Positions 1 through 64,000 of a stretch of DNA of 64,000 nt are shown one piece after another (position 1 is the first letter of the stretch; each line of letters opens with the position of its first letter). Source of the stretch: Thermodesulfobacteriota bacterium (GTDB lineage Bacteria > Desulfobacterota_D > UBA1144). The stretch is from assembly GCA_029246845.1 (NCBI GenBank), contig JAQWMJ010000006.1:1-64000 (forward strand), read 5' to 3'. The position numbers and the translations under genes were made by a program. The notes below the pieces were generated by a model. That model was not told where the DNA came from. It saw only the letters and a list, made by a program, of their open reading frames with translations, and made no database searches.

Positions 1-479
1 TGATTATAAGTTTGCTCTATAGCTCTTAACTCTTTTTTATGATGTGGTCCAGCACAAAAAATAGTTTGAAAATGCTCAAATGCATCCTTACGGTAAGCCA
101 TATGAAGACTTACCAGAGAATGTTGTACGTAAACATAATGAACTTTCTTCTTAGAATATTTGAGTTGAAAAGTATTTAAATCTGGTGTTGTCATCACCAT
201 CAAGTCTGTTTCTATGTTGCGGAATAACCAATTCAGGATATGCCCTTTATTAATATTGAAAGACTTATATTGAGGATCTCCTAAAAGGAGACCAGGGTCA
301 TCTACATCAGAACTAATATAGCAAATATCCCTATCTGTGATTCTCAAAAATTCTTTTATTAGTCCTTCTAGGTGCAGCCAAGAGTCTTTGCCTTCGGAAT
401 AAAATACTACACTTTTTTGAACTTTTGGAATCTGGACAAAATTAATCAATTCACTAAGGTCACTAAAGAATGTTTTCAT
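1..479 (-). CDS. CDP-glycerol glycerophosphotransferase-family-like protein (5' part; runs off the window)
   Basis: Not in the ORF track. Manual translation from ATG at 479: MKTFFSDLSELINFVQIPKVQKSVVFYSEGKDSW...VMTTPDLNTFQLKYSKKKVHYVYVQHSLVSLHMAYRKDAFEHFQTIFCAGPHHKKELR; open to the window edge; overlaps the upstream gene's end. Confidence 0.6.
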   Translation of the reverse strand, partial: MKTFFSDLSELINFVQIPKVQKSVVFYSEGKDSWLHLEGLIKEFLRITDRDICYISSDVDDPGLLLGDPQYKSFNINKGHILNWLFRNIETDLMVMTTPDLNTFQLKYSKKKVHYVYVQHSLVSLHMAYRKDAFEHFQTIFCAGPHHKKELRAIEQTYN

Positions 480-1254
480 CTTCTAGCCTACAATATGCAT
501 CTAATTTTTTTTCTTTTGCAAGTCTTTCGTAAAGGTCAAGATCACTTATAGAATCTACCTCTAGCCAGCCACCTTTTATACACACCCCCCCGACATCCCA
601 GTTGTTATCAATTAGTAATTGTATAAAATCTGTTAAATATAAATTATTTAAATCTTTCATTTTTAAAAGTTTGTTCTTCATCAAATGATTATAAAAACTA
701 ATCAGTTCGCCCAACTTATCACCTCTAACTTTTATTAAACCAATATATTGCCCTTGTATATCATTATAACTTCTCGTCTTCGATCCTAATTCCCTTATTT
801 TACAATTACTATCTACTATGAGGCTTTCCGCATCTGATAAAGGATCATCGAATCTCAATTTCCAGTAATGAAGCCAAGCTTTGTCAATAACCACACCAAC
901 TTCAGCATTACTAGCAAGTATTTTTTTAAGGTTATCTATCTCATAAACAATATCACCATATGAAATTATCAAATCACCTTTTTTTTCAATAAATGGCAAA
1001 GCATTAAACAAACTATTAACCATATTAGTAGTTTTATAATTGGCATTGTAATAACAATTGAAACCTAGTTTCTCAATAAGCTCTCCTCGATAACCAGTGG
1101 CTATTGCAATATCAGAAATCCCGGCTTTTTTTAAAGTTGAAACTTGCCTTTCTAATAAAGTTTTATTACAGAGTTCTACTAAAATTTTAGGTAAATCATT
1201 AGTTAGTGGTCTTAATCGAGTTCCTTGACCTGCAGCTAGAATTAATGCTCTCAT
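463..1254 (-). CDS. Nucleotidyltransferase, LicC/Cj1416-like (putative phosphoglutamine cytidylyltransferase)
   Basis: ILAAGQGTRLRPLT..PK, YGDIV, GQYIGL and WLEVDS motifs; context with Cj1417/Cj1418-like genes. Confidence 0.8.
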   Translation of the reverse strand: MRALILAAGQGTRLRPLTNDLPKILVELCNKTLLERQVSTLKKAGISDIAIATGYRGELIEKLGFNCYYNANYKTTNMVNSLFNALPFIEKKGDLIISYGDIVYEIDNLKKILASNAEVGVVIDKAWLHYWKLRFDDPLSDAESLIVDSNCKIRELGSKTRSYNDIQGQYIGLIKVRGDKLGELISFYNHLMKNKLLKMKDLNNLYLTDFIQLLIDNNWDVGGVCIKGGWLEVDSISDLDLYERLAKEKKLDAYCRLEDENIL

Positions 1255-1880
1255 TATTCAAAAAAGCCTTTTATAAGGTTTAAATCGTTTTGATTAAATG
1301 GTACCTCACGCTCGGGATGCCACATTATGCCAAAAATCGGAAGCTCTTTGTGATAAAAACTTTCAATTGTTCCATCTTCAGCTAGGGCTAATGGAAACAG
1401 CGACTCTCCTAGTCCTGGTTCTTCTATGCACCATTTATGATAACTATTAACATCTCTACTTCTTTCTTTTAAATATTTATTTGTAAAATTTAATTTGTGT
1501 CTAGTCCCTACATGATTCTCAATCTTTGATATTGACCCATTAAAAAAAGTGTTAATTATTTGCATGCCTCTACAAATCCCTACTACTGGAATTTTTTTTT
1601 CTATAGCAATCCTAACTAATCTTTCTTCAAAAAGATCTCTCTCTCTAGATGAATCTTGTGCATCCTTATCAAACCTATAGATACTATTGCCTCCTGTTAA
1701 AATAATTGCAGAAATATTTATACTCTCTACGATTTCCTCAGGGGAAATTAGATTAGACAACGGATAAGGTAAGAAGCCAAGTTTGCGAACTAAATAAGCC
1801 CACCTTTGATCTAAGCAGTCACGCTTTTCATCGTAATTGCTTACATTCTCAACTCTTTGACTAATGGCTAATATCTTCAC
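1254..1880 (-). CDS. Class I glutamine amidotransferase / peptidase C26, Cj1417-like gamma-glutamyl-CDP-amidate hydrolase
   Basis: EKRDCLDQRW N-terminus, GICRGMQ nucleophile, VNSYH, MWHPER; GTG start. Confidence 0.8.
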   Translation of the reverse strand: MKILAISQRVENVSNYDEKRDCLDQRWAYLVRKLGFLPYPLSNLISPEEIVESINISAIILTGGNSIYRFDKDAQDSSRERDLFEERLVRIAIEKKIPVVGICRGMQIINTFFNGSISKIENHVGTRHKLNFTNKYLKERSRDVNSYHKWCIEEPGLGESLFPLALAEDGTIESFYHKELPIFGIMWHPEREVPFNQNDLNLIKGFFE

Positions 1881-1896
1881 AAATATAAATTGTACC

Positions 1897-4884
1897 TTAA
1901 TTGATAATAATAATATTATGATTAACGCAATCTATTTTAATTTTATTGCTTTTAGATAGCTTGTTAAACAACTTGTCTCCTACTCCAATAGCCGCAGGAA
2001 GACCTAATTCTGCTGCCCTAATCGCCATATGAGAGTTCGCTCCTCCATACTTGGTGATTAATCCCAAAATATTATGGCCAAAGACCCAATCATAACCAGG
2101 ATCTGCCTGCTCTATAAAAATAATTTTACCTTCTATGTCATCTTCAACTCTCAAACTTAAGTTTTTTAATTCACCTATTACTTTCTTATTAGTAATAAAA
2201 TTTATTTGGGCGCTATAATGTTCAAAACAATAAAAATCTTTTTTACTTTTTATTAGTGAAGGAATTTCAAACATATAGCTGAGTTTATGTTCTGCCATAC
2301 GTCTTTTTATAATTTTCTTAGCATTATTAATATTTAAATCACCAATGGCTAACCGCTTGAAGTCTTCATATTCTAAATAAACTATATGCTGACGAGTAAC
2401 TCCTACTTCTTTTCCAAAATCTATAAAACAATCTAATGCCCTACTTAAATTGTAAGTAAATTCTAGCTTTGTTTCTTCACGTGCCATTATTGCCTTCTTA
2501 ATATATTTCATTATTTCAATTGGACTTATATCTAAATCTAGATCCTTAAAAGCTGTGGAAATAAGTTTCTCCTGCTCTTTAGATAGTTCAAAAACCACAG
2601 GTTTTTTATTGATCTTGTTACTTTCAGATTTTAAATAATATTCTGGATCCTCCCAATAAGCAGGAGCTGTGGCATCATAAGTTCCAGGTCTTAAATGACC
2701 GTACTTCTTTATTATTTGATTTAAAGTAATTTCTTTTTTAAATAAAGCTACTTGGTCATCTTGCATCCGACTAGAAACCCCATCAATTGATTCCATAAAA
2801 AAATCCACTTCATCTTTCGTAAATATACCAATTTCAATGAAACTTTTAAGAAAGCTAATGGCAACAAAAGCATGCCGTGCAGCATGAGCAAATGCGAGAG
2901 TCCCACTCTTTTTACACTCTTCGATTAAAGAATAACCCATATTTAGTGGGTTCGTTTCTTCTTTGAAAATTTTGTATCGATTTTTTATTAAATTTTCCAT
3001 TGATATATGTTGATTAAAACCTACTATGGCATTTGAGGTTATGAGTTTAAGTGATTTTTCAAGCTCATGAATCTCATCCGAACTTATATTCCAAGCTCTA
3101 AATCGACTTTCTGCTTGCGCCTTAAAATTAGGCGTCCATGATGTCAAAGCTATATCAAATTCAACTTTATCATGTAACTCTGGCCTCATAGATAAATTGC
3201 CCATATAGGCCTTTACCAGCTTGGATGCTAGTTGTTTTTCAATTATAGCTGGAATAAATGACCTGAAACTAGCACTTAAATTAACATATGGTTGCCCACA
3301 AAAAGATAAAATTAATGGTTGGACTCCGAGATCTTTATAGCCAAATTCACAACGCTGCTTTGCCCAAACATCATCAGTAATTAGGAATCTATATAGGCTA
3401 AACGATAGGGGGTTTGGGCGAATTCCAATAATCTCAGCTGGATTCCAATCCGACATATTGCTAAAATATGTCGTTATCTCTGCTGGTGACTCAGATGACT
3501 CCTGATGATTGGAGAATGTTAATATAGATTCATCAAGTTTGCTTCTAAAAGAATTAGCAACACTATCATAATCTCTATGATCTACAGTAATTGGTCTAAC
3601 CTGAAAAATATAAACCAGCCCCTTGCTGTCTATAGCAAATTCAATATCTAATTTGTCAAAAGATAATAAAGATTTCAATTCATCTATCGCTTCTTGAATT
3701 GGCTCAAGCTTTGGCTCTAGATTCGCTAGCTCTTGATTCTCTTTGTCATATAAAATAATAGTTCTATCATCTTGAGATGTACCTGAGGTTATTGCTTCTA
3801 CAGAGCCTTGATTATCTTGAAAATTAAAAATATGATATGGAGCACCTGTTTCTAAATGACATGTAAAGACTACTCCGGAAAGGCTTAAATCATCGAGGAA
3901 CTCTTGAACTAGAACTTGATCGTTCTCAAATCCTTCTCCATAAGATGAAATAACTTTATCTATTTCTTTACTTATAGTGATATTTGAGGAGCTATCTACA
4001 TTTAAGATACTTCTATATTGACCAGCAAAAGAAGCAGTCCAACCATCTTCTTGAGAGGAGCTACTTCGAATAATTAATCTTTTTTTTAAAAAAAATTGTT
4101 GTATTTGTTTGACAATAGAGCTTCTATCTTGCTTCCACTTTTTTACTGTAAAGCTAATTTGATCTCCAATCTTACTTTTCTTGACCATGGGCTCTAGCCT
4201 TGATAATGTTTCAGCTTTATTGCCCAACACAAACCTTGCAACATCTTTAGGCTCGTTAAGCTCTGCCCAATTGGTACCAACATCTATGAAATCAATGCTA
4301 AACCCTTCTTTCTTCAAATATGAAAAAAGATCTAGCAAATTATCCCCAGGAACTTCGTTCTTTAATAGCTTTATTTTTTCTATAATTCTTTGGCTTAAAT
4401 GAAAAAGACCAGTAAATTCAGATTTACAGCCTTGATATTTTCCATCCGTTGGTGTGATAATCTCTGCTATTCTCAGATCTGATTTTGGACGATCTTCGAA
4501 ACGATTTTGATAATTGACATCTATTGCAACTGTAATATCTCCCTTAGCTTGGGATACCTTGTTAATAATATCAGGACGAAAAATCGTATCAGCATAAGTA
4601 AAAATAGCCGCTGTATCTTCAAAGTCAGCCTGAAAGAAAGTGTTTAAAACTGTATTAGATTTCCAATTCTTTACTATAATATAATTAATTTCTGGATACT
4701 GATTAATAATATCTTCAATATGGTAGCCACCTAAAAAATTAATCCGTTTATTGTCAATCACTTCCAAGCTATTGAGTTGCCAGTCCAGCACCTTAGTCTT
4801 TACACTAATCTCTTGAAGCACGGTAGGTTTCTCACCAGCTATTGGATAGGACGCTCCAAGAATATAAACATTAGTGGCAATCAT
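1897..4884 (-). CDS. Cj1418-like L-glutamine kinase (PPDK/PEP-utiliser fold) with an N-terminal nucleotidyltransferase-like domain
   Basis: KAETL, IIRSSSSQED, FQVRPI, MSDWNPAEIIG, YGHLRPGTYD, ADPGYDW and GGANSHMAIR (phospho-His) motifs; about 215 extra N-terminal residues. Confidence 0.8.
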   Translation of the reverse strand: MIATNVYILGASYPIAGEKPTVLQEISVKTKVLDWQLNSLEVIDNKRINFLGGYHIEDIINQYPEINYIIVKNWKSNTVLNTFFQADFEDTAAIFTYADTIFRPDIINKVSQAKGDITVAIDVNYQNRFEDRPKSDLRIAEIITPTDGKYQGCKSEFTGLFHLSQRIIEKIKLLKNEVPGDNLLDLFSYLKKEGFSIDFIDVGTNWAELNEPKDVARFVLGNKAETLSRLEPMVKKSKIGDQISFTVKKWKQDRSSIVKQIQQFFLKKRLIIRSSSSQEDGWTASFAGQYRSILNVDSSSNITISKEIDKVISSYGEGFENDQVLVQEFLDDLSLSGVVFTCHLETGAPYHIFNFQDNQGSVEAITSGTSQDDRTIILYDKENQELANLEPKLEPIQEAIDELKSLLSFDKLDIEFAIDSKGLVYIFQVRPITVDHRDYDSVANSFRSKLDESILTFSNHQESSESPAEITTYFSNMSDWNPAEIIGIRPNPLSFSLYRFLITDDVWAKQRCEFGYKDLGVQPLILSFCGQPYVNLSASFRSFIPAIIEKQLASKLVKAYMGNLSMRPELHDKVEFDIALTSWTPNFKAQAESRFRAWNISSDEIHELEKSLKLITSNAIVGFNQHISMENLIKNRYKIFKEETNPLNMGYSLIEECKKSGTLAFAHAARHAFVAISFLKSFIEIGIFTKDEVDFFMESIDGVSSRMQDDQVALFKKEITLNQIIKKYGHLRPGTYDATAPAYWEDPEYYLKSESNKINKKPVVFELSKEQEKLISTAFKDLDLDISPIEIMKYIKKAIMAREETKLEFTYNLSRALDCFIDFGKEVGVTRQHIVYLEYEDFKRLAIGDLNINNAKKIIKRRMAEHKLSYMFEIPSLIKSKKDFYCFEHYSAQINFITNKKVIGELKNLSLRVEDDIEGKIIFIEQADPGYDWVFGHNILGLITKYGGANSHMAIRAAELGLPAAIGVGDKLFNKLSKSNKIKIDCVNHNIIIIN

Positions 4885-5111
4885 TATATGTTCTTAGGAT
4901 TTTTGGGAACCTTAATAGGCTTCGGGTTTTTAGGATTAAGGCCAACTAAAGATTTAAACTTATGCCACAATGTCTTGAAAAATACTCCAATCATAACCGC
5001 CATTCCAATAATGATTGACATTACAACGCTTCCAGAAGCAGGGTCAATATATGCAAGAGCAACATTGGGAAAAAAGAGTATAAAAAGTATAAAATAAGAT
5101 AAATATTTCAT
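4884..5111 (-). CDS. Small membrane protein of AY(I/L)DPxxGS type (75 aa)
   Basis: MKYLSYFILFILFFPNVALAYIDPASGSVVMSIIIG...; start reset to ATG 5111 because the longer track ORF runs into tRNA-Asn. Confidence 0.65.
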   Translation of the reverse strand: MKYLSYFILFILFFPNVALAYIDPASGSVVMSIIIGMAVMIGVFFKTLWHKFKSLVGLNPKNPKPIKVPKNPKNI

Positions 5112-5167
5112 AAAAATAAAATAATTATCATTAAGTATACAAATTAAATATAATTTTGTACATAGTA

Positions 5168-5243
5168 TGGCTCCGGAGGAGGGATTTGAACCCCCGACAA
5201 AGTGATTAACAGTCACCTGCTCTGCCAGCTGAGCTACTCCGGA
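5168..5243 (-). tRNA. tRNA-Asn(GTT), CCA encoded
   Basis: TCCGGAGTAGCTCAGCTGGCAGAGCAGGTGACT-GTT-AATCACTTTGTCGGGGGTTCAAATCCCTCCTCCGGAGCCA cloverleaf. Confidence 0.95.
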
Positions 5244-5264
5244 ATATTAAACTATAAAACTATC

Positions 5265-5293
5265 AATTTAATGTAAATGGTCTTAACAGTCAA
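5265..5293 (-). promoter_or_regulatory. sigma70-type promoter of tRNA-Asn
   Basis: TTGACT-17 nt-TAAATT. Confidence 0.5.
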
Positions 5294-5353
5294 GCAACTT
5301 CACTAGTTATTGGCAAGATAAACCTATAAAAGTATAATGATTACTAAATATTA

Positions 5354-6244
5354 ATGAGGAAAAATAATAGTAAGCTTAAAAGTAATAACAAGAATCTGCC
5401 AGTGCCAGCAAATTCGCTGGAGAAATATCTTACAGAAATAAGTAATTATGAAATTTTGTCACGCGAAGAAGAGGTAAAGCATGCCCAGGAATATAGAGAC
5501 TCAGGTAACCGAGAATCTGCTAGAAAGCTAATAACTGCAAATCTTAAATTCGTAGTAAAGATTGCTATGGAATATAAAAATTATGGACTTAATTTAATGG
5601 ATGTTATACAAGAAGGGAATCTTGGTCTTATGCAGGCAGTTACTAAGTTTGATCCAACAAAAAGGTATAGGTTAATTTCTTATGGAGTATGGTGGATAAG
5701 AGCATATATACAGAACTTTATAATGAAGAACTGGAGTCTTGTAAAAATTGGAACAACGCAAGGGCAAAGAAAGCTATTTTATAAAATAAGATCGGCTAAA
5801 AGTTTATATAACTCTGGAGATCTTTCCTTGGAAGAATACTATTCAAAATTATCTAGTGATCTTAAAGTCTCGATTAAAGAAATAAAAGAAATGGATCAAA
5901 GAATGGGTGGAAAGGACTACTCCCTAGATGACGAAATTAAGACAGATGAAAAACAAACAAAAATCGACTTTCTGCCTTCTGGTTCGCAAAGTCAGGAAGA
6001 AATAATAATAGAAGACCAGCAAAAAAAAGAGTTAGAATCCAGCTTGAAAGAAGCTATAAAAACCCTAAACGAAAGAGAGGCTTATATAATAAATAATAGG
6101 TTATTATCTGACAAACAAGTTACCTTAGAAAAATTAGGTGACAAATTTAAGATTTCTCGTGAGCGCGTTAGGCAAATTGAAAAAACTGCGATAAAAAAAA
6201 TAAAAAAAATTCTTATTAAAAATGGGATTACAGCTGACTTTTAA
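5354..6244 (+). CDS. rpoH: RNA polymerase sigma factor, RpoH/sigma32 family
   Basis: DVIQEGNLGLM, WWIRAYI, RpoH-box-like QRKLFYKIR, ISRERVRQIE. Confidence 0.85.
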   Translation: MRKNNSKLKSNNKNLPVPANSLEKYLTEISNYEILSREEEVKHAQEYRDSGNRESARKLITANLKFVVKIAMEYKNYGLNLMDVIQEGNLGLMQAVTKFDPTKRYRLISYGVWWIRAYIQNFIMKNWSLVKIGTTQGQRKLFYKIRSAKSLYNSGDLSLEEYYSKLSSDLKVSIKEIKEMDQRMGGKDYSLDDEIKTDEKQTKIDFLPSGSQSQEEIIIEDQQKKELESSLKEAIKTLNEREAYIINNRLLSDKQVTLEKLGDKFKISRERVRQIEKTAIKKIKKILIKNGITADF

Positions 6245-8852
6245 TAAGCATTACAATCTCATCTAGACTATTAATCGTATCACAACCGAATTGAGCTAGA
6301 TTACTTTTTCCACCACCTTTTCCATTAATATTAGTAGCAACTTTACTTAAAAAAAGCTTGCAGTCGAAATTTTGTATTTGTGAACCCGCAGCACAAATTA
6401 TTATTGAACTTTCTTTATTATTTGAAGCTAAGATAGCAATCACACTTTCATTCTTCTTTAAGTCATCCCAGAGACTCTTTAACTGGGATGAAGTCATGTC
6501 TTTACCCAAATAAGAGACGATCTTAATATCATTAAATGATTCACAATCCGATAATACTTTGTCAGCCAAACTCTTTGTTGCTTTTTTTTCAAAGGAAGAA
6601 AGCTTTGATTTTAAAGAGTCATTTTCTTTCTGTATTCTTTGAATACTATTAGGTACTTTTTCAATTGGTGAATTAAGTAAGGATGAAGAGGTTATTAAAA
6701 AATCCTTAATATTGCTAATATATTTAAAACCTGATTCTCCAACATGTGCCTCGATTCTCCTAATACCAGAAGATATAGATGATTCAGATGAAATATATAG
6801 AGAACCTATTTTACCTGAGCTATCTATATGAGTTCCACCACATAACTCCATGCTAAAGTCTCCTATTCTAACTACTCTAACAAAATCGCCATACTTATCT
6901 TCGAAAAAGGCAGTTGCGCCATTTTTAATAGCTTTTTTGTACTCAACATTCTCTTGAATTAAAATTTCATTATTCATTCTAATTTTTTCATTTGATAAGT
7001 TTTCAATTTCTTTAAGAGTGCTGCTGTCAATATTTGAAAAGTGACTAAAATCAAATCTCAATCTATCGCTTTTTACCAACGAACCTGCTTGTCTAATATG
7101 AGTACCGAGTACTTCTCTTAGAGAAGAATGGAGTATGTGAGTGGCAGAATGATGCTCAGATATTTTATCTCTAAAAGTTTTATCAACTCTTGCACTAGCT
7201 TTGTCACTATTCTTAACTTCTCCTTTTTTTACTATTCCACTATGGATAAAGAATCCTTCTTTTGTTTTCTGTGTATCAAACACATCAATTATGGATGAGC
7301 ATGTTTCAATAACTCCCTTATCACCTATTTGTCCACCAGATTCTGCATAGAACGGAGAAGACTCTAATATGATTCCTATTTTTTCTTTTTCTGTAGCAGA
7401 GCTAACAATTTCATCATCTTTAATTATTGCCAAGATTTTAGTATCCAGATCAAGATCCTCATAGCCAACAAATTTTGTTACATTATTAGGATCCATAACC
7501 CTTGTTAGATCAATTGCCTCTCCTACTGGATTCTTAAATTTTGAAGCTTTCTTTGAAGAATTTTTTTGGTTAAGCATCTCTTCTTCGTACGCCTTCATGT
7601 CTAACGTATAGTCTGTTTCACTTACAATATCCTCAATCAAATCCACTGGAAAACCATAAGTATCATAAAGCTTGAACACATCTCTACCTGAGAGAATCTT
7701 TTTTTCAGAGGACATTCTCATGGCCTCTTTGAGCTGATCAAATCCTCTATCAATAGTTAATAAAAACTTTTTTTCTTCGTTTATAACAATTGAAATAATA
7801 TTATCTTTTTGACTTGCCAACTCTGGATAAAACCCCTTCATCTCCTCAACAACTAACCCAACAAGGTTGTGCAAGAAAGGATCAGAAATTCCCAACTTCT
7901 TATTGTGGCGTACGGCTCTCCTTAGTATTCTTCTAGCTACATATCCCCTGCCTTCGCTAGAGGGAATAACTCCATCTGAAATTAAAAAAGTTACAGCTCG
8001 TGCATGATCGGATAAAACTCTAATTGATATATCAGTTTCTTTATCTTTGCCATACTTAGTACCTAAGAACGTAGCAATATAATTAGTTAAATATTGGAAG
8101 AGATCAGTGTCATAATTACTTTTAACGTCTTGCATGACCGAAGCTAGTCTTTCTAGACCCATGCCAGTATCAATACTAGGACTTGGAAGGGGGACAAGTT
8201 GGCCATCCTCACTTCTATCAAATTGCATAAAAACTAAATTCCATATCTCAAGGAATCTTCCACATTCACATTCCACAGTGCAGGTCTCTGAGTTTGGACA
8301 ATTTGAACCTTCTTCACCAATGTCATACATAATCTCTGAACACGGTCCGCAAGGGCCGGTATCACCCATAGACCAGAAATTATCTTTATCGCCTAGTTTA
8401 TATATTCTCTCTTCGTTAATCTTTATTGAATTAAGCCAAATCTGTCTTGCTTCATCGTCACCGTTATGGACAGTTATGTATAGCCTATCTTTATCTATCT
8501 TCAATTCTTTTGTTAAAAACTCCCAAGCAAAAGATATTGCATCTTCTTTAAAGTAGTCTCCAAAGGAAAAATTTCCTAGCATTTCAAAAAAAGTATGGTG
8601 CCTACTCGTTCTTCCTACGTTCTCTAGATCATTATGCTTTCCACCTGCCCTCAGAGATTTTTGACAAGATGCAGCCCTAGGATATTTAAACTTCTCCTGA
8701 CCTAAAAAAACATTTTTAAATTGAACCATGCCAGCATTGGTAAATAATAAAGTTGGATCATTTTGAGGAATTAAACCAGAGCTTGCTACTAAGCCATGAC
8801 TTTTATTATTAAAAAAATCTAGAAACTTCTTTCTTATATCAGATGATTTCAT
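6228..8852 (-). CDS. alaS: Alanine--tRNA ligase
   Basis: DPTLLFTNAGMVQFK, HHTFFEMLGNFSFGDYFK, HSATH, ELCGGTH. Confidence 0.98.
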   Translation of the reverse strand: MKSSDIRKKFLDFFNNKSHGLVASSGLIPQNDPTLLFTNAGMVQFKNVFLGQEKFKYPRAASCQKSLRAGGKHNDLENVGRTSRHHTFFEMLGNFSFGDYFKEDAISFAWEFLTKELKIDKDRLYITVHNGDDEARQIWLNSIKINEERIYKLGDKDNFWSMGDTGPCGPCSEIMYDIGEEGSNCPNSETCTVECECGRFLEIWNLVFMQFDRSEDGQLVPLPSPSIDTGMGLERLASVMQDVKSNYDTDLFQYLTNYIATFLGTKYGKDKETDISIRVLSDHARAVTFLISDGVIPSSEGRGYVARRILRRAVRHNKKLGISDPFLHNLVGLVVEEMKGFYPELASQKDNIISIVINEEKKFLLTIDRGFDQLKEAMRMSSEKKILSGRDVFKLYDTYGFPVDLIEDIVSETDYTLDMKAYEEEMLNQKNSSKKASKFKNPVGEAIDLTRVMDPNNVTKFVGYEDLDLDTKILAIIKDDEIVSSATEKEKIGIILESSPFYAESGGQIGDKGVIETCSSIIDVFDTQKTKEGFFIHSGIVKKGEVKNSDKASARVDKTFRDKISEHHSATHILHSSLREVLGTHIRQAGSLVKSDRLRFDFSHFSNIDSSTLKEIENLSNEKIRMNNEILIQENVEYKKAIKNGATAFFEDKYGDFVRVVRIGDFSMELCGGTHIDSSGKIGSLYISSESSISSGIRRIEAHVGESGFKYISNIKDFLITSSSLLNSPIEKVPNSIQRIQKENDSLKSKLSSFEKKATKSLADKVLSDCESFNDIKIVSYLGKDMTSSQLKSLWDDLKKNESVIAILASNNKESSIIICAAGSQIQNFDCKLFLSKVATNINGKGGGKSNLAQFGCDTINSLDEIVMLIKSQL

Positions 8853-8909
8853 TTTAGAATATTATAATCGGATATTAAGGAGATTAAACAATAGGTAATT
8901 TAAAAAACC

Positions 8910-9167
8910 CTAGTTTAGAGGTTCTACACTAACAAAGACTTTAGACTTACCTTTCTTATTAAAAGTTACCAATCCATTTTTTAAAGCAAAAAGGGTATGA
9001 TCTCTTCCAATTCCAACGTTTTCTCCAGGATAAAACTTTGTTCCTCTTTGTCTTACTATAATTCCACCGGTATTAACCGATTGGCCACCAAAAAGTTTTA
9101 CTCCAAGCCTTCTTCCGGCGCTATCTCTTCCGTTCTTGGAACTACCTGCTGCTTTTGTTTTTGACAT
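8910..9167 (-). CDS. rpmA: 50S ribosomal protein L27
   Basis: [24 protein letters not shown]. Confidence 0.98.
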
Positions 9168-9176
9168 AATTAACCT

Positions 9177-9488
9177 CTATTTGCTTATAGATAAAATTTC
9201 GACAGTCTGATAAGGCTGTCTATGACCATTTAGGGTCTTCGAGTTCTTTCTCCTTCTGAACTTAAATACTTTAAGCTTCTTTCCTTTATCGTCTGATAAC
9301 ACTTTGGCTTTAATTTTAAAAGTCTTTAATTGTGCTGCATTTACTAACACATTCTTTTCGTCGGATATGTAGAGTATCTCGTCAAACCCTATTTCAGCAC
9401 CAACTTCATGAGCTGTTTTTTCTATCTGAATTTTATCACCTTCTTTAATGAGATACTGTTTCCCACCAGTCTTTATTACGGCTTCCAT
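9177..9488 (-). CDS. rplU: 50S ribosomal protein L21
   Basis: AVIKTGGKQY, GHRQPY; ATG 9488 preceded by GGAGG. Confidence 0.97.
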   Translation of the reverse strand: MEAVIKTGGKQYLIKEGDKIQIEKTAHEVGAEIGFDEILYISDEKNVLVNAAQLKTFKIKAKVLSDDKGKKLKVFKFRRRKNSKTLNGHRQPYQTVEILSISK

Positions 9489-9547
9489 TACGTCCTCCAA
9501 AAAGTATATATTTTTACTGTTTATTGGCCATTGTCAATACTTCTAAA

Positions 9548-10144
9548 TTATTCTTCAAGTTCAACGTTCCAATATGAGGTTTCAACGGAACTTAAAAAAG
9601 GTTTCCATTCATCGAATTTAATTGTCTGCAAATAAAGATTTGAAAGCAGCTCCCATGAAGGTTTATTTGGTTTAACAGCAAGCTTCATATTGGTAGAACT
9701 CAGAATATTGCTACCCTTCTTCCTGTTGCAGGTAATACAGCAACAAACAACATTTTCCCATATAGTTTTTCCTCCTAAGGATTTGGGATGAACATGATCA
9801 ATAGTAAGCTGATTTTTTGGAAAAGGCTTTCTACAATACTGGCACTCCGACCTATCTCTTCTAAATATATTGTAGCGGTTAAATTTAACTTCTTTATTTG
9901 GAACCTTATCGTATCTTAAGACTATTATAACCCTAGGTATCTTTATTATTTTTGAAACTGTCCTAATTGATTCCGACTTCTTTAATATAGATATTTCACT
10001 CCATGAATCAAAGTCAAATGTTTCATAATCTATATCTACAGCCTTTGCCGCACCTATGTATAGCATCAAAAAAGCTCTTTTGACACTCGTTGTATCAACC
10101 GGAAAAAAGAACTTATTTAGGACAAGGACTGGTGAATTAAGCAT
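9548..10144 (-). CDS. HNH endonuclease (McrA-like, VLVLN family)
   Basis: PVLVLN, RDRSECQYC, TIDHVHPKSLGG, WENVVCCCITCN. Confidence 0.88.
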   Translation of the reverse strand: MLNSPVLVLNKFFFPVDTTSVKRAFLMLYIGAAKAVDIDYETFDFDSWSEISILKKSESIRTVSKIIKIPRVIIVLRYDKVPNKEVKFNRYNIFRRDRSECQYCRKPFPKNQLTIDHVHPKSLGGKTIWENVVCCCITCNRKKGSNILSSTNMKLAVKPNKPSWELLSNLYLQTIKFDEWKPFLSSVETSYWNVELEE

Positions 10145-10211
10145 TACTATAATTTACCTGAAAATATATAAATAAATTTACCTAATGTTAAGAAGTTAAT
10201 ATAATAGGTAT

Positions 10212-11672
10212 ATGAAATATTTATTCCTTATATTCCTTGCGATAACATTATTCGCTATTCCTTTCTTAAACTTTAACTTATTCTTCTTTTCATGGTTCTT
10301 TTTTGTACCAATATTATATTTAATTGAAAATAATAAAATACATCCAACTAAGCTAGGACTAGCTTTTGGGACAATATCAGTCTTAGTAGCAACATATTGG
10401 ATTTCTCCAACTCTATCAAGGCTAACAGGTGCTAGCTGGGGAGTCTCTGTTGCGAGCCACCTATTATATTGCTTATACGAATCTTCATTTTATATAATAG
10501 TCTTCTTGTTCACAAGCTTGTCTATTAAAAGAGCCAGTAACATCTGGCTAAAATACTTTTTCATAATATTTTTATATATTATATTTGAAGAGAACTTTCC
10601 TAGAATCTTTCCTTATAAAATAGGTAATACTCAAATACTTTTCCCACAAATATCCCAATTAATTTCAATTCTAGGCGTCAACATAGTCTCAGCTTTAGTT
10701 TTGATGATAAATATTACTGTGTATGAGTTACTAATAAAGAAGAATAATAAAGCAACTTATCCAATATTAACGATTTTCTTTTTCATATTAATAGTGGGTT
10801 CTTGGATTGAGAAAAATACGAATAAGTACCAAATGGATGGGGCTAATATTAGAGTTGCAATTGTTCAACCTGTAAGTTCATTAAAGAAATTGATTAATAT
10901 TCAGAGTAGTATTAATAAAGCCTCAAAGAGACCAGATTTAACAATATGGCCTGAAAGCTCGCTTGATAAAGTAATAATAAAAAACAAAAAAGATTATATA
11001 AACTTTCAAGAAAAGTTTAGCAGAAAATTTAAAGTTAATAGCAAGGCACTTTTGCTGGGTTCAATTACGCAAACTAAGCAAGGATATTACAACTCGGCTC
11101 TTTTGATTAATAGCGAATTGGAAATCATAGATATCTATTCAAAAAACAAATTGATGATTTTTGGGGAATATTACCCTTTAAGGGATTTAATTTCGGAAAT
11201 AATTCCTATTTATGATTCATTTGTTTCTCTAAAAAAAGGCATAGTAAAGCCGTTAATCCTTCAGAGCAAAACCAATATAGGTGTAATTATATGTTACGAA
11301 GATCTCTTTGAAAAAAATTCAATAGAACTTACGCAGCTAGGCTCCGAAATTTTGATAAATTTAACAAACGATAGATGGTATGGAAATAGTCTGGCTCCAT
11401 ATCAGCACTTAATGCTATCTATTCCTAGGTCGATTGAGAATAAAAGATTTTTGATAAGATCTACATATAATGGCTTAAGTGCAATTGTGTCACCTACAGG
11501 AAAAATACTAAATAAAATCAAAATAAATAAAAGTGGGTACTTAATTAGAGAAGTTATGCTAAGGAAAGACAAAAGTTTTTATACAGCGAACTATACCAAT
11601 ATTAGAATAATTTACTATCTAATATTTATTTGGCTAGCTGCACTATTTATTAAAGAAATTAGAAAGAAGTAG
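10212..11672 (+). CDS. lnt: Apolipoprotein N-acyltransferase
   Basis: Multi-TM N-terminus; WPES, K..L.IFGEY, ICYED, NLTNDRW. Confidence 0.92.
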   Translation: MKYLFLIFLAITLFAIPFLNFNLFFFSWFFFVPILYLIENNKIHPTKLGLAFGTISVLVATYWISPTLSRLTGASWGVSVASHLLYCLYESSFYIIVFLFTSLSIKRASNIWLKYFFIIFLYIIFEENFPRIFPYKIGNTQILFPQISQLISILGVNIVSALVLMINITVYELLIKKNNKATYPILTIFFFILIVGSWIEKNTNKYQMDGANIRVAIVQPVSSLKKLINIQSSINKASKRPDLTIWPESSLDKVIIKNKKDYINFQEKFSRKFKVNSKALLLGSITQTKQGYYNSALLINSELEIIDIYSKNKLMIFGEYYPLRDLISEIIPIYDSFVSLKKGIVKPLILQSKTNIGVIICYEDLFEKNSIELTQLGSEILINLTNDRWYGNSLAPYQHLMLSIPRSIENKRFLIRSTYNGLSAIVSPTGKILNKIKINKSGYLIREVMLRKDKSFYTANYTNIRIIYYLIFIWLAALFIKEIRKK

Positions 11673-12719
11673 CATAAGCCTATTGTTCTCTTTTGGTAAG
11701 CCAACAGTAATTCTTAAACAATTATTCAGCTTTTTATTATTAAGAAAGTTCTTTACAATCAAATCATTAGATTTTAGAAAACTAAAAAGTGCGTCAGAAT
11801 TCTTTAATCTAATAAGAATAAAATTGGAGTCTGAACTATATACCTTAATATCCGGGATTTTATTCAGAAAAGCTTCGACCTTCATTCTTTGAGTTTTAAT
11901 AATACCAATCTGTTTTTCTATAATAGATGGGTCTTTAAAGAATTTGGTCGCTATTAACTGCGAAAAAGATGAAACATTGTATGGGAGCCTTAATTTATCA
12001 ACACTATCTATAAGACTTTTTTCTCCTAATAAAAAACCCAACCTTAAAGAAGCAAAACCAACTTTAGACATAGTTTTCATAATCAACATATTCTTATAAC
12101 TTTTCAAAGATTTAATAAAAGAAAAGTCCGAATAGTCTGAATATGCTTCGTCAATAACAACAATTCCTTTTGAAAAATTAACAATTTTAATTATGTCCTC
12201 TCGTTTAAAAGAATTCCCTGAGGGGTTATTTGGACTTGCTATGAAAACAATATCAGGATCATGTAGCGTTATTTTCTTTAAAACTTTTTCAACATCTAGC
12301 TTAAATTCAGAATTTAAAGGAACACTTACTCCCTTTAATCCCAGGCCTTTGGTCAAAATTTTATACATCGAAAAACTTGGGTCTAGATAAAGAACTTTAG
12401 ATGATTTTCCTGTTAAAGTAAGAAGGATATAAAGGATTAGTTCATCAGAACCATTCCCAATCAAAACCTGACCTTTTTTTAGACCATAAAATTTTAAAAT
12501 ACTATTTTTAAGCTCGTCTTGCGTAGAATCAGGATACCTATTAATATCTTTTATTTTCATACTCTTTAAAAACTTTTTTTCTAGAGCGCTAGAGTTAAAT
12601 ATATTTTCAAAGTTAAAAGGTGACTCGTTAGCATTCAATCTATAGGCAAAATTGGTTTTGTCAGCAGAGTACGAATCAAAATCCTTTAGAGATTTCTTCA
12701 GTCTAATTTTATTAGTCAT
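11643..12719 (-). CDS. hisC: Histidinol-phosphate aminotransferase
   Basis: LNANESP, GNGSDE, SPNNPSG, DEAY, KTMSK; adjacent to hisD. Confidence 0.92.
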   Translation of the reverse strand: MTNKIRLKKSLKDFDSYSADKTNFAYRLNANESPFNFENIFNSSALEKKFLKSMKIKDINRYPDSTQDELKNSILKFYGLKKGQVLIGNGSDELILYILLTLTGKSSKVLYLDPSFSMYKILTKGLGLKGVSVPLNSEFKLDVEKVLKKITLHDPDIVFIASPNNPSGNSFKREDIIKIVNFSKGIVVIDEAYSDYSDFSFIKSLKSYKNMLIMKTMSKVGFASLRLGFLLGEKSLIDSVDKLRLPYNVSSFSQLIATKFFKDPSIIEKQIGIIKTQRMKVEAFLNKIPDIKVYSSDSNFILIRLKNSDALFSFLKSNDLIVKNFLNNKKLNNCLRITVGLPKENNRLMLLLSNFFNK

Positions 12720-14017
12720 TTTTTTTTACCCTTTTCAAGCCTCAAGGCTATAGAATTAGCATGGCCATCAAGTCCCTCTTCTTTGGCTAACAAGATTACA
12801 TCCTGCCCTAAAGACTTTGCTCCAAGCTTCGAGATTTTTGTATAACTTGAATATTTGACAAAATCCAGTGCGCTCAATGGTGAGGAAAAGGTTGCACTGC
12901 CTGCAGTAGGTAGAACATGACTTGGACCTGCTATATAATCACCAAATGCTTCTCCAGAATTCTCACCAACGAAAATAGAACCTGCATTAAGAATTTTATT
13001 TTCGACTTGGGAAGATTGCTTTACGAAAATTTCAAGGTGCTCAGGTGCAAAAACATTAGAGAAATTAATACAATCGTCTAGATTTTTCAAAACAAAAATC
13101 GTACCGTTTTGTTTAATTGAGGCATTTATTATATCTCTTCTTTTTAATAACGATGATTGCTTTTTAATTTGAGTTGAGATTAATTTAGCCAATTTCACGG
13201 ACGTTGTTAAGCAAATAGCTGATGCTTGGACATCGTGTTCAGCTTGAGCAATTAAATCCGCCGCAACATATTCAGGATTAGCATTTGTATCTGCAATAAT
13301 TAAAACCTCGCTGGGTCCCGCTATCATATCTATGTCGACCTTACCAAATACTTGCTTTTTGGCAGTAGCAACAAAGATATTTCCAGGTCCTACAATTTTA
13401 TCAACTGATTTAACACTACCCGTTCCATAAGCTAAAGCAGCTATAGCCTGAGCGCCCCCTACTTGTAAAACTTCTTTGATTCCAAGCTGATCAGCCGTAA
13501 AAAGAATAGCGGGATTTATACCTTGTGTTCCGGGTGGAGTTGAAACAACTAACTCCTTTGATCCCGCAACTTTAGCAAGAGTAGCTGTCATTATTAAACT
13601 GGAAGGATAAGATGCAGTTCCCCCTGGGACATATATTCCAATTCTATTAATTGGATTAACGTTCCAACCAAGTATGTTACCGAATTCATCTTTATATCTG
13701 TGGGATTTAGGTAATTTCTTTTTTTGATAATTTTTAACTCGTTTAATAGATTTTTTAATAGATGACTTAATATCAGAAGACAGAAGCATAGATGAATTAT
13801 TAATTTGAGTTTGATCAATTCTTATATTTTTTTTAGTAAGTTCAAAATTATCAAACTTTCTAGACAGCTCAAAAAGGGACTTGTCCCCCCTAAGACGAAC
13901 TTCACGTAATATAGTGTCGACTTTCTTTTCTATAACATTTAAGTCTTTTTCTTGTCTTCTTCTAATCTTATTAATTTGAATTTTAATATCTGAAGACTTA
14001 AGTTTAATAATTTTCAT
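12716..14017 (-). CDS. hisD: Histidinol dehydrogenase
   Basis: [26 protein letters not shown]. Confidence 0.97.
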
Positions 14018-14060
14018 ACTTTAAACTATACAATAAATTTTTTAAATTATGATAAAAATA

Positions 14061-14927
14061 CTAGTTAATAAAAATTATATCCACAGAAATAAAGATATTA
14101 ATTAACAGCATGTAGAGAATTGAAAACAAAAAAACTCTCTTGTAATGTTTCTTCTCTTTGAATGAAAGGAATACTAGATATAAGAAAGACAGGCCCAAGA
14201 CAATTGCCATTATCGCATAAAAGTTTGAACAAATTCCAACAATCCAGAAATATAAAGATATTGGCAATAAAGCCAAACTGTATATCAATATCAGGTAATT
14301 GGTAAACTCTTGCCCATAAACTATTGGCATAGTTGGGAAACCACCCTTTTCATAGTCATCCAAAAAGTGTTGGGCCAAAGCCCAAAAATGAGGAGGCTGC
14401 CAAACCATCATAAATAGAAATAAAACTATTATATCTAGGTATCCGATTGATAATTCTGGTTGAATTGAGGAGTATCCGATAATAACTGGTAGAGCGCCTG
14501 GAATTCCCCCTAAAACAGTACCAAAAGGGGAAGACCTCTTTAAAAAGAGCGTATAGTAAACAGTATATGAAAGTATAGCTAGGAGGATTAAAGAACAATT
14601 TAAAAGATTAATATAAATTGCAGAAAGTGCCAGTGAAATAGTTATCAAAAAAGCAGCTAACATAGATAAATTTTTAATTCCTACCAACTTTAATGCTTTT
14701 ACCCGATCTTCCAGTCTTTCCATTAGCTCATCATTTTCACGTTCAATTAGATTGTTAACCATTGCGGATCCCGCAGCTGAAAAAATCAAACATAAGAGTG
14801 ATAATAGAGTAATCTGAAGTGAAGGTACTCCAGAATGGGCTATAACAATTCCTGTAAATCCAGTTAGACCTACACTTAATATTATATTTGGCTTTGATAG
14901 AGATATTACTGCCTTTAAGTACTTCAT
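14061..14927 (-). CDS. ctaB: Protoheme IX farnesyltransferase (heme o synthase)
   Basis: UbiA family; YTLFLKR, GGIPGALP, WQPPHF; TGATG overlap with ctaA. Confidence 0.92.
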   Translation of the reverse strand: MKYLKAVISLSKPNIILSVGLTGFTGIVIAHSGVPSLQITLLSLLCLIFSAAGSAMVNNLIERENDELMERLEDRVKALKLVGIKNLSMLAAFLITISLALSAIYINLLNCSLILLAILSYTVYYTLFLKRSSPFGTVLGGIPGALPVIIGYSSIQPELSIGYLDIIVLFLFMMVWQPPHFWALAQHFLDDYEKGGFPTMPIVYGQEFTNYLILIYSLALLPISLYFWIVGICSNFYAIMAIVLGLSFLYLVFLSFKEKKHYKRVFLFSILYMLLINIFISVDIIFIN

Positions 14928-15784
14928 CAATTAACTTCTTTCTTTATAAACAATAGATTAAGGATAACTCCAACGATTAGAAGGGCAATTAAAAGATGGA
15001 TTGCTGTCATGGAAAAAGCTAATTTTGAAACTACTACAAACACTCCTACCACAACTTGGATAAGAACTAGAAAAGCGAGTCGCTTAAGATTTAATAAAAT
15101 CTCTAGATCTGCTTTTATGTAATAAGCTTTAAAAAATAACCAAAAAGAAATTACTAAAATAACAACTCCACTGATTCTGTGGAATAAATGAACAAATACT
15201 GTTTTGCTTAAATAAGGTGGCAACCAATAACCCAAGCATCTTGGAAAATCAGGGCATGCCAATCCTGCATTCGAATGTCTCACGTAGGCACCAAGTACTA
15301 GTTGCCAATAAACAAACAAGAAAAGAATTAGATATGGAAGATTCTTTTTATTAAAAATATTGATTAATTTTAGTTGATCACTGTCGGTATATGAACACAT
15401 AATATAGATTAGAATGAAAATTATTATTGCATTTGCAAAGTGGAAGGTCGTAATATTTGTTTCAAGTTGCAGTATAACTACTAGTGCTCCCGCAATAATT
15501 TGAACAGCAAGCAAGATAGAACAAAGGATGGGTATCAACTTATATCCTCCCTTATAAAATTTTAATCTTTTTCTCGCAAGCAAAGCAAAGAATATTGTTA
15601 CAAATAGTCCAAGAACTCTATGCCCATGCTCCATAAAAATTGGGAAATTAATTTCTGGAAAAAAGCTACCAAAACATAAAGGCCAATCTGGACAGGCTAG
15701 ACCAGCGCCCAAACCACTTACCATATTCCCCCATAGAAGTAGAAGAACAAGGGAGTATAAAGTTAACTTTTCAATTCTGCCCAT
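14927..15784 (-). CDS. ctaA: Heme A synthase (COX15/CtaA)
   Basis: GLACPDWPLC, EHGHR, second GLACPDFPRC. Confidence 0.92.
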   Translation of the reverse strand: MGRIEKLTLYSLVLLLLWGNMVSGLGAGLACPDWPLCFGSFFPEINFPIFMEHGHRVLGLFVTIFFALLARKRLKFYKGGYKLIPILCSILLAVQIIAGALVVILQLETNITTFHFANAIIIFILIYIMCSYTDSDQLKLINIFNKKNLPYLILFLFVYWQLVLGAYVRHSNAGLACPDFPRCLGYWLPPYLSKTVFVHLFHRISGVVILVISFWLFFKAYYIKADLEILLNLKRLAFLVLIQVVVGVFVVVSKLAFSMTAIHLLIALLIVGVILNLLFIKKEVN

Positions 15785-15788
15785 AATA

Positions 15789-16070
15789 TTAATTAATTAC
15801 GCGTGAGAACAAGTCAGTAACGGTAAAAGAAATTAAAAGGAATAATAAGAAAATCGGGTAAGTTGCATAAACCCAAGTCAATCCATCTTCATGCTTTAAA
15901 TGCATGAAGTGATATGCAACCACTCCTGCTTTTATTGATGCGATAAAGATTGCAATTGGAACATTTAAAGCTCCAAAATCAAATTGCGCGGCTCCAACGG
16001 TTATTACAGTTAAAAATATCAAAAAAAGCCAAATATTTATAAGCGACTTATAGGAACCATGATTATCCAT
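15789..16070 (-). CDS. Cytochrome c oxidase subunit IV (caa3 type)
   Basis: IKAGVVAYHFMHLK, three TM helices, operon position. Confidence 0.88.
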   Translation of the reverse strand: MDNHGSYKSLINIWLFLIFLTVITVGAAQFDFGALNVPIAIFIASIKAGVVAYHFMHLKHEDGLTWVYATYPIFLLFLLISFTVTDLFSRVIN

Positions 16071-16079
16071 AAAAACTCC

Positions 16080-16742
16080 TCAACCTACTAGGTACAATAA
16101 AGGAAAAAGGTAAATCCATATTAAATCCACCAAATGCCAATATAATCCTCCGATTTCTATTGCTGTATAATTCTCTTTATTGTATTTACCCTTATAAACT
16201 TTACTTAAGAGGATGCCAAGCACAGCCATGCCAATAAAAACATGTAACATGTGAACACCTGTTGCTGCAAAATAGATTGAATAAAAAATATCAGTTCCAG
16301 GGAAAATTCCCTTACCAAACTTGTACGTATATTCAAAATATTTGTTTACAGCAAAAATTGCAGCACATATAATTGTCACCCACAGCATTACTTTTACTAA
16401 TTTAATTCTATTTTCTTGTATCGCTTTAACGGCAATAGCAACAGTTAAGCTACTAAAAATCAAAATGACAGTATTTACAGTCCCTAGAACTACATCTAAG
16501 CTCTTCGATCCCTCCATAAACATTTCAGGATATTTGGCACGATAAATAGCGTAAGCTGCGAAAAGTCCGCCAAAAAGTAAAAGTTCAGTAGCAAGAAAAA
16601 GCCACATTCCCAATTTGGCGCTTTCGTGCTCTGTTACAGGGTCAAAATGATGATGTCCGTCGTCTTCTTCTATAGAAGGTACCATTTCAGATGGATAAGC
16701 AATTGACTTGATTATTTTGCCAGTAATTGCAAAAATTCCCAT
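16080..16742 (-). CDS. ctaE: Cytochrome c oxidase subunit III
   Basis: GMWLFLATE, TGVHMLHV, GLYWHLVDLIW. Confidence 0.92.
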   Translation of the reverse strand: MGIFAITGKIIKSIAYPSEMVPSIEEDDGHHHFDPVTEHESAKLGMWLFLATELLLFGGLFAAYAIYRAKYPEMFMEGSKSLDVVLGTVNTVILIFSSLTVAIAVKAIQENRIKLVKVMLWVTIICAAIFAVNKYFEYTYKFGKGIFPGTDIFYSIYFAATGVHMLHVFIGMAVLGILLSKVYKGKYNKENYTAIEIGGLYWHLVDLIWIYLFPLLYLVG

Positions 16743-16743
16743 A

Positions 16744-18339
16744 TTAAGACTCCTCCTCTATCTTGGTGCCATAATTATAAACAGGTTCGGTGATAGTAGG
16801 AATCTTATCAAAATTAAAAGTTCCAGGAGGTGAATCCATGCTCCACTCTAAAGATAAAGATTTGTAAGGATTTCCCGGTGCCTTTCCAGGCAAGGGTCTC
16901 ATTAAAGTCCAAAGCATTAGAATAAAACCGACTGCTCCTATCCAAGTTCCATAAGTAGACAGTTGATGAAGAGACTGAAATTCTGGGGCGTAATTAAAAT
17001 ACCTTCTTGGCATACCAAGTGTTCCCATAATAAATTGTGGAAAAAAGATAACATTAAATCCAATGAAGATAAAAACGAAAGCTATCTTAGCTTTAAATTC
17101 GTCAAACATACGTCCCCACATTTTAGGGTACCAAAAATGGAGAGCAGCAAAGAAACCAAAAACAGTCCCGCCGATCATAACATAATGCATATGTGCAACA
17201 ACAAAATATGTATCATGCAAATGAACGTCTGCGGCTAGTGCGCCTAAGAAAAGACCTGTAAGTCCTCCAATTGTAAAAAGAAAAATAAAAGCCAACGAAT
17301 ACAACATTGCTGTGCTCAGTTCAATTGACCCCTTATAAAGAGTCCAAAGCCAATTAAATACTTTAATAGCAGTTGGGACTGCAACTGCATATGTTATGAC
17401 TGAGAAAATTATATTAATTAATTTTGATTGACCACTAACAAACATATGATGGCCCCATACAAGAAAACTAATAAGAGCGATTGCCAAACTTGCATATGCA
17501 ATTGCCTTATAACCAAAAATTGGCTTTCTTGCAAATACTGGCATGATTTCCGAGATAATTCCCATAGCAGGCAGAATCATAATGTAGACCGCTGGGTGAG
17601 AATAGAACCAGAAGAAATGTTGAAACATGACTGGGTCCCCGCCTCTGGCAGGATCAAAAAAGCCCAAACCAAAATATCTTTCACCAATTAGTAATAATAA
17701 TGTGATTCCAACCACCGGTGTTGCTAAAACTTGAAGTAATGATGTTGCATAAGCGGCCCAACAAAAAAGAGGAAGCCTGTCCCAAGTCATACCTGGGGCT
17801 CTTAATTTATGCATAGTAACAATAAAATTTATTCCTGTTAAAATTGAAGAAAATCCTAAAACAAAAATACCAAAAGTAATTAAAATCACATTTGCGCCTG
17901 TCTCTATTGAATAAGGAGTATAAAAAGTCCAACCTGTATCAGCTGGAGCAGCCAAGGCTATCATAAAAATTAGTGCGCCTGCTAAATAAAGCCAAAAACT
18001 ATATAAATTTAACTTTGGAAAGATTACATCTTTTGCTCCAATCATAAGAGGGATTAAGAAGTTTCCAAAGCTAGCAGCAACTCCTGGAACAATAAATAGA
18101 AAAACCATCATTGACCCATGAAGAGTGAATAAAACATTATAAGTATCAGCACTGACAATTGTTTGCCCTGGCGTTAAATGCTCTGCCCTAAGCAAGAAGG
18201 ATGCAATAGCAGCAATGATGAAGAAAACACCAATTGCCCACAAATACATTACGCCTATTCTTTTATGGTCAACAGTGAAAAACCACGAACGGAATCCTTC
18301 ACCGTTATCTAAATAATTTTTTTCATGCTCTTCTGACAT
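16744..18339 (-). CDS. ctaD: Cytochrome c oxidase subunit I, type A2
   Basis: [16 protein letters not shown] (A2 YS motif), WGHH, VVAHMHY, GMPRRY. Confidence 0.97.
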
Positions 18340-18357
18340 ACAACGTTCTCCTTTTAA

Positions 18358-19299
18358 TTATTTTAATGTCTTTATATATTCAATAATAGCTGTTATCTCT
18401 GTGTCATCTAACAAGCCCTTGTAAGAAGGCATTACTGGTCCATAACCTTCGACCATCTTTTCACCAGGGTACAGTATTGATTCTTTAATATAATTCTCAT
18501 CAGCTTTAGCTGAAGTTCCATCAGTGAACGCCCTGTTCTTTGCAAATAAACCTTTCCATGTAGGGCCTACTCCATTAGCTCCATCTATACTATGACAAGC
18601 AACACACCCCTTACTTGAGTATAATTGTTTGCCCAATTCAGCAGGTGGAATCTTTGCTGCTGAAGCCTTTTTAGCTTCATCCGCAGATCCGTCTTCCCAC
18701 AAGGCAAATTCTGCTTTAGATAAAACGTGAACTTTTCCCAACATATCTGAATGAGCTGTACCACAATATTCTGTGCAATACAGGTCATATACTCCTTCTT
18801 TCGTAGCAGTAAAGTTTATATAAGTATACCTATTTCCCATTAAATCTTGCTTCACTCTAAATGCAGGAACAAAGAAACTGTGAAGAACATCGTCTGACTG
18901 CATAACAAGCCTAATTGGCTGGTCAACGGGAACATAAAGTTCGTTTAATGTTTTTTTACCATTTGAATAGTCAAAGCTCCAAATCCACTGTTTGGCAGTA
19001 ACGTTGACCTCAACAGCATTTTTTGGTGTAGTTGTATATTGATCGTAATAAACATATCCATATATAAATATCACGATACATAAAATTGTAGGTATTACTG
19101 TCCATAAAGTTTCCAGGAAACTGTCATGGGTAATTGCTGGGGTCTGATCATTATCTGTTTTTCTTCTATATTTAATAACAAAATAAACTAAGAGAAATCC
19201 GATCAATACACAAGATATAACGGATATGATTGTTACTAACCATAATATAATATCAACTCCTGGAGCAAATGTCGAAGCTGATTCAGGTAACCATTTCAT
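18358..19299 (-). CDS. ctaC: Cytochrome c oxidase subunit II with C-terminal cytochrome c (caa3)
   Basis: CuA ligands DVLHSF and CTEYCGTAHSDM; heme c motif CVACH. Confidence 0.96.
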   Translation of the reverse strand: MKWLPESASTFAPGVDIILWLVTIISVISCVLIGFLLVYFVIKYRRKTDNDQTPAITHDSFLETLWTVIPTILCIVIFIYGYVYYDQYTTTPKNAVEVNVTAKQWIWSFDYSNGKKTLNELYVPVDQPIRLVMQSDDVLHSFFVPAFRVKQDLMGNRYTYINFTATKEGVYDLYCTEYCGTAHSDMLGKVHVLSKAEFALWEDGSADEAKKASAAKIPPAELGKQLYSSKGCVACHSIDGANGVGPTWKGLFAKNRAFTDGTSAKADENYIKESILYPGEKMVEGYGPVMPSYKGLLDDTEITAIIEYIKTLK

Positions 19300-20090
19300 T
19301 TAGTTTCTCCTTCATTATTTTTTTTAAACCACATAAAAAACATAAATATAGCTATGAATAGTAAAGTTATGCCACCACCAAGCTTTATAACGTTTAAAGC
19401 TCTCAAAGCAAATTTCTTACCCACCGGGTCAAAGCCATAACAATAGAGGAGAACTTTATCTGACAACGAAGACTTACCTATTACCCCATCAGATGCTTCA
19501 AGCAATGCTAGCTTGAAATCTTTAGAATCATAAAGCACCCCAGATAAGTATCTAGAAATCTTTCCCTCTTTTGTCAAAAATATTATACCTGCAGGATGAG
19601 CAAAATCATCCCCATCGGGTGCAAATTTAAATCCTACTGAACTTGTGACTGCCTCTATGTTTATACTATCAGCAGAATAAAAGCTCCACTGCTCATTTGA
19701 AGCAATGCTTTCCTTGTATTTTTGTTGTTTTAAGTTTGAAGACTCATAGTTATCCTTCTTGTCAAAACTTAGTGTTATTAAATTATAATCAAGACCAGGC
19801 CTAATTTTATCTGTGGAGTTAACTGCCTCTAGTACACCATTTAATAAAAAAGTACACATTTTTGGACAGGAGTAGTAAGCCAACACTAGTACCGTGGGTT
19901 TATTCTTATCTAGAAAATTCCCAAGCTTTTTTGTAACATTATTGCTGTCTGTGATGTTAGCGTTAGAATCAATATGGTCACCAAGCTTTTCTGTCCAGCC
20001 AACATCATTAATAATAACGGACTCGTCTGATACACCTAAGACAGACACACATGGCGCAAAAAATAATATAAAGATAAATAATTTTTTCAT
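19296..20090 (-). CDS. SCO family protein
   Basis: Signal peptide, YYSCPKMC (CxxxC), FAHPAG, C-terminal TM helix. Confidence 0.88.
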   Translation of the reverse strand: MKKLFIFILFFAPCVSVLGVSDESVIINDVGWTEKLGDHIDSNANITDSNNVTKKLGNFLDKNKPTVLVLAYYSCPKMCTFLLNGVLEAVNSTDKIRPGLDYNLITLSFDKKDNYESSNLKQQKYKESIASNEQWSFYSADSINIEAVTSSVGFKFAPDGDDFAHPAGIIFLTKEGKISRYLSGVLYDSKDFKLALLEASDGVIGKSSLSDKVLLYCYGFDPVGKKFALRALNVIKLGGGITLLFIAIFMFFMWFKKNNEGETK

Positions 20091-20113
20091 ATCTACTGCA
20101 AACGGGAATAAAT

Positions 20114-20141
20114 ATTATAAATTTATCTTAAACTCTGTCAA
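20114..20141 (-). promoter_or_regulatory. sigma70 promoter of the caa3 oxidase operon
   Basis: TTGACA-16 nt-TATAAT, consensus hexamers. Confidence 0.7.
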
Positions 20142-20183
20142 TCATGGCTATAACGTGTAGAATATTTCCGTTGGGTCTTCAGA

Positions 20184-20212
20184 TTGACAAAACAATTTTT
20201 ATTAAATAGGAT
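20184..20212 (+). promoter_or_regulatory. sigma70 promoter of tRNA(CAT) and downstream genes
   Basis: TTGACA-17 nt-TAGGAT. Confidence 0.65.
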
Positions 20213-20232
20213 AAGGCTTTTATTGCATCCTA

Positions 20233-20306
20233 GGGCCCATAGCTCAGTTGGTTAGAGCTCCCGGCTCATAACCGGGCGGTCACTGGTTCGAATCCAGTTG
20301 GGCCCA
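20233..20306 (+). tRNA. tRNA with CAT anticodon, probably tRNA-Ile2 (lysidine); CCA not encoded
   Basis: GGGCCCATAGCTCAGTTGGTTAGAGCTCCCGGCT-CAT-AACCGGG...TTCGAATCC..TGGGCCCA; paired G1-C72, so not initiator; resembles Ile2 sequences. Confidence 0.9.
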
Positions 20307-20320
20307 GGAAAGAGATTGAA

Positions 20321-21028
20321 ATGATAGAGAAAATTAAACCATTGTTAGAAATTCAGAATCTAGATATACAAATACTAGAGATCCAAAATAACTTCAGAGA
20401 GCTCCCAGAAAAAATTTTTTCACTTAATAATAGAATTAAGTCTGAAGAAAATAAAATTGAAAATTTATCGCAAAAAGTTATTGAATTAGAGTCGATATCA
20501 ACAAATTTACAAAATGATATTACAGATATTGAAGATAAGGTTAAAACTAATACTGAAAAAGTTATGAGGGTTAAAACCAAAGAAGAGCTCGAAGCTCTTG
20601 AAAAAGAAACTGGTGACTTGAAAAGAAGAAAAATAGAAATCGAAGATAATCAGATTAAAGCAATGGAAGAAATGGAAACATGTAAAAAAGATTCTGATGC
20701 CAGCAACACAAGTTTTGAAGAAGAAATACTCCCTATGAAAAGCGAAATTTCAGAATTGGAGAAAGTGCTTAATGAGTCAAAAGAAGAAATTGGGCTTCTA
20801 GATGATGAGAGAGCGAAACTAATAAAAGAAGTAGATAAGGATTTTTTAAAAATTTATGAAAGACTTAGCTCTAACAATAAGCCTCCAATAATTGCTGAGA
20901 CCAGCGGAGAAGTTTGTGGTCATTGCAATATGAAGATTCCCCCTCAAGTTTATATCAAAGTTTTACAAGGTAAGGAAATTGTTCTTGCTCCTTGCTGTAA
21001 AAAAATCATAATTCCGAAGATTGCTTAA
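20321..21028 (+). CDS. Coiled-coil + C4 zinc-ribbon protein (DUF164 family)
   Basis: LLEIQNLD, long coiled coil, CGHCNMKIPPQ...PCCKKII; typical synteny with RNase H and rnpB. Confidence 0.85.
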   Translation: MIEKIKPLLEIQNLDIQILEIQNNFRELPEKIFSLNNRIKSEENKIENLSQKVIELESISTNLQNDITDIEDKVKTNTEKVMRVKTKEELEALEKETGDLKRRKIEIEDNQIKAMEEMETCKKDSDASNTSFEEEILPMKSEISELEKVLNESKEEIGLLDDERAKLIKEVDKDFLKIYERLSSNNKPPIIAETSGEVCGHCNMKIPPQVYIKVLQGKEIVLAPCCKKIIIPKIA

Positions 21029-21033
21029 TCCGA

Positions 21034-21438
21034 ATGAAATATAGTCTAAAAGTTTTCATAGATGGAGCCTGTCAACCAAATCCTGGTTCTGGTGGCGTTG
21101 GAATTTATATGGCTTACAATGATATAGAGGAAAAAATATCCTCTCCTCTAGAGGGAACTGTGACTAATAATATCGCGGAATATGAGGCCTTAATCCTCAG
21201 TCTGGAAACCATAATTAAAAAAGATAATTTATTTGAAAGAATTAATATTTTTTCGGATTCCCAACTTATTTGTATGCAATTTAATAAAAAGTGGAAATGT
21301 AAAGAACAAAACCTTTCAATACTCTTAAAAAAAGCTCAAGCACTAAGTAAAAAAATTAAATGTGATTTTTCATTAAGCTATATACCGAGAGAACAAAATA
21401 CCGTTGCAGATAAACTTGCAAAAGAGGCAATTTCATAA
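21034..21438 (+). CDS. rnhA: Ribonuclease HI family protein
   Basis: IDGACQPNPG, TNNIAEY, SDSQL, REQNTVADKLA. Confidence 0.88.
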   Translation: MKYSLKVFIDGACQPNPGSGGVGIYMAYNDIEEKISSPLEGTVTNNIAEYEALILSLETIIKKDNLFERINIFSDSQLICMQFNKKWKCKEQNLSILLKKAQALSKKIKCDFSLSYIPREQNTVADKLAKEAIS

Positions 21439-21448
21439 ATAATTAACC

Positions 21449-21808
21449 TAAGTGGGTTGAGTGATCGCTTGCATCTTTACTTTGTGAAGTGTAAGAGGAA
21501 AGTCCGAACTCCTAAAGGAATTGGTGCTGGGTAACCCCCAGGTGTCGAAAGGCAATGGAAAGTGCCACAGAAAATAACCGCCATTAATAAACACGTGATA
21601 TTAGTGGTAAGGGTGAAAAGGTGGTGTAAGAGACCACCGCAGTTTCTGGTGACAGAGGCTGGCAAGGCAAACCCCATCAGGAGAAAGACCATGTATAGAA
21701 GCTGGTATCCTTTCCAAATGCTTCGGGGTGGGTCGCTTGAGATGATAAGTAATTATTGTCCTAGATAGATGATCACATAAAACAGAATTCGGCTTACTAA
21801 CCCACTTA
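21449..21808 (+). ncRNA. rnpB: RNase P RNA (type A)
   Basis: GAGGAAAGTCC, GGAAAGTGCCACAGAAA, GGGTGAAAAGGTGGTGTAAGAGACCACC, ACAGAATTCGGCTTAC; P1 TAAGTGGGTT/AACCCACTTA. Confidence 0.96.
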
Positions 21809-22999
21809 CTTTATTTTAATTTTATAAAAATTCCTTTTACCTAGCTTAATTTTCCAAGGACTTTTAAAGGTAGGTAGAATCTCTAGTGAGGTAAATTTCT
21901 CGCCATTTATTTCAACTGCATTATCCTTTATAAGCCTTTTAAGTTCTGACCTTGAGAAGGATTCATTAGTAGCCTCAGAGAGTATATCTAAAAACTTTTT
22001 TCCTTTTATTTCAATTTCGATTTCATCTAAATCATCAGGGAAATCTTTTCTACTAAACTTACTTTCAAAATTATTTCTAGCTAACTCTGATAACTCTAGG
22101 CTATGATATTCTTCTACGACTTTAGAACCCAAAGCCTTCTTCCTCTCTAGCGGATTACCAATATCACCAAAAAACCCTCTATCGTTTGCAAAAAGAAGTT
22201 CAATATATCTGTCCATTAATTCATCTGATATAGACATAATTTTTCCAAAAATTTCATCATAGGAATCATTCAACCCAATATAATTATTTAAGCTTTTTGA
22301 CATCTTCATTTTACCGTCAAGGCCTTCAAGTATCGGGAGAAACACGCCCACTTGTTCAGGGACATTAAAAGCTTTTTGAATTTGTCTACCAAGTAAGATA
22401 TTAAATCTCTGATCTGTTCCACCTAGTTCTACATCGGAAGATAAGACAACTGAATCGTAGGCTTGAAGTATTGGATAAAGGAACTCTGTAACAGTTATAG
22501 CCTCCCCTGCTTTGTACCTTTTTTTAAAATCATCTCTCTCGAGCAATCTTGCAACATTCTCTAATGAGGACAGGTTAATAAGATCTTTCAAATCAAACTT
22601 ATTAAACCATTTAGAATTATAAAAAATTTGAACTTTTTCTTTCTCTAGGACCTTAAACATCTGGTCTTTATAGGTTGCCGCATTTACTTCAATCTCATCA
22701 GCGCTTAGGGGCTTCCTCGTCTTGTCTCTTCCAGTTGGATCACCAATCATAGCTGTAAAGTCACCGATTAAAAAATTAATTTCATGGCCTAAGTCTTGGA
22801 ATACCTTCAATTTCTTTAACAATAAAGAATGTCCTAGATGTAAATCGGAAGACGTAGGATCAAAGCCCGCCTTAATTTTAAGTGGCTCTTTTTTTTCAAA
22901 CGATTTAGATAATTTTTCTAAAAGTTCTGTTTCTGGAACTATGTCCACTACATTCTCAAGTATTATTTTAAGCTGCTTTTTTGGTTCAAGAAATTCCAT
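21806..22999 (-). CDS. tyrS: Tyrosine--tRNA ligase
   Basis: GFDPT..DLHLGH, GGTDQ, KMSKS, S4 domain. Confidence 0.97.
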   Translation of the reverse strand: MEFLEPKKQLKIILENVVDIVPETELLEKLSKSFEKKEPLKIKAGFDPTSSDLHLGHSLLLKKLKVFQDLGHEINFLIGDFTAMIGDPTGRDKTRKPLSADEIEVNAATYKDQMFKVLEKEKVQIFYNSKWFNKFDLKDLINLSSLENVARLLERDDFKKRYKAGEAITVTEFLYPILQAYDSVVLSSDVELGGTDQRFNILLGRQIQKAFNVPEQVGVFLPILEGLDGKMKMSKSLNNYIGLNDSYDEIFGKIMSISDELMDRYIELLFANDRGFFGDIGNPLERKKALGSKVVEEYHSLELSELARNNFESKFSRKDFPDDLDEIEIEIKGKKFLDILSEATNESFSRSELKRLIKDNAVEINGEKFTSLEILPTFKSPWKIKLGKRNFYKIKIK

Positions 23000-23031
23000 T
23001 TTATTATATTATCTTATTTGATAAGATTTTA

Positions 23032-24672
23032 TCAAGCTTCTTTGAAACCATTAGTAATAGGATATCTTCTATCTCTTCCAAAGGCCTTTGATGTTATCTT
23101 TATTCCTGGTGGTCCCTGTTTTCTCTTAAATTCACTATTATTAATCTTATTAATTATTCCAATAACTAATGATTTTTTAACTTTTAATAACATAGATATT
23201 TCACCAACTTCTTTTCCACCCTCAATATAGTATTCTAAGATTTTATCTAAAATCATATATGAAGGAAGTGAATCGGAATCCTTTTGATTCGCTTTTAACT
23301 CAGCAGATGGATCTCTTAATATTATCTTTTTTGGTATTACGTTAAAAATATTTTGGGAATTATAAAACTTTGCAAGATCATAGACTAATGTTTTAGGAAT
23401 ATCTTTCAAAATTGCTATTCCCCCAGCTGCATCACCATAGAGAGTTGAATATCCTATACTTATCTCGCTTTTATTTCCTGTAGACAGAAGTAAAGAGCCC
23501 ATTTTGTTTGAGGTAGCCATCAAGATATTGGCTCTAATTCTAGCTTGCAGGTTCTCCTCAGTTACATCGAAAGGTGTATTTCCATATATATTTTTACTTA
23601 ACAATTCTAGATTCTTTTCAAAAATTTCTTGTATTGAAGATACTTTTAATCTAAAACTCATATTGGTAGAAAGCTGTTGTGCAAGTTTTAGACTGATTTC
23701 TGAATTAAATTTGGACGGCATTGCAATACCCAGAACATTCTTGGGACCTAAAGATTTAACAGCTATCGCAGAAACTAAAGCAGAATCTATTCCGCCGGAG
23801 ATTCCTATTACAACTTTTTTAAAACCATTTTTAATTACATAATCTTTTAATCCAATTGATAAAGCAGAAAATACACTAGATAAATTGTCTTTTTTATTTT
23901 TTCTTTTATGGATTGTTTTTTTATACTTAGTCTTATAATTTAGAGTTTGCACTTTAAACTCTTCATTGAATTCCCCGGCTTTTGAAATCATCTTTCCCTC
24001 AGAATCTAGAAAAAAGCTATTGCCATCAAAAACCAGTTCGTCCTGGCCTCCAACCAAGTTGGAATATACTACTTCGATGTTGTTTTTTCTTGCAATATTA
24101 CCCAGAAGCTTTAACCGGTTATTTTGCTTTGTAATATTGAACGGTGATGCCGAAAGGTTAATCAATAAATCTGGTGAGTTTTTTTTTGATATATCTGGAG
24201 ATATTTTAAAATCATCCCAAATATCTTCACATATTGTTAAATATATACTCCTATTTTTAAGCTTGAACATAAGAGGCTCTATACCACTTTCAAAATATCT
24301 TTGCTCATCAAATACCCCATAATTAGGCAAGCGAATTTTTTTGTATTCATATTTTAATTCACCATGAATGAAAACTCCGGCGACATTATACAATTTACCT
24401 TCTATAAGTTTTGGATAGCCCACTATATAGGAAATATTTTTATCTACTTTTTGAATTTTTTTGACTGCTAATTTAACCATTTTTAAGAAATTTTTACTTA
24501 ATAGCAAATCTTCGGGTGGGTAGCCCACGAGTGCGAGCTCAGGAAAACAAAGTAGGTCAACTTTCTTGTTTTTTCCTAAATTTATAAATTTGATTATTTT
24601 CCTCAGATTATAATCAATAGCTCCTACATGCGAGTTCATTTGTGCAACTGCAACTTTAATATTTCTATTCAT
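23032..24672 (-). CDS. nadE: Glutamine-dependent NAD+ synthetase
   Basis: Nitrilase domain (FPEL, ICEDIW) plus GISGGIDS, ENLQARIR. Confidence 0.95.
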   Translation of the reverse strand: MNRNIKVAVAQMNSHVGAIDYNLRKIIKFINLGKNKKVDLLCFPELALVGYPPEDLLLSKNFLKMVKLAVKKIQKVDKNISYIVGYPKLIEGKLYNVAGVFIHGELKYEYKKIRLPNYGVFDEQRYFESGIEPLMFKLKNRSIYLTICEDIWDDFKISPDISKKNSPDLLINLSASPFNITKQNNRLKLLGNIARKNNIEVVYSNLVGGQDELVFDGNSFFLDSEGKMISKAGEFNEEFKVQTLNYKTKYKKTIHKRKNKKDNLSSVFSALSIGLKDYVIKNGFKKVVIGISGGIDSALVSAIAVKSLGPKNVLGIAMPSKFNSEISLKLAQQLSTNMSFRLKVSSIQEIFEKNLELLSKNIYGNTPFDVTEENLQARIRANILMATSNKMGSLLLSTGNKSEISIGYSTLYGDAAGGIAILKDIPKTLVYDLAKFYNSQNIFNVIPKKIILRDPSAELKANQKDSDSLPSYMILDKILEYYIEGGKEVGEISMLLKVKKSLVIGIINKINNSEFKRKQGPPGIKITSKAFGRDRRYPITNGFKEA

Positions 24673-24696
24673 ATTATTAAATTATATAATGTATTA

Positions 24697-27516
24697 ATGG
24701 TTTTAAGAAATTTACTTATAGTATTTCTGCTTTTTTTTATACTTATAGATATATCTCGTGGTGCCCCAAAAAAAGAAAGCTTCACTATAAGAGATACGGC
24801 TCAATATATTCAAGAAAATTCATACTTCTACAAAAAAGATCAGTATAAGGATATTTTTATAGAGTCAATTAATACTATAAATTCATCTTCGGATACTGTT
24901 TTAGTTAAAATAAGATGGGGTGATAATCCTACATTTGAGATTCAAGGTACTAATTTTGCTGGTGAGCTTGTTACAGCTGAGTTCGACTTTAGAGCTAAGA
25001 ATATCAAAGATGTAGGAGCAATCCTAACAAAGTTGATAAGTTATCTTCAGGGTTTTGACTGGGAATACATAAATGCTAATGAAGACATTCAATACTTGGT
25101 TGCAAATGCAATGCTCAAAGATGTAGATGAATACTCTTCAGTAATACATCCAAACTTGTTTGATGAATTCTTAATTGAAAGTAAGGGTAGCTTTGGAGGA
25201 TTAGGAATTGTAATAGGTATAAGAGATGAAAAATTAACAATCATATCTCCTATTGAAGGTACTCCTGCGGATAAAGCAGGTGTAAAAGCAAATGATAGGA
25301 TTAGTAGGATAGAGAACTTTGAAACTGAAGGGTTTACTTTAGAACAAGCTATTAAACTATTAAGAGGGGAAAAGGGTAGCCCTATAACAATTTACATTGA
25401 AAGGGACAACGTGGCAGACTTAATTGAGTTCAAAATAGTTAGGGACATAATTAAAATTAAGAGCATCGAGTCAAAATCTGTGGATGAAAAAGTTGGCTAT
25501 ATAAAAATTAATACATTTCAATCAAATACTTACAAGCAATTTATTTCTGCGCTAGATCAACTAAGAAATGATGGAGCTAGTTCTCTTATTTTAGATTTAA
25601 GAGGAAACCCAGGTGGCTTGTTTGATCAAGCTCTTAGAATATCAAATGTACTACTAAGAGAAAAGCTAATTGTATCGACCAAAAGTAAAAACAAGGAAAT
25701 GAATATAAACTTCTTTACGAATCCCGTTGAAACACCTAAGTTTGATGGGCCATTAATTGTTCTCACCGATAGAGGGAGTGCTAGTGCATCTGAAATTGTA
25801 ACAGGTGCTGTTAAGAACAACCAAAGAGGTATAATTATTGGTCAGCAAACTTTTGGCAAAGGTACTGTTCAAGAAGTATATAAGCAAGATGATGGTGCAG
25901 GTATCAAGCTGACTATTGCAGAGTACCTAAGTCCTATAAACTACAAGGTGCATTCAAATGGAATTAGTCCAAATATAAATTTTATACCAGTTAACTTGGA
26001 AGAGAACACCTTAATAACAGACAAGGAAATAGAGAAGGAATTAACTTTAAATCCCGATGAACAAAAACTTAATATTATTTATTCGCCTAAAAAAATAGAG
26101 GAGAATGAAGATGATGAATTAATATCTTTTTCAAAATTTATTTTCAATTCAGGCCTCTTAAATAAAGTAGAACTAAGAGGAAATACTAAAAACTTTCTTT
26201 CAATTCTTGAAAAACATATAGAAAGTGAAGGCCAGAAAATTAGCAGTTCCCTTACAGAGAAACTAGAAAATTTCTCTTTAAAAAGTTTTGATGGGGGCCA
26301 GCAGAACGAAAAAGGGGCATTGAGCATGGAAGTAAAAGATAAAATAGACTTCACAGCAGGGACAAATAAAGTAATCAAAGGGTCTATTGTAAATAACTCT
26401 AACTTAGAATTCTCTAACTTGATTATTAAATCTGAGTCTGACAATAAAACTTTTAATAATAAATATTTCTATATTGGTAAAATTAAAAATAATAAAAAAA
26501 GCGATTTTAAAATTCTCTTTAAAATACCTAGCTGGCTTAAAACAAGTGAGGATATTGTAAAACTCAGCTTGCTTCAATTAGATATGAGTAATGCTCTAAA
26601 ACCAACTCTTTCTAAAGTAAGTAGGATTTCTTTAAAAACGAAAGTTACAAAAAAGGAATTTCTTTTCCCGAAATTCTCCTACACATTGATTCCAAATGAG
26701 TCAAATAATGATGCTAATTTTGATATAAATATATCAATAACAAGAACTCCTATAAGCTGCAATAAATGTTTTGTGAAAATTTTATCAAATGATAAACAAT
26801 TAGTTATAAAGAATAAAAGACATAAAGTATTAGCTGAAAAAAAAGAAAACTTTAATCTGATAAGTAATTTATCTATACCTTTAGATAAAATAAAAAATAA
26901 TAAAATTAAGTTTGCAATTAGATTTCATGACGAAGATACGCATGCATTTTTTGACAAAAATATTAAGATTAATAAAACCGAGCTAATGTCGTTTAAAACA
27001 GTGAAAAATTATTATAGCATCTTAAGATCTTCTACTAGCTATTCGGAGCCTAGCCAAACCGGGATTGTTGTAGGAAGAATTAATAAAGGGGAATCTGTTA
27101 AAAGCATAGGTGAGACTGAGAATTTCATTCTTGCATCAGCAAATGACGAAAAAATATTCTTTTGGCTAAATAAACAAGATGCTAAATTAATTGTAAACAA
27201 TAATGAGAAAAAAAATACTTATAGTTTTAAAAGGATTTATGAGCTTCCTCCAGAAATTTTAATAAGATCTACACAACAAGCTAAAAACGATAAAATTAAT
27301 ATCGAAGCTGAGATTATGGATAATTCTATAATTAAGAATGTGAACTATTTCCTTAATGATGAAAAAATTAGATTTAGCTTAGAGGAAGAAAGAGTTGTAA
27401 GTGAGAAATTTAATATTGCTCTCAAGCCTGGAAGGAATAAATTATATATTGTTGCATCTGATAAAAAAGATATAAAAACCTATAAGGAGATTTACTTCAC
27501 AAGAAATGAAAATTAG
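24697..27516 (+). CDS. S41 C-terminal processing protease with PDZ domain and long C-terminal extension
   Basis: Signal-peptide-like MVLRNLLIVF from ATG 24697; FGGLGI PDZ, DLRGNPGG, SASASE, TFGKG. Confidence 0.85.
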   Translation: MVLRNLLIVFLLFFILIDISRGAPKKESFTIRDTAQYIQENSYFYKKDQYKDIFIESINTINSSSDTVLVKIRWGDNPTFEIQGTNFAGELVTAEFDFRAKNIKDVGAILTKLISYLQGFDWEYINANEDIQYLVANAMLKDVDEYSSVIHPNLFDEFLIESKGSFGGLGIVIGIRDEKLTIISPIEGTPADKAGVKANDRISRIENFETEGFTLEQAIKLLRGEKGSPITIYIERDNVADLIEFKIVRDIIKIKSIESKSVDEKVGYIKINTFQSNTYKQFISALDQLRNDGASSLILDLRGNPGGLFDQALRISNVLLREKLIVSTKSKNKEMNINFFTNPVETPKFDGPLIVLTDRGSASASEIVTGAVKNNQRGIIIGQQTFGKGTVQEVYKQDDGAGIKLTIAEYLSPINYKVHSNGISPNINFIPVNLEENTLITDKEIEKELTLNPDEQKLNIIYSPKKIEENEDDELISFSKFIFNSGLLNKVELRGNTKNFLSILEKHIESEGQKISSSLTEKLENFSLKSFDGGQQNEKGALSMEVKDKIDFTAGTNKVIKGSIVNNSNLEFSNLIIKSESDNKTFNNKYFYIGKIKNNKKSDFKILFKIPSWLKTSEDIVKLSLLQLDMSNALKPTLSKVSRISLKTKVTKKEFLFPKFSYTLIPNESNNDANFDINISITRTPISCNKCFVKILSNDKQLVIKNKRHKVLAEKKENFNLISNLSIPLDKIKNNKIKFAIRFHDEDTHAFFDKNIKINKTELMSFKTVKNYYSILRSSTSYSEPSQTGIVVGRINKGESVKSIGETENFILASANDEKIFFWLNKQDAKLIVNNNEKKNTYSFKRIYELPPEILIRSTQQAKNDKINIEAEIMDNSIIKNVNYFLNDEKIRFSLEEERVVSEKFNIALKPGRNKLYIVASDKKDIKTYKEIYFTRNEN

Positions 27517-28426
27517 TTTTATCTTAACTAAGATTATTAGCTCTATTCTCGTAATATTAATAGTAGTATCTGCGACTTTTCTATTGCTGAGGATTCTCCC
27601 TGGTGGACCATTTGATACGGAAAAAAAACTACCTCCTAGAGTTAAAAACAATATAGAGAAAAAATATAAATTAGATCAACCCCTTATTAAACAATACATA
27701 TACTATATTAAATCGACGGCTAGTTTAGACTTAGGGCCTTCATACTTTTATCCAGGAAAGAATGTCAATGATATTATTAAAAAAAGTTTTCCTTACTCCT
27801 TAAAAATAGGCTTACTCGCACTTATTTTTACAATTTTTATTTCAATCCTAGTTGCAAAATTTATATATAATAATAAAAAAAGTTTTCTTTCAAAAGTAAT
27901 AATTAATTTTCTATATTTATCCGTCGGGACACCTACATTTTTAATTGGTGCATTATTAATAATGATTTTTTCAGTACAGTTAAAAATCTTACCTGCAGCT
28001 TTACTTGAATCGCCCTTAAGCTATATTCTTCCAGTAATCACGCTCTCGATACCATCTATTGCATTCCTATCCAAATTAATGCTTGAATCAATGAATGACA
28101 TTGAAAAAACTCTATACTTTAGAAATGCTAAGCTAAATAATATTAAATCTAATCTTATTCTCAAATACTATATAGTCAGAAATTCTTTGGTACCCTTTAT
28201 AACTGCAATTGGTCCTATTTCCGCGTTTATGATTACGGGTTCTTTTGTAGTTGAAAGCATCTTCTCTATACCTGGAATGGGGAAAATGTTTATCTTGTCT
28301 ATCATAAATCGTGACTACCCAATTGTTTGTGGCCTAACTATTGTTTATACAGTAGTCCTTGTAACTATCAATATGCTTATCGATCTTACTTACCCTATAA
28401 TAGATAAAAGAATAAAGTACCAATGA
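27506..28426 (+). CDS. oppB: Oligopeptide ABC transporter permease, OppB-like
   Basis: LPGGPF, DLGPS, GSFVVESIFSIPGMG, RDYP. Confidence 0.85.
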   Translation: MKISFILTKIISSILVILIVVSATFLLLRILPGGPFDTEKKLPPRVKNNIEKKYKLDQPLIKQYIYYIKSTASLDLGPSYFYPGKNVNDIIKKSFPYSLKIGLLALIFTIFISILVAKFIYNNKKSFLSKVIINFLYLSVGTPTFLIGALLIMIFSVQLKILPAALLESPLSYILPVITLSIPSIAFLSKLMLESMNDIEKTLYFRNAKLNNIKSNLILKYYIVRNSLVPFITAIGPISAFMITGSFVVESIFSIPGMGKMFILSIINRDYPIVCGLTIVYTVVLVTINMLIDLTYPIIDKRIKYQ

Positions 28427-29160
28427 ATATTAAAATGCACATAGAGTATATTGGAACAAATTATTGTGGCTGGCAAAAGCAGGCAAATAATAAGACAATT
28501 CAAGATGAAATTGAAAAAAAACTTAAGAAGATATATAAAACAAAAATAACGTTGCTAGGTTCGGGGAGGACCGATAGTGGTGTTCATGGAATCAAACAAA
28601 TAGCCAACTTCCATATAGACAAAAAGATTAATATTAACTTAATAGCACTGAGGAATAAATTAAATAGACTTTTAGATCAAGATATAAGAATTAGGTCTTG
28701 CGAAAGTGTTGATGATAATTTTCACTCTCAACATAGTTGTAAAAAAAAGATTTATTTATATAAAATAAAAACTTTAGAGCCATGTAGTGTTTTTGAAGAT
28801 AATAGAGTTCACTTTATAAAAAGAAATTTAAATCTAAAAAAATTAAGAAAAGGTGCAAGTTTTTTTATTGGTGAGCATGACTTTATTCATTTCTGTAAAA
28901 CAGGTTTTTCTGGGAAAGATACAAAAAGAACCATATATTCACTTACAATTATAAAAAGAAAAAAGATTTTAGAAGTTAGAATTTCAGGAAATGGGTTTCT
29001 TAGGGGGATGGTCAGGCTGATGATTGGAGCATTATTAAATTATGAAAAAGATAAAGTAAGTGATATCGATATAATGCATGCATTAACAAATAGAAGTAAA
29101 TTAAAACTAAATTTATCGGTTCCTGCGTGTGGACTATATCTTTATGATGTAAAATATTAA
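28423..29160 (+). CDS. truA: tRNA pseudouridine(38-40) synthase
   Basis: GWQKQ, GRTDSGVH, FLRGMVR. Confidence 0.95.
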   Translation: MNIKMHIEYIGTNYCGWQKQANNKTIQDEIEKKLKKIYKTKITLLGSGRTDSGVHGIKQIANFHIDKKININLIALRNKLNRLLDQDIRIRSCESVDDNFHSQHSCKKKIYLYKIKTLEPCSVFEDNRVHFIKRNLNLKKLRKGASFFIGEHDFIHFCKTGFSGKDTKRTIYSLTIIKRKKILEVRISGNGFLRGMVRLMIGALLNYEKDKVSDIDIMHALTNRSKLKLNLSVPACGLYLYDVKY

Positions 29161-29161
29161 A

Positions 29162-29911
29162 ATGATTATTAGCTCATACAATGAAAATAATAAAAAAATA
29201 AGAAAGACCTTTGAAACAATTGATTCATACAATAGTTTTTTTCGAAAAGTTAATAAAAGAAATATTGTTGCTTCGGTTTCTCCATCAAAAATTGTTGCTA
29301 TTGGTTTAAACTATCATGATCATGCGATTGAGATGAAAAAGCAGCCGCCCAAAGAACCATTAATTTTTTTAAAAGCACCTTCTTCGGTAATAGGACCCTT
29401 TGAAAATATAATATATCCAGATTATATGAGTTCAAAAGTCGATTATGAGGGTGAGCTAGGAATAGTTATAAAGAAAGAAGCAAAATGGGTAAACAAAAAG
29501 GATGCATATAAATATATTTTAGGTGCTATTTGCATAAATGATATAACAGCTAGAGACCTTCAAGCACAAGATGTTCAATTTTCTAGGGGGAAAAGCTTTG
29601 ATACTTTTTGTCCTGTGGGTCCAATAATATCTGATGAAATTAATTATCAAGATGTTACAATCAAAACTATCCTAAATGGAAAGATTCAGCAAGAGTCGAA
29701 TACTAGCCAGATGATTCATAAAATTGATTTTTTGATAAGCTATATTAGCAGGATTATGACATTAAACAAAGGGGATATAATATTAACTGGTACCCCAGGT
29801 GGTGTAGGACAAATTAAAGAAAATGACATAGTAAGGGTCGAAATAGAGGGACTAGAAAGTACTAATAATAATGTTCATTTAGGAACAAAAACAATTTCTA
29901 AGGAGGTATAA
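29162..29911 (+). CDS. Fumarylacetoacetate hydrolase family protein
   Basis: IGLNYHDH, DYEGEL, NDITARD, KSFDTF, TGTPGGVG. Confidence 0.9.
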   Translation: MIISSYNENNKKIRKTFETIDSYNSFFRKVNKRNIVASVSPSKIVAIGLNYHDHAIEMKKQPPKEPLIFLKAPSSVIGPFENIIYPDYMSSKVDYEGELGIVIKKEAKWVNKKDAYKYILGAICINDITARDLQAQDVQFSRGKSFDTFCPVGPIISDEINYQDVTIKTILNGKIQQESNTSQMIHKIDFLISYISRIMTLNKGDIILTGTPGGVGQIKENDIVRVEIEGLESTNNNVHLGTKTISKEV

Positions 29912-30982
29912 ATGAAAAAAATATTAATTCTTCCCGGTGATGGAATAGGACAAGAAGTAACAAATGAGTGCTTAAAAATTATAAGCTACTTTCAGAAAGA
30001 TCACGAGATTGAATACACCGAAGATTTGTTTGGTGGGGCATCTATTGATGCCCATGGAAAGCCCCTAACTAACAAGGTTTTGGAAAAAGCTATGGACGCA
30101 GATGCAGTACTACTGGGAGCTGTAGGCGGACCTAAGTGGGAACAACTTGATCATAACCTTAAGCCCGAAAAAGGACTTTTAACCCTTAGAAAAGAACTAG
30201 AAGCATTTGCCAATCTAAGACCAGGAAAAGTTTTTCCTGCACTTATAGATGCCTCTAGTCTTAAAAAAAGTGTTGTAGATGGTACTGATATTTTTGTTGT
30301 TAGAGAACTTACAGGTGGAATCTATTTCGGAGAACCAAGATATATAAAAGAGGTTGACGGTAAAAGGATAGGTGCTAACAACTTAATCTACAGTGAAGAC
30401 GAAATAGCAAAAGTAGCTAGGGTAGCTTTTGATATTGCAAGAAAAAGAAAAAATAAAGTCACGTCATTAGACAAAGCAAATGTTTTAGAAGTTATGCAAT
30501 TATGGAGGGATGTTGTTTCCGAAGTACATTCTAATGAATTCAAAGATGTTGAACTAGAACATTTATATATAGATAACGCCGCAATGCAAGTTATAAAAAG
30601 ACCGTCAACCTTTGACGTGATACTCGCAGGTAATCTGTTTGGAGATATTATAAGTGACGAAATAGCAGAACTTACTGGATCTCTTGGAATGCTTCCATCT
30701 GCAAGTATTGGAAATAAATATGGAATATACGAACCAGTTCACGGAAGCGCTCCTGATATTGCTGGTCAAAATATTGCTAATCCTATTGCTGCAATTTTAT
30801 CGTTAGGAATGCTTTTTAAATATTCTCTACAAATGGCTGATATTCATGATTTAATAGAAAATGCTGTCTCTGAAGCTCTCAATGCGGGATTTAGAACAAA
30901 AGATATTGGCATTGAGGACACCTTGACTTGTTCAGAAATGGGTGACGAAATTTTGAAAAATATAGATAAACTCAGTAAATGA
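29912..30982 (+). CDS. leuB: 3-isopropylmalate dehydrogenase
   Basis: GDGIG, GAVGGPKW, NLFGDIISD, EPVHGSAPDIAG. Confidence 0.96.
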   Translation: MKKILILPGDGIGQEVTNECLKIISYFQKDHEIEYTEDLFGGASIDAHGKPLTNKVLEKAMDADAVLLGAVGGPKWEQLDHNLKPEKGLLTLRKELEAFANLRPGKVFPALIDASSLKKSVVDGTDIFVVRELTGGIYFGEPRYIKEVDGKRIGANNLIYSEDEIAKVARVAFDIARKRKNKVTSLDKANVLEVMQLWRDVVSEVHSNEFKDVELEHLYIDNAAMQVIKRPSTFDVILAGNLFGDIISDEIAELTGSLGMLPSASIGNKYGIYEPVHGSAPDIAGQNIANPIAAILSLGMLFKYSLQMADIHDLIENAVSEALNAGFRTKDIGIEDTLTCSEMGDEILKNIDKLSK

Positions 30983-33900
30983 ATGAAATCCTCAAACCCA
31001 TCAATAAATTTTCAATGAACTTAGAAGACAAAAAAACTTTCAGCTTTTATGAATCTAATGATTTTCTAATATCTAAGATTATTAACCAGGTCGCCCTTGA
31101 AAGTGCGAAAGACATATTCTATGTAACCAAAGATACAAAGAAATGTAAGCTTATTATTGAATACCTTGAAGAAGTTTGGAAAAAGAAAATATTCTACCTA
31201 GGAAGTGACGTATTAAATTCTCGGAATAATGATTTAAATGACCGTAATAGATCGTTAAACATATTATATTTTCTTGGAAATAATAATAACAAAATAAAAT
31301 TTATAGAAAAAGAAAATCTTTACCACTCTTTTAGTGAAGGAATAAATAAGAATAAAATCACTATCAGTACGAAATCAGTTAAGGAGGATAGACAGAGACT
31401 AATAAACAGTCTTGAGAACTTTGGATATAAAAAAAATGAATTTACTGAGAAACTTGGAGATTACTCGGTACGAGGATCAATTATTGATATATTTACACCT
31501 TCCTTTGAAGCACCAATTAGAATTGAATTTCATAATGATAAAATAAGATCAATTAATACATTTAATATTGAAAGTGAAAGAAGGTTGAGTGAGAGCTTAC
31601 AGGAAATAAATATTGTGTCCCTTAAAAAAGAGATTAGTACTGAGAATGCATTACTTATATTGGATCATATAAAAGATGGAATAGTCTTTACTGATTGCGC
31701 AATCAAGAATTCATCAGATGAAACTGATAGAATAAAAAAATTCACTAATCTAAATAAAATTATTGAAATAAACCCCATTAAACCCAGAGAATCCTCAGAA
31801 TCATATAAATTTAAAGTTGAATATCTTAATGGAAACCTAAACGAATCTATACCCAAATTGATTGAATTTATTAAAGAGTATGGTTCGAAAAATCAGATAA
31901 CAATAATATCAGAAAAAAATTCCATAGAAAACTTAAAGATCGACCTTGCAGAAGTAAAAAAGACTGAAATTTTGTACCGTAACGGTTTTTTAAGAAAATC
32001 ATTTATCTCAAGAGATACCAATGAAATCTTCATATCATTTAATGCTCAAAACATTTCAAAGAATCAGAGCCTAAGCTCACAAAAGTACGCAAAATCTTCA
32101 TTTAAGCTTTCTGGTTTTAATGACTTAAAAAAGGGGGACTTGGTTATACACAAAGAGTTTGGTCTATGTGCCTTTAACGGAATTAAAAACAAATTAATTG
32201 GCTCGATGCATGTTGACTTCATTGAATGTGAGTTTAGCCATAAAGACTTGCTTCTAATACCAATAGATAGAATCTCATTAATTCAAAAGTATATAGGGTC
32301 TTTAAAAAATAAAAGCTTAGATACCCTGCGTTCAAAAGCCTGGGGTGGAAAGGTAAAAAAAGCAAAAAGAGCCGCAGAAACAACTGCAAGAGAAATATTA
32401 AGTCTTTATGCTCAAAGGAAATCAGCAAAAGGGTTTCAATTTAAAATCAATAATAATGAAATCTTGGATTTTGAAGATACATTTGAATTTGAAGAAACCG
32501 TAGATCAAAAAAGCGCGATACTAGACACCTACAAGGATATGCAAGCTCCAATACCTATGGATAGGCTTATATGTGGTGATGTAGGTTTTGGAAAAACTGA
32601 AGTGGCTCTTAGGGCCTCTTTTTTATCCTCTATGAACTTAAAGCAGACTGCAGTTGTAGCACCAACTACTCTATTAGCCCACCAACATCTTAAGACCTTT
32701 AAAAATAGATTCCAAAAGTTTCCTATTAGGATTGAAGGCGTGACAAGATTTACAAATAAAAGTGACTTAAATAAAATAATTGAGGATTCTGTAAACGGAA
32801 AGATTGATATCTTAATTGGAACTCACAAAATTTTCTCAAAGGAAATTGTATTAAAGAACCTTGGTTTAATAATAATTGATGAGGAGCATAAGTTTGGTGT
32901 CTCAGACAAAGAAAAAATTAAGCAATTAAAAAAAGGAGTGGATTCTTTAAGTATATCTGCCACTCCTATTCCTAGAACTCTGCAGTTATCGCTTAGCGGT
33001 TTAAGAGAAATAAGCTTACTAGCAACCCCTCCTAAGGAAAGATTGAGTATAGAAACCTATATAGAAGAATTCGACCTTTTGCTAATCAAAGAGTCGATAG
33101 ATTTTGAGCTGAAAAGAAATGGGAGAGTTTTCTTTATTCATAATGAAATCGCTAGTATTGAAAAAATTTATTTAAAGATTAAAAAAATCTGTCCGGGGAT
33201 AAAAATAGAATTTATACATGGGAGAATGACCGGAGACAAAGTTGAGGGGATATTGAAACAATTTATAGATGGGGATATAAAAATACTTATCACTACTACC
33301 ATAGTTGAAGCAGGCTTGGATATCAGAGAAGCCAATACAATGATAATAAATAACGCACATAAATTTGGTCTTTCCGATTTATATCAACTAAGAGGGAGGA
33401 TTGGAAGAGGTGACAAGAAAGGTAAAGCTTTCTTGCTAATACCAAACGAAGAAATCTCGGACAATGCCAAAAAAAGACTAGAGGCAATTAGAAAATTAAC
33501 GAAGCTTGGTTCTGGATTTAATATCGCAATGGAAGATCTCGAAATAAGAGGTGCGGGAAATCTGTTTGGGACACAGCAATCAGGAAATATTTTTGATGTA
33601 GGAATTGAGTTTTATTTAGAGCTTCTAGAAAAAGAAATAAATAAGGTAAAGAATAATAATATAGATGAAAATCAAGAAGCGGAAGTAATATATAATCAAA
33701 ATGTTTACATACCCGAAAATTATATTGAATCCGCTGAGAGAAGGCTCTTCTACTATAAAAAAATATCTTTAGTTACGACTAAAAGGGAATACCTGGATTT
33801 GATAGAGGAACTCTTAGATAAGTTTGGTTTAGTTCCATTAGAAGTTCAAAACCTAATCAATATCAGCTTAATAAAGATTAACTTACAGAGGATGGGTGTT

Positions 33901-34104
33901 CATAAAATTCTAATTAAAGATAGCTCTATAGTTATATACTCGAAGAAATTTAAAAAGTTAAAAGAAATACAGATTGAAATCAGAAATTTGAATTCTGAAC
34001 CAAAAGAAATAACTAAGTTCCTTGAAGAAAAATCAAACATAGAAGAAATTTTAAAAAGCGATTATGAAATTGTGAATGGTAAGTTTATAATAGATAACAA
34101 ATAA
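30979..34104 (+). CDS. mfd: Transcription-repair coupling factor (divergent N-terminus)
   Basis: RGSIIDIF, CGDVGFGKTE, DEEH, SATPIPRTL, QLRGRIGR, C-terminal TRCF domain. Confidence 0.95.
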   Translation: MNEILKPINKFSMNLEDKKTFSFYESNDFLISKIINQVALESAKDIFYVTKDTKKCKLIIEYLEEVWKKKIFYLGSDVLNSRNNDLNDRNRSLNILYFLGNNNNKIKFIEKENLYHSFSEGINKNKITISTKSVKEDRQRLINSLENFGYKKNEFTEKLGDYSVRGSIIDIFTPSFEAPIRIEFHNDKIRSINTFNIESERRLSESLQEINIVSLKKEISTENALLILDHIKDGIVFTDCAIKNSSDETDRIKKFTNLNKIIEINPIKPRESSESYKFKVEYLNGNLNESIPKLIEFIKEYGSKNQITIISEKNSIENLKIDLAEVKKTEILYRNGFLRKSFISRDTNEIFISFNAQNISKNQSLSSQKYAKSSFKLSGFNDLKKGDLVIHKEFGLCAFNGIKNKLIGSMHVDFIECEFSHKDLLLIPIDRISLIQKYIGSLKNKSLDTLRSKAWGGKVKKAKRAAETTAREILSLYAQRKSAKGFQFKINNNEILDFEDTFEFEETVDQKSAILDTYKDMQAPIPMDRLICGDVGFGKTEVALRASFLSSMNLKQTAVVAPTTLLAHQHLKTFKNRFQKFPIRIEGVTRFTNKSDLNKIIEDSVNGKIDILIGTHKIFSKEIVLKNLGLIIIDEEHKFGVSDKEKIKQLKKGVDSLSISATPIPRTLQLSLSGLREISLLATPPKERLSIETYIEEFDLLLIKESIDFELKRNGRVFFIHNEIASIEKIYLKIKKICPGIKIEFIHGRMTGDKVEGILKQFIDGDIKILITTTIVEAGLDIREANTMIINNAHKFGLSDLYQLRGRIGRGDKKGKAFLLIPNEEISDNAKKRLEAIRKLTKLGSGFNIAMEDLEIRGAGNLFGTQQSGNIFDVGIEFYLELLEKEINKVKNNNIDENQEAEVIYNQNVYIPENYIESAERRLFYYKKISLVTTKREYLDLIEELLDKFGLVPLEVQNLINISLIKINLQRMGVHKILIKDSSIVIYSKKFKKLKEIQIEIRNLNSEPKEITKFLEEKSNIEEILKSDYEIVNGKFIIDNK

Positions 34105-34109
34105 ATATT

Positions 34110-35009
34110 ATGAAACTTAAACATCTTTTTATATTTTTCTTTCTTTTATTGTCACCAATAAGCTCTAACGCTAGTGTAGACGAAGGTATTGTGGCGATTG
34201 TAAATAATGAGGTGATTTTCTTAAGTGATTTAAGAAATCATATTAAGGATAGCGGGGTCACTTCGGCAAACAAGGAAGTCCAAAGAAAGTACCTAAAAGA
34301 GCTTGCTGATCTTAAACTATTAGAAATTCAAGCAAAAAGAATGGGGATATCTCTGACAGAAGAACAATTAGATAAAGTACAAGAAAACTTTATTAAAACA
34401 AATACAAAAGAAAAAGTTGATAGCGAAATTGCCAGAACAGGTATTAATCTTTATAGAATTAGATTTGGTTGGAAAAGCCAATATCTACAAGAAAGTATCT
34501 CAGCAATTATATTAAGAAGTAAAATTGTAATTTCAGAAGAAGAAACCAGAAACTTTTATCTAAGCAATTATGGGGAACTAAAAGAACAGAACCTTGCTAA
34601 TCTGCATATTATTTTTATAAAGAATAATCCAGAATCAAAAAATAAAGTTATTGAATTTGTTGAACTAATTAATAATGAAGAAAGCTTTAATGCGAACTTA
34701 GAAGAATTTACCAAAAATGGTTATTTTCTTCCTGAGTCTAGAAGCTTGGGATACATCAGTGTTGATGATTTGAATGATGAAATCTCAGAATCTATAGCAA
34801 AATCTAAACTAAAAGAACTTGTAGGCCCATTTGAAGATGGTAATAAAATCAAATACTTCTATGTAAATGAGAAAATAATCGGCGACTCTGAGTATTTTAA
34901 TCTAAGAGATGAAATCAAAAAAACTATAGGGGATGAAAAACAATACGAAATTCTAGATGACTGGTTCCAAGATTTAAGAGACAATGCTTATATTTCCTTA
35001 AGGCTTTAA
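34110..35009 (+). CDS. SurA-like periplasmic chaperone
   Basis: Signal peptide, IVAIVNNEVI, C-terminal W..DLR..AYI; follows mfd. Confidence 0.75.
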   Translation: MKLKHLFIFFFLLLSPISSNASVDEGIVAIVNNEVIFLSDLRNHIKDSGVTSANKEVQRKYLKELADLKLLEIQAKRMGISLTEEQLDKVQENFIKTNTKEKVDSEIARTGINLYRIRFGWKSQYLQESISAIILRSKIVISEEETRNFYLSNYGELKEQNLANLHIIFIKNNPESKNKVIEFVELINNEESFNANLEEFTKNGYFLPESRSLGYISVDDLNDEISESIAKSKLKELVGPFEDGNKIKYFYVNEKIIGDSEYFNLRDEIKKTIGDEKQYEILDDWFQDLRDNAYISLRL

Positions 35010-35010
35010 G

Positions 35011-37917
35011 CTAGGCCTCCATATAGTCCTCGATTGGGACGCAACTACAAACAAAATTCCTATCTCCAAAAGCATTATTCACTCTGCCAACTGGTGCAAT
35101 ATACCTAGAAACATTCATCTCAAGATGTTGAACGGGAAAAGCCTCAGAGATTGTATAGTCAAAATTATTGTTAATTATATCAAAAAAGGTATGAGGCGCA
35201 CTCTTTAGCGGGGAGAGTTTGATATCGTCAATATTGGAATACTTAATTATTTCAGCATGAATGCTAATCAATGCGTTGCAAAACCTGTCTATCTCTACTT
35301 TTGACTCACTTTCTGTTGGCTCTATCATTAAAGTACCGGGTACGGGAAATGACATAGTTGGAGCATGAAAACCATAATCGATTAACCTCTTAGCTATATC
35401 CTCCTCAGTTATTCCATGAATTTTCTTTAGGTCTCTTAGGTCAATAATGCATTCGTGTGCGACCCTATTGTTTCTGCCAGTATATAAAATAGGATAATAA
35501 TTTTTAAGTTTGTCAGCAATATAGTTTGCATTAAGTATAGCAACTTGGGTTGCCTTCTTGATTCCGGCTGAGCCCATCATCATTATATACATTAATGAGA
35601 TTGGCAAAATTGAAGCGCTACCCCAAGGGGCAGAGGCAATAGAGCCAAAACCGTTTTTAGGACCTGCGCTCTTAACAACGATATGATTAGGCATAAAATT
35701 AGCCAAATGCTTCTTGACTGCTATTGGCCCAACACCAGGACCGCCGCCGCCATGAGGTATACAAAAAGTTTTATGAAGATTAATGTGGCAAAGATCTGGG
35801 CCAAAATTTCCAGGTTTGGAGATCCCTACAATTGCATTTAGATTAGCTCCATCCATGTATACTTGTCCACCAGCATCGTGAATCATCCTACATATTTTTC
35901 CGATGCTTTCCTCGAAAACTCCGTGAGTAGAAGGATAAGTGACCATTAGAGCAGCAATTTTATCGGGAAACTCTTGAATCTTATAAGACAAATCTTTTGT
36001 ATCGACATTACCATGTTCATCGCATTTAACTATTACAACTTTAAACCCTGCCAATATTGCGCTCGCAGGATTAGTTCCATGAGCAGAGCTAGGTATCAAG
36101 CATATGTCTCTTTTCTCATCATTTGTTGCCTCTTGAAAGGCCTTTATTGTCATTAAGCCTGCTAACTCACCTTGAGCTCCAGCATTGGGTTGAAGCGAAA
36201 CAGCGTCAAATCCTGTAATTCTTGAAAGAGTTTCCTGGAGTTTGCTTATTACAAATTCATAACCTTTAATCTGAGATTTAGGAACAAAAGGATGGATTGA
36301 ATTTACTTTCTTCCACCCAATGGGAATCATCTCAGAAGTAGAATTAAGCTTCATTGTACATGACCCAAGAGGAATCATTGACTTATTCAAAGCAATGTCT
36401 TTATCTTCTAGCTTCTTGAGATATCTAAGTAAATCAGTCTCTGATTTATTAACATTAAACACTGGATGAGTTAAAAAGTCTTGACCTCTTAGTTGATCAT
36501 TTTTAATGTTTTGAATTTCTAAAGAAATAGATTCGTCTACCAAAGTTAAGTCAATTTTTTTTATACTTCCAAAGCAACTGAGTATTAAAAGTAGGTCTTC
36601 TAAGTTTGTTGTCTCATCCAAAGATATTGTTAATTGCTCATTGGAAAAATACCTGAAATTAATTTTATTTTTTATTGATTTCTTTCTTATAGAAGAAATT
36701 TTGTCTCTAGGACATTTGATACTTATTGTATCAAAATAAGTCTTATTTCCATTAACAAATCCCATATCGAGCAAAGACTTGCTTAATATTCTTGCAAGTC
36801 GATGAACTCTTAACGCAATTTTTCTTAGTCCTACTGGGCCGTGGTAAATTGCATAAGCTGAAGCAACTATTGCTAGAAGTGATTGAGCGGTGCAAATGTT
36901 ACTAGTGGCTTTCTCTCGCCTTATATGTTGTTCTCTTGTTTGCAATGCCATCCTATATGCTAAGTTGTCGTTCTTGTCTATAGATCTTCCGATTATTCTT
37001 CCTGGAAGCAAACGTTTAAATTCCTCTCTACATGAAATAAAAGCAGCATGTGGTCCTCCAAATCCAATTGGAACACCAAATCTTTGAGAAGTACCAACTG
37101 CAATATCCGCTCCAAGCTCACCCGGGGGCTTCAAAATTGTTAGAGACAAAATATCACATGCCAGGATTGATATAGAGTTTTGAGCTTTGGCTAGGGAAAT
37201 TGTCAATTTATAATCTTGGACACTTCCAAGAGTGTCAGGGTACTGAGCTATAAAACCAAAAAATAAATTACCATGCTCTTTAATTAATAAGTTTAAATCT
37301 CCAACCTTTATTTCAATTCCTAGGGGCTTAGCCCTTGTTTGTATTAAATCTATAGTTTGGGGGTGACAAAATTCTGAGACCAAAAAAAGAGTCCTATTAT
37401 TTTTAGATTGCCTAAACGCAAGAATCATTGCTTCAACTGCAGCGGTCCCCTCATCCAAGAGGGAAGCATTGGCCACCTCTAGTCCCGTAAGATCCATTAT
37501 CATTTGTTGATAGTTTATAAGCATTTCAAGTCTGCCCTGAGATACTTCAGGTTGATATGGGGTATAGGCAGTATACCAACCGGGATTTTCCAAAATATTC
37601 CTCAGAATAATTGTAGGCGTAATTGTGTCATGATATCCCATTCCAATATAGCTTTTAAATAAGTCATTTTGGCTAATCTTTGAATCTAGAAAACTTAAAG
37701 CCTCTTGTTCATCCATTGGAGCATCTAAATCAACCGGAACATCAAGTAAGATTTGATTAGGAACAGTTGTTTGGATGAGTTGCTCTAAGTCACCGTAGCC
37801 TAAGCTCGTCAACATAGAGTTTATTTCATTATCTGAAGGTCCAATATGGCGATCTATAAAAGAATCTTTTTTTCCGACCTCAGAATATGAAGAATTGATA
37901 TTAATCTTACTGTCCAT
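35011..37917 (-). CDS. gcvP: Glycine dehydrogenase (decarboxylating), single-chain P protein
   Basis: YTPYQPEVSQGRLE, ATSNICTAQ, LGSCTMKLN, NLHKTF. Confidence 0.97.
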   Translation of the reverse strand: MDSKININSSYSEVGKKDSFIDRHIGPSDNEINSMLTSLGYGDLEQLIQTTVPNQILLDVPVDLDAPMDEQEALSFLDSKISQNDLFKSYIGMGYHDTITPTIILRNILENPGWYTAYTPYQPEVSQGRLEMLINYQQMIMDLTGLEVANASLLDEGTAAVEAMILAFRQSKNNRTLFLVSEFCHPQTIDLIQTRAKPLGIEIKVGDLNLLIKEHGNLFFGFIAQYPDTLGSVQDYKLTISLAKAQNSISILACDILSLTILKPPGELGADIAVGTSQRFGVPIGFGGPHAAFISCREEFKRLLPGRIIGRSIDKNDNLAYRMALQTREQHIRREKATSNICTAQSLLAIVASAYAIYHGPVGLRKIALRVHRLARILSKSLLDMGFVNGNKTYFDTISIKCPRDKISSIRKKSIKNKINFRYFSNEQLTISLDETTNLEDLLLILSCFGSIKKIDLTLVDESISLEIQNIKNDQLRGQDFLTHPVFNVNKSETDLLRYLKKLEDKDIALNKSMIPLGSCTMKLNSTSEMIPIGWKKVNSIHPFVPKSQIKGYEFVISKLQETLSRITGFDAVSLQPNAGAQGELAGLMTIKAFQEATNDEKRDICLIPSSAHGTNPASAILAGFKVVIVKCDEHGNVDTKDLSYKIQEFPDKIAALMVTYPSTHGVFEESIGKICRMIHDAGGQVYMDGANLNAIVGISKPGNFGPDLCHINLHKTFCIPHGGGGPGVGPIAVKKHLANFMPNHIVVKSAGPKNGFGSIASAPWGSASILPISLMYIMMMGSAGIKKATQVAILNANYIADKLKNYYPILYTGRNNRVAHECIIDLRDLKKIHGITEEDIAKRLIDYGFHAPTMSFPVPGTLMIEPTESESKVEIDRFCNALISIHAEIIKYSNIDDIKLSPLKSAPHTFFDIINNNFDYTISEAFPVQHLEMNVSRYIAPVGRVNNAFGDRNFVCSCVPIEDYMEA

Positions 37918-38293
37918 CAATTAAATTCTTGTACTCCTCAGAACTTAGCAATATTTCTATATCTGCAATGTTAGTTGGGCTAATTTTTATCATCCAACCT
38001 TCGCTATATGGGCTTGAATTTATTAACTCTGGTTCATTCTCAACGGAAGCATTAACCTCAGTTACTGTTCCTGCCACAGGCGTATAAAGGTCAGATACCG
38101 ATTTAGTCGACTCTACTGCCCCAAAAACAGAAGACTTTTCTAAAACATCCCCTACTTTGGGAAGCTCAACAAAAACTATTTCACCTAAAGAATCTTGAGC
38201 ATGATCGGTAATTCCTATTGAAACATGGTCGCCATCAAGTCGAATCCATTCATGATCATTGCTATATTTTAAATCTTTTATAATCTCAGACAT
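37907..38293 (-). CDS. gcvH: Glycine cleavage system H protein
   Basis: HEWI, GITDHAQ, VESTKS (lipoyl-Lys). Confidence 0.97.
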   Translation of the reverse strand: MSEIIKDLKYSNDHEWIRLDGDHVSIGITDHAQDSLGEIVFVELPKVGDVLEKSSVFGAVESTKSVSDLYTPVAGTVTEVNASVENEPELINSSPYSEGWMIKISPTNIADIEILLSSEEYKNLIDGQ

Positions 38294-38307
38294 TATTAAC
38301 TCCTAGG

Positions 38308-39417
38308 TTAGACAAATGGATAACGAACCCTTTTGACTTTCTTTTTATCATTCCTTATTTTAACTTCAATATCTTCTATTTCCGAAAAATCTTTCTTAAT
38401 AATTCCAAGTCCAATTCCTTCATTTAAAGAAGGCGAAAAAGTTCCACTAGTTACATAGCCAATTTCATCATTATTTGAAAAGATTTTATATCCAGCTCTA
38501 GGAATACCCATATCTGTCATCTTAAAACCGATTAATGTAAAATCACTATTTTTAGAAAGGACTTCTAGGGAGACTTTGCCAATAAAATCTGCTTTGGAGA
38601 AATCTATAAATCTTTCCAGATTAGCAACTATCGGATTCAATTTTTCACTGAGTTCATTTCCATGAAGCGGGAAACCCTTTTCTAACCGAAGAGTGTCTCT
38701 AGAACCTAGCCCGCAAGGTTCAATGTTTGCTATCTCAGCTATAATTTTTAAATATATTTCATTTAGAACTTCGTTAGGAACAAAAAGCTCGAATCCGTCT
38801 TCACCGGTATAGCCAGTTCTAGCTATTAAAAAATTATCTCCATTAGGACAGGAATGATTTAATTTTGATTTAAATTCAACATTTAATTCATTCACCCTTG
38901 AAATTGAATATTTTTTTATGCTTTGTATGTGAGAATTAGGGAAAAGTTTGGCGACTTCTTCCACTGCTCTTGGTCCTTGTATTGCTAGTTGACCATAAAA
39001 ACTTGTTAGGTTCTTTATTGTAACCTCATAATCACCTGAGTTAGAATTTAGCCAATTAAAAACGTTTTCAACATTGCCGGCATTTACGCAAACAAAAAAT
39101 CTAAGATCATTTAATTTGTATATTATTACATCATCCACAACCCCGCCTTCATTGTTACAAAAAAATCCATAGCGAGCTTGTCCTTTTTTTAAATCTGAGA
39201 TTTTATTTGTAAAAGTAAAATTAACAAAATTTTCAGCATCGGCCCCTTCTATTTCTATCTCGCCCATGTGGCTGACATCAAAAATACCTACGCTACTTCT
39301 TACATGTCGGTGCTCCTGTTTTAAATCTTTGAACCAAACTGGCATATTCCATCCATTAAAATTAACAAACTTAGCATTCATTTTTTTATGAATTTCAAAA
39401 AGAGGGGTTACTTTCAT
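38308..39417 (-). CDS. gcvT: Aminomethyltransferase, glycine cleavage T protein
   Basis: FDVSHMGE, RTGYTGEDGFE, RDTLRLE. Confidence 0.96.
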   Translation of the reverse strand: MKVTPLFEIHKKMNAKFVNFNGWNMPVWFKDLKQEHRHVRSSVGIFDVSHMGEIEIEGADAENFVNFTFTNKISDLKKGQARYGFFCNNEGGVVDDVIIYKLNDLRFFVCVNAGNVENVFNWLNSNSGDYEVTIKNLTSFYGQLAIQGPRAVEEVAKLFPNSHIQSIKKYSISRVNELNVEFKSKLNHSCPNGDNFLIARTGYTGEDGFELFVPNEVLNEIYLKIIAEIANIEPCGLGSRDTLRLEKGFPLHGNELSEKLNPIVANLERFIDFSKADFIGKVSLEVLSKNSDFTLIGFKMTDMGIPRAGYKIFSNNDEIGYVTSGTFSPSLNEGIGLGIIKKDFSEIEDIEVKIRNDKKKVKRVRYPFV

Positions 39418-39550
39418 ACTACTATTTTACCTAATTATATTCATACTTTTAGGATTTAAAAATTTAAAATATAATTTGGAGATTATAAGCTAGTTTATTA
39501 TACAAAATTAAAGGAATTTGATATAAATCAGGGTTTTTGGACCGCAAATT

Positions 39551-39892
39551 CTAGACAACTTCTGCTATTAGTTTCTTAAATTGCTCAGGGCTATTCATAG
39601 CTAACTCAGAAAGCACTTTTCTGTCAAGATCAATATTCTTAGTTTTAAGCGAGTGTATAAATTTACTATAAGTTACTCCCTCTTCTCTTAAGGCAGCATT
39701 GATTCTAATAATCCACAATGCCCTGTTAGTTCTCTTTTTAACTCTTCTATCGCGATACGAAAAGGCCATAGCCCTTAATAAAGTTTCCTTGGCTCTTTTA
39801 AAGACATTCTTTCTTTGACCCCAAAAACCTTTTGTTTGTTTTAAAAGTCTTTTTTTTCTTTTTTTACTTGCTACGCTTGATTTTACTCTCAT
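39551..39892 (-). CDS. rplT: 50S ribosomal protein L20
   Basis: YRDRRVKKR..RALWIIRINAA, LDRKVLSELA. Confidence 0.98.
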   Translation of the reverse strand: MRVKSSVASKKRKKRLLKQTKGFWGQRKNVFKRAKETLLRAMAFSYRDRRVKKRTNRALWIIRINAALREEGVTYSKFIHSLKTKNIDLDRKVLSELAMNSPEQFKKLIAEVV

Positions 39893-39908
39893 CTAAATCC
39901 CCTAAATT

Positions 39909-40109
39909 CTAAGCAAAGATTACTTTTCTTAAATCTCTAGCTTTTCTACCTTCTACAGTTCCATCTTCTTTTAATCTTCTAATTCTTGATTGCGCCTTAT
40001 GAACATTGCAATGATGCTTGCTACCTTTAATTCTTTTAAGCTTACCATTGGGCTTAAGTTTAAACCTTTTAGCCGCACTTCTATTGGACTTCATTTTTTG
40101 TACTGACAT
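39909..40109 (-). CDS. rpmI: 50S ribosomal protein L35
   Basis: KMKSNRSAAKRFK; between infC and rplT. Confidence 0.93.
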   Translation of the reverse strand: MSVQKMKSNRSAAKRFKLKPNGKLKRIKGSKHHCNVHKAQSRIRRLKEDGTVEGRKARDLRKVIFA

Positions 40110-40662
40110 TTTCTTTTTTAACCGCCTTTATTAACTTTTTTGGTAAAACCATTAAAGTTAGATTTTTTCCTTCAAATTTTGGTTCGTTATCTAATTCACC
40201 TGACTCTGAAACCGTTTCTATTATTTTTGCTACTAATTCTTCTCCTATTTTTTTGTGGACAATCTCTCTTCCTTTGAACCACAATCTTATCTTAACTTTA
40301 TTTCCATCGGCCAAGAATCCTTTTAGCCTATTTATTTTAACATTAAAATCGTTTTCTCCAATATTAGGTCTAAATTTTATTTCTTTTAAAACTTGCGCCT
40401 TTGGCTTCTTTTGACCGCTTTGCTGTTTTTTCTGATCATACAAGAACTTCCCATAGTCCATAATTTTACAAACTGGGGGTGCTGCGTCAGGGGAAATCTC
40501 AACTAAATCCGTAGAGCTTGCTTTTGCAGTAGCTAATGCTTCATCTATAGAAACAATCCCCACCTGAGCTCCGTCCAATCCTATGAGCCTAACTTCTTTG
40601 GCTCTAATAGAATTATTAATTCTTTGCAAAGGCTTTCTTGGACTATATTTTTTTCTTTTTAT
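40081..40662 (-). CDS. infC: Translation initiation factor IF-3, non-canonical ATA start
   Basis: RINNSIRAKEVRLI, PPVCKIMDYGK; in-frame ATA at 40662 with GGAGGT 6 nt upstream. Confidence 0.93.
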   Translation of the reverse strand: MKRKKYSPRKPLQRINNSIRAKEVRLIGLDGAQVGIVSIDEALATAKASSTDLVEISPDAAPPVCKIMDYGKFLYDQKKQQSGQKKPKAQVLKEIKFRPNIGENDFNVKINRLKGFLADGNKVKIRLWFKGREIVHKKIGEELVAKIIETVSESGELDNEPKFEGKNLTLMVLPKKLIKAVKKENVSTKNEVQ

Positions 40663-42563
40663 AGAAGAACCTCCATTTTCTCATTTTTCATAATATTTTC
40701 AAATTCAGATATTTTTAATTCTCCTAACTGCTCTCCACCATACTTTCTGACACTAACTGTGTTGTTCTCAACTTCCGATTTTCCTATTGTTAAAACATAG
40801 GGAATTTTATTTATTGATGCTTCTCTAATTTTCAAACCTAACTTTTCATTCCTTTTATCAATTTCAACCCTAATTTTTAATTTTCTAAATGTTTTATCAA
40901 GAAAATCAGAATAATCAAATTGTTCATCTGAAACGGTGAGAATCTTAACTTGAACAGGTGCTAGCCAAAAAGGAAATGCACCAGCGTAGTGTTCAATCAG
41001 TATTCCAAAGAAACGCTCAAATGATCCAAAGATTGCCCTGTGTATCATTACTGGCTGAAGTCTATCATTATTACGTGAAATATAATTAAGGTCAAATCTT
41101 TTTGGTAAGTTAAAGTCGACTTGAACTGTTGAACATTGCCAAGAACGCCCTAAGACATCTTTTATTTTGAGGTCAATCTTGGGCCCATAAAAAGCGCCGC
41201 CTCCTTCATCAACAGCGAAATTAAGAGATTTGCTTGCTAATGAATTTTTTAAAGCATTGGTTGCCTGTTCCCATTCATCATCAGAACCCACGTATTTACT
41301 AGGTTTTGTTGAAACAAAGATTTCATAGTCTTTAAAACCAAATGCATTTAAAAACTTAGTAGTTAGATTAATAACTTTTTCAACTTCTTCTTCAATCTGC
41401 TCCAAGGTACAAAAAATATGTGCATCATCTTGAGTAAAGCCTCTAGCCCTAAAAAGACCGTGTAAAACACCTGATCTTTCATATCTATAGACTGTTCCAA
41501 TTTCTGCAAACTTAACTGGCAAGTCTTTATAGCTTCTCAGTTCACTCTTGTATATCATGATATGAAAGGGGCAATTCATTGGTTTTGTTAGATATTTGCT
41601 AGAATCTATGTCCATCGGTGAAAACATATTTTCACTATAAAACTCTGTGTGGCCTGATGTCTCCCATAAATCTGCTTTTGCTATATGGGGTGTGAAAATC
41701 AAACTATATCCAGACTCTACGTGTTCGTCTCTCCAAAAGTCTTCTATAATTCTTCTGATAGTGGCCCCGTTAGGATGCCAAAGAATTAGTCCTGGACCTA
41801 TTTCATCTGTGATAGAAAAGAGGTTTAACTCTTTCCCTAACTTTCTGTGGTCTCGCTTTTTAGCCTCTTCTAATAAGGCTAAATATTTTTTTAAATCTTT
41901 TCTAGAAAAAAAAGCAGTTCCATAAATTCTTTGAAGAGATTCACGATTTTCATCTCCCCTCCAATAAGAACCTGCAACACTTAAAAGTTTAAAAGACTTT
42001 ATATAAGAGGTGTTTGGAACATGTGGACCTCTGCAGAGGTCGAACCATATGTTTTGATAGTATAAAGAGATTTCTTCACCAGGAGGGAATCCTTCAATTA
42101 TTTCTTCCTTGAATGACTCTCCCAGCTTATTAAACTCTTTTAAGGCTAGCTCCTTAGAAATTAATTTCTTTGACATCGGTAGTTCTTGATCAATTATTTC
42201 TTGCATCTTCTTCTCGAAAAGCAGAAGGTCTTCCTCTGTAAAGTTCCTTTCGGAAGAAAAATCATAATAAAATCCATTCTCAATAACTGGTCCAATTGTT
42301 ACCTTAGTTTCAGGATAAACTGCTTGAACCGCTTCGGCTAAAACATGAGCAGCAGTGTGCCGTATAAGTCCTAAGCCCAATTCAGTATCTTTAAAAACTG
42401 GAACTAGTTTGTCGTTCTCCTGAACAATATGAAATAAATCGGTCAGTTCGCCATTAATTGTGGCACCTATTAATGAGCTATCGTAATTAAGACCACAAAA
42501 AACCTCACCTATTGATTTACCTATCTCAACGTCAAACTCTTCTTCTTTTATATATACCTTCAT
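40659..42563 (-). CDS. thrS: Threonine--tRNA ligase
   Basis: RHTAAH, DLCRGPH, KPMNCP, GAFYGPK, HRAIFGS. Confidence 0.98.
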   Translation of the reverse strand: MKVYIKEEEFDVEIGKSIGEVFCGLNYDSSLIGATINGELTDLFHIVQENDKLVPVFKDTELGLGLIRHTAAHVLAEAVQAVYPETKVTIGPVIENGFYYDFSSERNFTEEDLLLFEKKMQEIIDQELPMSKKLISKELALKEFNKLGESFKEEIIEGFPPGEEISLYYQNIWFDLCRGPHVPNTSYIKSFKLLSVAGSYWRGDENRESLQRIYGTAFFSRKDLKKYLALLEEAKKRDHRKLGKELNLFSITDEIGPGLILWHPNGATIRRIIEDFWRDEHVESGYSLIFTPHIAKADLWETSGHTEFYSENMFSPMDIDSSKYLTKPMNCPFHIMIYKSELRSYKDLPVKFAEIGTVYRYERSGVLHGLFRARGFTQDDAHIFCTLEQIEEEVEKVINLTTKFLNAFGFKDYEIFVSTKPSKYVGSDDEWEQATNALKNSLASKSLNFAVDEGGGAFYGPKIDLKIKDVLGRSWQCSTVQVDFNLPKRFDLNYISRNNDRLQPVMIHRAIFGSFERFFGILIEHYAGAFPFWLAPVQVKILTVSDEQFDYSDFLDKTFRKLKIRVEIDKRNEKLGLKIREASINKIPYVLTIGKSEVENNTVSVRKYGGEQLGELKISEFENIMKNEKMEVLL

Positions 42564-42576
42564 AATTAATCTTAAA

Positions 42577-42648
42577 TGAGCACGAGTGGATTTGAACCAC
42601 CGACCTCTTGCATGTCAAGCAAGCGCTCTCCCCCTGAGCTACGCGCTC
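42577..42648 (-). tRNA. tRNA-Val(GAC); CCA not encoded
   Basis: GAGCGCGTAGCTCAGGGGGAGAGCGCTTGCTT-GAC-ATGCAAGAGGTCGGTGGTTCAAATCCACTCGTGCTCA. Confidence 0.93.
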
Positions 42649-42732
42649 ATACTTCCTAAATGAAATATTGTATAGAGGACAAAAATATAAATCAAATTTT
42701 GTTCTTTGCTCTGATTAATTTATAATTCTTAA

Positions 42733-43626
42733 ATGGATATAGAAAATAAAAATATTGTACTAGAAACTAACTTAAAAAATCAAAATCTTATCAATCGTGG
42801 TAAAGTCAGAGATTTATATGATATGGGGGACTCACTGTTAATTGTATCAAGTGATAGAATATCTGCTTATGACTCAATTCTTCCAACTGGTATTTTAGGT
42901 AAAGGAGAAGTCCTTACAAAACTATCGAAATTTTGGTTCTCTCTAACAGAAAATATAATTCCAAACCACTTTATAACTGACGACATTATCGAACAGTACC
43001 CTGGACTTAAAGAACATGAGTCAATACTTAAAGGTAGGTCTATGATAGTAAAAAAAGCTAAACCTTTAGCTGTTGAATGTATTGTTCGAGGTTACATTAC
43101 TGGCTCTGGATGGTCAGAGTATAAGAAGCAAGGAACTATTTGTGGGATTAAACTTAAAGAAGGATTAGTTGAATCAGAAAAGCTTGATACACCTATTTTT
43201 ACTCCTTCTACAAAAGCTGAGCAGGGAGAGCATGATGAAAACATTGATTTTGAATCTTGCGTTGGAATAATAGGCCAGGAACTTGCAGAAAAAGTAAGAG
43301 ATTTTTCTATAAAAATATATTCCACTGCTCATGATTATGCTAAAGAAAAAGGAATCATTATTGCGGATACAAAATTCGAATTTGGTCTTGTAGGTGATGA
43401 ACTTATATTAATTGACGAGGTACTGACACCAGACTCCTCTAGATTCTGGCCGAAAAATTTATATGGTGAGGGCCGAGGTCAACAAAGCTATGATAAGCAG
43501 TTTGTTAGGGACTACTTAACTTCTGTGGGGTGGGATAAAAACCCACCAGCGCCTGAGCTTCCAAAGGATATTGCTTCGCTAACTTCTCAAAAATATATCG
43601 AAGCTATTGATCTGCTAACAGCTTAA
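42733..43626 (+). CDS. purC: SAICAR synthase
   Basis: GKVRDLY, ECIVRGY, DTKFEFG, TPDSSRFW. Confidence 0.97.
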   Translation: MDIENKNIVLETNLKNQNLINRGKVRDLYDMGDSLLIVSSDRISAYDSILPTGILGKGEVLTKLSKFWFSLTENIIPNHFITDDIIEQYPGLKEHESILKGRSMIVKKAKPLAVECIVRGYITGSGWSEYKKQGTICGIKLKEGLVESEKLDTPIFTPSTKAEQGEHDENIDFESCVGIIGQELAEKVRDFSIKIYSTAHDYAKEKGIIIADTKFEFGLVGDELILIDEVLTPDSSRFWPKNLYGEGRGQQSYDKQFVRDYLTSVGWDKNPPAPELPKDIASLTSQKYIEAIDLLTA

Positions 43627-44585
43627 TGGATCTATTTCTTTTTTTATTGACGGGTGCATCAATTGTGATGTTATATTTCGGTGCAGATTTTTTAATTTCA
43701 GGTGCTCTATCTACTGCTGCTAGATTAAAAATATCTGAAATGGTTGTCAGCATAACTCTTATAGCTTGGGCAACTTCTCTACCAGAATTATTTGTCTTGT
43801 CCAAGGCCATTAGTATTCCGAATGGATCTACTATTGCTTATGGGACGATTATTGGTAGTAACTTTTCAAATCTATGCTTAGTCTTAGGCCTTTCAATATT
43901 TATAAAATTTAAACTAAAGTTTTCTTTTAATTTTTTTGCATTTAAGAACTTTATACCAATAAGTATTTTTTCAACTCTAGTTTTTTGCTTATATGGATTA
44001 AATCATTTCGACGATTTGGTAATTAAAAAACTACTTTCTGTGCTGATGATTGTTGCAATAATTCTATATGTCTTAAGATCTAACAAAGAGACTAACAATT
44101 ATTTAGAACAAGAAAGAAAGGTTTTTTCAAAAAAGAGAGCTTCCATATATGTATTCATAGGGGTATGTCTTTTGTTTGCGGGTTCTGAATTCCTTGTAAT
44201 GGTTGGAATGAAGCTCCAGGATTTGGGGTTTGCTCCTTCAATTATAGGTTCGATATACTTTGCTTTGGCTTCATCTTCTCCAGAAATATTCACTTCCTTA
44301 TTGGCTATGGTTAAATATAAAAAACATGATGTCGTAATTGGTAACGTTTTAGGGAGCAATTTAGCAAATATATGCATCTTTGGAATTGTAGCCTTAATAT
44401 TTGGTACTGAATCCATTAATCTAGAATCCAAGGCTTTATATCTGTTAGCATCTACAGAGATAGCTATTTTTGGAATATTTATTATTTATTATTTGAAAAG
44501 TAACAAAGAAAAAATAATACATGTTCATTATATTGTTGGATTTTTATTATTTTCTGTTTACTATTTATTCTATAAATTCCTATGA
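43626..44585 (+). CDS. Calcium/sodium antiporter (CaCA, YrbG-like)
   Basis: Two alpha-repeats: ATSLPE..GSN and ASSSPE..GNVLGSN. Confidence 0.88.
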   Translation: MDLFLFLLTGASIVMLYFGADFLISGALSTAARLKISEMVVSITLIAWATSLPELFVLSKAISIPNGSTIAYGTIIGSNFSNLCLVLGLSIFIKFKLKFSFNFFAFKNFIPISIFSTLVFCLYGLNHFDDLVIKKLLSVLMIVAIILYVLRSNKETNNYLEQERKVFSKKRASIYVFIGVCLLFAGSEFLVMVGMKLQDLGFAPSIIGSIYFALASSSPEIFTSLLAMVKYKKHDVVIGNVLGSNLANICIFGIVALIFGTESINLESKALYLLASTEIAIFGIFIIYYLKSNKEKIIHVHYIVGFLLFSVYYLFYKFL

Positions 44586-45538
44586 GCCTTGTATTAGATT
44601 CTATAACTGAAGATAAGCTTACTTTTGATAATGGAAATTGGTTTAAAATTTTAAACGGCACCAATCAATCTAATATCTTAGTAATTGAAAAACTACTGGA
44701 TATTAAAATACATTCAAAAGGTAATGAATTAATTTTAAATGGTCCCTCTAAGGAGGTTACTTTAGGTAAAGAATTAATTCAGAATTTTTATAAAATAATC
44801 TCAAAGGGCTACTTTCCATCAGAAAATGATTTCAAGTCGGGCTTGAAGATTCTTAGTCAAAGAACTCATACTATTGAGGATATTTTCTTAGATACTATTT
44901 GTGTAACAACGGATCGTAAAACTATAGCTCCCAAAAGTATTAATCAGAAATTATATATAGATTCAATAAAGAAAAATGATATTGTTTTTGGGATAGGCCC
45001 GGCAGGTACAGGAAAAACTTACCTAGCAGTCGCCACTGCAGTTGCATCCTTAAATATGAAGAAGGTAAAAAAAATAATCCTCACAAGACCTGCAGTTGAA
45101 GCAGGAGAAAAACTTGGCTTTTTACCTGGAGATCTTAATGAAAAAGTTGACCCTTATCTTAAGCCACTATTTGATGCTCTCAACGATATGCTGGACTTTG
45201 ATACAGTATCAAGATTGATTGATAAACAAACTATTGAGATAGCTCCTATTGCCTTCATGAGAGGAAGAACTTTAAATGATGCATTTATAATTTTAGACGA
45301 GGCTCAAAACACTACCTCCTCTCAAATGAAGATGTTTCTGACACGTATTGGATTCAACTCTAAATGTGTGGTTACCGGAGATGTAACGCAAATTGATCTT
45401 GATAAAGGTTCTAAATCTGGACTAATTGAGGCTCAATCAATTTTGAAGGATATTGATGAAATAGAATTTTGCTCTTTTGACGAAAATGATGTGGTACGCC
45501 ATAGGCTAGTAAAGAAAATTATTGAAGCTTATAAGTAA
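44582..45538 (+). CDS. phoH: PhoH-like ATPase (YbeZ)
   Basis: GPAGTGKT, RPAVEAGEKLGFLPG, MRGRT, DEAQN. Confidence 0.93.
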   Translation: MSLVLDSITEDKLTFDNGNWFKILNGTNQSNILVIEKLLDIKIHSKGNELILNGPSKEVTLGKELIQNFYKIISKGYFPSENDFKSGLKILSQRTHTIEDIFLDTICVTTDRKTIAPKSINQKLYIDSIKKNDIVFGIGPAGTGKTYLAVATAVASLNMKKVKKIILTRPAVEAGEKLGFLPGDLNEKVDPYLKPLFDALNDMLDFDTVSRLIDKQTIEIAPIAFMRGRTLNDAFIILDEAQNTTSSQMKMFLTRIGFNSKCVVTGDVTQIDLDKGSKSGLIEAQSILKDIDEIEFCSFDENDVVRHRLVKKIIEAYK

Positions 45539-46809
45539 ATAATTTCATCCCTTTCTGGTCCTATGGAAATCATCGTAACCTTAACCCCAAGAAAAGATTC
45601 AATAAATTTAATGAGGGATTTTAAACTTTTGGGAACTTTGTTTTTAGACAATTCATCCATAGACCAAGAAGGAAATTCTTTATAAATAGGCTTTACCTTA
45701 GCAAGATCTTCTAGTCTTAATGGATATGAAGATAGTTTTTTATTTTCTAATTTATATCCAGTACAAACTCTAATCTTCTTAAAAATTGACAATATATCAA
45801 CTTTTGTTAGAACTAATGAATTTATACCGGAAACTGTAACAGCATATTTTAGAGCTACAAGGTCTAACCATCCACACCTTCTAGGTCTTCCCGTTGTTGC
45901 CCCATACTCTGTACCAAACTCTCTAAGGGTTAGGCCTTGGTCGTCAAACATCTCTGTTGGGAATGGGCCGTGTCCAACCCTAGTAGTATAGGCTTTAGAT
46001 ATGCCAGTTACATCTCCAAGCTTTGAGTATGAAACACCGGAACCAGCCGAAGCATTAGAAGAAATAGTTGAAGAGGAAGTAACATAGGGATATGTGCCAA
46101 AATCTAGATCAAGCATTACTCCTTGAGCACCTTCAAACAGGACTCTCTTATCTTTAGCTATACTTTCATTTAGAAATTTCCCCGTATCTGCAACAAACTC
46201 CTTAAGATATAGATAATTTTTATACAATTCTTCCACTATCAGCTTGTTGCTCAATCCTTTTTTATTAAATATTTTAGTAATAATCTTATTTTTTTCTTTT
46301 AATATATTATTAATTTTTTCATTTAAAAGCTTCTTATCTTCCAAATCAATAACTCTGATTCCCTGCCTTGAGACTTTGTCTTCATAGGCTGGCCCGATTC
46401 CTCTACCTGTAGTTCCTATTGCATTATTACCCTTCATCAATTCTCTTTCTTGGTCAATTATTTTATGATAAGGTGCAATGATATGAGCTAAGGAGCTTAA
46501 TTTTAAGTTTCTACCCGTAACATTAAAGCCACTTCTTCTGAGTCCTTTTATTTCTTTCACAAGAGTAGCTAAATCAATAACAGTTCCGTTGCAGATTACA
46601 GAAACTTTTCCTTTTCTTAATACTCCTGATGGAATATGGTGTAGTACAATTTTTTTATTTTTAATAATAATTGTGTGTCCAGCATTACTTCCACCCTGAA
46701 AACGAGAGATGATATCATAGTTCTCAGAAACTAGATCTACTATCCTACCCTTTCCTTCATCGCCCCATTGAGCCCCTACAAAAACTGAATTTTTTATTTT
46801 CTTAGTCAA
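45529..46809 (-). CDS. purA: Adenylosuccinate synthetase
   Basis: QWGDEGKG, GGSNAGHT, GATTGRPRRCGW; likely TTG start at 46809 just after hisZ. Confidence 0.96.
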   Translation of the reverse strand: MTKKIKNSVFVGAQWGDEGKGRIVDLVSENYDIISRFQGGSNAGHTIIIKNKKIVLHHIPSGVLRKGKVSVICNGTVIDLATLVKEIKGLRRSGFNVTGRNLKLSSLAHIIAPYHKIIDQERELMKGNNAIGTTGRGIGPAYEDKVSRQGIRVIDLEDKKLLNEKINNILKEKNKIITKIFNKKGLSNKLIVEELYKNYLYLKEFVADTGKFLNESIAKDKRVLFEGAQGVMLDLDFGTYPYVTSSSTISSNASAGSGVSYSKLGDVTGISKAYTTRVGHGPFPTEMFDDQGLTLREFGTEYGATTGRPRRCGWLDLVALKYAVTVSGINSLVLTKVDILSIFKKIRVCTGYKLENKKLSSYPLRLEDLAKVKPIYKEFPSWSMDELSKNKVPKSLKSLIKFIESFLGVKVTMISIGPERDEIIYL

Positions 46810-46810
46810 A

Positions 46811-48022
46811 TTAAAAATCCTCTTTTTGCAAATCAGAAAAACTTTTAAAAGAAGCAATCTTCTTATTCTTGCTGTCGTACAAAGTTAAACTTCTGTTTTT
46901 TGAAATCATAATCTTTAAATCAAAATTGTCTTTGTAAGTATTCTTCTTGTTTGATAAAACCCCAACGAATCCTTGTGAAGTAAAAAAGTCTTTTATCTCT
47001 ATAGATAGTGAAAAAGTATTAATATGGGTTGAGTCTATGACTACAATAGGTGAACCCAGCTGATTTGCATTTACCGTTTTAACTAATGGTAGAATATTAA
47101 CACCTAGACCAACTGCGGGAAATGCATTTCCATACTTTCCTATCAGTTGATCATAGCGACCACCTGATAAAACAATCTCGGATATTTCAGGAACTGCAAT
47201 ATCAAAAGTCATACCAGAATAATAATCAAAATTTTTGACATCAAGAAAGTCTACTCTTAAGTCTACCGATGGATAAGTGGCTGAAACTGTTTCCGCTATT
47301 AAGTTTATCCTCGTTACACTTTCTTTAACTTTTAAAGGTAAATCTTTTACGGATACAATCTTATTTTGAATTAATGGTTTTAAATATTTTCTTATGAAAC
47401 TCTTTTGCTTACTGTTTAACCTTTTATCTGAACTAAAATTTGCAATCGATTGATAATCTTTTTTGTGGAAAAGCAACTTGATATCTTCTTTTATAGGCTC
47501 TAAATTTTCAAAAATAAAATTTAACAAAAGGGATGAATTCAAAGTTGCAACTTGATCAATAAAACCTAACTTCTTTAGAATTGAAACTCCTAAACAAATT
47601 ATTTCTAAATCCGACTCTAATGAGTTGGACCCAATAAGCTCACATCCTACTTGAAAAACCTCTCTTTTTGTTCCGGTTTCCTTATAATTATTTCTAACTA
47701 CTCTTTCATTGTAAGTTAGCCTAAGAGGCATTTTTTCAGTTTTATAATTACTTGAAACATATCTTGCTATCTGTGGAGTGATATCAGACCTAAGGCCTAA
47801 GACATCTCCATTTAAGGGATCAATGAATTTAATTGTCTTATTAATTGTTTCTTCTTTTAATCCAACATTTAAAGAATTAATGTTTTCAAAAATGGGGGTT
47901 ATGATTTTCTTAAATCCCCACAATTCAGATTCCTCTAATATAACTGAGGAAATAAAATCAATTTTTTTTACATCTTTAGTCGTATATTCTTTAATTCCTA
48001 ATGGCAATGAAAAAATATTCAT
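46811..48022 (-). CDS. hisZ: ATP phosphoribosyltransferase regulatory subunit
   Basis: HisRS-like LRSDITPQIAR, Q.G.E, YYSG, GGRYD; hisZ-purA synteny. Confidence 0.85.
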   Translation of the reverse strand: MNIFSLPLGIKEYTTKDVKKIDFISSVILEESELWGFKKIITPIFENINSLNVGLKEETINKTIKFIDPLNGDVLGLRSDITPQIARYVSSNYKTEKMPLRLTYNERVVRNNYKETGTKREVFQVGCELIGSNSLESDLEIICLGVSILKKLGFIDQVATLNSSLLLNFIFENLEPIKEDIKLLFHKKDYQSIANFSSDKRLNSKQKSFIRKYLKPLIQNKIVSVKDLPLKVKESVTRINLIAETVSATYPSVDLRVDFLDVKNFDYYSGMTFDIAVPEISEIVLSGGRYDQLIGKYGNAFPAVGLGVNILPLVKTVNANQLGSPIVVIDSTHINTFSLSIEIKDFFTSQGFVGVLSNKKNTYKDNFDLKIMISKNRSLTLYDSKNKKIASFKSFSDLQKEDF

Positions 48023-49623
48023 TATCCAAAAATTACCTGATCTATGCTTTTAACTTCAGATAAGTTAGCAATATCCTCTAAAGTTTCTTCCGAAACAGGA
48101 GAGTCTACTGATATGAAAGCTAAAGCATGGTCTTCTTTCTCTGAATTTTCTTGCCTACTCAAATATAGCCTAGCTATGTTTATATTCTTTTCTCCGAGTG
48201 CAGCCCCAAGTAGGCCAACAACACCAGGTTTATCATAATTTTGTATCATTAAAATATTCCCTTCTGGAATTAAATCTATAGAATGTTTATTTAATTTTGT
48301 AAACCTAGCTTCTTTCATCCCGAACAATGATCCTGAAATTGATAGCTTCTCAGTATCTGTTTTAATTATAACGGATACAAGGCTTGAAAACTCATCTTCT
48401 GTTGAAACTTTAACTTCTGTAAGCTTTATACCTCTTTCCTCAGCAATCAACGGAGCATTTACATAGGTAACCGGCGCACTCATTATGGGTGACAGGTAGC
48501 CCTTCAAGGCAGTAATTGTAAGAGGGGCGACATTGGTTTCTGCAACATTACCGCTATATTCTACAATTATCTCTTTAACTCCGGATTTACATGTCTGACC
48601 CATAAAATTTCCAAGTTTTTCACATAAGTTAAGATATGGACTAATTTCATTTAGAACTTCATTACTCATTGAAGGCATGTTTACAGCATTTGAAACAACT
48701 CCATCATTTGCAAATTCAATAACTTGCTCTGCCATCGCAATGCCTACTTTCATTTGAGCTTCTTGTGTTGAAGCACCTAAATGTGGAGTAAGGACAACAT
48801 TATCCTCTAATTTAAAAACAGGTGACCTGAAATCTGGTGGCTCAGGATTAAATACATCTAAAGCTAGTCCACCCACTTTCCCAGAGGATATTGCCTCTGA
48901 AATATCATCTTCACTAACAATCCCGCCTCTCGCACAGTTGATAACAAATACACCATCTTTCATCATCTGGATTGATCCTTTTGAAATAAGATTCTTCGTA
49001 GTTGAAGTTAATGGCGTATGAACCGAGATAACATCGGACATCTTAAACACCTCGTCCATGTCAACCAATTCAACTGGCATGTTTAAGTTTGTACCTTTCA
49101 ATATATAAGGATCGTGAGCAATAACTTTCATCCTAAGGCCTATAGCTCTTTCAGCAACTAATCTTCCAATGTTTCCCATGCCGATTAATCCTAAAGTCTT
49201 ACCAAACAACTCAGTACCCTGAAACTTAGAACGTTCCCACTTTAAAGATTTCATGGAACTATGAGCTTGAGGTGTCTTTCGGGCCAATGAGAACAATAGT
49301 GCAATTGTATGCTCAGCAGTTGTTATAGCATTTGCAGATGGAGTATTCATTACTATGATACCTTTCTTAGATGCAGCTTTTATATCAACATTATCAACCC
49401 CAATTCCCGCTCTACCAATTAATTTAAAACCTTCCCCTAGGAGATCTATAATTTCGGCATCTATACTCGTAGCACTCCTTATTATTACAGCCTCGTAATT
49501 ATTAATTATTTTTTTTAGCTCTTCTCTGTCAATCTTCTTTCTAACATCTAAATCTATATTTTTATGACTCTCAAATAATGAAAGTCCTTCTTTTGACAAG
49601 CCGTCAGTTATTAATATCTTCAA
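48022..49623 (-). CDS. serA: D-3-phosphoglycerate dehydrogenase (type I, ACT domain)
   Basis: RAGIGVDN, GMGNIG, NCARGG, TPHLGAST. Confidence 0.95.
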   Translation of the reverse strand: MKILITDGLSKEGLSLFESHKNIDLDVRKKIDREELKKIINNYEAVIIRSATSIDAEIIDLLGEGFKLIGRAGIGVDNVDIKAASKKGIIVMNTPSANAITTAEHTIALLFSLARKTPQAHSSMKSLKWERSKFQGTELFGKTLGLIGMGNIGRLVAERAIGLRMKVIAHDPYILKGTNLNMPVELVDMDEVFKMSDVISVHTPLTSTTKNLISKGSIQMMKDGVFVINCARGGIVSEDDISEAISSGKVGGLALDVFNPEPPDFRSPVFKLEDNVVLTPHLGASTQEAQMKVGIAMAEQVIEFANDGVVSNAVNMPSMSNEVLNEISPYLNLCEKLGNFMGQTCKSGVKEIIVEYSGNVAETNVAPLTITALKGYLSPIMSAPVTYVNAPLIAEERGIKLTEVKVSTEDEFSSLVSVIIKTDTEKLSISGSLFGMKEARFTKLNKHSIDLIPEGNILMIQNYDKPGVVGLLGAALGEKNINIARLYLSRQENSEKEDHALAFISVDSPVSEETLEDIANLSEVKSIDQVIFG

Positions 49624-49650
49624 TATATTCCTCCGAAGTTACAAAAGAAA

Positions 49651-49679
49651 AATATATTTTAGCATTCAAACAATGTCAA
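49651..49679 (-). promoter_or_regulatory. sigma70 promoter of serA-hisZ-purA
   Basis: TTGACA-17 nt-TATATT. Confidence 0.55.
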
Positions 49680-49727
49680 TCAAAAGGATTAATTGTAAAA
49701 GGAAATAGCTGGGTATAAAATTTAACA

Positions 49728-50456
49728 ATGGAGTCACAAGGGAAAATGACATTCCTGGAACATTTTGGGATTTTGCGTGCAAGCTTAATAAAAATACTTT
49801 TAGTGATGGTTATATTGTTTATACCTGCATTTTATTATAGGGAGCTTTTAATGGAGCTTGCGTTGATACCAATCACTGATTCATTACCCATAAACTCAAA
49901 GATTATATTCACTAAACCGGCGGAGGGATTATCATCAAATGTGAGAATATCTTTTTTGACTAGTTTTATATTAACTTTTCCATTAATCATTTATGAGATA
50001 TGGGCATTTATTAAACCAGCACTATATAAAAATGAGAGAAAATCCTCGGCTATTGTAATAGTAATTGGAACCTTACTTTTTTTTATTGGAGCATTCCTTT
50101 GCTATAAATTTGTCGCACCTGTAACTTTTAATATTCTCATAAATGAATATTCATCTGATTCTATAACAGCCCTACCTAATGTTAGCGATACACTAGGATT
50201 TTTGTCCTCGATAATTCTTAGTTTTGGAATAATCTTCGAATATCCTTTAATAATTTATATTCTCTCCAAATTTGGTATGACTTCTAGTAAATTTTTGGCT
50301 TCAAAAAGGAAATATTCCATTCTCATTTCAACTGTAATTTCAGCGGTACTAACTCCAACAACTGATGTATTTTCAATGCTTTTCATGCTTGTACCCTTGG
50401 TATTATTTTATGAGATAGGAATATTAGTTTCCTATCTTACTTATAAAGAGCGTTGA
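49728..50456 (+). CDS. tatC: Twin-arginine translocase subunit TatC
   Basis: MTFLEH, IWAFIKPALY..E, FEYP, LTP..D, FYEIG. Confidence 0.92.
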   Translation: MESQGKMTFLEHFGILRASLIKILLVMVILFIPAFYYRELLMELALIPITDSLPINSKIIFTKPAEGLSSNVRISFLTSFILTFPLIIYEIWAFIKPALYKNERKSSAIVIVIGTLLFFIGAFLCYKFVAPVTFNILINEYSSDSITALPNVSDTLGFLSSIILSFGIIFEYPLIIYILSKFGMTSSKFLASKRKYSILISTVISAVLTPTTDVFSMLFMLVPLVLFYEIGILVSYLTYKER

Positions 50457-50505
50457 TAAAAATCTTAATAATTGTAACCTTAACTAATTATTTTGGAGGT
50501 TTTAA

Positions 50506-51648
50506 ATGGATTTAGTTTCATCAAAATATATCGAAGAATTTATACCTGGAGAAAAACTGTATCATGGAGCAATCCAAGTTACCCCATTTAGAAACAAAGA
50601 ATACATAAAAAAATTTAGTAAGAATTATGCACTAGGAATAGACTCGAAGCTGGCGGGATCACTAGGCTACATAGATCCTAATATAGAAATTAAAAAACAG
50701 AACTTTGGAATTGAATCCCCATCTATGGTCAGTCAAGGGTATCTATTTAATGTTGGCTTTGGATTAAGTGTTCATGATATATCGTTTAACGCTATTGCGA
50801 ATCTTTCATATAAAAATTTAAGATATGGTGTTCCGGCATATGAAGGTGATATCTTATTTGCAACATCAGAAGTATTAGGAATTGAAGTTAAAAAAGATGG
50901 TGCTTCAAATGGTTCTGTCCAAGTTCGAACAACGATTACAAATCAAGATAACAAAGTTGTCCTTGAATACGTAAGGCAAGTCTTAGTAAGGGCAACTAAA
51001 GGAACAACTCTAGATGCACAGTCAAGCATACAAGATCAGCCTGAGAGGATTGGGCTAACGGAGTCAATGATGCCATTAAAGTTTCACAACTTACCTAATA
51101 AGTTCAACGGAAAAGAGGTTAAGTCTTTTGAAGATTTTAAAATAGATCAAGTTTATGAGGGAGATTTTGCGAAATCTATAAATCTAGTGGATTTTAGTTG
51201 GCTTCAAATTTCTACTCTCAACGATGCAAGCGTGCATCATACTCCTAAATCAAACTTTATAGGATATGGGGGCGCTATTAAATCTACGGTAGAGGGTGAG
51301 ATTAGCTCCCATCTTCCATACGCATACTTTTTAGGAATGAATTCAGGCTCACATGATGCCCCAACTTATCCAAGCGACATAATTCAATCAATGTTTGATT
51401 CAACGAATGAAGACGATGAAAAAATTCTGGGTTCGTTTAAAGTAATAAATAAGGATGCAATTCAGAATAGAGAAGACTTTGGAATCCTGACAATCCAACT
51501 TTGCGGAGATAAAATTGTAACTGAAGCAGGATTAAAAGCTTATAAGAAAACGGGGTTTAAAGGTGTAGCCAATATTATGGACAATAAGATAAGGGTTTTA
51601 ACTATGGAAATGATTGTTGCAGTTCCAACAAGGATGGCAATTGTTTGA
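50506..51648 (+). CDS. Double hot-dog MaoC-family hydratase, mesaconyl-CoA hydratase-like
   Basis: FNVGFGLSVHDISFNAIANLSY...PAYEGD resembles the Mch segment; second MaoC-like repeat FEDFKID.. Confidence 0.65.
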   Translation: MDLVSSKYIEEFIPGEKLYHGAIQVTPFRNKEYIKKFSKNYALGIDSKLAGSLGYIDPNIEIKKQNFGIESPSMVSQGYLFNVGFGLSVHDISFNAIANLSYKNLRYGVPAYEGDILFATSEVLGIEVKKDGASNGSVQVRTTITNQDNKVVLEYVRQVLVRATKGTTLDAQSSIQDQPERIGLTESMMPLKFHNLPNKFNGKEVKSFEDFKIDQVYEGDFAKSINLVDFSWLQISTLNDASVHHTPKSNFIGYGGAIKSTVEGEISSHLPYAYFLGMNSGSHDAPTYPSDIIQSMFDSTNEDDEKILGSFKVINKDAIQNREDFGILTIQLCGDKIVTEAGLKAYKKTGFKGVANIMDNKIRVLTMEMIVAVPTRMAIV

Positions 51649-53342
51649 TGTCTAAAAAGAAATTTCCAATTAAAGATTTGAATTACCCTACTACATATAA
51701 ATGGAAGAATAAATTTGATTATGATTGGAATACGAAAAGTGACCAAAGAAACTGGACTCTTCCAAAAGTTCTTATAAATCAAGCCAATACGAATCCAAAT
51801 AAAGATTTTTTACAATTTAGCTATGACAAGCCTCTTACATTTTCTGAAGTTAATATTCAGGCTAACAAAATTGCGAACTCTTTAAATACATTAGGGATAA
51901 ATAAAACAGATAAAGTTTCTGTTTACATGCCTAATTCTCTTGAGATATGTCTAGCTTGGTTTGGAATTTTAAAAAATGGATCAGTTATGGTTCCAATTAA
52001 CACCGCATATGTGATGGATTTCCTTCAATATATAATCGAAAGCTCGGACTCTAAAATCATAATAATCGCAGAAGAGTATCTTGAGCGCTTAGCCAACATA
52101 GAAGATAGGGTTCCAAATATAGAGAAAGTGATTGTATGGACTAGAAGTGGCGAGAACAGCTTTAACAAATACGGTTATAGTAAAACCGAGTGTATATCTT
52201 GGAATGAATTTGTATCTAATGGCTCTGATAAAGAGCCTAAAGTTGAAATAACTCATATGGATCATGCCAGGCTCATGTATACCTCTGGTACTACGGGGAA
52301 ATCTAAAGGTGTTGTTAGACCGTGCGCAGCAGATTATTCATCTGCGCAAAACTACTCTTCCATTATGGATCTTGTAGAAAGTGATACGGTTTTCACTTGT
52401 TTGCCTCTTTTTCATTCTAATGCAATGGTAATGGGTGTGTATCCAGCAATGATCAGCGGCTGTAAAGTTGTAGTTGAGGAAAAATATTCTGCTAGTAAAT
52501 TTTGGAAATGGATGAAAGATTTTGGAATTACAAAATTTAATCTTGTTGGAGTAATGTCTTATTTTATGTGGAACGCCCCCATAGTTCCTGAAGAGAAAGA
52601 CCATAATGTTGAATTAGTTTTAGGTAGCCCAGCGCCTCATGATATTATTGAAGAATTTATGGAAAGATTTAACATACTTTTTACCGAAGGATACGGTCTA
52701 ACAGAAGTAGGGCAATGTACTTTTACAAGGCCAAATGAACCTTTTAGGGTTGGTTCTTGTGGAAAAGAATCCCCAGGCTACGAAATAAAGATTGTTGACC
52801 CTGACACTGATGAAGAACTTGAAAGAGATACTCCTGGGGAGCTTGTTCTAAGACCTAGGATTCCAAATATTTGTTTACACTATTATTACAAAATGCCCGA
52901 AAAGACTGTTTCAGATTTTAGAAATCTATGGTTCCACACTGGAGACTTATGTAGGATGGACAAGGATGGTTACATCTTCTTTATGGATAGGGTTAAAGAC
53001 TATATAAGAAGACGGGGTGAAAACATTAGCTCCTTTGAAGTAGAAAATCTAATATCTTCCCATCCAAGCATCGAAGAGTCTGCAGCTATAGCAGTTAAGC
53101 TAGACGAACAAGGGCGTCACTCTGAAGATGAACTGATGATAGTTATCGTTTTAAAAGAACATATGCAGCTTGATCCCACCGAACTAATAGAATTTTTAAA
53201 GCCTATAATGCCAAAATTTATGATTCCAAGATTTGTAAGATTCCGAGATTCTTTACCAAAGACGCCTACTAATAGGGTTCAAAAGGTTAAACTAAGAGAA
53301 GAAGGAATCACCAAAGATACTTGGGATTCCCTCAAAAAATAA
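51648..53342 (+). CDS. Acyl-CoA ligase, CaiC-like
   Basis: YTSGTTGKSKG, LPLFH, EGYGLTE, WFHTGDL, RRRGENISSFEVE, LPKTPT. Confidence 0.88.
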   Translation: MSKKKFPIKDLNYPTTYKWKNKFDYDWNTKSDQRNWTLPKVLINQANTNPNKDFLQFSYDKPLTFSEVNIQANKIANSLNTLGINKTDKVSVYMPNSLEICLAWFGILKNGSVMVPINTAYVMDFLQYIIESSDSKIIIIAEEYLERLANIEDRVPNIEKVIVWTRSGENSFNKYGYSKTECISWNEFVSNGSDKEPKVEITHMDHARLMYTSGTTGKSKGVVRPCAADYSSAQNYSSIMDLVESDTVFTCLPLFHSNAMVMGVYPAMISGCKVVVEEKYSASKFWKWMKDFGITKFNLVGVMSYFMWNAPIVPEEKDHNVELVLGSPAPHDIIEEFMERFNILFTEGYGLTEVGQCTFTRPNEPFRVGSCGKESPGYEIKIVDPDTDEELERDTPGELVLRPRIPNICLHYYYKMPEKTVSDFRNLWFHTGDLCRMDKDGYIFFMDRVKDYIRRRGENISSFEVENLISSHPSIEESAAIAVKLDEQGRHSEDELMIVIVLKEHMQLDPTELIEFLKPIMPKFMIPRFVRFRDSLPKTPTNRVQKVKLREEGITKDTWDSLKK

Positions 53343-53345
53343 ACT

Positions 53346-54707
53346 TTATTTATCCCAAGGATGCTTCTTCTCGGGTTTTTGACTATATGGATTCTCTTTA
53401 TCTGGATGGAAATACTTAAAAGTATTAACATGTTGATCAGTATAAGAACCTGGAGGATAATATTTATCATAAAAATCCAAATCCATATTCTGAGCCTGGA
53501 AAACTAACCTCATATACATTGGGTCGACATAAGCTGGAAAAGATCCATAAGTGTCATGAATATAGTCAGCAACAGACTTAACAATCTCATTTGTTGTATC
53601 AGTAGGCCTTGGTGCTTTAACTAAGTGTTTGTCTGGCTCTTCATATGGAAAAGGTTTCTTGGAGTCCCAAGCGGCCCATTTATGTTCATCCATTTTATCA
53701 TATGCATCAGACATTGTTTTATAATATGGAGGGCAGTAGCCTTCAAAAATTCCATCTTTACCAACAGGTCTAGTCGGACCAGACTTTGGTTGTTCAAACC
53801 TAAAACCTAATCCTTTAAAAAGTTCAGGATTTGATCCTAGCGTGAACCTAGGTATGAGACCAGTAAATGTCCAACCACCTAACCCAAGAGCTTGAAGAGC
53901 TAGAGACATGTTCTGGCAAATAAATGCTTGTTCAACATTAAGACCAGTCAGTATTCTAACTTCAAGATCATATAATGACATTTTGACTTCTTCTTTTATT
54001 CTTCCAGAAGCAATCCATTTGTCTTGACCACATGAGCGATTATTTTTTTCATCCCAAATATTAAATGCATAAGTACTACTGCAATAAAGTGTCAATAAAT
54101 TTAAATACTCCTCAGTTATATCAGTAACAGGGATAAACGTTGTAGTACCAGCCTTGTTTGTATTCCATTGGTTAAAGTCAAAAAGACCAGGCATCTTGTC
54201 TGGCAAGTTGGCCCTACCGTCCTCAAGCTTAACAAGCCCTTCTCGATACAATTCTAACAACCTGTCAATTTTATCATTTACATTAAGTCTAAAAAAGACA
54301 TCAAGTTCTTTATCTTTAGGTAACATGTTTTTAACATCTACATAATAAAGACCGGAGTCATTAGTGAAAAAAAGCTCTGTACCGTGGTTATTACATGCAG
54401 AAGGCCATGTTCTGCCTGTCCATTGACATAATAAATCAATTCCATTCTCAGGTGGTAAATCTGCAAGGCATAGTCCGGTTAAACCGGTACCTGCCCAAAC
54501 CAACATAGCTTCTTGAAATTCAGTTAAAGGAACAGGGTCTATTTTTGACTTATACCCCAGAGAGCTATCTGAAGGGAGCTCCATTCCTAGACCAAACCTA
54601 CGAGACCTTCTATTAAAAATAGCTTCAAACAAAGGGTACTTTAAAGCAGCTTCGTAATTAACCTTTCCATTTCCCTTTCCATTTCCATTTTCATTTTTTT
54701 TTGTCAT
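53346..54707 (-). CDS. Uncharacterised protein with nitroreductase/SagB-like (FMN-binding) motifs
   Basis: AIFNRRSRRF, RTWPSA, EQAFICQNMSLALQALGLG. Confidence 0.55.
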   Translation of the reverse strand: MTKKNENGNGKGNGKVNYEAALKYPLFEAIFNRRSRRFGLGMELPSDSSLGYKSKIDPVPLTEFQEAMLVWAGTGLTGLCLADLPPENGIDLLCQWTGRTWPSACNNHGTELFFTNDSGLYYVDVKNMLPKDKELDVFFRLNVNDKIDRLLELYREGLVKLEDGRANLPDKMPGLFDFNQWNTNKAGTTTFIPVTDITEEYLNLLTLYCSSTYAFNIWDEKNNRSCGQDKWIASGRIKEEVKMSLYDLEVRILTGLNVEQAFICQNMSLALQALGLGGWTFTGLIPRFTLGSNPELFKGLGFRFEQPKSGPTRPVGKDGIFEGYCPPYYKTMSDAYDKMDEHKWAAWDSKKPFPYEEPDKHLVKAPRPTDTTNEIVKSVADYIHDTYGSFPAYVDPMYMRLVFQAQNMDLDFYDKYYPPGSYTDQHVNTFKYFHPDKENPYSQKPEKKHPWDK

Positions 54708-54771
54708 AGTTTTACCTCACTTTTGCAACTAAGTTTAGTATAAATTATATATATGAATTACAAAAAAGTAA

Positions 54772-55200
54772 TTAGGTTAGAGCTTGTTTTTTAATTTCTT
54801 CTTTCTCAAGTTCTTTTATAGCTAACTTTACAGTAGATATACCCAAAGTAGAGCATTTTGGCCTGGAAAGTGCTAGTTCCTCACCAATAATATCAGTAAT
54901 AATCTCAGGTCCCATAGATAAAATCTCTTCTTTTGATTTCCCTATTACAACTTCGGAAATAATTGATGTTCCAGCTTGACTAACAATACAACCTTCACCT
55001 TCAAATTTAAAATCTGTAATCACATTATCTTCAAACTGAAGACAAACAGTCACTATATCGCCACAACCTGGGTTTCCACCATTTTGTTTAATATCACAAC
55101 GATGCTTACTTTTATCTTCATCACTAAGAGAACCCGAGTTTCTCGGATTCTCATAATGATCTAAAATAAAGTCCATTAGTTCTTGTTTATCTTTTGTCAA
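54772..55200 (-). CDS. SufU/IscU-family (NifU_N) Fe-S scaffold or sulfur acceptor
   Basis: ILDHYENPRN, NPGCGD, GEGCIVS, RPKC (three conserved Cys). Confidence 0.88.
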   Translation of the reverse strand: MTKDKQELMDFILDHYENPRNSGSLSDEDKSKHRCDIKQNGGNPGCGDIVTVCLQFEDNVITDFKFEGEGCIVSQAGTSIISEVVIGKSKEEILSMGPEIITDIIGEELALSRPKCSTLGISTVKLAIKELEKEEIKKQALT

Positions 55201-55211
55201 ACCAAACCTCT

Positions 55212-56054
55212 CTATTTCTCAATAGGCGCTTGAACAAGATTTCCCCATTCAGTCCAGGATCCATCATAGTTTTTAACACTATTGTATCCAAGGAGATAAG
55301 TAAGAACAAACCAAGTGTGAGAAGACCTCTCACCTATTCTGCAATAAGCAATAACATCGTCTTCTGGCTTTAAACCAGCACCGTTTTGATATATTTCAAG
55401 CAACTCGTCTGCAGATTTAAATGTTCCATCTTCATTTGCTGCAGTTGCCCAAGGGACACTTTTAGCGTTAGGAATATGTCCACCTCTAAGTGCACCTTCT
55501 TGAGGATATGCTTCCATGTGAAGCATCTCACCGCTAAATTCTTTAGGTGATCGAACGTCAATCAAGGCCCCCAAAGAAGCGCTATGTTCTTTAACCTCTT
55601 CCCTAAATGCTCTAATGCCAAGATTAACATCAGCAACTTTATAATTTGTATTTTCTAAAGAAGGGACATCTTTGGAAAGCGGCTTCTTCTCTTCAATCCA
55701 CTTTTGTCTTCCCCCGTTCATTATAATACATTTCTCATGGCCATAAATTTTGAATGTCCAAAATGCGTAGCATGCCCACCAGTTGCTCTTATCTCCATAA
55801 AAAACAATCGTATCTTCGGGTGAAATTCCCTTTGAAGAAAGCAGTTTTTCAAAATTATCTTTGTCTATGTAGTCTCTTATAAGATTATCTTGAAGCTCTG
55901 TCTCCCAGTCTATTTTTATTGCTCCTTCAATATGACCTATGTCATATAAAAGAATATCTTCGTTAGATTCAAGTATCTTAATTCCTGGTTTATCCTTATT
56001 CTCTAAGACCCAGTCAGTTGAAACTAACAATTCCGGATTTTTATATTCTGCCAT
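55212..56054 (-). CDS. Tandem rhodanese sulfurtransferase (CysA/SseA type)
   Basis: [20 protein letters not shown], active-site [25 protein letters not shown]. Confidence 0.93.
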
Positions 56055-56066
56055 TTTACTCCTCCA

Positions 56067-56090
56067 TCTGGCCTTATTAATAAAGCCAGA
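56067..56090 (-). promoter_or_regulatory. Hairpin immediately 5' of the sulfurtransferase Shine-Dalgarno
   Basis: TCTGGCTTTA-TTAA-TAAGGCCAGA (10-bp stem including one G-U pair), followed by TGGAGGAGTAAAATG. Confidence 0.45.
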
Positions 56091-56125
56091 ATTAAATTAA
56101 ATTTTAAATTTATAACTAACCAATA

Positions 56126-56215
56126 CTACTTGTAGTTACAACAACATAAGTTTGAAAAGTTACAACAACATGTATCTACTTCACTAACAAGCGATACAAA
56201 CAATGTTTTAACCAT
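56126..56215 (-). CDS. Cysteine-rich leader peptide (29 aa) MVKTLFVSLVSEVDTCCCNFSNLCCCNYK
   Basis: AGGAG SD 6 nt before ATG; two TGT-TGT-TGT-AAC runs; TAG stop 71 nt before the sulfurtransferase ATG; below the ORF-track size cutoff. Confidence 0.75.
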   Translation of the reverse strand: MVKTLFVSLVSEVDTCCCNFSNLCCCNYK

Positions 56216-56249
56216 AACAAACTCCTAAACTTTTTGTAACTCAAAGAGG

Positions 56250-56271
56250 AAAGATACCGAACGGTATCTTC
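56250..56271 (-). terminator. Strong hairpin after the riboswitch (terminator or expression platform)
   Basis: GAAGATACC-GTTC-GGTATCTTT followed by CCTCTTTG (imperfect U tail). Confidence 0.5.
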
Positions 56272-56272
56272 A

Positions 56273-56324
56273 CCCTATTTAGCAATTATTTAATGTCGCT
56301 GCAATTAGAGTTAAATGACGACAT
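56273..56324 (-). promoter_or_regulatory. SAM-II-like riboswitch aptamer (H-type pseudoknot)
   Basis: AUGUCGUC-AUUUAA-CUCUA-AUUGC-AGCGACAU-UAAAUAAUU-GCUAAA-UAGGG: P1 AUGUCG/CGACAU, conserved UUU, UUGC and GCUAAA, pseudoknot CUCUA/UAGGG; 52 nt; upstream of sulfur genes. Confidence 0.75.
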
Positions 56325-56328
56325 ATAG

Positions 56329-56358
56329 ATTATAGCACTGAAATAAAATAAAAATCAA
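56329..56358 (-). promoter_or_regulatory. Extended -10 promoter driving the riboswitch leader
   Basis: TTGATT-18 nt-TATAAT with TGc extension; predicted +1 at about 56322-56324, the 5' end of the aptamer. Confidence 0.65.
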
Positions 56359-56400
56359 TATTATATTTAAATAAGTAATTCATTAGGTTATTATTTTTAC

Positions 56401-56649
56401 ATGAGTGAAGTTGAAGAAAAAACAGTCGATCCTGAATCTAAGGATATTTCGGCGTCTAAAGAAGAGGCTGATGTTCAAGCGACTCCAGAAGAACTAGAGG
56501 AAGAAGTGCACGTAGTTCCACCTTACCCTGAAAGAGTTCCTAACGCTGAGAAAGGTGCCGATCACGCACACGCTTATGTGATGTTAAAAATATTGTTTCT
56601 CTTGGTAGTTTTTTCTTTAGTAATAGCAAAATTCACCTCACCTTTTTAG
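56401..56649 (+). CDS. Small hypothetical protein with acidic N-terminus and single C-terminal TM helix
   Basis: 82-aa ORF with protein-like composition; TATTAT -10 box 6 nt upstream. Confidence 0.6.
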   Translation: MSEVEEKTVDPESKDISASKEEADVQATPEELEEEVHVVPPYPERVPNAEKGADHAHAYVMLKILFLLVVFSLVIAKFTSPF

Positions 56650-59394
56650 TTGACTAATATGCTTTTTTAAAAATTTTGCTGTTTCTGACTTTTTTGCAAA
56701 AGGAAAGTCTTTCTTCAAACCTTGAAAAGAAAGATGTCCTCCTGCTGAGCCACCATCGGGTCCAAGATCAATTATGTAATCAGAACCATTAATCACTTCC
56801 ATATTATGCTCAATAATTACTATAGTACTCCCCGAATCTCTAAGCTGATAGATAACCCCAAGAAGTTTATCAATATCTTCATAATGAAGACCTATGGTAG
56901 GTTCGTCTAAAATATAAAAGGTTTTTCCGGTATTTTTTTTAATTAACTCCTTCGAAAGCTTAATTCTTTGAGCTTCACCACCTGACAGAGTGGTTGCATC
57001 TTGCCCTAGCTTTAAATAACCAAGACCTACGGAATTAATTATATTAATTTTATTTTGTAAAATAGGAAATCCTATAAAGAAGTCGTTTGCCTCAGAAAAA
57101 GTCATATTTAAAACATCAGTAATATTTTTTCCTCTATAGAAGATACTAAGTGTTTCCAGATCAAATCTTTTACCCTCACATGAGTCACATAAAACATTAA
57201 CATCAGGCAGAAAACTCATTTCAATTCTTATACTTCCAGCACCTGAACACTCCGAGCAACTTCCTTCCTTTACATTAAAACTAAATCTCCCTGGTGAAAA
57301 TCCTTTAATTTTAGAATCTGGTAATGAAGCAAAAACCTCTCTAATGGTCCCAAAGATTCCAGTATAAGTAGCAGGGTTAGACCTTGATGTCCTTCCTATG
57401 GGCGACTGATTAATATTAATAATTTTATCAAAATTATCCTCACCACTGACACTAGTAAGGAAATCAGGTTTAGTTTTATTTTTAGAATTAATTAGTGATG
57501 AAATCACTTCATATATCGTTTGAACAACCAGTGTACTTTTTCCAGAACCCGAAACTCCAGTGACACAAGTAATCTTACCAACAGGAATATCAACATCAAT
57601 TGATTTTAAATTATTTAAGACTGCACCTTTTATTGATAAATAATTTTTTATTTTGGATTTACTTTCAATGATTTTAACTTTCTTATTTCTAGAAAGGTAC
57701 TGCCCTGTAAGTGAGGCTTTGTTCTTCGCTATAGACATTGGAGATCCATCAGCAACAACCAAGCCGCCATTAAATCCGGCACCTGGACCTATATCAATTA
57801 TATAATCAGCACTTTTTATAGTTTCCTCATCATGTTCAACTACTACCAAAGTATTTCCTCTATCCTTTAATAATTTTAAAGTATTTAATAGCATTTTATT
57901 GTCTCTAGGATGCAATCCAATCGTGGGTTCATCTAAAACATAAGTTATACCAGTAAGGTTAGCACCTAACTGAGAAGCAAGCCTTATTCTCTGGGCTTCA
58001 CCACCCGAAAGAGTTGGCGCGGTTCTATCAAGGGTTAAATACCCGAGGCTCACGCTTAGAAGAAAGTCCAATCGAGAAATGATTTCATCTTTAATCTTAG
58101 CCCAAATTAATTTTGATGTACCATTAAATTTAATTTTTTTGAAGAATTTATAACACTCTAAGATAGTTAGATTGCATACCTGTGAGATGTTTTTTTTATT
58201 TATAAAAACACTAAGTGCCTCCTCCCTCAATCTCAAGCCATTACAATTTAGACACTTTTCAATTTTTCTATACTTTGAAAGATTAGTTCTAATTTCTTCC
58301 GCACGTGAAGAACTAAACCACTTTTCTAAGATTTGGACTACGCCCTCAAAAGTTTCATTGTCGCCATAAAAAATTAGTGATTGGGTATCTGGACCGAGGT
58401 CATCAAATGGGGTATTAGGATTAATATCATTTTGATTTAAAAAACTATTTATAATTTTTTTATAAAAAGCTGAATCTTTAAATGGTGCTAAGGCTCCTTT
58501 TTTTATTGACTTTGAAGGATCAGGAACTATTGATTTCAAATCAAACATTTCAAAGTACCCCAACCCTTCGCATTCTAAGCACTGGCCATAAGGGCTATTG
58601 TAAGAAAAAAACCTGGGGGATATTTCCGGAAATGTAGCACTACAATTCGAACATGCCATATTTCGATTAAAGATTTTTTTTATTTTCTCTGACTCTATAA
58701 CAACCAAGCCTTCACCGTACTGAAGTGCTGTCTTAATTGATTCAAAAATTCTCAATGAGTTCCTTTTATTTACTTTGAGACTATCAATATAAACTTCTAT
58801 AGTATGTTTTTTTTGTTTTTCCAAGGTAATTTTTTCATTTAATGAAAATAAGTCACCATCTATTCGAATCTTAGAAAATAATTTTGATGCATCAGAGATT
58901 TCTTTTTTAAACTCACCTTTTTTACCTAGCGCTATTGGATAATAAATTTCTATATTTTTGGTTGCAAAATCACGATTTACTATAGAAACGATAGAATCTA
59001 AAGAAGTTGCATCTATCAAAGATTCACATTCATAACATTTAACTTCTCCAACTCTTGCATATAGCAATCTTAGAAAATCATATATCTCTGTTATTGTTGC
59101 CACAGTAGATCTGGGATTTCTCATGAATGTTTTTTGGTCAACTGAAATTGTTGGTGACAATCCAGAAATGAAATCTAAGTCTGGTTTTTCAAACTTATCT
59201 ATAAACTGTCTAGCATAATTTGAAAGTGATTCTAAATATTTTCTTTGGCCTTCTGCAAAAATTGTGTCAAAGGCTAAAGTGGATTTTCCAGATCCGCTCA
59301 CACCTGTAAGCACTGTTATTGAACCACGTGGGATCTGTACATCTATATTTTTTAAATTATTCTGCCTAATACCTTTAATAGTTATATTCTTCAC
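56638..59394 (-). CDS. uvrA: Excinuclease ABC subunit A
   Basis: Two GVSGSGKS Walker A motifs, LSGGEAQRI twice, zinc fingers. Confidence 0.97.
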   Translation of the reverse strand: MKNITIKGIRQNNLKNIDVQIPRGSITVLTGVSGSGKSTLAFDTIFAEGQRKYLESLSNYARQFIDKFEKPDLDFISGLSPTISVDQKTFMRNPRSTVATITEIYDFLRLLYARVGEVKCYECESLIDATSLDSIVSIVNRDFATKNIEIYYPIALGKKGEFKKEISDASKLFSKIRIDGDLFSLNEKITLEKQKKHTIEVYIDSLKVNKRNSLRIFESIKTALQYGEGLVVIESEKIKKIFNRNMACSNCSATFPEISPRFFSYNSPYGQCLECEGLGYFEMFDLKSIVPDPSKSIKKGALAPFKDSAFYKKIINSFLNQNDINPNTPFDDLGPDTQSLIFYGDNETFEGVVQILEKWFSSSRAEEIRTNLSKYRKIEKCLNCNGLRLREEALSVFINKKNISQVCNLTILECYKFFKKIKFNGTSKLIWAKIKDEIISRLDFLLSVSLGYLTLDRTAPTLSGGEAQRIRLASQLGANLTGITYVLDEPTIGLHPRDNKMLLNTLKLLKDRGNTLVVVEHDEETIKSADYIIDIGPGAGFNGGLVVADGSPMSIAKNKASLTGQYLSRNKKVKIIESKSKIKNYLSIKGAVLNNLKSIDVDIPVGKITCVTGVSGSGKSTLVVQTIYEVISSLINSKNKTKPDFLTSVSGEDNFDKIININQSPIGRTSRSNPATYTGIFGTIREVFASLPDSKIKGFSPGRFSFNVKEGSCSECSGAGSIRIEMSFLPDVNVLCDSCEGKRFDLETLSIFYRGKNITDVLNMTFSEANDFFIGFPILQNKINIINSVGLGYLKLGQDATTLSGGEAQRIKLSKELIKKNTGKTFYILDEPTIGLHYEDIDKLLGVIYQLRDSGSTIVIIEHNMEVINGSDYIIDLGPDGGSAGGHLSFQGLKKDFPFAKKSETAKFLKKHISQLKR

Positions 59395-59419
59395 TTGTAT
59401 AGCTTAACCAAAAGTATCC

Positions 59420-60094
59420 TTATTTGTTTTCCGACGTTAGCCATTTAAAGAAATTTAATTCAATATCTTTATTCGAAAGCTCTGGGTGCCACTGTAATCC
59501 TAGAATTCTTTTACTTTTGCTTTCAAATGCCTCTATAATTTTATCTTTTGATTGTGCCACAACAATGAGTGATTTCCCTAAAGTGTCAATTGATTGATGG
59601 TGATAGCTATTTACCATGGCTGTTTTATTCTTAAAAGTCTTATAAAGAATCGAGTCTAAATTGATAAAAATCTTATGCATTATTCCATTGGAGTGGTTGA
59701 TGGACTGTGGAACACAAGTTTTTATATCCTGGTGTAGGCTTCCACCTAAGGCAACATTAATTAATTGCATTCCTCCACATATACCTAAAATTTTCTTTTT
59801 TAACTTTATTGCACATTCAAGATATAAGATTTCACTTAGGGTTCTTCTCTTATCTAAGGGATTTATAAGTTTGGATTTTCTTTGACCATAAAAAGACGGG
59901 TCTATGTCTCTGCTCCCAGTAATAATCAAAGAATCTATACATGCTATAATTTTTATAATATTTTTTCTATCTGTTTCCATTGGAAGATAAAAGGGGACTC
60001 CACCAGATTCTATCACTTTTTTGGAATATGCAATTTCAGATTCATAAAATTTACCTTGCACATCGCATGTTATACCGACTATCTTTTTGGTCAT
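59420..60094 (-). CDS. Peptidase C26 / gamma-glutamyl-GABA hydrolase family protein
   Basis: LGICGGMQ, VNSYHHQ, QWHPE. Confidence 0.88.
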   Translation of the reverse strand: MTKKIVGITCDVQGKFYESEIAYSKKVIESGGVPFYLPMETDRKNIIKIIACIDSLIITGSRDIDPSFYGQRKSKLINPLDKRRTLSEILYLECAIKLKKKILGICGGMQLINVALGGSLHQDIKTCVPQSINHSNGIMHKIFINLDSILYKTFKNKTAMVNSYHHQSIDTLGKSLIVVAQSKDKIIEAFESKSKRILGLQWHPELSNKDIELNFFKWLTSENK

Positions 60095-60170
60095 AAATAC
60101 TATTATCTAGTATTTTTAATAGTTTTAAAATTCTTTTATTTTTACTATTTTAATATAAGATTTAAAAATC

Positions 60171-62057
60171 ATGAATTTAAATGAATTTGATGTAATTGTT
60201 GTTGGAGGAGGTCATGCTGGCTGTGAAGCTGCATTATCTTCGGCTAGACTTAAAACTAAAACTCTTCTTCTTACCGCTAACCTTGACACAATAGGCATTA
60301 TGTCTTGTAATCCATCAATAGGTGGAGTCGGAAAAGGTCATCTAGTTAGAGAAATAGATGCTCTTGGTGGTGAAATGGGCAAAGCTGCAGACTTCTCATC
60401 AATACAGTATAGAAGACTAAATACTAAGAAAGGTCCTGCTGTTCAGGCAACAAGAGTTCAAGCAGATAGGAATCTATATAGGGTTCACATGAAGCAGGCC
60501 ATTGAAAACCAAGCAAATTTATTTGTTAAACAAAGACTTATACATTCTCTATTAGAGAAGAATGGTGAAATTATTGGGGTGCAAACTTCTTATGGAGAAA
60601 TATATAGTTGCAAATGTTTAGTTATTACTCCAGGTACTTTTCCAAATGGATTAATTCATGTTGGAACCGAACAAACAAGTGCTGGGAGAGCTGGGGAAGC
60701 CCCAACAACTGAAATTTCCGACTCATTTAAAGAACTTGGTTTAAACGTAGCGAGGCTTAAAACTGGGACACCTCCAAGATTAGACGGGAAAACAATTGAT
60801 TGGTCGAGAACTATCGAACAGCCTGCGGACGAGAATCCTTTGCTTTTTTCTTTTGAAAATTTAGATGTAAGAAACCCACAACTTCCGTGCCACATAACAT
60901 ATACTAACGCCAAGACACACAAGATAATAAAGGATAATCTTCATAGGTCACCAATGTATTCAGGCCAAATTGAGGGCGTAGGTCCGAGATATTGTCCTTC
61001 TATCGAGGACAAAATTGTTAAATTTGCTGACAGAGAAAGACATCAGGTTTTCTTAGAACCGGAAGGGTTAAACACTAAAGAAATATATCCAAATGGAATA
61101 TCTACAAGTCTACCCATAGATGTGCAGATAAAAATTATTAATAGTATAGAAGGCTTAGAGAGTACAGATATAATGAGACCAGGATATGCTGTAGAATATG
61201 ACTATTGTGACCCTCGAGATTTAAGAGCCTCCCTAGAATCCAAAAAAATTAAAAATTTATACATGGCAGGTCAAATAAACGGAACAACAGGCTATGAAGA
61301 AGCTGCCGCCCAAGGACTTATTGCCGGAATCAATAGCTCCCTCAGAGTTCGTGGAACTGACCCTCTAATTCTGAAAAGATCAGAATCTTATATAGGAATT
61401 TTAATAGATGACTTGGTAACACTTGGCGTTGATGAACCTTATAGAATGTTTACCTCGAGAGCAGAACATAGGCTTTTGCTTAGAGATGACAATGCTGACT
61501 TTAGGTTAACTCCTATAGGTTATGAGATTGGATTAATAAAACAGAAAAGGTTTGACTTATTCAATGAAAAGAGGAATTCATTCAATGAGATAATGAAAGA
61601 ACTGAATAACTCAAAGATTGTCCCTAACGAAAAGAATAATACTTTTCTTTCAAAGCTAGGGACTCCTTTATTGAAAAAACCTACCTCTTTTAAAGAAATA
61701 CTCAGAAGGCCTGAAGTTTTTTATGATAGCTTGATTGAGCTGAATACAGGATTAAATAAAATTGATGACAAAATAGTTCAATCATTAATAGAAAATGAAA
61801 TTAAATATGAAGGTTATATTGCTAGACAAAATGCTGGAATTGAGCAGATATCAAAACACCAGGGCATTAAAATTCCATCAAGTTTGAATATTAATGTTAT
61901 ACCGGGCCTATCGAATGAGCTAAAGTCAAAATTGAATAGAATTCAACCAGAAACTATCGGTCAAGCATCTAGAATCTCAGGGATTACTCCTGCGGCCATC
62001 AACATTCTTATGATATATATTAAGAAAGACCAATCTATAAACGAAGTAAAAATCTAA
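60171..62057 (+). CDS. mnmG: tRNA uridine 5-carboxymethylaminomethyl modification enzyme
   Basis: GGGHAG, MSCNPSIGG, GPRYCPSIEDK, GQINGTTGYEEAAAQG. Confidence 0.98.
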   Translation: MNLNEFDVIVVGGGHAGCEAALSSARLKTKTLLLTANLDTIGIMSCNPSIGGVGKGHLVREIDALGGEMGKAADFSSIQYRRLNTKKGPAVQATRVQADRNLYRVHMKQAIENQANLFVKQRLIHSLLEKNGEIIGVQTSYGEIYSCKCLVITPGTFPNGLIHVGTEQTSAGRAGEAPTTEISDSFKELGLNVARLKTGTPPRLDGKTIDWSRTIEQPADENPLLFSFENLDVRNPQLPCHITYTNAKTHKIIKDNLHRSPMYSGQIEGVGPRYCPSIEDKIVKFADRERHQVFLEPEGLNTKEIYPNGISTSLPIDVQIKIINSIEGLESTDIMRPGYAVEYDYCDPRDLRASLESKKIKNLYMAGQINGTTGYEEAAAQGLIAGINSSLRVRGTDPLILKRSESYIGILIDDLVTLGVDEPYRMFTSRAEHRLLLRDDNADFRLTPIGYEIGLIKQKRFDLFNEKRNSFNEIMKELNNSKIVPNEKNNTFLSKLGTPLLKKPTSFKEILRRPEVFYDSLIELNTGLNKIDDKIVQSLIENEIKYEGYIARQNAGIEQISKHQGIKIPSSLNINVIPGLSNELKSKLNRIQPETIGQASRISGITPAAINILMIYIKKDQSINEVKI

Positions 62058-62058
62058 G

Positions 62059-63999
62059 CTATTCTAATATTTTCATCACTTCAGACAAAGTTGAAACCGG
62101 CAAATTGCAGCTATAATCCTTACATATATATATTTCAAATTTATCAGAAATATCTGGCAGAAAACTATCACAATTATTTATAATCTTTTTATAATTATCT
62201 AAATCATTTGAAGTTGAAACATAATAAATTAATTTGTTGTAATGATTAAAATCTCTTAAATAATTTACTGTCTCATTGCTGTAGTCTAACTCCCTACCCG
62301 GATTAACAACAACGATTTGAAGACTATCACTTAAGAGAGTTAAATGGTTTGCTAAGAATTGAGCCAAGTTGATTGGGAACTTTTTAGCCATTTCACCCAA
62401 TTGAAGCGATAGCTTGTTAGCCTTCTCTAATATAATAGGATTGTTACAGTACCCTCCAATTTTAATGAGTCCAAATAAAGCTACCGAATTTCCCGCCGGT
62501 ATGGCCCCATCTAAAAGATTCTTTTGCCTGACAATTACATCTTTAGAACTTTCAGGAGTTGCATAAAATGAACCCTTATCATTATCCCAAAAAAGTTCGA
62601 TCATTTTTTCACAAATATTTCGTCCTGTATCTAACATGGTTGGATCAAGAGTAGCTTCGTATAAATCAACACATGCTTTGGTTAAAAAAGCATAATCATC
62701 AATCATTCCATCAATAGAAGCATGATCACCTCTGAGACAATGAAAAAGAGTAAAGTCTTTTCTTATCATATTGTTCTTTATAAATTCATAACTATTTATA
62801 GCCGAGGACAAATAGTTATCCTGCCTAAAAACAACTGATGATTTTGATAGAGCTGAAATCATCATACTGTTCCAGTCAGTTAATATTTTATCATCTAGAC
62901 TAGGCCTAACTCTTTTATCTCTTGCGCTTTTTAATTTATGCTTAATTCTGTTCGATTCTTCTTTTATTGACTGGTGATCAATTGAAAAAATGGACGAAAA
63001 AGTTTCAAGCTCATCTTTTAAGTAAATTATATTTTTTCCATTTCTGCTTTTAGAAACCTCCTCATTAAAATTTCCATCTTGTTCAATGCTATATAAATGT
63101 TCGAAAAAAGCAGATTCATCTTTCGTCAAAATGCTTCTAATTTCTTCAAGATCCCAAGTATAAAAAGCTCCCTCCTCTCCTTCACTATCTGCATCCTCTG
63201 CTGAAAAAAAGGCTCCTTCTTTAGACCTTAAAACTTCATTAACATATGTATAAATTTCTTCAGCGGTTTCTCTAAACAAATCCTTGGATGATAGGCTATA
63301 AGCTTCTGCAAAAGACTCAAGAATCATGGCCTGATCATAAAGCATCTTTTCAAAATGTGGCACTTGCCATTTAATATCAGTAGAATATCTATGAAAACCA
63401 AAGCCAACATGGTCGAATATTCCACCTAAACGCATGCTAGTCAATGTTTGCTCAACCATTCTCATTGCATCTTTTTGATCAAATAATTTATAAAATTTTG
63501 ACAAGAAAATCATATTTTGTGGACTTGGAAACTTGGGTGCCTCACCAAAACCCCCATGCTTTTCATCATAAAAGTCCTTTATGCTCTCAAATATTTCTTT
63601 TAAATCTTCTTTTTTAACAAAGCTGTCTGGAACATTAGGATTAGAAACTTCTTTTAGGGAATTATATATAGAATCACATGAAGTCAGCACATCTTTTCTT
63701 TTCTCATCCCAAACCTCTTTAACTTTAGGAAGAAATTCACACAATCCAACTGAGCCTTTAGTGGAGTTCTTGGGGAAATATGTTCCCGCAAAAAAGGGGA
63801 TTTTATCGGGTGTCAAAATTACTGTAAGAGGCCACCCTCCACGCTTTGTCATCATTTGACATACAGACATATAAATACTATCCAAATCTGGTCTTTGTTC
63901 CCTATCTACTTTAATTGAAATAAAGTTCTTATTTAGGATTAGAGCAACTTCTTCATCCTCAAAAGACTCTTTTTCCATCACGTGGCACCAATGGCAAGT
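62059..63999 (-). CDS. YyaL/DUF255 thioredoxin-domain protein (5' end outside the window)
   Basis: TCHWCHVMEKESF, KVDREQRPD, GGWPL, PHFEKMLYDQA, EDADSEGEEG. Confidence 0.92.
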   Translation of the reverse strand, partial: TCHWCHVMEKESFEDEEVALILNKNFISIKVDREQRPDLDSIYMSVCQMMTKRGGWPLTVILTPDKIPFFAGTYFPKNSTKGSVGLCEFLPKVKEVWDEKRKDVLTSCDSIYNSLKEVSNPNVPDSFVKKEDLKEIFESIKDFYDEKHGGFGEAPKFPSPQNMIFLSKFYKLFDQKDAMRMVEQTLTSMRLGGIFDHVGFGFHRYSTDIKWQVPHFEKMLYDQAMILESFAEAYSLSSKDLFRETAEEIYTYVNEVLRSKEGAFFSAEDADSEGEEGAFYTWDLEEIRSILTKDESAFFEHLYSIEQDGNFNEEVSKSRNGKNIIYLKDELETFSSIFSIDHQSIKEESNRIKHKLKSARDKRVRPSLDDKILTDWNSMMISALSKSSVVFRQDNYLSSAINSYEFIKNNMIRKDFTLFHCLRGDHASIDGMIDDYAFLTKACVDLYEATLDPTMLDTGRNICEKMIELFWDNDKGSFYATPESSKDVIVRQKNLLDGAIPAGNSVALFGLIKIGGYCNNPIILEKANKLSLQLGEMAKKFPINLAQFLANHLTLLSDSLQIVVVNPGRELDYSNETVNYLRDFNHYNKLIYYVSTSNDLDNYKKIINNCDSFLPDISDKFEIYICKDYSCNLPVSTLSEVMKILE

Positions 64000-64000
64000 T

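Follow-up and report, generated by a model that had tools for sequence, protein, structure and literature searches.

The locus, its operon and its transcript

The window, the whole 64,000-nucleotide stretch of DNA analyzed here, comes from a marine Dadabacterium with a streamlined 1-Mb genome. Its minus strand carries a three-gene operon behind a leader, and every feature listed by the original prediction, from the promoter to the downstream genes, was recovered on that strand where it had been placed. The elements discussed below are as follows.

56329-56358, minus: promoter-like site, TTGATT-18 nt-TATAAT with TG before the -10, 10 of 12 matches
56272-56322, minus: putative SAM-II-class aptamer, with P1 (GUCGU/GCGAC), third strand AUUU, linker AACUCUA, P2 and P2a
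56245-56276, minus: hairpin Hrs, upper stem 56250-56271, base formed by AGGG (56273-56276) and CUCU (56245-56248)
56233-56253, minus: segment X, CUUUCCUCUUUGAGUUACAAA, 21 nt, comprising the anti-Shine-Dalgarno UUCCUCU and element A, GAGUUACAA
56126-56226, minus: leader ORF (uORF) and its Shine-Dalgarno (SD) sequence, with AGGAG 56222-56226, AUG 56213-56215 and UAG 56126-56128
56109-56146, minus: predicted hairpin H2, UGUAACUA with UAGUUAUA, joining the last Cys, Asn and Tyr codons to the sequence just 3' of the stop
56051-56108, minus: main start region, with a conserved AU-rich tract 56090-56108, hairpin H3 56067-56090, GGAGG 56061-56065 and AUG 56052-56054
53346-56054, minus: controlled operon of three genes, rhodanese, then SufU/IscU-like, then a 453-aa protein
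55212-56054, minus: two-domain rhodanese (Pfam PF00581, E 8e-32)
54772-55200, minus: NifU_N/SufU-like protein (PF01592, E 7e-23)
53346-54707, minus: 453-aa conserved protein without a named family, third gene of the operon

The downstream genes had been named as a CysA-type sulfurtransferase, SufU and a nitroreductase-like protein. Of these labels, the last two fall under their family cut-offs. The second gene scores 81.6 bits against Pfam NifU_N, for which the cut-off is 22, and 80.1 bits against the SufU model TIGR01994, below its curated cut-off of 92.5. For the 453-aa protein, sequence searches of Pfam, NCBIfam and PDB gave zero matches, and 16% of the members of its Atlas cluster carry PF00881. 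Its structure model has a pLDDT of only 54, and a Foldseek search with this model returned no match at E ≤ 0.001, the best being a weak one to the FMN nitroreductase 3hoi (E 0.11, TM 0.16/0.32). We treat a nitroreductase-like identity as a weak lead. Relatives of the protein were found in Dadabacteria records.

The extended -10 promoter is present as predicted, in a scan whose overall yield of 15 promoter-like sites did not exceed chance (13.6 ± 3.5 for shuffled sequences). Related leaders carry TATAAT, TATACT or TACAAT at equal spacing before GUCGUC. The transcript likely starts at about G56322; the uORF start would then lie some 107 nt into it. In run X7, four RNA-library contigs stop at 56322, and RNA-library depth is zero at 56352-56450 in all four runs, which is a weak hint for this start because contigs cannot show RNA ends.

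RNA-library contigs are continuous from the aptamer across the uORF into the rhodanese gene, and one RNA-library contig covers 55071-56263. The original prediction would not fit a rhodanese gene transcribed from a promoter downstream of the uORF; the bridging contigs give no sign that the gene depends on its own promoter alone, and they leave room for an additional internal one.

The putative SAM-II aptamer and the poly-Cys leader ORF

A SAM-II-like aptamer had been predicted at 56273-56324, and both a covariance-model match and the helices P1, P2 and P2a agree with this. RF00521 (SAM_alpha) was placed by cmscan at 56258-56332 with 35.1 bits and an E-value of 4.1e-6 (1.3e-6 in the whole-genome search), below the gathering score of 36. 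RF01726 reached 24.2 bits against a gathering score of 44, and no Rfam family attained its gathering score in the cmscan of the leader. We regard RF00521 as a near miss rather than a mismatch, because chance would hardly give E-values of 4e-6 and 1.3e-6. With the same model, the three remaining copies of this genome reach 30.5, 27.3 and 23.5 bits, and those in relatives 30.6-35.6 bits, none at the gathering score, with E ≤ 0.01 in 10 of 20 loci.

The fold follows the SAM-II topology as given in the accessible text of Huang & Lilley 2018, an H-type pseudoknot with P1, P2, P2a and a triplex. In P2, the strand UUGC meets the tail GC(U)AA with one bulged U, and the 3' extension AGGGU forms P2a with the linker. 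Among 35 distinct aligned leaders, the four P2 pairs never vary (35/35), P1 is 92% paired with a core that is 100% paired, and the U-rich third strand AUUU follows P1 in every leader. The three core pairs of P2a are 100% paired and its flanking pairs 86% and 26%; covariation is impossible in P2a because its columns do not vary. The core positions named in that text, UUGC, the GC-U-AA tail and the U-rich third strand, are all present and invariant.

These features suggest that the aptamer belongs to the SAM-II class, with SAM as its predicted ligand. It might instead be a look-alike that binds another ligand or none, leaving the Cys uORF as the main control, as would suit the fact that every match stays below the Rfam gathering score and that weak RF00521 matches (E ≤ 1) occur in 8 of 14 control genomes. 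We consider this highly improbable in view of the whole-genome E-value, the invariant core, and the four target operons in the genome, all of which belong to sulfur or methionine metabolism. The 24-nt aptamer core also recurs in metagenome leaders with both a terminator and a second SAM-II/SAM-V-like aptamer, which likewise speaks against a look-alike. Such a second aptamer in one leader is the arrangement described for Pelagibacter. Corbino reportedly published a study on SAM-II riboswitches in 2005.

The genome contains four paralogous SAM-II leaders. Three have a poly-Cys uORF and precede the rhodanese-SufU operon, a sulfite reductase-cysDN-cysP-cysH operon (sir) and an SBP56 operon, SBP56 being the methanethiol-oxidase family; the fourth, before a ThrC-like/ThiS pair, is without a uORF. 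The leader model R1 matched every one of the 18 family genomes and none of the 82 genomes from other families of this class. Among relatives, a poly-Cys uORF is found in 18 of 19 non-thrC leaders and in none of 19 thrC leaders; the only non-thrC leader lacking one, L045 (recovered again as L172), has lost not only its Cys run but also Hrs, X and the 3' half of the aptamer. A metagenome scan detected the aptamer-uORF tandem at 31 of 80 loci, 14 before rhodanese, 9 before the sir operon and 7 before SBP56, with one contig ending too early for its operon to be assigned. Both elements, and not one alone, are thus conserved in the same order in three operons, two genera and 31 metagenome contigs, counts that overstate independence because they include close-kin sequences and three paralogous uORF leaders. 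Together with the bridging RNA-library contigs, this conservation upholds the earlier claim that a SAM-II-class aptamer and a poly-Cys leader ORF share one leader before sulfur genes.

The leader ORF itself (56126-56215) has the predicted SD sequence, 29 codons and CCCN..CCCN pattern. It encodes MVKTLFVSLVSEVDTCCCNFSNLCCCNYK, with the C-terminus CCCNYK and Cys runs at 56162-56170 and 56138-56146. We compared 33 distinct leaders encoding 31 distinct peptides. GGAG or GAGG lies 6-7 nt upstream of the AUG in 33/33, and the ORFs fall into seven length classes of 21-33 codons, all in frame. Each contains 4-11 Cys codons, against 0.97% genome-wide, and every one ends in CCC plus 0-3 residues, with a terminal run of at least three Cys. 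The N-terminal parts and lengths differ; the SD sequence, the frame and the terminal Cys run are kept. Just 3' of the run, A-to-G changes turn Asn into Ser or Gly without breaking the pairing with U, which points to a constraint at the RNA level.

The poly-Cys ORF is more than a chance occurrence. Among 10,869 ATG ORFs of 8-60 codons in the genome, 16 contain CCC, and three of these 16 are the first ORF behind three of the four SAM-II-like aptamers (hypergeometric P 2.6e-9 for the poly-Cys uORFs, 3 of 3). Short ORFs with their own start signals and a cluster of Cys codons are what is expected of a leader-peptide attenuator, and these uORFs would qualify as candidates. The interval between the uORF and the main gene has no stem followed by a U run and so no intrinsic terminator; any attenuation would therefore act at translation or through Rho.

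We also considered that the riboswitch regulates alone. The small ORF would then either encode a genuine Cys-rich peptide, for instance a carrier of metal or sulfur made together with the operon products, or be untranslated RNA whose UGU repeats serve only for pairing. UGU makes up 90% of the uORF Cys codons (174/193), compared with 67% in the long ORFs of the genome, an excess that fits an RNA-level constraint, and the Cys region pairs with element A and with the post-stop strand of H2 (C). Even so, we find regulation by the riboswitch alone very unlikely, because the SD sequence, AUG, frame and stop are kept in 33/33 leaders across seven length classes, and UGC is also present in the runs (19/193 Cys codons). 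The N-terminal two thirds are unconserved between operon classes, unlike a functional peptide, and the uORF is tied to sulfur-acquisition operons and missing from the 19 thrC leaders.

Competing helices and a proposed two-input mechanism

The strong hairpin predicted at 56250-56271 lies exactly there, as the upper stem of Hrs. A role as an intrinsic terminator was ruled out, since the hairpin is without a U run and was not flagged by a terminator scan. In 35 leaders, seven of nine upper-stem pairs vary on both sides, and pairing at the base reaches at least 91%. The base competes with P2a, because both need the same four bases, AGGG. This pattern marks Hrs as a covarying arm of the putative switch.

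Segment X is nearly invariant across the 35 leaders. Its element A pairs with the aptamer linker UAACUC (100% paired in 35/35 leaders, with one-sided changes only), and the alternative partner is the Cys-Asn codons (B), with A:B 100% paired in 10/10. The best duplex partners of X as a whole are the main start region and the Cys-Asn codons. Of 19 terminator-type relatives, 17 have a comparable element after the hairpin that pairs with the linker. For linker:A, P2a, A:B and X:SD alike, compensatory pairs number zero, and the positions are invariant or show one-sided changes only. Within the uORF, CAAACUU (56148-56154) can pair with the SD spacer GAGUUUG, and this helix between the SD region and the pre-Cys stretch shows 97% pairing and a single compensatory change.

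H2 pairs codons with post-stop sequence and therefore holds the stop codon in its loop. It is predicted in all rhodanese and SBP56 leaders, appears in L003 and L042 as the shifted compensatory version CUUCAA:UUGAAG, and in the sir leaders has UUGCU:AGCAA in place of UUGUU:AACAA. The Cys-Asn codons are thus predicted to pair either with A (10/10) or, in H2 and its compensatory variants, with C. The second hairpin, H3, was found at 56067-56090 as had been claimed. It adjoins the GGAGG of the main gene and covaries across leaders, its stems being CUGGC/GCCAG, CUGAC/GUCAG, CUAG/CUAG or UUGAC/GUCAA. A U-rich tract before the main gene is predicted to pair with the SD sequence in several leaders.

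A leader RNA with two inputs, in which a SAM-II-class riboswitch and a translated poly-Cys leader ORF jointly set operon output, very likely precedes these genes. The leader probably reads methionine-branch and cysteine supply together before the sulfur-acquisition genes switch on, and we propose the same control for the sulfate-assimilation and SBP56 operons of this genome. As its best explanation, we offer the two-input leader RNA with a zipper mechanism as a whole, which we hold with as much doubt as confidence.

Without SAM, AGGG:CUCU would close the base of Hrs and the linker UAACUC would hold GAGUUA; X would therefore be locked away and the downstream start sites open. With SAM, formation of the P2 triplex and of P2a (linker CUCU with AGGG) would remove both partners that hold X. 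The freed X would zip up with the terminal Cys-Asn codons of the uORF (AGUUACAA with UUGUAACU), and its UUCCUCU would pair with the main SD sequence GGAGGA, turning the main gene off. Under Cys-tRNA shortage, a ribosome stalled on the Cys run would cover the Cys-Asn codons; the zipper could therefore not nucleate, and the operon would stay on even at high SAM. The predicted logic is repression only when SAM and cysteine are both plentiful. We advance this specific combination of a SAM-freed X and a stalled ribosome tentatively.

Folding models support it in part. When the aptamer was masked to mimic the SAM-bound state, the main SD sequence was unpaired with a mean probability of 0.18 and paired with X with a probability of 0.60. 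When X was masked to mimic the SAM-free state, the unpaired probability was 0.40, and 13 of 16 leaders gave a higher value than in the SAM-bound mimic. With a stalled ribosome placed on the SAM-bound mimic, SD access rose in 11 of 16 leaders and did so most strongly for the rhodanese class; X:SD was not relieved by stalling in the modeled sir leaders. A shuffled X still pairs with the main SD sequence at 0.30, and the real X beats all eight of its own shuffles in only 6 of 16 leaders. Stalling gave no consistent change in the SAM-free mimic or in local folds, and the first cistron responded to neither SAM state; both results, detailed below, also count against the zipper mechanism.

The sensors could also be independent and act in series, with the operon switched on only if both SAM and cysteine are scarce, as originally proposed. 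The riboswitch would then set uORF translation, and an untranslated leader would be cut short by Rho or RNases. With ample Cys-tRNA the ribosome would leave, H2 would re-form, and the U-rich tract and H3 would hide the main SD sequence; stalling would open it. Several features suit such an arrangement. Rho is present (672 bits, cut-off 509), H2 contains the last Cys codons and the stop codon and has compensatory variants, and H3, together with the U-rich tract, is able to pair with the main SD sequence. The riboswitch lies directly before the uORF start region, as in the Mbox-uORF-Rho case described in the available text on M. tuberculosis, and a hidden SD sequence is opened by stalled ribosomes in mycobacteria according to the accessible text of Canestrari et al. 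(bioRxiv 10.1101/834739). Against it, masking the Cys run in the SAM-free mimic gave no consistent rise in main SD access (7 of 16), nor was a consistent rise seen in local folds. The first cistron (thrC or uORF) showed no SAM effect in the model (0.45 versus 0.43-0.44, higher in 8 of 18 and 7 of 16), so the uORF start region undergoes no SAM-dependent change in the folds. The spacer is very C-poor, unlike a Rho loading site, and the complementarity of X to the Cys-Asn codons and the main SD sequence is left unexplained. We judge sensors in series unlikely; the modeling slightly favors an operon that is off only when both compounds are plentiful over one that is on only when both are scarce.

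Within the zipper mechanism, ligand and ribosome may compete for one helix, SAM freeing element A and ribosome occupancy governing its Cys-Asn partner, so that the anti-SD would close the main start site only if both were free, an idea that we regard as doubtful. If true, this competition would amount to multivalent end-product repression by two sulfur amino-acid branches in one protein-free RNA, and the module would have spread by copying to three operons of the 1-Mb genome.

Comparison with known leaders

Cells must balance sulfur flow between cysteine and methionine/SAM. To our knowledge, bacteria do so through protein regulators or through one RNA sensor per operon. In this streamlined marine bacterium, both end products appear to feed into a single leader RNA, where a riboswitch would read SAM and a leader peptide would read Cys-tRNA. 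The bacterium's Met-branch operon (ThrC-like plus ThiS-like) keeps the riboswitch alone and offers a built-in control for the putative compact two-input gate. A literature search found no published tandem of a SAM riboswitch and a Cys leader, and the locus suggests that pairing a riboswitch with a codon-sensing uORF may be a general arrangement that has been overlooked.

The aptamer shares with the SAM-II riboswitch, as presented in the accessible part of a 2024 article (PMC11508383), the H-type pseudoknot, UUGC x GC(U)AA, the U-rich third strand and P2a. A position before sulfur and methionine genes in a marine bacterium is also common to both. The present leaders differ in their Dadabacterium host, in a score just below the Rfam cut-off, in a post-aptamer hairpin without a U run, and in that three of four have a poly-Cys uORF next rather than a gene or a SAM-V aptamer. 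They would extend SAM-II to Dadabacteria, in copies missed by the Rfam threshold.

The polycysteine leaderless ORFs of mycobacteria (Ms5788A/Rv0815A; Canestrari et al., bioRxiv 10.1101/834739) offer the closest parallel on the uORF side. As described in the available text, they too are short ORFs ending in a Cys run upstream of a thiosulfate sulfurtransferase (rhodanese) operon, with one copy per sulfur operon, several per genome, and proposed sensing by ribosome stalling. That text describes them as leaderless, with a Cys tract that pairs directly with the downstream SD sequence, and does not contain the word riboswitch. In contrast, the Dadabacterium uORF bears an SD sequence and sits inside a 5' UTR behind a riboswitch, and its Cys-Asn codons are predicted to have element A or C, rather than the main SD sequence, as their partner. 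Its UGU repeats are not complementary to GGAGG, for which X and the U-rich tract are the best partners. It therefore shows neither mark of the mycobacterial LL-sORFs, leaderlessness or a Cys tract:SD helix.

The Salmonella mgtA leader joins a Mg2+ riboswitch to the proline-codon uORF mgtL (Park et al. 2010, cited in PMC6460261), and in the accessible text it likewise combines two signals in one leader, a ligand-sensing RNA and ribosome speed on a codon-biased uORF. There Mg2+ and proline/EF-P are sensed and transcription is attenuated in response, whereas the Dadabacterium leader is predicted to read SAM and Cys-tRNA, two branches of one pathway, without a terminator.

Kipkorir and colleagues reportedly described in 2024 M. 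tuberculosis B12 switches that control a uORF. The pe20 Mbox of the same species controls a uORF as well (D'Halluin et al. 2026, PMC12810186). In the available text on these cases, as predicted for sensors in series here, the expression platform acts on a small upstream ORF and not on the main gene; the uORFs are not reported there as amino-acid sensors, and Rho-dependent termination is shown.

A leader attenuator with Cys codons, the uORFC-8-2 motif, precedes cysS in Rhodobacterales (Brewer et al. 2021, PMC8632094). By the accessible text, it differs in having two Cys codons and an intrinsic terminator, no riboswitch, and cysS as its target, and it shares with the present leaders a conserved uORF with tandem Cys codons within a stem.

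Anatomy of the leader and its operon

The original prediction had placed a promoter, a SAM-II-like aptamer, two hairpins and a Cys-rich small ORF (uORF) ahead of the rhodanese operon, and all of these features were found on the minus strand at the positions it proposed.

Features of the leader, the operon and other elements in the window
56329-56358, minus: extended -10 promoter-like site, TTGATT-18 nt-TATAAT with TG; 10 of 12 positions match
56258-56332, minus: match to the SAM-II model RF00521; 35.1 bits, E 4.1e-6, slightly below the 36-bit gathering score
56250-56271, minus: first hairpin (Hrs), after the aptamer
56126-56215, minus: 29-codon uORF, preceded by AGGAG, encoding MVKTLFVSLVSEVDTCCCNFSNLCCCNYK and ending ...CCCNYK
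56067-56090, minus: second hairpin, immediately 5' of GGAGG and the AUG of the rhodanese gene
53346-54707, minus: third gene, 453-aa protein
56401-56649, plus: divergent 82-codon ORF
21449-21812, plus: RNase P RNA, class A; 284.7 bits
20233-20306, plus; 42577-42648, minus; 5171-5243, minus: tRNA genes (Rfam)

The promoter scan as a whole performed at chance level (15 sites vs 13.6 +/- 3.5 in shuffles). At gathering thresholds, Rfam reported nothing within the leader, where RF01726 reached 24.2 bits (gathering score, 44). Across the window, only the RNase P RNA and the three tRNA genes passed their Rfam gathering scores.

The first gene after the uORF encodes a two-domain rhodanese. The second, predicted as SufU, does encode a NifU_N/SufU-like protein but scores 80.1 bits with the SufU model, below the cut-off of 92.5. 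The 453-aa product of the third gene has no Pfam or NCBIfam match. Its relatives occur in records labelled Candidatus Dadabacteria (UBA1144, TMED58 and others), where it is kept at 69-97% identity, with numerous invariant Cys, His, Trp and Gly residues and a second paralogue at 52-56%. A fold call for this protein was dropped, since the predicted structure was too uncertain; a nitroreductase fold is only weakly hinted at.

Four marine RNA libraries were available as assembled contigs only, which cannot show transcript ends, levels or attenuated species, and in which an uncovered stretch shows nothing. Contigs bridging the leader and the genes span 55071-56263 in run X1, 55836-56322 in X7 and 55917-56296 in X8, and the libraries do show the aptamer, uORF and rhodanese gene on one assembled sequence. 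Four X7 contigs end at 56322, 7 nt past TATAAT, and assembled contigs gave no depth at 56352-56450 in any of the four runs. Because contigs cannot show ends or levels, a transcript start at about 56322 is only a weak hint.

The divergent 82-codon ORF begins directly upstream of the promoter. Acidic in its N-terminal half and with a hydrophobic C-terminal stretch, it has no Pfam match and is without RNA-contig cover in the four runs, a gap that shows nothing in assembled contigs.

Paralogous leaders and their distribution

The 1.04 Mb assembly (32.6% G+C) contains four copies of RF00521, at 35.1, 30.5, 27.3 and 23.5 bits. Common to the four leaders is the order promoter, near-identical aptamer, hairpin of variable sequence, conserved CUUUCCUCUU(U)GAGUUACA and Shine-Dalgarno (SD) sequence. 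In three of them a small ORF with terminal Cys codons follows: the uORF in the window ending ...CCCNYK, MLFISKDYSCFSLLNCCCCSFK before an SBP56 (methanethiol-oxidase family) gene, and MVNLNILLFLKGKDLCSPNFTNSCCCS before sulfite reductase-cysD-cysN-cysP-cysH. The fourth leader goes directly into a ThrC-family gene and a ThiS-family sulfur carrier.

Leader loci elsewhere in the same genome (G000)
G000:C12:7925-9566 (L046, outside the window): thrC-type locus; ThrC-family gene with a Cys-rich N-terminal stretch, then a ThiS/MoaD-family sulfur carrier
G000:C39:25798-31568 (L048): complete sulfate-assimilation operon (sir); sulfite reductase hemoprotein, cysD, cysN, PHO4-family CysP-like permease and cysH, behind the same riboswitch and poly-Cys leader
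G000:C50:2795-5110 (L047): SBP56 gene, 602 bits to PF05694, behind the same leader

Among the genome's 10,869 ATG ORFs of 8-60 codons, only 16 contain CCC, and these include the three uORFs (P for 3 of 3 = 2.6e-9, CCC small ORFs vs SAM-II leaders). Three of the 13 others (C8, C27 and C18) were examined and rejected; on visual inspection all three fall within longer coding sequence and have no SD.

R1, a covariance model built from the four leaders, matched 18/18 other genomes of the family and 0/82 genomes of other families in the class. Copies number up to four in genera g1 and g6 and one in g2-g5. The thrC-type copy, of the L046 type, is present in 18/18 genomes of the family and is the ancestral riboswitch copy. 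Its gene pair may be a homocysteine synthase of the MetM/MetO type (Hasebe 2024, as listed in Table 2 of PMC13759103), not a threonine synthase.

We tallied the poly-Cys uORF over 38 leaders, including the four of this genome. It was found in 0 of the 19 leaders with a ThrC-like gene downstream, in 7/7 before sir, 7/7 before rhodanese and 4/5 before SBP56, bearing out the conservation of both elements and their order in related leaders that the original prediction had put forward as its check. The exception, L045, lacks the aptamer tail and the hairpin as well as segment X, a conserved stretch of 21 nt (56233-56253 in the window), and its Cys run is mutated to CFCG. The same decayed form occurs in metagenome contig L172, and both retain the hairpin before the SD.

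Against a tandem outside genera g1 and g6, the leader lies upstream of the 453-aa gene in only 5/80 Dadabacteria loci, and a comparable poly-Cys uORF lies upstream of sir in 0/7 loci of g2-g5. Judged from the distribution of leaders among relatives, the module is best read as the thrC-type riboswitch having spread within this lineage, together with an added uORF, to three operons for sulfur acquisition.

Metagenome contigs were scanned for exact-pattern matches to the aptamer core, which yielded 84 stretches; 80 loci from these were read. The poly-Cys uORF occurs in 31 (rhodanese follows in 14, sir in 9 and SBP56 in 7, and in 1 the contig ends too early); 27 others are thrC-type and 5 are odd or short.

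The same 24-nt core also appears in another group of marine contigs, whose genes are not obvious sulfur genes. There, a true terminator (GC-rich stem and U run) is followed by a Lys-rich ORF of 40-60 codons with a shared L-x-L-D-T-x-P-E motif (14 of the 80 loci); three contigs carry a second SAM-II/SAM-V-like aptamer instead. Loci of this group are L152, L153, L166, L181, L182, L185, L186, L188, L190, L193, L197, L208, L211 and L231, and also L161, L192 and L195.

Aptamer pairings and the poly-Cys uORF

We mapped the aptamer on an alignment of 35 distinct leaders (A4). The strand order described for SAM-II/SAM-V by Huang & Lilley (PMC6061858) is P1, a U-rich third strand, linker, P2 strand, P1', L3 and the tail GC(U)AA; last comes a 3' extension, which base-pairs with the linker as P2a. 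This topology replaced our first pseudoknot assignment, loop UUUAAC with GCUAAA. Across the 35 leaders all four pairs of the P2 duplex (UUGC with GC(U)AA) are invariant, the P1 core is fully paired, and pairing in the P2a core, where CUC meets GAG or GGG, is 100%. The same four extension bases also close the base of Hrs, by pairing at 91% or above with a second CUCU.

Directly after the hairpin, GAGUUA is complementary to the linker UAACUC and paired with it in 35/35 leaders; the variants GGGUUA and GAGUUG keep the pairing through G-U. Hrs covaries strongly, with 7/9 upper pairs changed on both sides. The alternative pairings show no compensatory changes, because their columns hardly vary, and the metagenome scan added none for the pairing of element A, part of segment X, with the Cys-Asn codons (A:B).

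Hrs was considered as a SAM-controlled intrinsic terminator and rejected, as it has no U run, was not flagged by the terminator scan and is read through by the RNA-library contigs. Terminator-type metagenome relatives have a true stem and U run at the Hrs position, and in 17/19 of them a post-hairpin element, CGGGUUGA, different from GAGUUA, is likewise complementary to the linker.

The uORF itself looks translated and regulatory from its sequence. In 33/33 distinct leaders, GGAG or GAGG lies 6-7 nt 5' of the AUG. These uORFs encode 31 distinct peptides in seven length classes of 21-33 codons, all in frame, with N-terminal parts unrelated between operon classes. Each contains 4-11 Cys codons (vs 0.97% genome-wide) and ends in CCC plus 0-3 residues. 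After the Cys run comes Asn, Ser or Gly (AAC, AGC, GGC); these A-to-G changes retain pairing with U, and RNA pairing is therefore constrained there too. UGU makes up 90% of uORF Cys codons (174/193) vs 67% in the genome's long ORFs, a bias consistent with the Cys run being constrained by base pairing in addition to its coding role.

Proposed route from SAM to the main gene and known systems

SAM binding would be expected to form P2a, which in turn would release segment X (21 nt; anti-SD UUCCUCU and GAGUUACAA). In rhodanese and SBP56 leaders, X forms its strongest predicted duplexes with the main start region GGAGGAAU (-9 to -14 kcal/mol) and with the Cys-Asn codons UUGUAACU (-8.5 to -11.6); in thrC leaders the thrC start region ranks first. 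Compensatory changes are lacking for X with the SD of the main gene, as for A:B.

Constraint folds were run on 16 uORF leaders, with the aptamer masked as a SAM-bound mimic and X masked as a SAM-free mimic. With the aptamer masked, the mean probability that the main SD (that of the gene after the uORF) is unpaired was 0.18, and the SD paired with X at 0.60; shuffled X paired with it at 0.30, and all 8 shuffles were beaten in only 6/16 leaders. With X masked, the mean rose to 0.40 and was higher in 13/16. Adding a stalled ribosome to the SAM-bound mimic gave a mean of 0.29, higher in 11/16 and clearest for rhodanese (0.20 to 0.57 in the window). Stalling had no consistent effect on the SAM-free mimic (7/16), nor in local folds, and in the constraint folds of sir leaders it did not relieve the pairing of X with the SD.

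The idea that SAM hides the start site of the first cistron gained no support from the constraint folds, in which the mimics showed no consistent difference for thrC or the uORF (0.45 vs 0.43-0.44). An anti-sequestor of the strand after the uORF stop (element C) with the AU-rich tract on ribosome stalling was likewise unsupported by local folds, and global minimum-energy folds of the whole leader were uninformative, being dominated by long-range AU pairing. From known SAM riboswitches and gene function, not from the folds, we infer that SAM would turn expression off.

The tandem of SAM-II-like aptamer and poly-Cys ORF is confirmed as an observation, and its reading as a putative dual sensor of SAM and cysteine, whose logic may be either AND or OR, is well supported by comparative anatomy and relevant to RNA regulation and marine sulfur metabolism. 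Our literature search, thin on subscription journals, found no description of a Cys leader peptide combined with a SAM riboswitch, nor of any riboswitch in Dadabacteria. The predicted parallel with mycobacteria agrees with the published account, in which poly-Cys short ORFs attenuate sulfur operons, one with the sulfurtransferase cysA2 (bioRxiv 10.1101/834739). In the available text of that account, the mycobacterial ORFs are leaderless and without a riboswitch, and the Cys tract pairs with the next SD, whereas the ORF in the window has its own SD and lies behind a SAM-II-like aptamer. In published work, Salmonella mgtA/mgtL is the precedent for a riboswitch combined with a codon-sensing uORF (PMC6460261), M. 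tuberculosis offers a case in which a uORF is the target of a riboswitch (PMC12810186), and a Cys-codon attenuator precedes cysS in Rhodobacterales (PMC8632094). SAM-II action at a distance has been shown for S. meliloti metA.

Follow-up and report, generated by a model that had tools for sequence, protein, structure and literature searches.

The question raised by this locus is whether a short reading frame (sORF) with two runs of three cysteine codons, lying directly ahead of a sulfurtransferase gene, is a leader peptide that senses the supply of cysteine, and in what kind of RNA it acts. The initial annotation of the window (the whole stretch of DNA that was analysed, 64,000 nt in length) had proposed a cysteine-sensing attenuator peptide that parallels the poly-Cys sORFs of mycobacteria. 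Comparison of homologous leaders, together with the presence of the same kind of sORF at two more sulfur operons, speaks for the sensing of cysteine, whereas an attenuator in the classical sense is not established, because no terminator was found. Judging from the sequences, the sORF is likely to be translated and to act as a leader peptide sensitive to charged tRNA-Cys, within the expression platform of a SAM-II-like riboswitch; the two would jointly control sulfur-acquisition operons. The reading frame and its signals are positioned as follows.

56126..56215, minus strand: leader sORF encoding MVKTLFVSLVSEVDTCCCNFSNLCCCNYK, followed by a TAG stop (from the ORF list; 29 codons, ATG start)
56222..56226, minus strand: Shine-Dalgarno (SD) sequence of the sORF, AGGAG, 6 nt ahead of the ATG
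56162..56170, minus strand: first Cys run, three TGT codons, present in rhodanese-type leaders and absent from some paralogues
56138..56146, minus strand: terminal Cys run, three TGT codons, the putative stall site

The description of the frame in the initial annotation holds in all its parts, and the strand, which it did not state, is minus. The ORF list contains the unannotated 29-aa frame with its two CCC runs, whose exact peptide is absent from a collection of 15 billion proteins, and the SD is indeed a good one in both sequence and spacing. The Cys codons make up 6 of the 29 codons and are all TGT, in a genome in which Cys accounts for 1.05% of codons. They lie, as claimed, in a 14-mer, ATGTTGTTGTAACT. 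The window contains two exact copies of it (56158-56171 and 56134-56147, minus strand), and none of 100 dinucleotide shuffles contained a match. TGYTGYTGY is by itself no rarity at the nucleotide level: 6 sites occur in the window, compared with 2.1 +/- 1.7 expected, and 103 in the genome (1.04 Mb, 32.6% GC). Eleven of the 103 sites (8 runs) are found outside ORFs of at least 90 aa, and 5 of these intergenic sites (4 runs) fall in three SAM-II-type leaders. An SD with an ATG was found at none of the other intergenic Cys runs of the genome. The genome carries one tRNA-Cys gene (GCA), and no similar leader was found in it at cysK.

The genes that the leader precedes are encoded on the same strand, and the signals of the first of them begin shortly behind the sORF.

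56068..56089, minus strand: hairpin CUGGCUUUAUUAAUAAGGCCAG, directly 5' of the rhodanese SD
56059..56065, minus strand: SD of the rhodanese gene, GGAGGAG
55212..56054, minus strand: two-domain rhodanese / sulfurtransferase, 280 aa (PF00581, 110 bits, in 2 stretches)
54772..55200, minus strand: SufU/IscU-like protein, 142 aa (NifU_N, 81.6 bits)
53346..54707, minus strand: 453-aa protein with no Pfam or NCBIfam match

The adjacent sulfurtransferase of the earlier description is thus this rhodanese, which starts 71 nt downstream of the sORF. Against the model of 3-mercaptopyruvate sulfurtransferase it scores 99 bits, under the cut-off of 250, and the 142-aa protein reaches 80 bits on the SufU model, for which the cut-off is 92.5. 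The gene of the 453-aa protein, for which no NCBIfam match was obtained at E <= 1e-5, is possibly the last gene of the operon. The arms of the hairpin CUGGCUUUAUUAAUAAGGCCAG vary among orthologues and yet remain complementary by eye; a similar hairpin before the SD is present in class-level relatives that have no sORF. The nearest named relatives of the rhodanese, with 69-73% identity, belong to MAGs labelled Thermodesulfobacteriota or Spirochaetia.

If the frame is read for its cysteine codons, these should be kept in homologous leaders while other residues vary, a comparison that the initial annotation had recommended. Leaders were collected from genomes and metagenomes (46 leaders, 33 distinct), 2 with N were dropped, and the 31 remaining distinct sORFs show this pattern. 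In metagenomes the search pattern consisted of the hairpin end, element A (described below) and the SD only, and contains no Cys codon; it retrieved 31 loci, the riboswitch is present in 28, and a Cys-run sORF follows in 28 of these 28. The terminal run has at least 3 Cys in 30 of the 31 distinct sORFs (3 Cys in 26, 4 in 2, 5 in 2 and 2 in 1), and it lies 1-3 codons from the stop in 31 of 31. The ATG and the terminal run are separated by 45, 60, 66, 69 or 81 nt, five spacings that are all multiples of 3. The N-terminal half of the peptide is hypervariable (MVKTLFVSLVSEVD, MTKTMCDIRLCVIN, MSKTVSINFVSFAA, MVEIISVLHACLAD), while the adjoining rhodaneses are 91-97% identical. A C-terminal motif, CCC-N-Y-K, is kept within the rhodanese-type leaders, and across the set the tail behind the run is 1-3 residues long.

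The constraint on this region reaches beyond the amino acids. The terminal runs contain 95 TGT codons and 3 TGC codons, whereas TGT accounts for 67% of Cys codons genome-wide, and the three TGC codons, as read from the sequences, are each the first codon of their run, outside element B2. The codon that follows the run is RRC in 31 of 31 (AAC 25, AGC 5, GGC 1); every Asn codon at this place is AAC (25/25), a codon that makes up 24% of Asn codons genome-wide. Such a fixed choice of codons at and after the run points to selection at the level of RNA, and part of the conservation of the Cys codons could therefore be due to RNA structure. The initial annotation missed that the run and its flanks are also under a pairing constraint. 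One genome, L066, has lost the aptamer 3' half, the hairpin and element A by deletion; a substitution and a 4-nt deletion have destroyed its Cys run as well, while the flanks keep ~90% identity. This joint loss suggests that the parts of the leader function, and vanish, together.

The segments that can pair around the stall site are the following.

56234..56242, minus strand: element A, GAGUUACAA, complementary to B2 and to UAACUC of the aptamer loop
56148..56154, minus strand: anti-SD1, CAAACUU (Ser-Asn-Leu codons), which pairs with GAGUUUG of the sORF SD and spacer
56134..56141, minus strand: element B2, UUGUAACU, made of the last Cys codons and the Asn codon, which pairs with A and locally also with 56110-56118
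56110..56118, minus strand: element C, UAGUUAUAA, from sequence and folds a possible 3' arm of a hairpin with the stop codon in its loop

In cysI-type leaders, hairpins of the Cys run and stop with other arm sequences appear in the folds. Two nested helices are formed by these elements, the outer one by A and B2 (helix 1) and the other by the SD and spacer of the sORF with anti-SD1, of consensus CAAACUY (helix 2). Among the 31 distinct sequences, 97.2% of the cells are paired in helix 1 and 97.5% in helix 2, together 97.3% of 451, and sliding the partners by 1-3 columns reduces this to 31-49% for the whole structure. The duplex of SD and anti-SD1 is present in 21 of 21 correctly parsed distinct leaders. 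A compensatory change is seen in 1 of the 15 pairs, a G-C to A-U exchange in helix 2; eight helix pairs vary by single changes compatible with wobble pairing, and 4+1 pairs never vary. Covariation support is thin, because the structure was derived from the same sequences and A was fixed by the metagenome pattern. Two cysI leaders of genus g6 have another anti-SD, GCUCCU against GGGAGU, and in two cysI leaders (L055 and L056) the A:B2 helix is broken by a C-to-A change. The A:B2 duplex has z-scores of about -2, and of about 0 for L055 and L056. Coding and pairing constraints thus appear, from the alignments, to overlap at the Cys run, as they do in known attenuators.

Upstream of the sORF lies an element that the initial annotation missed. 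The frame it described is real, but it does not stand alone: the sORF is embedded in the leader of a SAM-II-like riboswitch.

56329..56358, minus strand: promoter-like site, TTGATT-18 nt-TATAAT with TG before the -10 box, 10/12 consensus matches
56258..56332, minus strand: SAM-II-like aptamer (SAM_alpha, RF00521; Rfam 35.1 bits, E 2.1e-5)
56245..56276, minus strand: hairpin after the aptamer, in whose base a purine tract, AGGG, pairs with the anti-SD-like CCUCU(U)

The RF00521 match in the window is full length (model positions 1-79), and its score is below the gathering cut-off of 36. Eleven other loci were scored in a larger search, in which 4 gave 30.5-32.9 bits and the remaining 7 no match at E <= 0.01; every copy that matched is therefore below the Rfam cut-off (30.5-35.1 bits against 36). 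P1 and the UUGCA and UGCUAAA motifs are invariant in 49 distinct aptamer copies, so that no covariation can be counted in them. The hairpin that follows holds 12 of the 19 pairs of the aptamer and hairpin structure, and the 7 pairs with compensatory changes among the 49 distinct sequences are all located in it. As an intrinsic terminator this hairpin was not flagged by the consensus scan, and its 3' tail is U-poor when the base helix is counted. In classical SAM-II aptamers an SD occupies the position of the AGGG purine tract of this leader. Here the tract has no start codon and is paired into the hairpin.

The predicted -10 box (56329) lies ~110 nt upstream of the ATG of the sORF (56215). Promoter-like sites are 9 in 2 kb, compared with 6.7 +/- 2.5 in shuffles, so the site is weak taken alone; it is kept in orthologous leaders. 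Contigs from RNA libraries of four studies span the aptamer, the sORF, the rhodanese gene and the SufU-like gene; they reach up to 56296, and no cover was found in 56322-56500. The contigs, which show neither ends nor strand and may include DNA carry-over, hint only weakly that these parts are transcribed together from the predicted promoter. In the order of transcription, the leader consists of the predicted promoter, the aptamer, the hairpin, element A, the SD and ATG, 15-27 variable codons, anti-SD1, 3-5 UGU codons over B2, the stop, a structured spacer and a strong SD.

This leader is a repeated module. In BLAST searches of the 19 genomes of the family, 4 copies were found in each of G000-G004, 3 in G005 and 4 in G010, and the remaining 12 genomes have 1 copy each. 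A covariance model built from the 49 copies was run with strict filters on 120 genomes of the class; the module was detected in 19 of the 120, including 18 of the 18 other genomes of the family, and in 0 of the 101 other class genomes. In G000, the genome of the window, leader 1 precedes the rhodanese-SufU genes and carries the sORF MVKTLFVSLVSEVDTCCCNFSNLCCCNYK. Leader 2 precedes the sulfate assimilation genes cysI-cysD-cysN-PiT-type permease-cysH, with the sORF MVNLNILLFLKGKDLCSPNFTNSCCCS, and leader 3 an SBP56/methanethiol-oxidase-like gene, with the sORF MLFISKDYSCFSLLNCCCCSFK. The three Cys-run loci of this genome (C38, C39 and C50) have runs of 3-4 Cys codons. Leader 4, which has no sORF, precedes thrC-like and ThiS/MoaD-like genes. 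In this type the SD and ATG of the module start the thrC-like gene itself, and it is the same module ATG that starts the sORF in the other three.

The thrC-type leader is present in 19 of 19 family genomes, where the SAM-II-like element is thus associated with methionine/SAM genes in the form of the thrC-like and ThiS-like pair. By its description, this pair resembles the MetM/MetO route to homocysteine (names from PMC13759103, Table 2). Poly-Cys leaders are confined to two genera of the family, g1 and g6. The methionine-branch operon has the putative SAM sensor alone, and the operons for sulfide and sulfane sulfur have the putative SAM sensor and a Cys-codon ORF. Since the same arrangement stands before two other sulfur operons, one leader RNA probably reads both the methionine/SAM supply and the cysteine supply.

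We infer that the leader switches the genes behind it, and a plausible course of events can be drawn from the order of its parts. When Cys-tRNA is scarce, the ribosome would pause on the UGU run with one of these codons in its A site, and its footprint would cover anti-SD1 and B2, keeping both helices melted. The SD of the sORF would then remain open, more ribosomes would load, the leader would be kept unfolded and the downstream genes would be on. When Cys is plentiful, the ribosome would terminate and depart, the helices would re-form and the leader would return to the state set by the riboswitch. Binding of SAM may free the strand CCUCUU-GAGUUACAA, which would zip onto B2 and the downstream SD; this masking would be overridden by a ribosome waiting on B2 for lack of Cys. 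Repression would occur only with SAM and Cys both replete.

This last part, a hybrid RNA logic gate in which CCUCUU-GAGUUACAA shuts the operon through the end of the sORF and the downstream SD, in which a Cys-starved ribosome overrides it, and of which the module was copied to three operons, is put forward tentatively, as a possibility deserving attention and not as the expected outcome. The origin of the module by copying of a thrC-type riboswitch leader in front of the three operons belongs to the same proposal and is equally tentative. With RNAalifold, applied to 11 rhodanese/SBP56 leaders and to 7 cysI leaders as two sets, CCUCU pairs with the downstream SD beside A:B2, and a contiguous CCUCUU-GAGUUACAA strand closes the whole leader. 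Ensembles of single sequences have CCUCU as the main partner of the downstream SD in 9 of 16 leaders. Every leader has element A, even the thrC-like ones that carry no sORF, and in thrC leaders it pairs with the translation-initiation region, which suggests that A is the effector strand of the riboswitch. It is this role of A, together with the closure seen with RNAalifold, that favours masking by a SAM-released strand. When the stall site was masked in partition-function models of 16 leaders, the accessibility of the downstream SD changed little or inconsistently; the CCUCU tract was modelled inside the hairpin base in both states.

Several other candidates for the switch were tried and set aside. 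Pairing of A with UAACUC of the aptamer loop, as the SAM-free state, is the MFE structure in just 6 of 35 leaders, with a mean difference of 1.7 kcal/mol, and is weak; it appears in one thrC leader fold. The consensus scan gave no intrinsic terminator after the sORF, where the spacer hairpins of the rhodanese-type and cysI-type leaders have no U tracts. No complementarity was seen that would allow the Cys run to pair directly with the downstream SD as in mycobacteria.

The same cysteine-sensing peptide might have a transcriptional read-out, in which the untranslated spacer, once translation of the sORF has ended normally, would allow Rho or decay nucleases to abort the transcript, and a ribosome stalled 1-3 codons ahead of the stop would block them. 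This would replace the last step of the scheme alone; for that step it is the main alternative and a serious one, though less likely than not. Neither an intrinsic terminator nor direct base pairing between the Cys run and the downstream SD was found, the genome encodes Rho (672 bits), and the position of the Cys run, invariably 1-3 codons before the stop, matches the geometry used by tnaC. In the tna operon, a ribosome stalled near the tnaC stop blocks Rho. A Rho read-out has furthermore been proposed for actinobacterial Cys leader peptides with codons near the stop and no terminator, as far as that account describes them (PMC1262725). However, the spacer is very C-poor in rhodanese/SBP56 leaders (0 C in the first ~36 nt), unlike known rut sites, and it is structured, with covarying stems; the one tested precedent acts translationally, according to what its report describes (10.1101/834739).

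Two further readings take the sensing away from the peptide. The Cys codons could be no more than the 3' strands of the riboswitch platform, with a frame that is untranslated or irrelevant and SAM as the sole input. The strong nucleotide constraint (AAC 25/25, TGT 95/98), helices that fit 97% of cells, and the occurrence of A with a UGUAA-type partner also in thrC-like leaders without an sORF would agree with this. Yet the SD and ATG are kept at the right spacing and the frame is kept over five distances, the length of the run shifts by whole codons with a stop always 1-3 codons later, and 21-33 codons pass without an in-frame stop at 33% GC. Cys is also encoded where the helices do not reach, by the two leading codons of the run and by the first CCC run as a whole. 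The leaders that bear a run are, moreover, exactly those before sulfide or sulfane-sulfur genes, while the methionine-specific operon has none, and an RNA-only element is improbable on these grounds. Less probable still is a functional small Cys-rich peptide, which would either carry metal or persulfide or be a RiPP precursor that the adjacent 453-aa protein matures; a metal-binding mini-protein or RiPP precursor had already been ranked lower in the initial annotation. A conserved CCC-N-Y-K C-terminus in rhodanese-type leaders and a 453-aa protein without a family match in the operon would suit such a product. It is disfavoured because the N-terminal half is hypervariable, because YcaO was not found in the 91%-complete genome, and because all three paralogues are located in 5' leaders, ahead of unrelated operons of which two lack the 453-aa gene. 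The tail of 1-3 residues, the 453-aa protein unmatched in NCBIfam at E <= 1e-5 and the fixation of rare synonymous codons, indicative of selection on RNA, also count against it.

The cysteine-sensing leader peptide behind a riboswitch can be set beside several known systems. To our knowledge, Cys-sensing leader peptides have been demonstrated in mycobacteria only. There, stalled ribosomes on poly-Cys sORFs (Ms5788A; the Cys ribulon) are described as relieving the sequestration of an SD (Canestrari et al., 10.1101/834739). Following that description, the two systems share a short ORF with at least 3 consecutive Cys codons near its end, several cysteine or sulfur loci per genome (three in G000), a pairing of the Cys tract which a stalled ribosome would melt, and no need for a terminator (10.1101/834739). 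The mycobacterial sORFs presented there are leaderless, whereas this sORF is led by an SD ~110 nt into the transcript, sits behind a SAM-II-like aptamer and belongs to another phylum, with no sequence homology. Also, in the mycobacterial account the Cys tract pairs with the SD region of the downstream gene; the helix beside the tract here sequesters the SD of the sORF itself, and for the downstream SD a pairing with CCUCU is predicted that did not respond in the masking models. The parallel with mycobacteria drawn at the outset thus stands as a functional likeness, and does not extend to a leaderless or homologous sORF.

The classical leader-peptide transcription attenuators include trpL, hisL and pheL. 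Like the present leader, they have an ORF rich in codons of the amino acid served by the operon, but their alternative hairpins (1:2, 2:3, 3:4) end in an intrinsic terminator, and none was found in this leader. Predicted actinobacterial Cys leader peptides, given with regulatory codons near the stop and a read-out of the Rho type (Seliverstov et al., 2005; PMC1262725), share with these attenuators and with the present leader, as far as they are described there, an overlap of the codons near the stop with a pairing segment.

Leaders with two sensors are also on record. The read-out of the Salmonella mgtA leader involves Rho. As outlined in PMC6460261, this leader, like the present one, joins a ligand-sensing RNA with a short ORF (mgtL, with proline codons), the speed of whose translation conveys a second signal; it differs in its inputs (Mg2+ and proline/EF-P) and pathway and has no homology. 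A SAM_alpha leader of Pelagibacter ubique (RF00521), as presented in PMC11508383, likewise precedes a methionine-branch operon in a streamlined marine bacterium and has two sensors in series; the second sensor is a second aptamer there and a translated Cys-codon ORF here. The literature search, which covered few of the subscription journals, returned no report in which a Cys leader peptide is joined to a SAM-II riboswitch and no paper on riboswitches of Dadabacteria, and predicted Cys leader peptides were found in it for Actinobacteria alone.

The locus would thus place a Cys-sensing leader, fused to a riboswitch, in an unrelated, uncultured and streamlined marine lineage. A leader of ~290 nt could integrate both end products of sulfur assimilation, SAM/methionine and cysteine, and would offer a compact natural two-input RNA device. 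It would also show how an abundant ocean bacterium controls sulfur at the scale of a regulon, and provide a clear case of regulation that evolves through the copying and pasting of a leader module. If the logic-gate reading is true, a 1-Mb genome would contain a regulon that combines riboswitch and ribulon. Furthermore, of 71 loci from other phyla, 3 (in Chloroflexota and in a MAG of the Gammaproteobacteria) have sORFs with CCC and canonical terminators upstream of homologous rhodaneses, and these suggest that Cys leader peptides are more widely spread than has been recognised.

The SAM-II-like riboswitch of this family also stands before a gene for a thrC-like PLP enzyme, which lies immediately downstream of it in all 19 family genomes, for example on contig C12 (7923-9566; locus L070) of G000, a genome with four leader copies. 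In these thrC-type leaders there is no sORF, and the SD of the module and its ATG start the enzyme gene itself. The enzyme carries an N-terminal Cys-rich, zinc-ribbon-like motif and its partner behind the riboswitch is a 92-aa ThiS/MoaD-like protein. By analogy, the two proteins resemble the MetM/MetO thiocarboxylate route to homocysteine (MetM/MetO are named in Table 2 of PMC13759103).

The G010 assembly holds two near-identical thrC-type leaders with their gene starts (C14:17546-17673 and C20:17047-17162; L063, L060), which represent either a true duplication or a copy introduced by assembly or binning. In the thrC-type leaders of genus g2, as seen in L047 of G006, element A (the segment that follows the hairpin) has as its partner a local UGUUGUUGUAC segment immediately 5' of the SD. 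At the level of sequence, this leader shows that UGU repeats emerge as complements of element A even where there is no sORF, and the Cys run may have originated from a UGU repeat of this kind.

In the cysI-type leaders, about 100 nt separate the stop codon of the sORF from cysI, and this spacer holds the complementary segments AAUUUGAUAU ... AUAUCAAAUU and variants of them. The leaders concerned are:

L068, ~5520-5650 (-), cysI-type leader with complementary spacer segments
L052, L054, L057 and L061, further cysI-type leaders with such segments

By eye, the sequence of the arms varies among genomes while their complementarity is kept. For some leaders, among them L056, L054, L053, and L078, the long-range stem is also predicted when each sequence is folded singly to its MFE structure. 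The segments could close a variable insert.

The SBP56 leader of G004 (L066:1440-1800) is a decayed copy, in which a deletion of ~29 nt spans the aptamer 3' strand, the hairpin and element A, and the Cys run is gone (CCCC to C-F-C-G, with a 4-nt deletion). It still retains promoter, spacer, hairpin and SD.

CCC-containing short ORFs were also detected in other phyla, upstream of the homologous rhodanese in 3 of 71 loci:

L174:373-493, Cellvibrionaceae MAG, MMIIMICYCCCKN
L156:290-445, Anaerolineae MAG, MMTMPLYPPAVCCPTCCCTQ... (sequence continues)
L169:373-510, Phototrophicaceae MAG, MSESNVVFTPMQCCCTEADC

A canonical GC-rich hairpin and a T run come after each ORF, and from their sequences all three look like classical Cys attenuators. 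The Phe_leader match at L174 is weak (30 bits vs. a cut-off of 55).

In the window, a hairpin (56068-56089, minus strand) lies directly 5' of the rhodanese SD, and L008-L030 have one at the equivalent position. As judged by eye from the sequences, it seems to be kept class-wide with differing arms, including in genomes that have no riboswitch or sORF, where it would be located at the mRNA 5' end.

Beside the leader, an 82-aa ORF (56401-56649, plus strand) is divergently transcribed. Its N-terminal half is acidic and its C-terminal tail hydrophobic, and a Pfam search with it gave no match. By eye, many relatives seem to carry a gene at the same divergent position.

Follow-up and report, generated by a model that had tools for sequence, protein, structure and literature searches.

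A probable SAM-II-type riboswitch ahead of a rhodanese–SufU operon, and its relatives before other sulfur genes, in a marine bacterial lineage

The operon considered here lies on the minus strand of a 64,000-nt stretch of DNA from a Thermodesulfobacteriota bacterium (GCA_029246845.1, JAQWMJ010000006.1:1-64000), referred to below as the window. It encodes a two-domain rhodanese and a NifU_N/SufU-like protein, the span of the controlled genes being 54772..56054 (minus strand). Upstream lies a long leader that begins with an aptamer of SAM-II type. This is followed, in order and on the same strand, by a hairpin, UUUCCUCUUU, GAGUUACA, AGGAG, a 29-codon ORF, a second hairpin, the rhodanese gene, and the NifU_N/SufU-like gene. 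The features are as follows.

56329..56358, minus strand: promoter, with a -35 box TTGATT (56358-56353), an 18-nt spacer and a TG-extended -10 box TATAAT (56334-56329)
56273..56324, minus strand: SAM-II-type aptamer, assigned from an RF00521 match, pairing counts and mapping onto the solved SAM-II structure
G56322-U56318 with G56299-C56295, minus strand: P1
C56317-A56311, minus strand: L1, CAUUUAA, with UUU at 56315-56313
C56310-A56306, minus strand: P2a 5' strand, CUCUA, followed by A56305
U56304-C56301, minus strand: P2b 5' strand, UUGC
56294-56284, minus strand: L3, an A-rich linker
G56283, C56282, A56280 and A56279, minus strand: P2b 3' strand (GCUAAA region), with U56281 unpaired, followed by A56278
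U56277, A56276, G56275, G56274 and G56273, minus strand: P2a 3' strand, UAGGG, also called strand b
56250..56271, minus strand: hairpin H, a 9-bp stem GAAGAUACC/GGUAUCUUU with the loop GUUC
56243..56249, minus strand: segment c, an invariant CUCU (56248-56245) in the pyrimidine tract UUUCCUCUUU
56237..56242, minus strand: segment d, GAGUUA, complementary to the aptamer loop UAACUC (56313-56308)
56126..56226, minus strand: Shine-Dalgarno sequence AGGAG (56226-56222) and 29-codon ORF (56215-56126), MVKTLFVSLVSEVDTCCCNFSNLCCCNYK, with two runs of three Cys codons
56067..56090, minus strand: second conserved hairpin, UCUGGC...GCCAGA (RNAalifold pairs 242-249 with 266-273, two of them changed on both sides)
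56065-56059, minus strand: rhodanese ribosome-binding site, GGAGGAG, directly after the second hairpin
56054-55212, minus strand: two-domain rhodanese, 280 aa (PF00581, 110.1 bits)
55200-54772, minus strand: NifU_N/SufU-like protein, 142 aa (PF01592, 81.6 bits)

The 52 nt of the aptamer (minus strand, 56324-56273) read AUGUCGUCAUUUAACUCUAAUUGCAGCGACAUUAAAUAAUUGCUAAAUAGGG. A promoter scan identifies the promoter ahead of it as sigma-70-like, with 10 of 12 hexamer positions matched and the TG extension present. Its -10 box ends at 56329, which is 7 nt upstream of G56322, where P1 begins. The distance from the -10 box to GUCGUC is 5-6 nt, which is the same in all four copies of the element in this genome. 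This arrangement fits the proposal, made in a preliminary description of the sequence, that the element starts at the predicted transcription start. RNA contigs from four runs in four studies were placed on the window. One of these contigs covers 55836-56322, no contig in the four runs covers 56323-56700, and on a paralogous leader three contigs end at the position that corresponds to 56322. Since contigs cannot prove where a transcript starts, their ends give only a weak hint in favour of the predicted start.

The protein families of the operon are supported by the Pfam scores above, while all NCBIfam matches of the rhodanese and the SufU-like protein fall under the curated cut-offs. The second hairpin is not specific to riboswitch-bearing loci, as it is also present at the same place before the rhodanese in a genus that has no riboswitch (genus g3, locus L157). 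With close relatives left out of the search, the nearest named relatives of the rhodanese come from metagenome-assembled genomes labelled Thermodesulfobacteriota (69%) and Spirochaetia (73%), and RF00521 finds nothing in the genomes reached through those loci. A pattern search for SAM-II beside rhodanese genes of other phyla gave two chance-like matches in 80 loci, using a crude regular expression that recovers 31 of 38 control loci. Twenty public sequencing runs, all from marine or seawater samples, contain part of the stretch; 14 of them are RNA runs by their records. SAM-II is regarded mainly as a riboswitch of Alphaproteobacteria, as its Rfam name and PMC9373788 both indicate, and the preliminary description had stressed the unusual host. 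The marine runs and the labels of the nearest named rhodanese relatives are consistent with such a host without being decisive.

The assignment to SAM-II begins with the Rfam models. In a local cmscan, RF00521 (SAM_alpha, SAM-II) matches 56332-56258 over the full length of the model with 35.1 bits (gathering score 36; E 2.3e-6), and at the genome level the E-value of the 56324-56273 element is 1.3e-6. The match is thus 0.9 bits under the curated cut-off yet statistically strong. The best relatives of the element reach 35.8 and 35.9 bits, so that every copy scores below the gathering threshold. With Rfam gathering thresholds applied to the whole window, only RNase P RNA and three tRNAs are reported; a scan in that mode misses the element because 35.1 is below 36. 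No other Rfam family outscores RF00521 at the locus in the local scan, and none of 14 control genomes matches RF00521 at E <= 0.01. The long-loop SAM-II model RF01726 reaches 24.2 bits against 44 (E 0.022) in the same local scan.

SAM-V (RF01826) occurs in AT-rich marine bacteria and shares its general fold and ligand with SAM-II. The marine setting here is similar, but the RF01826 model has no match, being absent among the eight matches listed at E <= 10 in the local scan and from the whole genome at E <= 1. The earlier remark that the CAUUU variant looks slightly SAM-V-like is therefore not upheld.

Alignment of 29 leaders gives the expected H-type pseudoknot, with standard pairs in 93.3% of the 406 cells formed by its 14 pairs, compared with only 32-52% when the partner strand is slid along the sequence. 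P2a (CUCUA with UAGGG) departs from the G+C-rich consensus of the Rfam model while keeping its complementarity, and P1 likewise differs yet remains complementary. The pocket is more strictly kept: the UUU of L1, UUGC, and GCUAAA with its unpaired U are invariant in the 29 leaders and fall on conserved columns of the model. Within the family no aptamer pair out of 14 is changed at both bases; three pairs vary at one base only, as they also do in shuffled alignments, the sequences being too alike. Support for the aptamer hence consists of conservation and the Rfam model and not of fresh covariation.

In the solved metX SAM-II structure, as described in PMC3303485, the groove of P2b takes up U10, U11, and U12 of L1, and SAM is stacked between U21 and G22 and paired to the unpaired U44. 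The pairs U21-A45, U20-A46, and U18-A48 surround the site, with A19 opposite A47. These residues can be placed on the present element position by position (PMC3303485), all on the minus strand:

U56315-U56313: U10-U12 of the solved structure
A56305: A19
U56304 and U56303: U20 and U21
G56302 and C56301: G22 and C23
G56283 and C56282: G42 and C43
U56281, unpaired: the unpaired U44
A56280 and A56279: A45 and A46
A56278: A47

All SAM-contacting positions described there are kept, including the unpaired U and the adjoining U-A pair (PMC3303485). By its predicted structural and pocket features the element is therefore very probably a SAM-II, one that misses the curated score line by 0.9 bits. The SAM-II layout set out in the preliminary description is borne out both by the RF00521 match, just under its cut-off, and by this fit to the solved structure (PMC3303485). 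In the comparisons that it suggested, with the Rfam models and for covariation in homologues, RF00521 matches at its sub-threshold 35.1 bits, RF01726 falls far short of its threshold, RF01826 gives nothing, and the aptamer pairs carry no two-sided changes.

A conserved leader could resemble SAM-II by chance or by descent after SAM sensing was lost, or it could sense a related ligand such as SAH. That every copy lies under the gathering score and that the aptamer has no double-sided covariation within the family would suit such a reading. It is nonetheless given only a slim chance, as the SAM contacts of the solved structure are all retained, down to the unpaired U and its neighbouring U-A pair (PMC3303485). 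The E-values near 1e-6 with silent control genomes, a regulon made up of sulfur and methionine genes, and the lack of any better-scoring Rfam family also speak against it. The element is considered, with reasonable confidence, to be a SAM-II-type, SAM-sensing off switch operated by a toggle between strand b, the aptamer loop, and segment c.

Classical SAM-II (RF00521; the Sargasso Sea metX example is PDB 2QWY) shares with the present element, according to PMC3303485 and PMC3326309, the H-type pseudoknot of P1, an L1 with UUU, P2a, and P2b. It also shares the UUGC/GCUAAA core with one unpaired U and the A.A mismatch at A19/A47 (PMC3303485), as well as a location at the 5' end of a sulfur or methionine mRNA (PMC3303485, PMC3326309). 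The two diverge in what follows the aptamer. In the classical type the 3' strand of P2a is the Shine-Dalgarno sequence and the start codon comes immediately after (PMC3303485, PMC3326309), whereas here that strand (AGGG, AGAG or GGAG) is merely Shine-Dalgarno-like. A hairpin, a second CUCU, and GAGUUA intervene, and the true ribosome site lies ~50 nt further downstream. The host lineage is also different, as are the rhodanese/SufU, SBP56, and sulfate-assimilation contexts.

These contexts became apparent from the paralogous copies. The element's own assembly (1.04 Mb, 91% complete) contains four RF00521 matches, at 35.1, 30.5, 27.3, and 23.5 bits. All four share one build, consisting of promoter, aptamer, variable hairpin, UUUCCUCUU, GAGUUACA, Shine-Dalgarno sequence, and ATG. 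They precede a ThrC-like/ThiS-like gene pair, a sulfate-assimilation operon, an SBP56 gene, and the rhodanese-SufU operon. A covariance model, R1, built from 29 such leaders finds the element in all 19 genomes of the family, with 38 matches, and in none of 101 other genomes of the phylum. Copy number is about four in two genera of the family and one in four genera. RF00521 itself matches in 16 of 18 family relatives, and one other family gives near-threshold matches in 5 of the 33 genomes. From the loci 36 distinct elements were extracted, 35 complete and one decayed, and they sort by downstream gene as follows.

ThrC-family gene: 18 copies, without a poly-Cys leader ORF
Rhodanese: 7 copies, with a poly-Cys leader ORF
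Sulfite reductase: 7 copies, with a poly-Cys leader ORF
SBP56: 3 copies, with a poly-Cys leader ORF
Decayed element: 1 copy

The unusual gene context noted in the preliminary description accordingly holds at this site, with its rhodanese and SufU genes, but not for the lineage, in which a gene pair resembling a methionine pathway follows 18 of the 35 complete copies. In this genome the pair consists of a ThrC-family gene (TIGR00260, 277.7 bits) followed by a ThiS-family gene, and a second ThrC is encoded elsewhere. In the same 91% complete assembly the MetX model has no match, and the MetY and ThrB models have weak matches only. A ThrC homologue often misannotated as threonine synthase has been described as MetM, with MetO as its sulfur carrier, in the GapMind preprint 10.1101/2024.10.14.618325. 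Judged from gene content, the ThrC-like/ThiS-like pair fits a MetM/MetO-like homocysteine synthesis. As the remaining complete copies stand before sulfur-acquisition operons, the gene contexts describe a regulon of methionine synthesis and sulfur acquisition, as would be expected of a SAM sensor.

The S-box (SAM-I) regulon of Firmicutes is organised in a comparable way, with one type of SAM-sensing leader before several methionine, cysteine, and sulfur-uptake operons. The likeness is at the level of the regulon; the aptamer fold is unrelated, and the S-box expression platforms are terminator-based.

The copies before sulfur-acquisition operons appear to be additions. Among the seven rhodanese-class leaders the aptamer is identical to the present one at 45-52 of 52 positions, compared with only 46-91% identity at synonymous third codon positions of the rhodanese gene. 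Of the 19 family genomes 18 encode the rhodanese, and in the four single-copy genera the space before it holds the hairpin ahead of the ribosome site only, with neither aptamer nor Cys ORF. Two upstream regions of sulfite reductase, in genera g2 and g5, likewise contain no aptamer and no such leader ORF. It follows from these regions that the operons gained the cassette in two genera.

The short ORF is the second distinctive part of the cassette. At the present locus it starts ~107 nt into the transcript. Of the 35 complete elements 17 carry an ORF of this kind, as do further metagenome copies. The ORFs are 21-29 codons long, or 32 in a single locus read that contains N, and their Cys run ends within 0-3 codons of the stop. 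Conservation covers the frame, the Shine-Dalgarno sequence, and the terminal Cys run, the remainder of the peptide being divergent. The ORF occurs only before sulfur-acquisition operons and never before the ThrC-like gene. The codon after the Cys run reads AAC (Asn) or AGC (Ser) in the sequences, either of which keeps the pairing with GAGUUACA.

In mycobacteria, poly-Cys short ORFs are cysteine-responsive attenuators that act through ribosome stalling, according to Canestrari et al. (10.1101/834739). The present ORFs resemble them in placing consecutive Cys codons ahead of cysteine or sulfur genes, for which stalling was proposed (10.1101/834739). They differ in having a Shine-Dalgarno sequence where the mycobacterial ORFs are leaderless, in standing behind a riboswitch, and in carrying the Cys run at the end of the ORF (10.1101/834739). 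The leaderless start is thus one mycobacterial trait that is absent here.

The ORF might instead encode a small peptide, rich in cysteine, with a function of its own such as carrying sulfur or metal, behind a genuine riboswitch. A good Shine-Dalgarno sequence and a C-terminal motif conserved across genera (CCCNYK, CCCSFK, SCCCN) would suit a translated product, although outside the Cys run the sequence and the length (21-29 codons) diverge freely. The alternation of Asn AAC with Ser AGC preserves pairing with GAGUUACA, the ORF is confined to sulfur-acquisition leaders with none before the ThrC-like gene, and the mycobacterial poly-Cys short ORFs that have been tested are attenuators (10.1101/834739). 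A peptide function is consequently held to be improbable, and a regulatory role of the ORF is preferred.

Between aptamer and ORF lies what appears to be the expression platform. Hairpin H covaries, RNAalifold listing pairs that are changed on both sides. Counted from its base, each of positions 1-7 forms a pair in 28-33 of 33 leaders and does so with more than one type of pair, whereas position 0 is almost always a mismatch and is paired in only one of the 33. This corresponds to the conserved 1x1 mismatch of U56272 with C56249 that flanks the stem. Strand b, which reads AGGG here, is AGAG or GGAG in other leaders and CGAG or CGGG in three. It can pair with two partners. With the CUCU of the aptamer loop it forms 4/4 pairs in 29 of 33 leaders. 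With segment c it forms 4/4 pairs in 30 of 33 and 3/4 in the other three. The pairing of b with c lengthens hairpin H, adds -4.6 +/- 0.3 kcal/mol, and is part of the unconstrained minimum free energy (MFE) fold in 25 of 32 leaders. The aptamer loop in turn can pair with segment d, at 6/6 positions in 33 of 33 leaders, where the variants GGGUUA (3) and GAGUUG (1) still pair through G-U. In metagenome leaders loop:d pairing is kept in 58 of 58, and the a:b, b:c, and loop:d counts are alike.

As strand b cannot serve both partners, the predicted loop:b and b:c pairings are mutually exclusive and define two states, one with loop:b formed and c and d free, the other with b:c and loop:d. In the mechanism we infer, SAM would fix b on the loop, by which c and d would be freed. 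Without SAM, b:c would extend the hairpin and d could hold the loop. High SAM would then turn the operon down.

How the freed segments would act on expression is less certain. Segments c and d are anti-Shine-Dalgarno-like and could mask the ribosome site or the start of the next ORF, which at this locus is the 29-codon poly-Cys leader. Translation of the leader ORF, together with stalling of ribosomes on the Cys codons under cysteine shortage, would then set expression of the operon. Under this stalling proposal the leader would respond to the supply of SAM as well as of cysteine. Of the outputs considered, masking of translation by c and d is the most likely, albeit as a tentative choice. In MFE folds the Shine-Dalgarno core is paired with c in 15 of 32 leaders when the aptamer is locked and in 4 of 32 when unconstrained, and several ThrC-class leaders fold with d paired to the start region. 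Counting every partner, the Shine-Dalgarno core is paired in 22 of the 32 MFE folds with the aptamer locked and in 20 of the 32 without the lock. Ensemble folding does not support masking: the mean unpaired probability of the Shine-Dalgarno region is 0.44 locked vs. 0.36 apo in 15 leader-class RNAs and 0.41 vs. 0.35 in 17 ThrC-class RNAs, both in the wrong direction. The expected direction is seen for the Shine-Dalgarno region in 5 of 15 and 5 of 17 RNAs, respectively. The model of the folding program excludes both the loop:d pairing and the SAM pseudoknot.

For a masking structure that a stalled ribosome might open, RNAalifold offers long-range pairs only, and all of their columns are invariant. 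These pairs, of the 5' half of the aptamer with the rhodanese ribosome site and of the 3' strand of P1 with the Cys codons, were not adopted because of this invariance and because the same ribosome site is found in the riboswitch-less genus g3.

The main rival to masking is premature termination at hairpin H and the U/C-rich tract UUUCCUCUUU, which would leave an RNA of ~75-85 nt at high SAM. The SAM-II leaders of metA and metZ in Sinorhizobium meliloti offer a precedent, since terminators lie behind their aptamers (PMC9373788). Like the present leaders, they use a hairpin or terminator between aptamer and start codon, with control 'at a distance', and yield short riboswitch RNAs alongside read-through mRNA (PMC9373788). 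A paralogous leader is represented by three short RNA contigs, 86, 86, and 169 nt long, which start where its aptamer starts, and the pyrimidine tract occupies the very position at which a sister class of leaders, class T, has a clean U-tract terminator. The S. meliloti leaders have clear Rho-independent terminators and no leader ORF (PMC9373788), whereas the present leaders combine a poor U-tract with a second partner for b after the hairpin and a poly-Cys ORF. A terminator scan of 55900-56700 returned no sites; hairpin H is followed by UUUCCUCUUU in place of the U-run that would accompany a G+C-rich stem in a Rho-independent terminator, and the tract is broken by C's. In addition, strand b only lengthens the hairpin and does not compete with it, which means that no antiterminator is visible. 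RNA contigs span the aptamer, the leader ORF, the rhodanese gene, and part of the SufU-like gene. They bridge the hairpin into the leader ORF and the rhodanese, which shows that read-through past hairpin H occurs. Termination at hairpin H is on balance unlikely, and masking by c and d stays the favoured output. As Rho is encoded in the genome, Rho-dependent polarity may also play a part.

Put together, these observations allow a wider reading, which is possible but doubtful as a whole. A leader of ~270 nt would integrate two signals, the SAM-II-type toggle reading SAM and the terminal poly-Cys ORF reading cysteinyl-tRNA. The cassette would have been copied within two genera before sulfate assimilation, SBP56, and rhodanese-SufU genes, giving a SAM and cysteine regulon in a 1-Mb ocean genome. 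Rhodanese and SufU would give persulfide sulfur to a thiocarboxylate route of MetM/MetO type that leads to homocysteine.

The SAM-II pocket would here be wired differently from its classical form: it stands before four operons, is coupled in series to a leader ORF with cysteine codons, and occurs in a marine lineage that is streamlined. Should the design function as proposed, it is a compact natural control element with two inputs, SAM and cysteine. If the regulon is as described, it defines sulfur acquisition in an uncultured, abundant ocean bacterium, including the rhodanese-SufU and SBP56 genes. A literature search that covered journals outside subscription found no report joining a SAM-II riboswitch with rhodanese or with Dadabacteria; the one paper that names both riboswitches and Dadabacteria is unrelated. 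NCBI treats Candidatus Dadabacteria as a class within Thermodesulfobacteriota. A genomic survey of marine Dadabacteria (PMC8115339) estimates their genomes at about 1.22 Mb, and a term search of it finds mention of neither riboswitches nor methionine.

Related leaders are also found in metagenomes. A pattern scan of metagenome contigs gave 84 stretches, of which 80 were taken, yielding 63 distinct leaders; about 42 of the 63 share the architecture of hairpin, c, and d. The same aptamer pattern has no matches in viral contigs. Another 20 metagenome leaders from marine contigs form class T. These combine the same aptamer, here with the loop CUCA and a strand b reading CGAG or CGGG, with a canonical terminator (-10.2 to -13.1 kcal/mol) that has a U-run. 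Of the 19 class T leaders long enough to fold, 18 allow strand b to pair with the loop and the 3' arm of the terminator. Class T precedes small lysine-rich ORFs without a family (Pfam 0/8, one weak PHROG match), and three of its leaders carry a second SAM-II-like aptamer in tandem. The flanks of one class T contig are absent from the 19 family genomes, in which only its aptamer part was matched. If both readings are true, two sister platforms, a hairpin extension and a true terminator, have been built on one aptamer, which would be useful for studying how expression platforms evolve.

In the other family of the phylum, RF00521 matches at 35.9, 32.6, and 23.4 bits belong to elements of the classical build, with GAGG in P2a and an AUG 5 nt later. 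They precede a 175-216-aa protein of no known type, and an integrase-like ORF lies nearby at the one locus examined.

Twenty distinct leaders, here termed class T, were found with the same aptamer and the loop sequence CUCA on metagenome contigs (L163–L242; examples are L164, L163, and L203). On its 3' side the aptamer is followed by an intrinsic terminator of canonical form, complete with U-run; GGGUUGA and a Shine-Dalgarno sequence come next and lead into short ORFs that are rich in lysine and belong to no known family. In 18 of 19, strand b, the 3' strand of P2a in the aptamer, has a potential partner in the loop and 3' arm of the terminator, a pairing that would be antiterminator-like. No class T leader was found in either the 120 genomes of the phylum or the viral contigs searched. 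Three contigs (L172, L203, and L206) carry a tandem second SAM-II-like aptamer 3' of the class T aptamer and terminator, consisting of P1 GUGG/CCAC, GAUUUG, AUUGCA, and GCUAAA.

Aptamers of classical build, with GAGG as the P2a 3' strand and an AUG 5 nt downstream, were matched by the Rfam SAM-II model RF00521 at three loci in another family of the phylum:
L149, 1984–2062, (−) strand, 35.9 bits
L150, 778–856, (−) strand, 32.6 bits
L152, 153–227, (+) strand, 23.4 bits
One compensatory P1 change occurs among these matches, and the gene 3' of the aptamers encodes an unknown protein of 175–216 aa. An integrase-like ORF lies near the aptamer in L149, the single locus examined.

One aptamer copy of the window's own genome precedes the following gene pair:
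L036 (G000:C12), 244–1767, ThrC-family gene and ThiS/MoaD-family gene
The ThrC-family gene has a Cys-rich N-terminal segment and is followed directly by the ThiS/MoaD-family gene (92 aa), a putative MetM/MetO-like pair. A second ThrC is located at G000:C49, and MetX was not found in this genome, which is 91% complete.

RNAalifold proposes two long-range pairings in the rhodanese leader. One joins the 5' half of the aptamer (GUCAUUU..CUCUA) to the ribosome site of the rhodanese gene, UGGAG..AAAAUGG (56310–56322 with 56052–56066, (−) strand); the other joins the 3' strand of P1 to the second run of Cys codons (56295–56304 with 56137–56145, (−) strand). Each pair can form in 7–8 of 8 leaders. These long-range pairings may be coincidental, as all their columns are invariant.

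A decayed aptamer copy is present in L154 (G004:C13:35663–35757) and L183. Here the 5' half is retained, the GCUAAA, hairpin platform, and Cys run are gone, and a leader resembling the SBP56-class leader ORF follows 3'.

Further features of the window are:
5171–5243, (−) strand, tRNA
20233–20306, (+) strand, tRNA
21449–21812, (+) strand, bacterial RNase P RNA class A (284.7 bits)
42577–42648, (−) strand, tRNA
53346–54707, (−) strand, 453-aa ORF directly 3' of the SufU-like gene
56401–56649, (+) strand, 82-aa ORF divergent from the riboswitch promoter

The 453-aa ORF has no Pfam or NCBIfam match. The 82-aa ORF, with an acidic N-terminus and a hydrophobic C-terminus, matches no family and is not covered by any of the four RNA runs. 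In other genera (L157–L160), the rhodanese gene likewise seems to have a comparable frame beside it that runs divergently.
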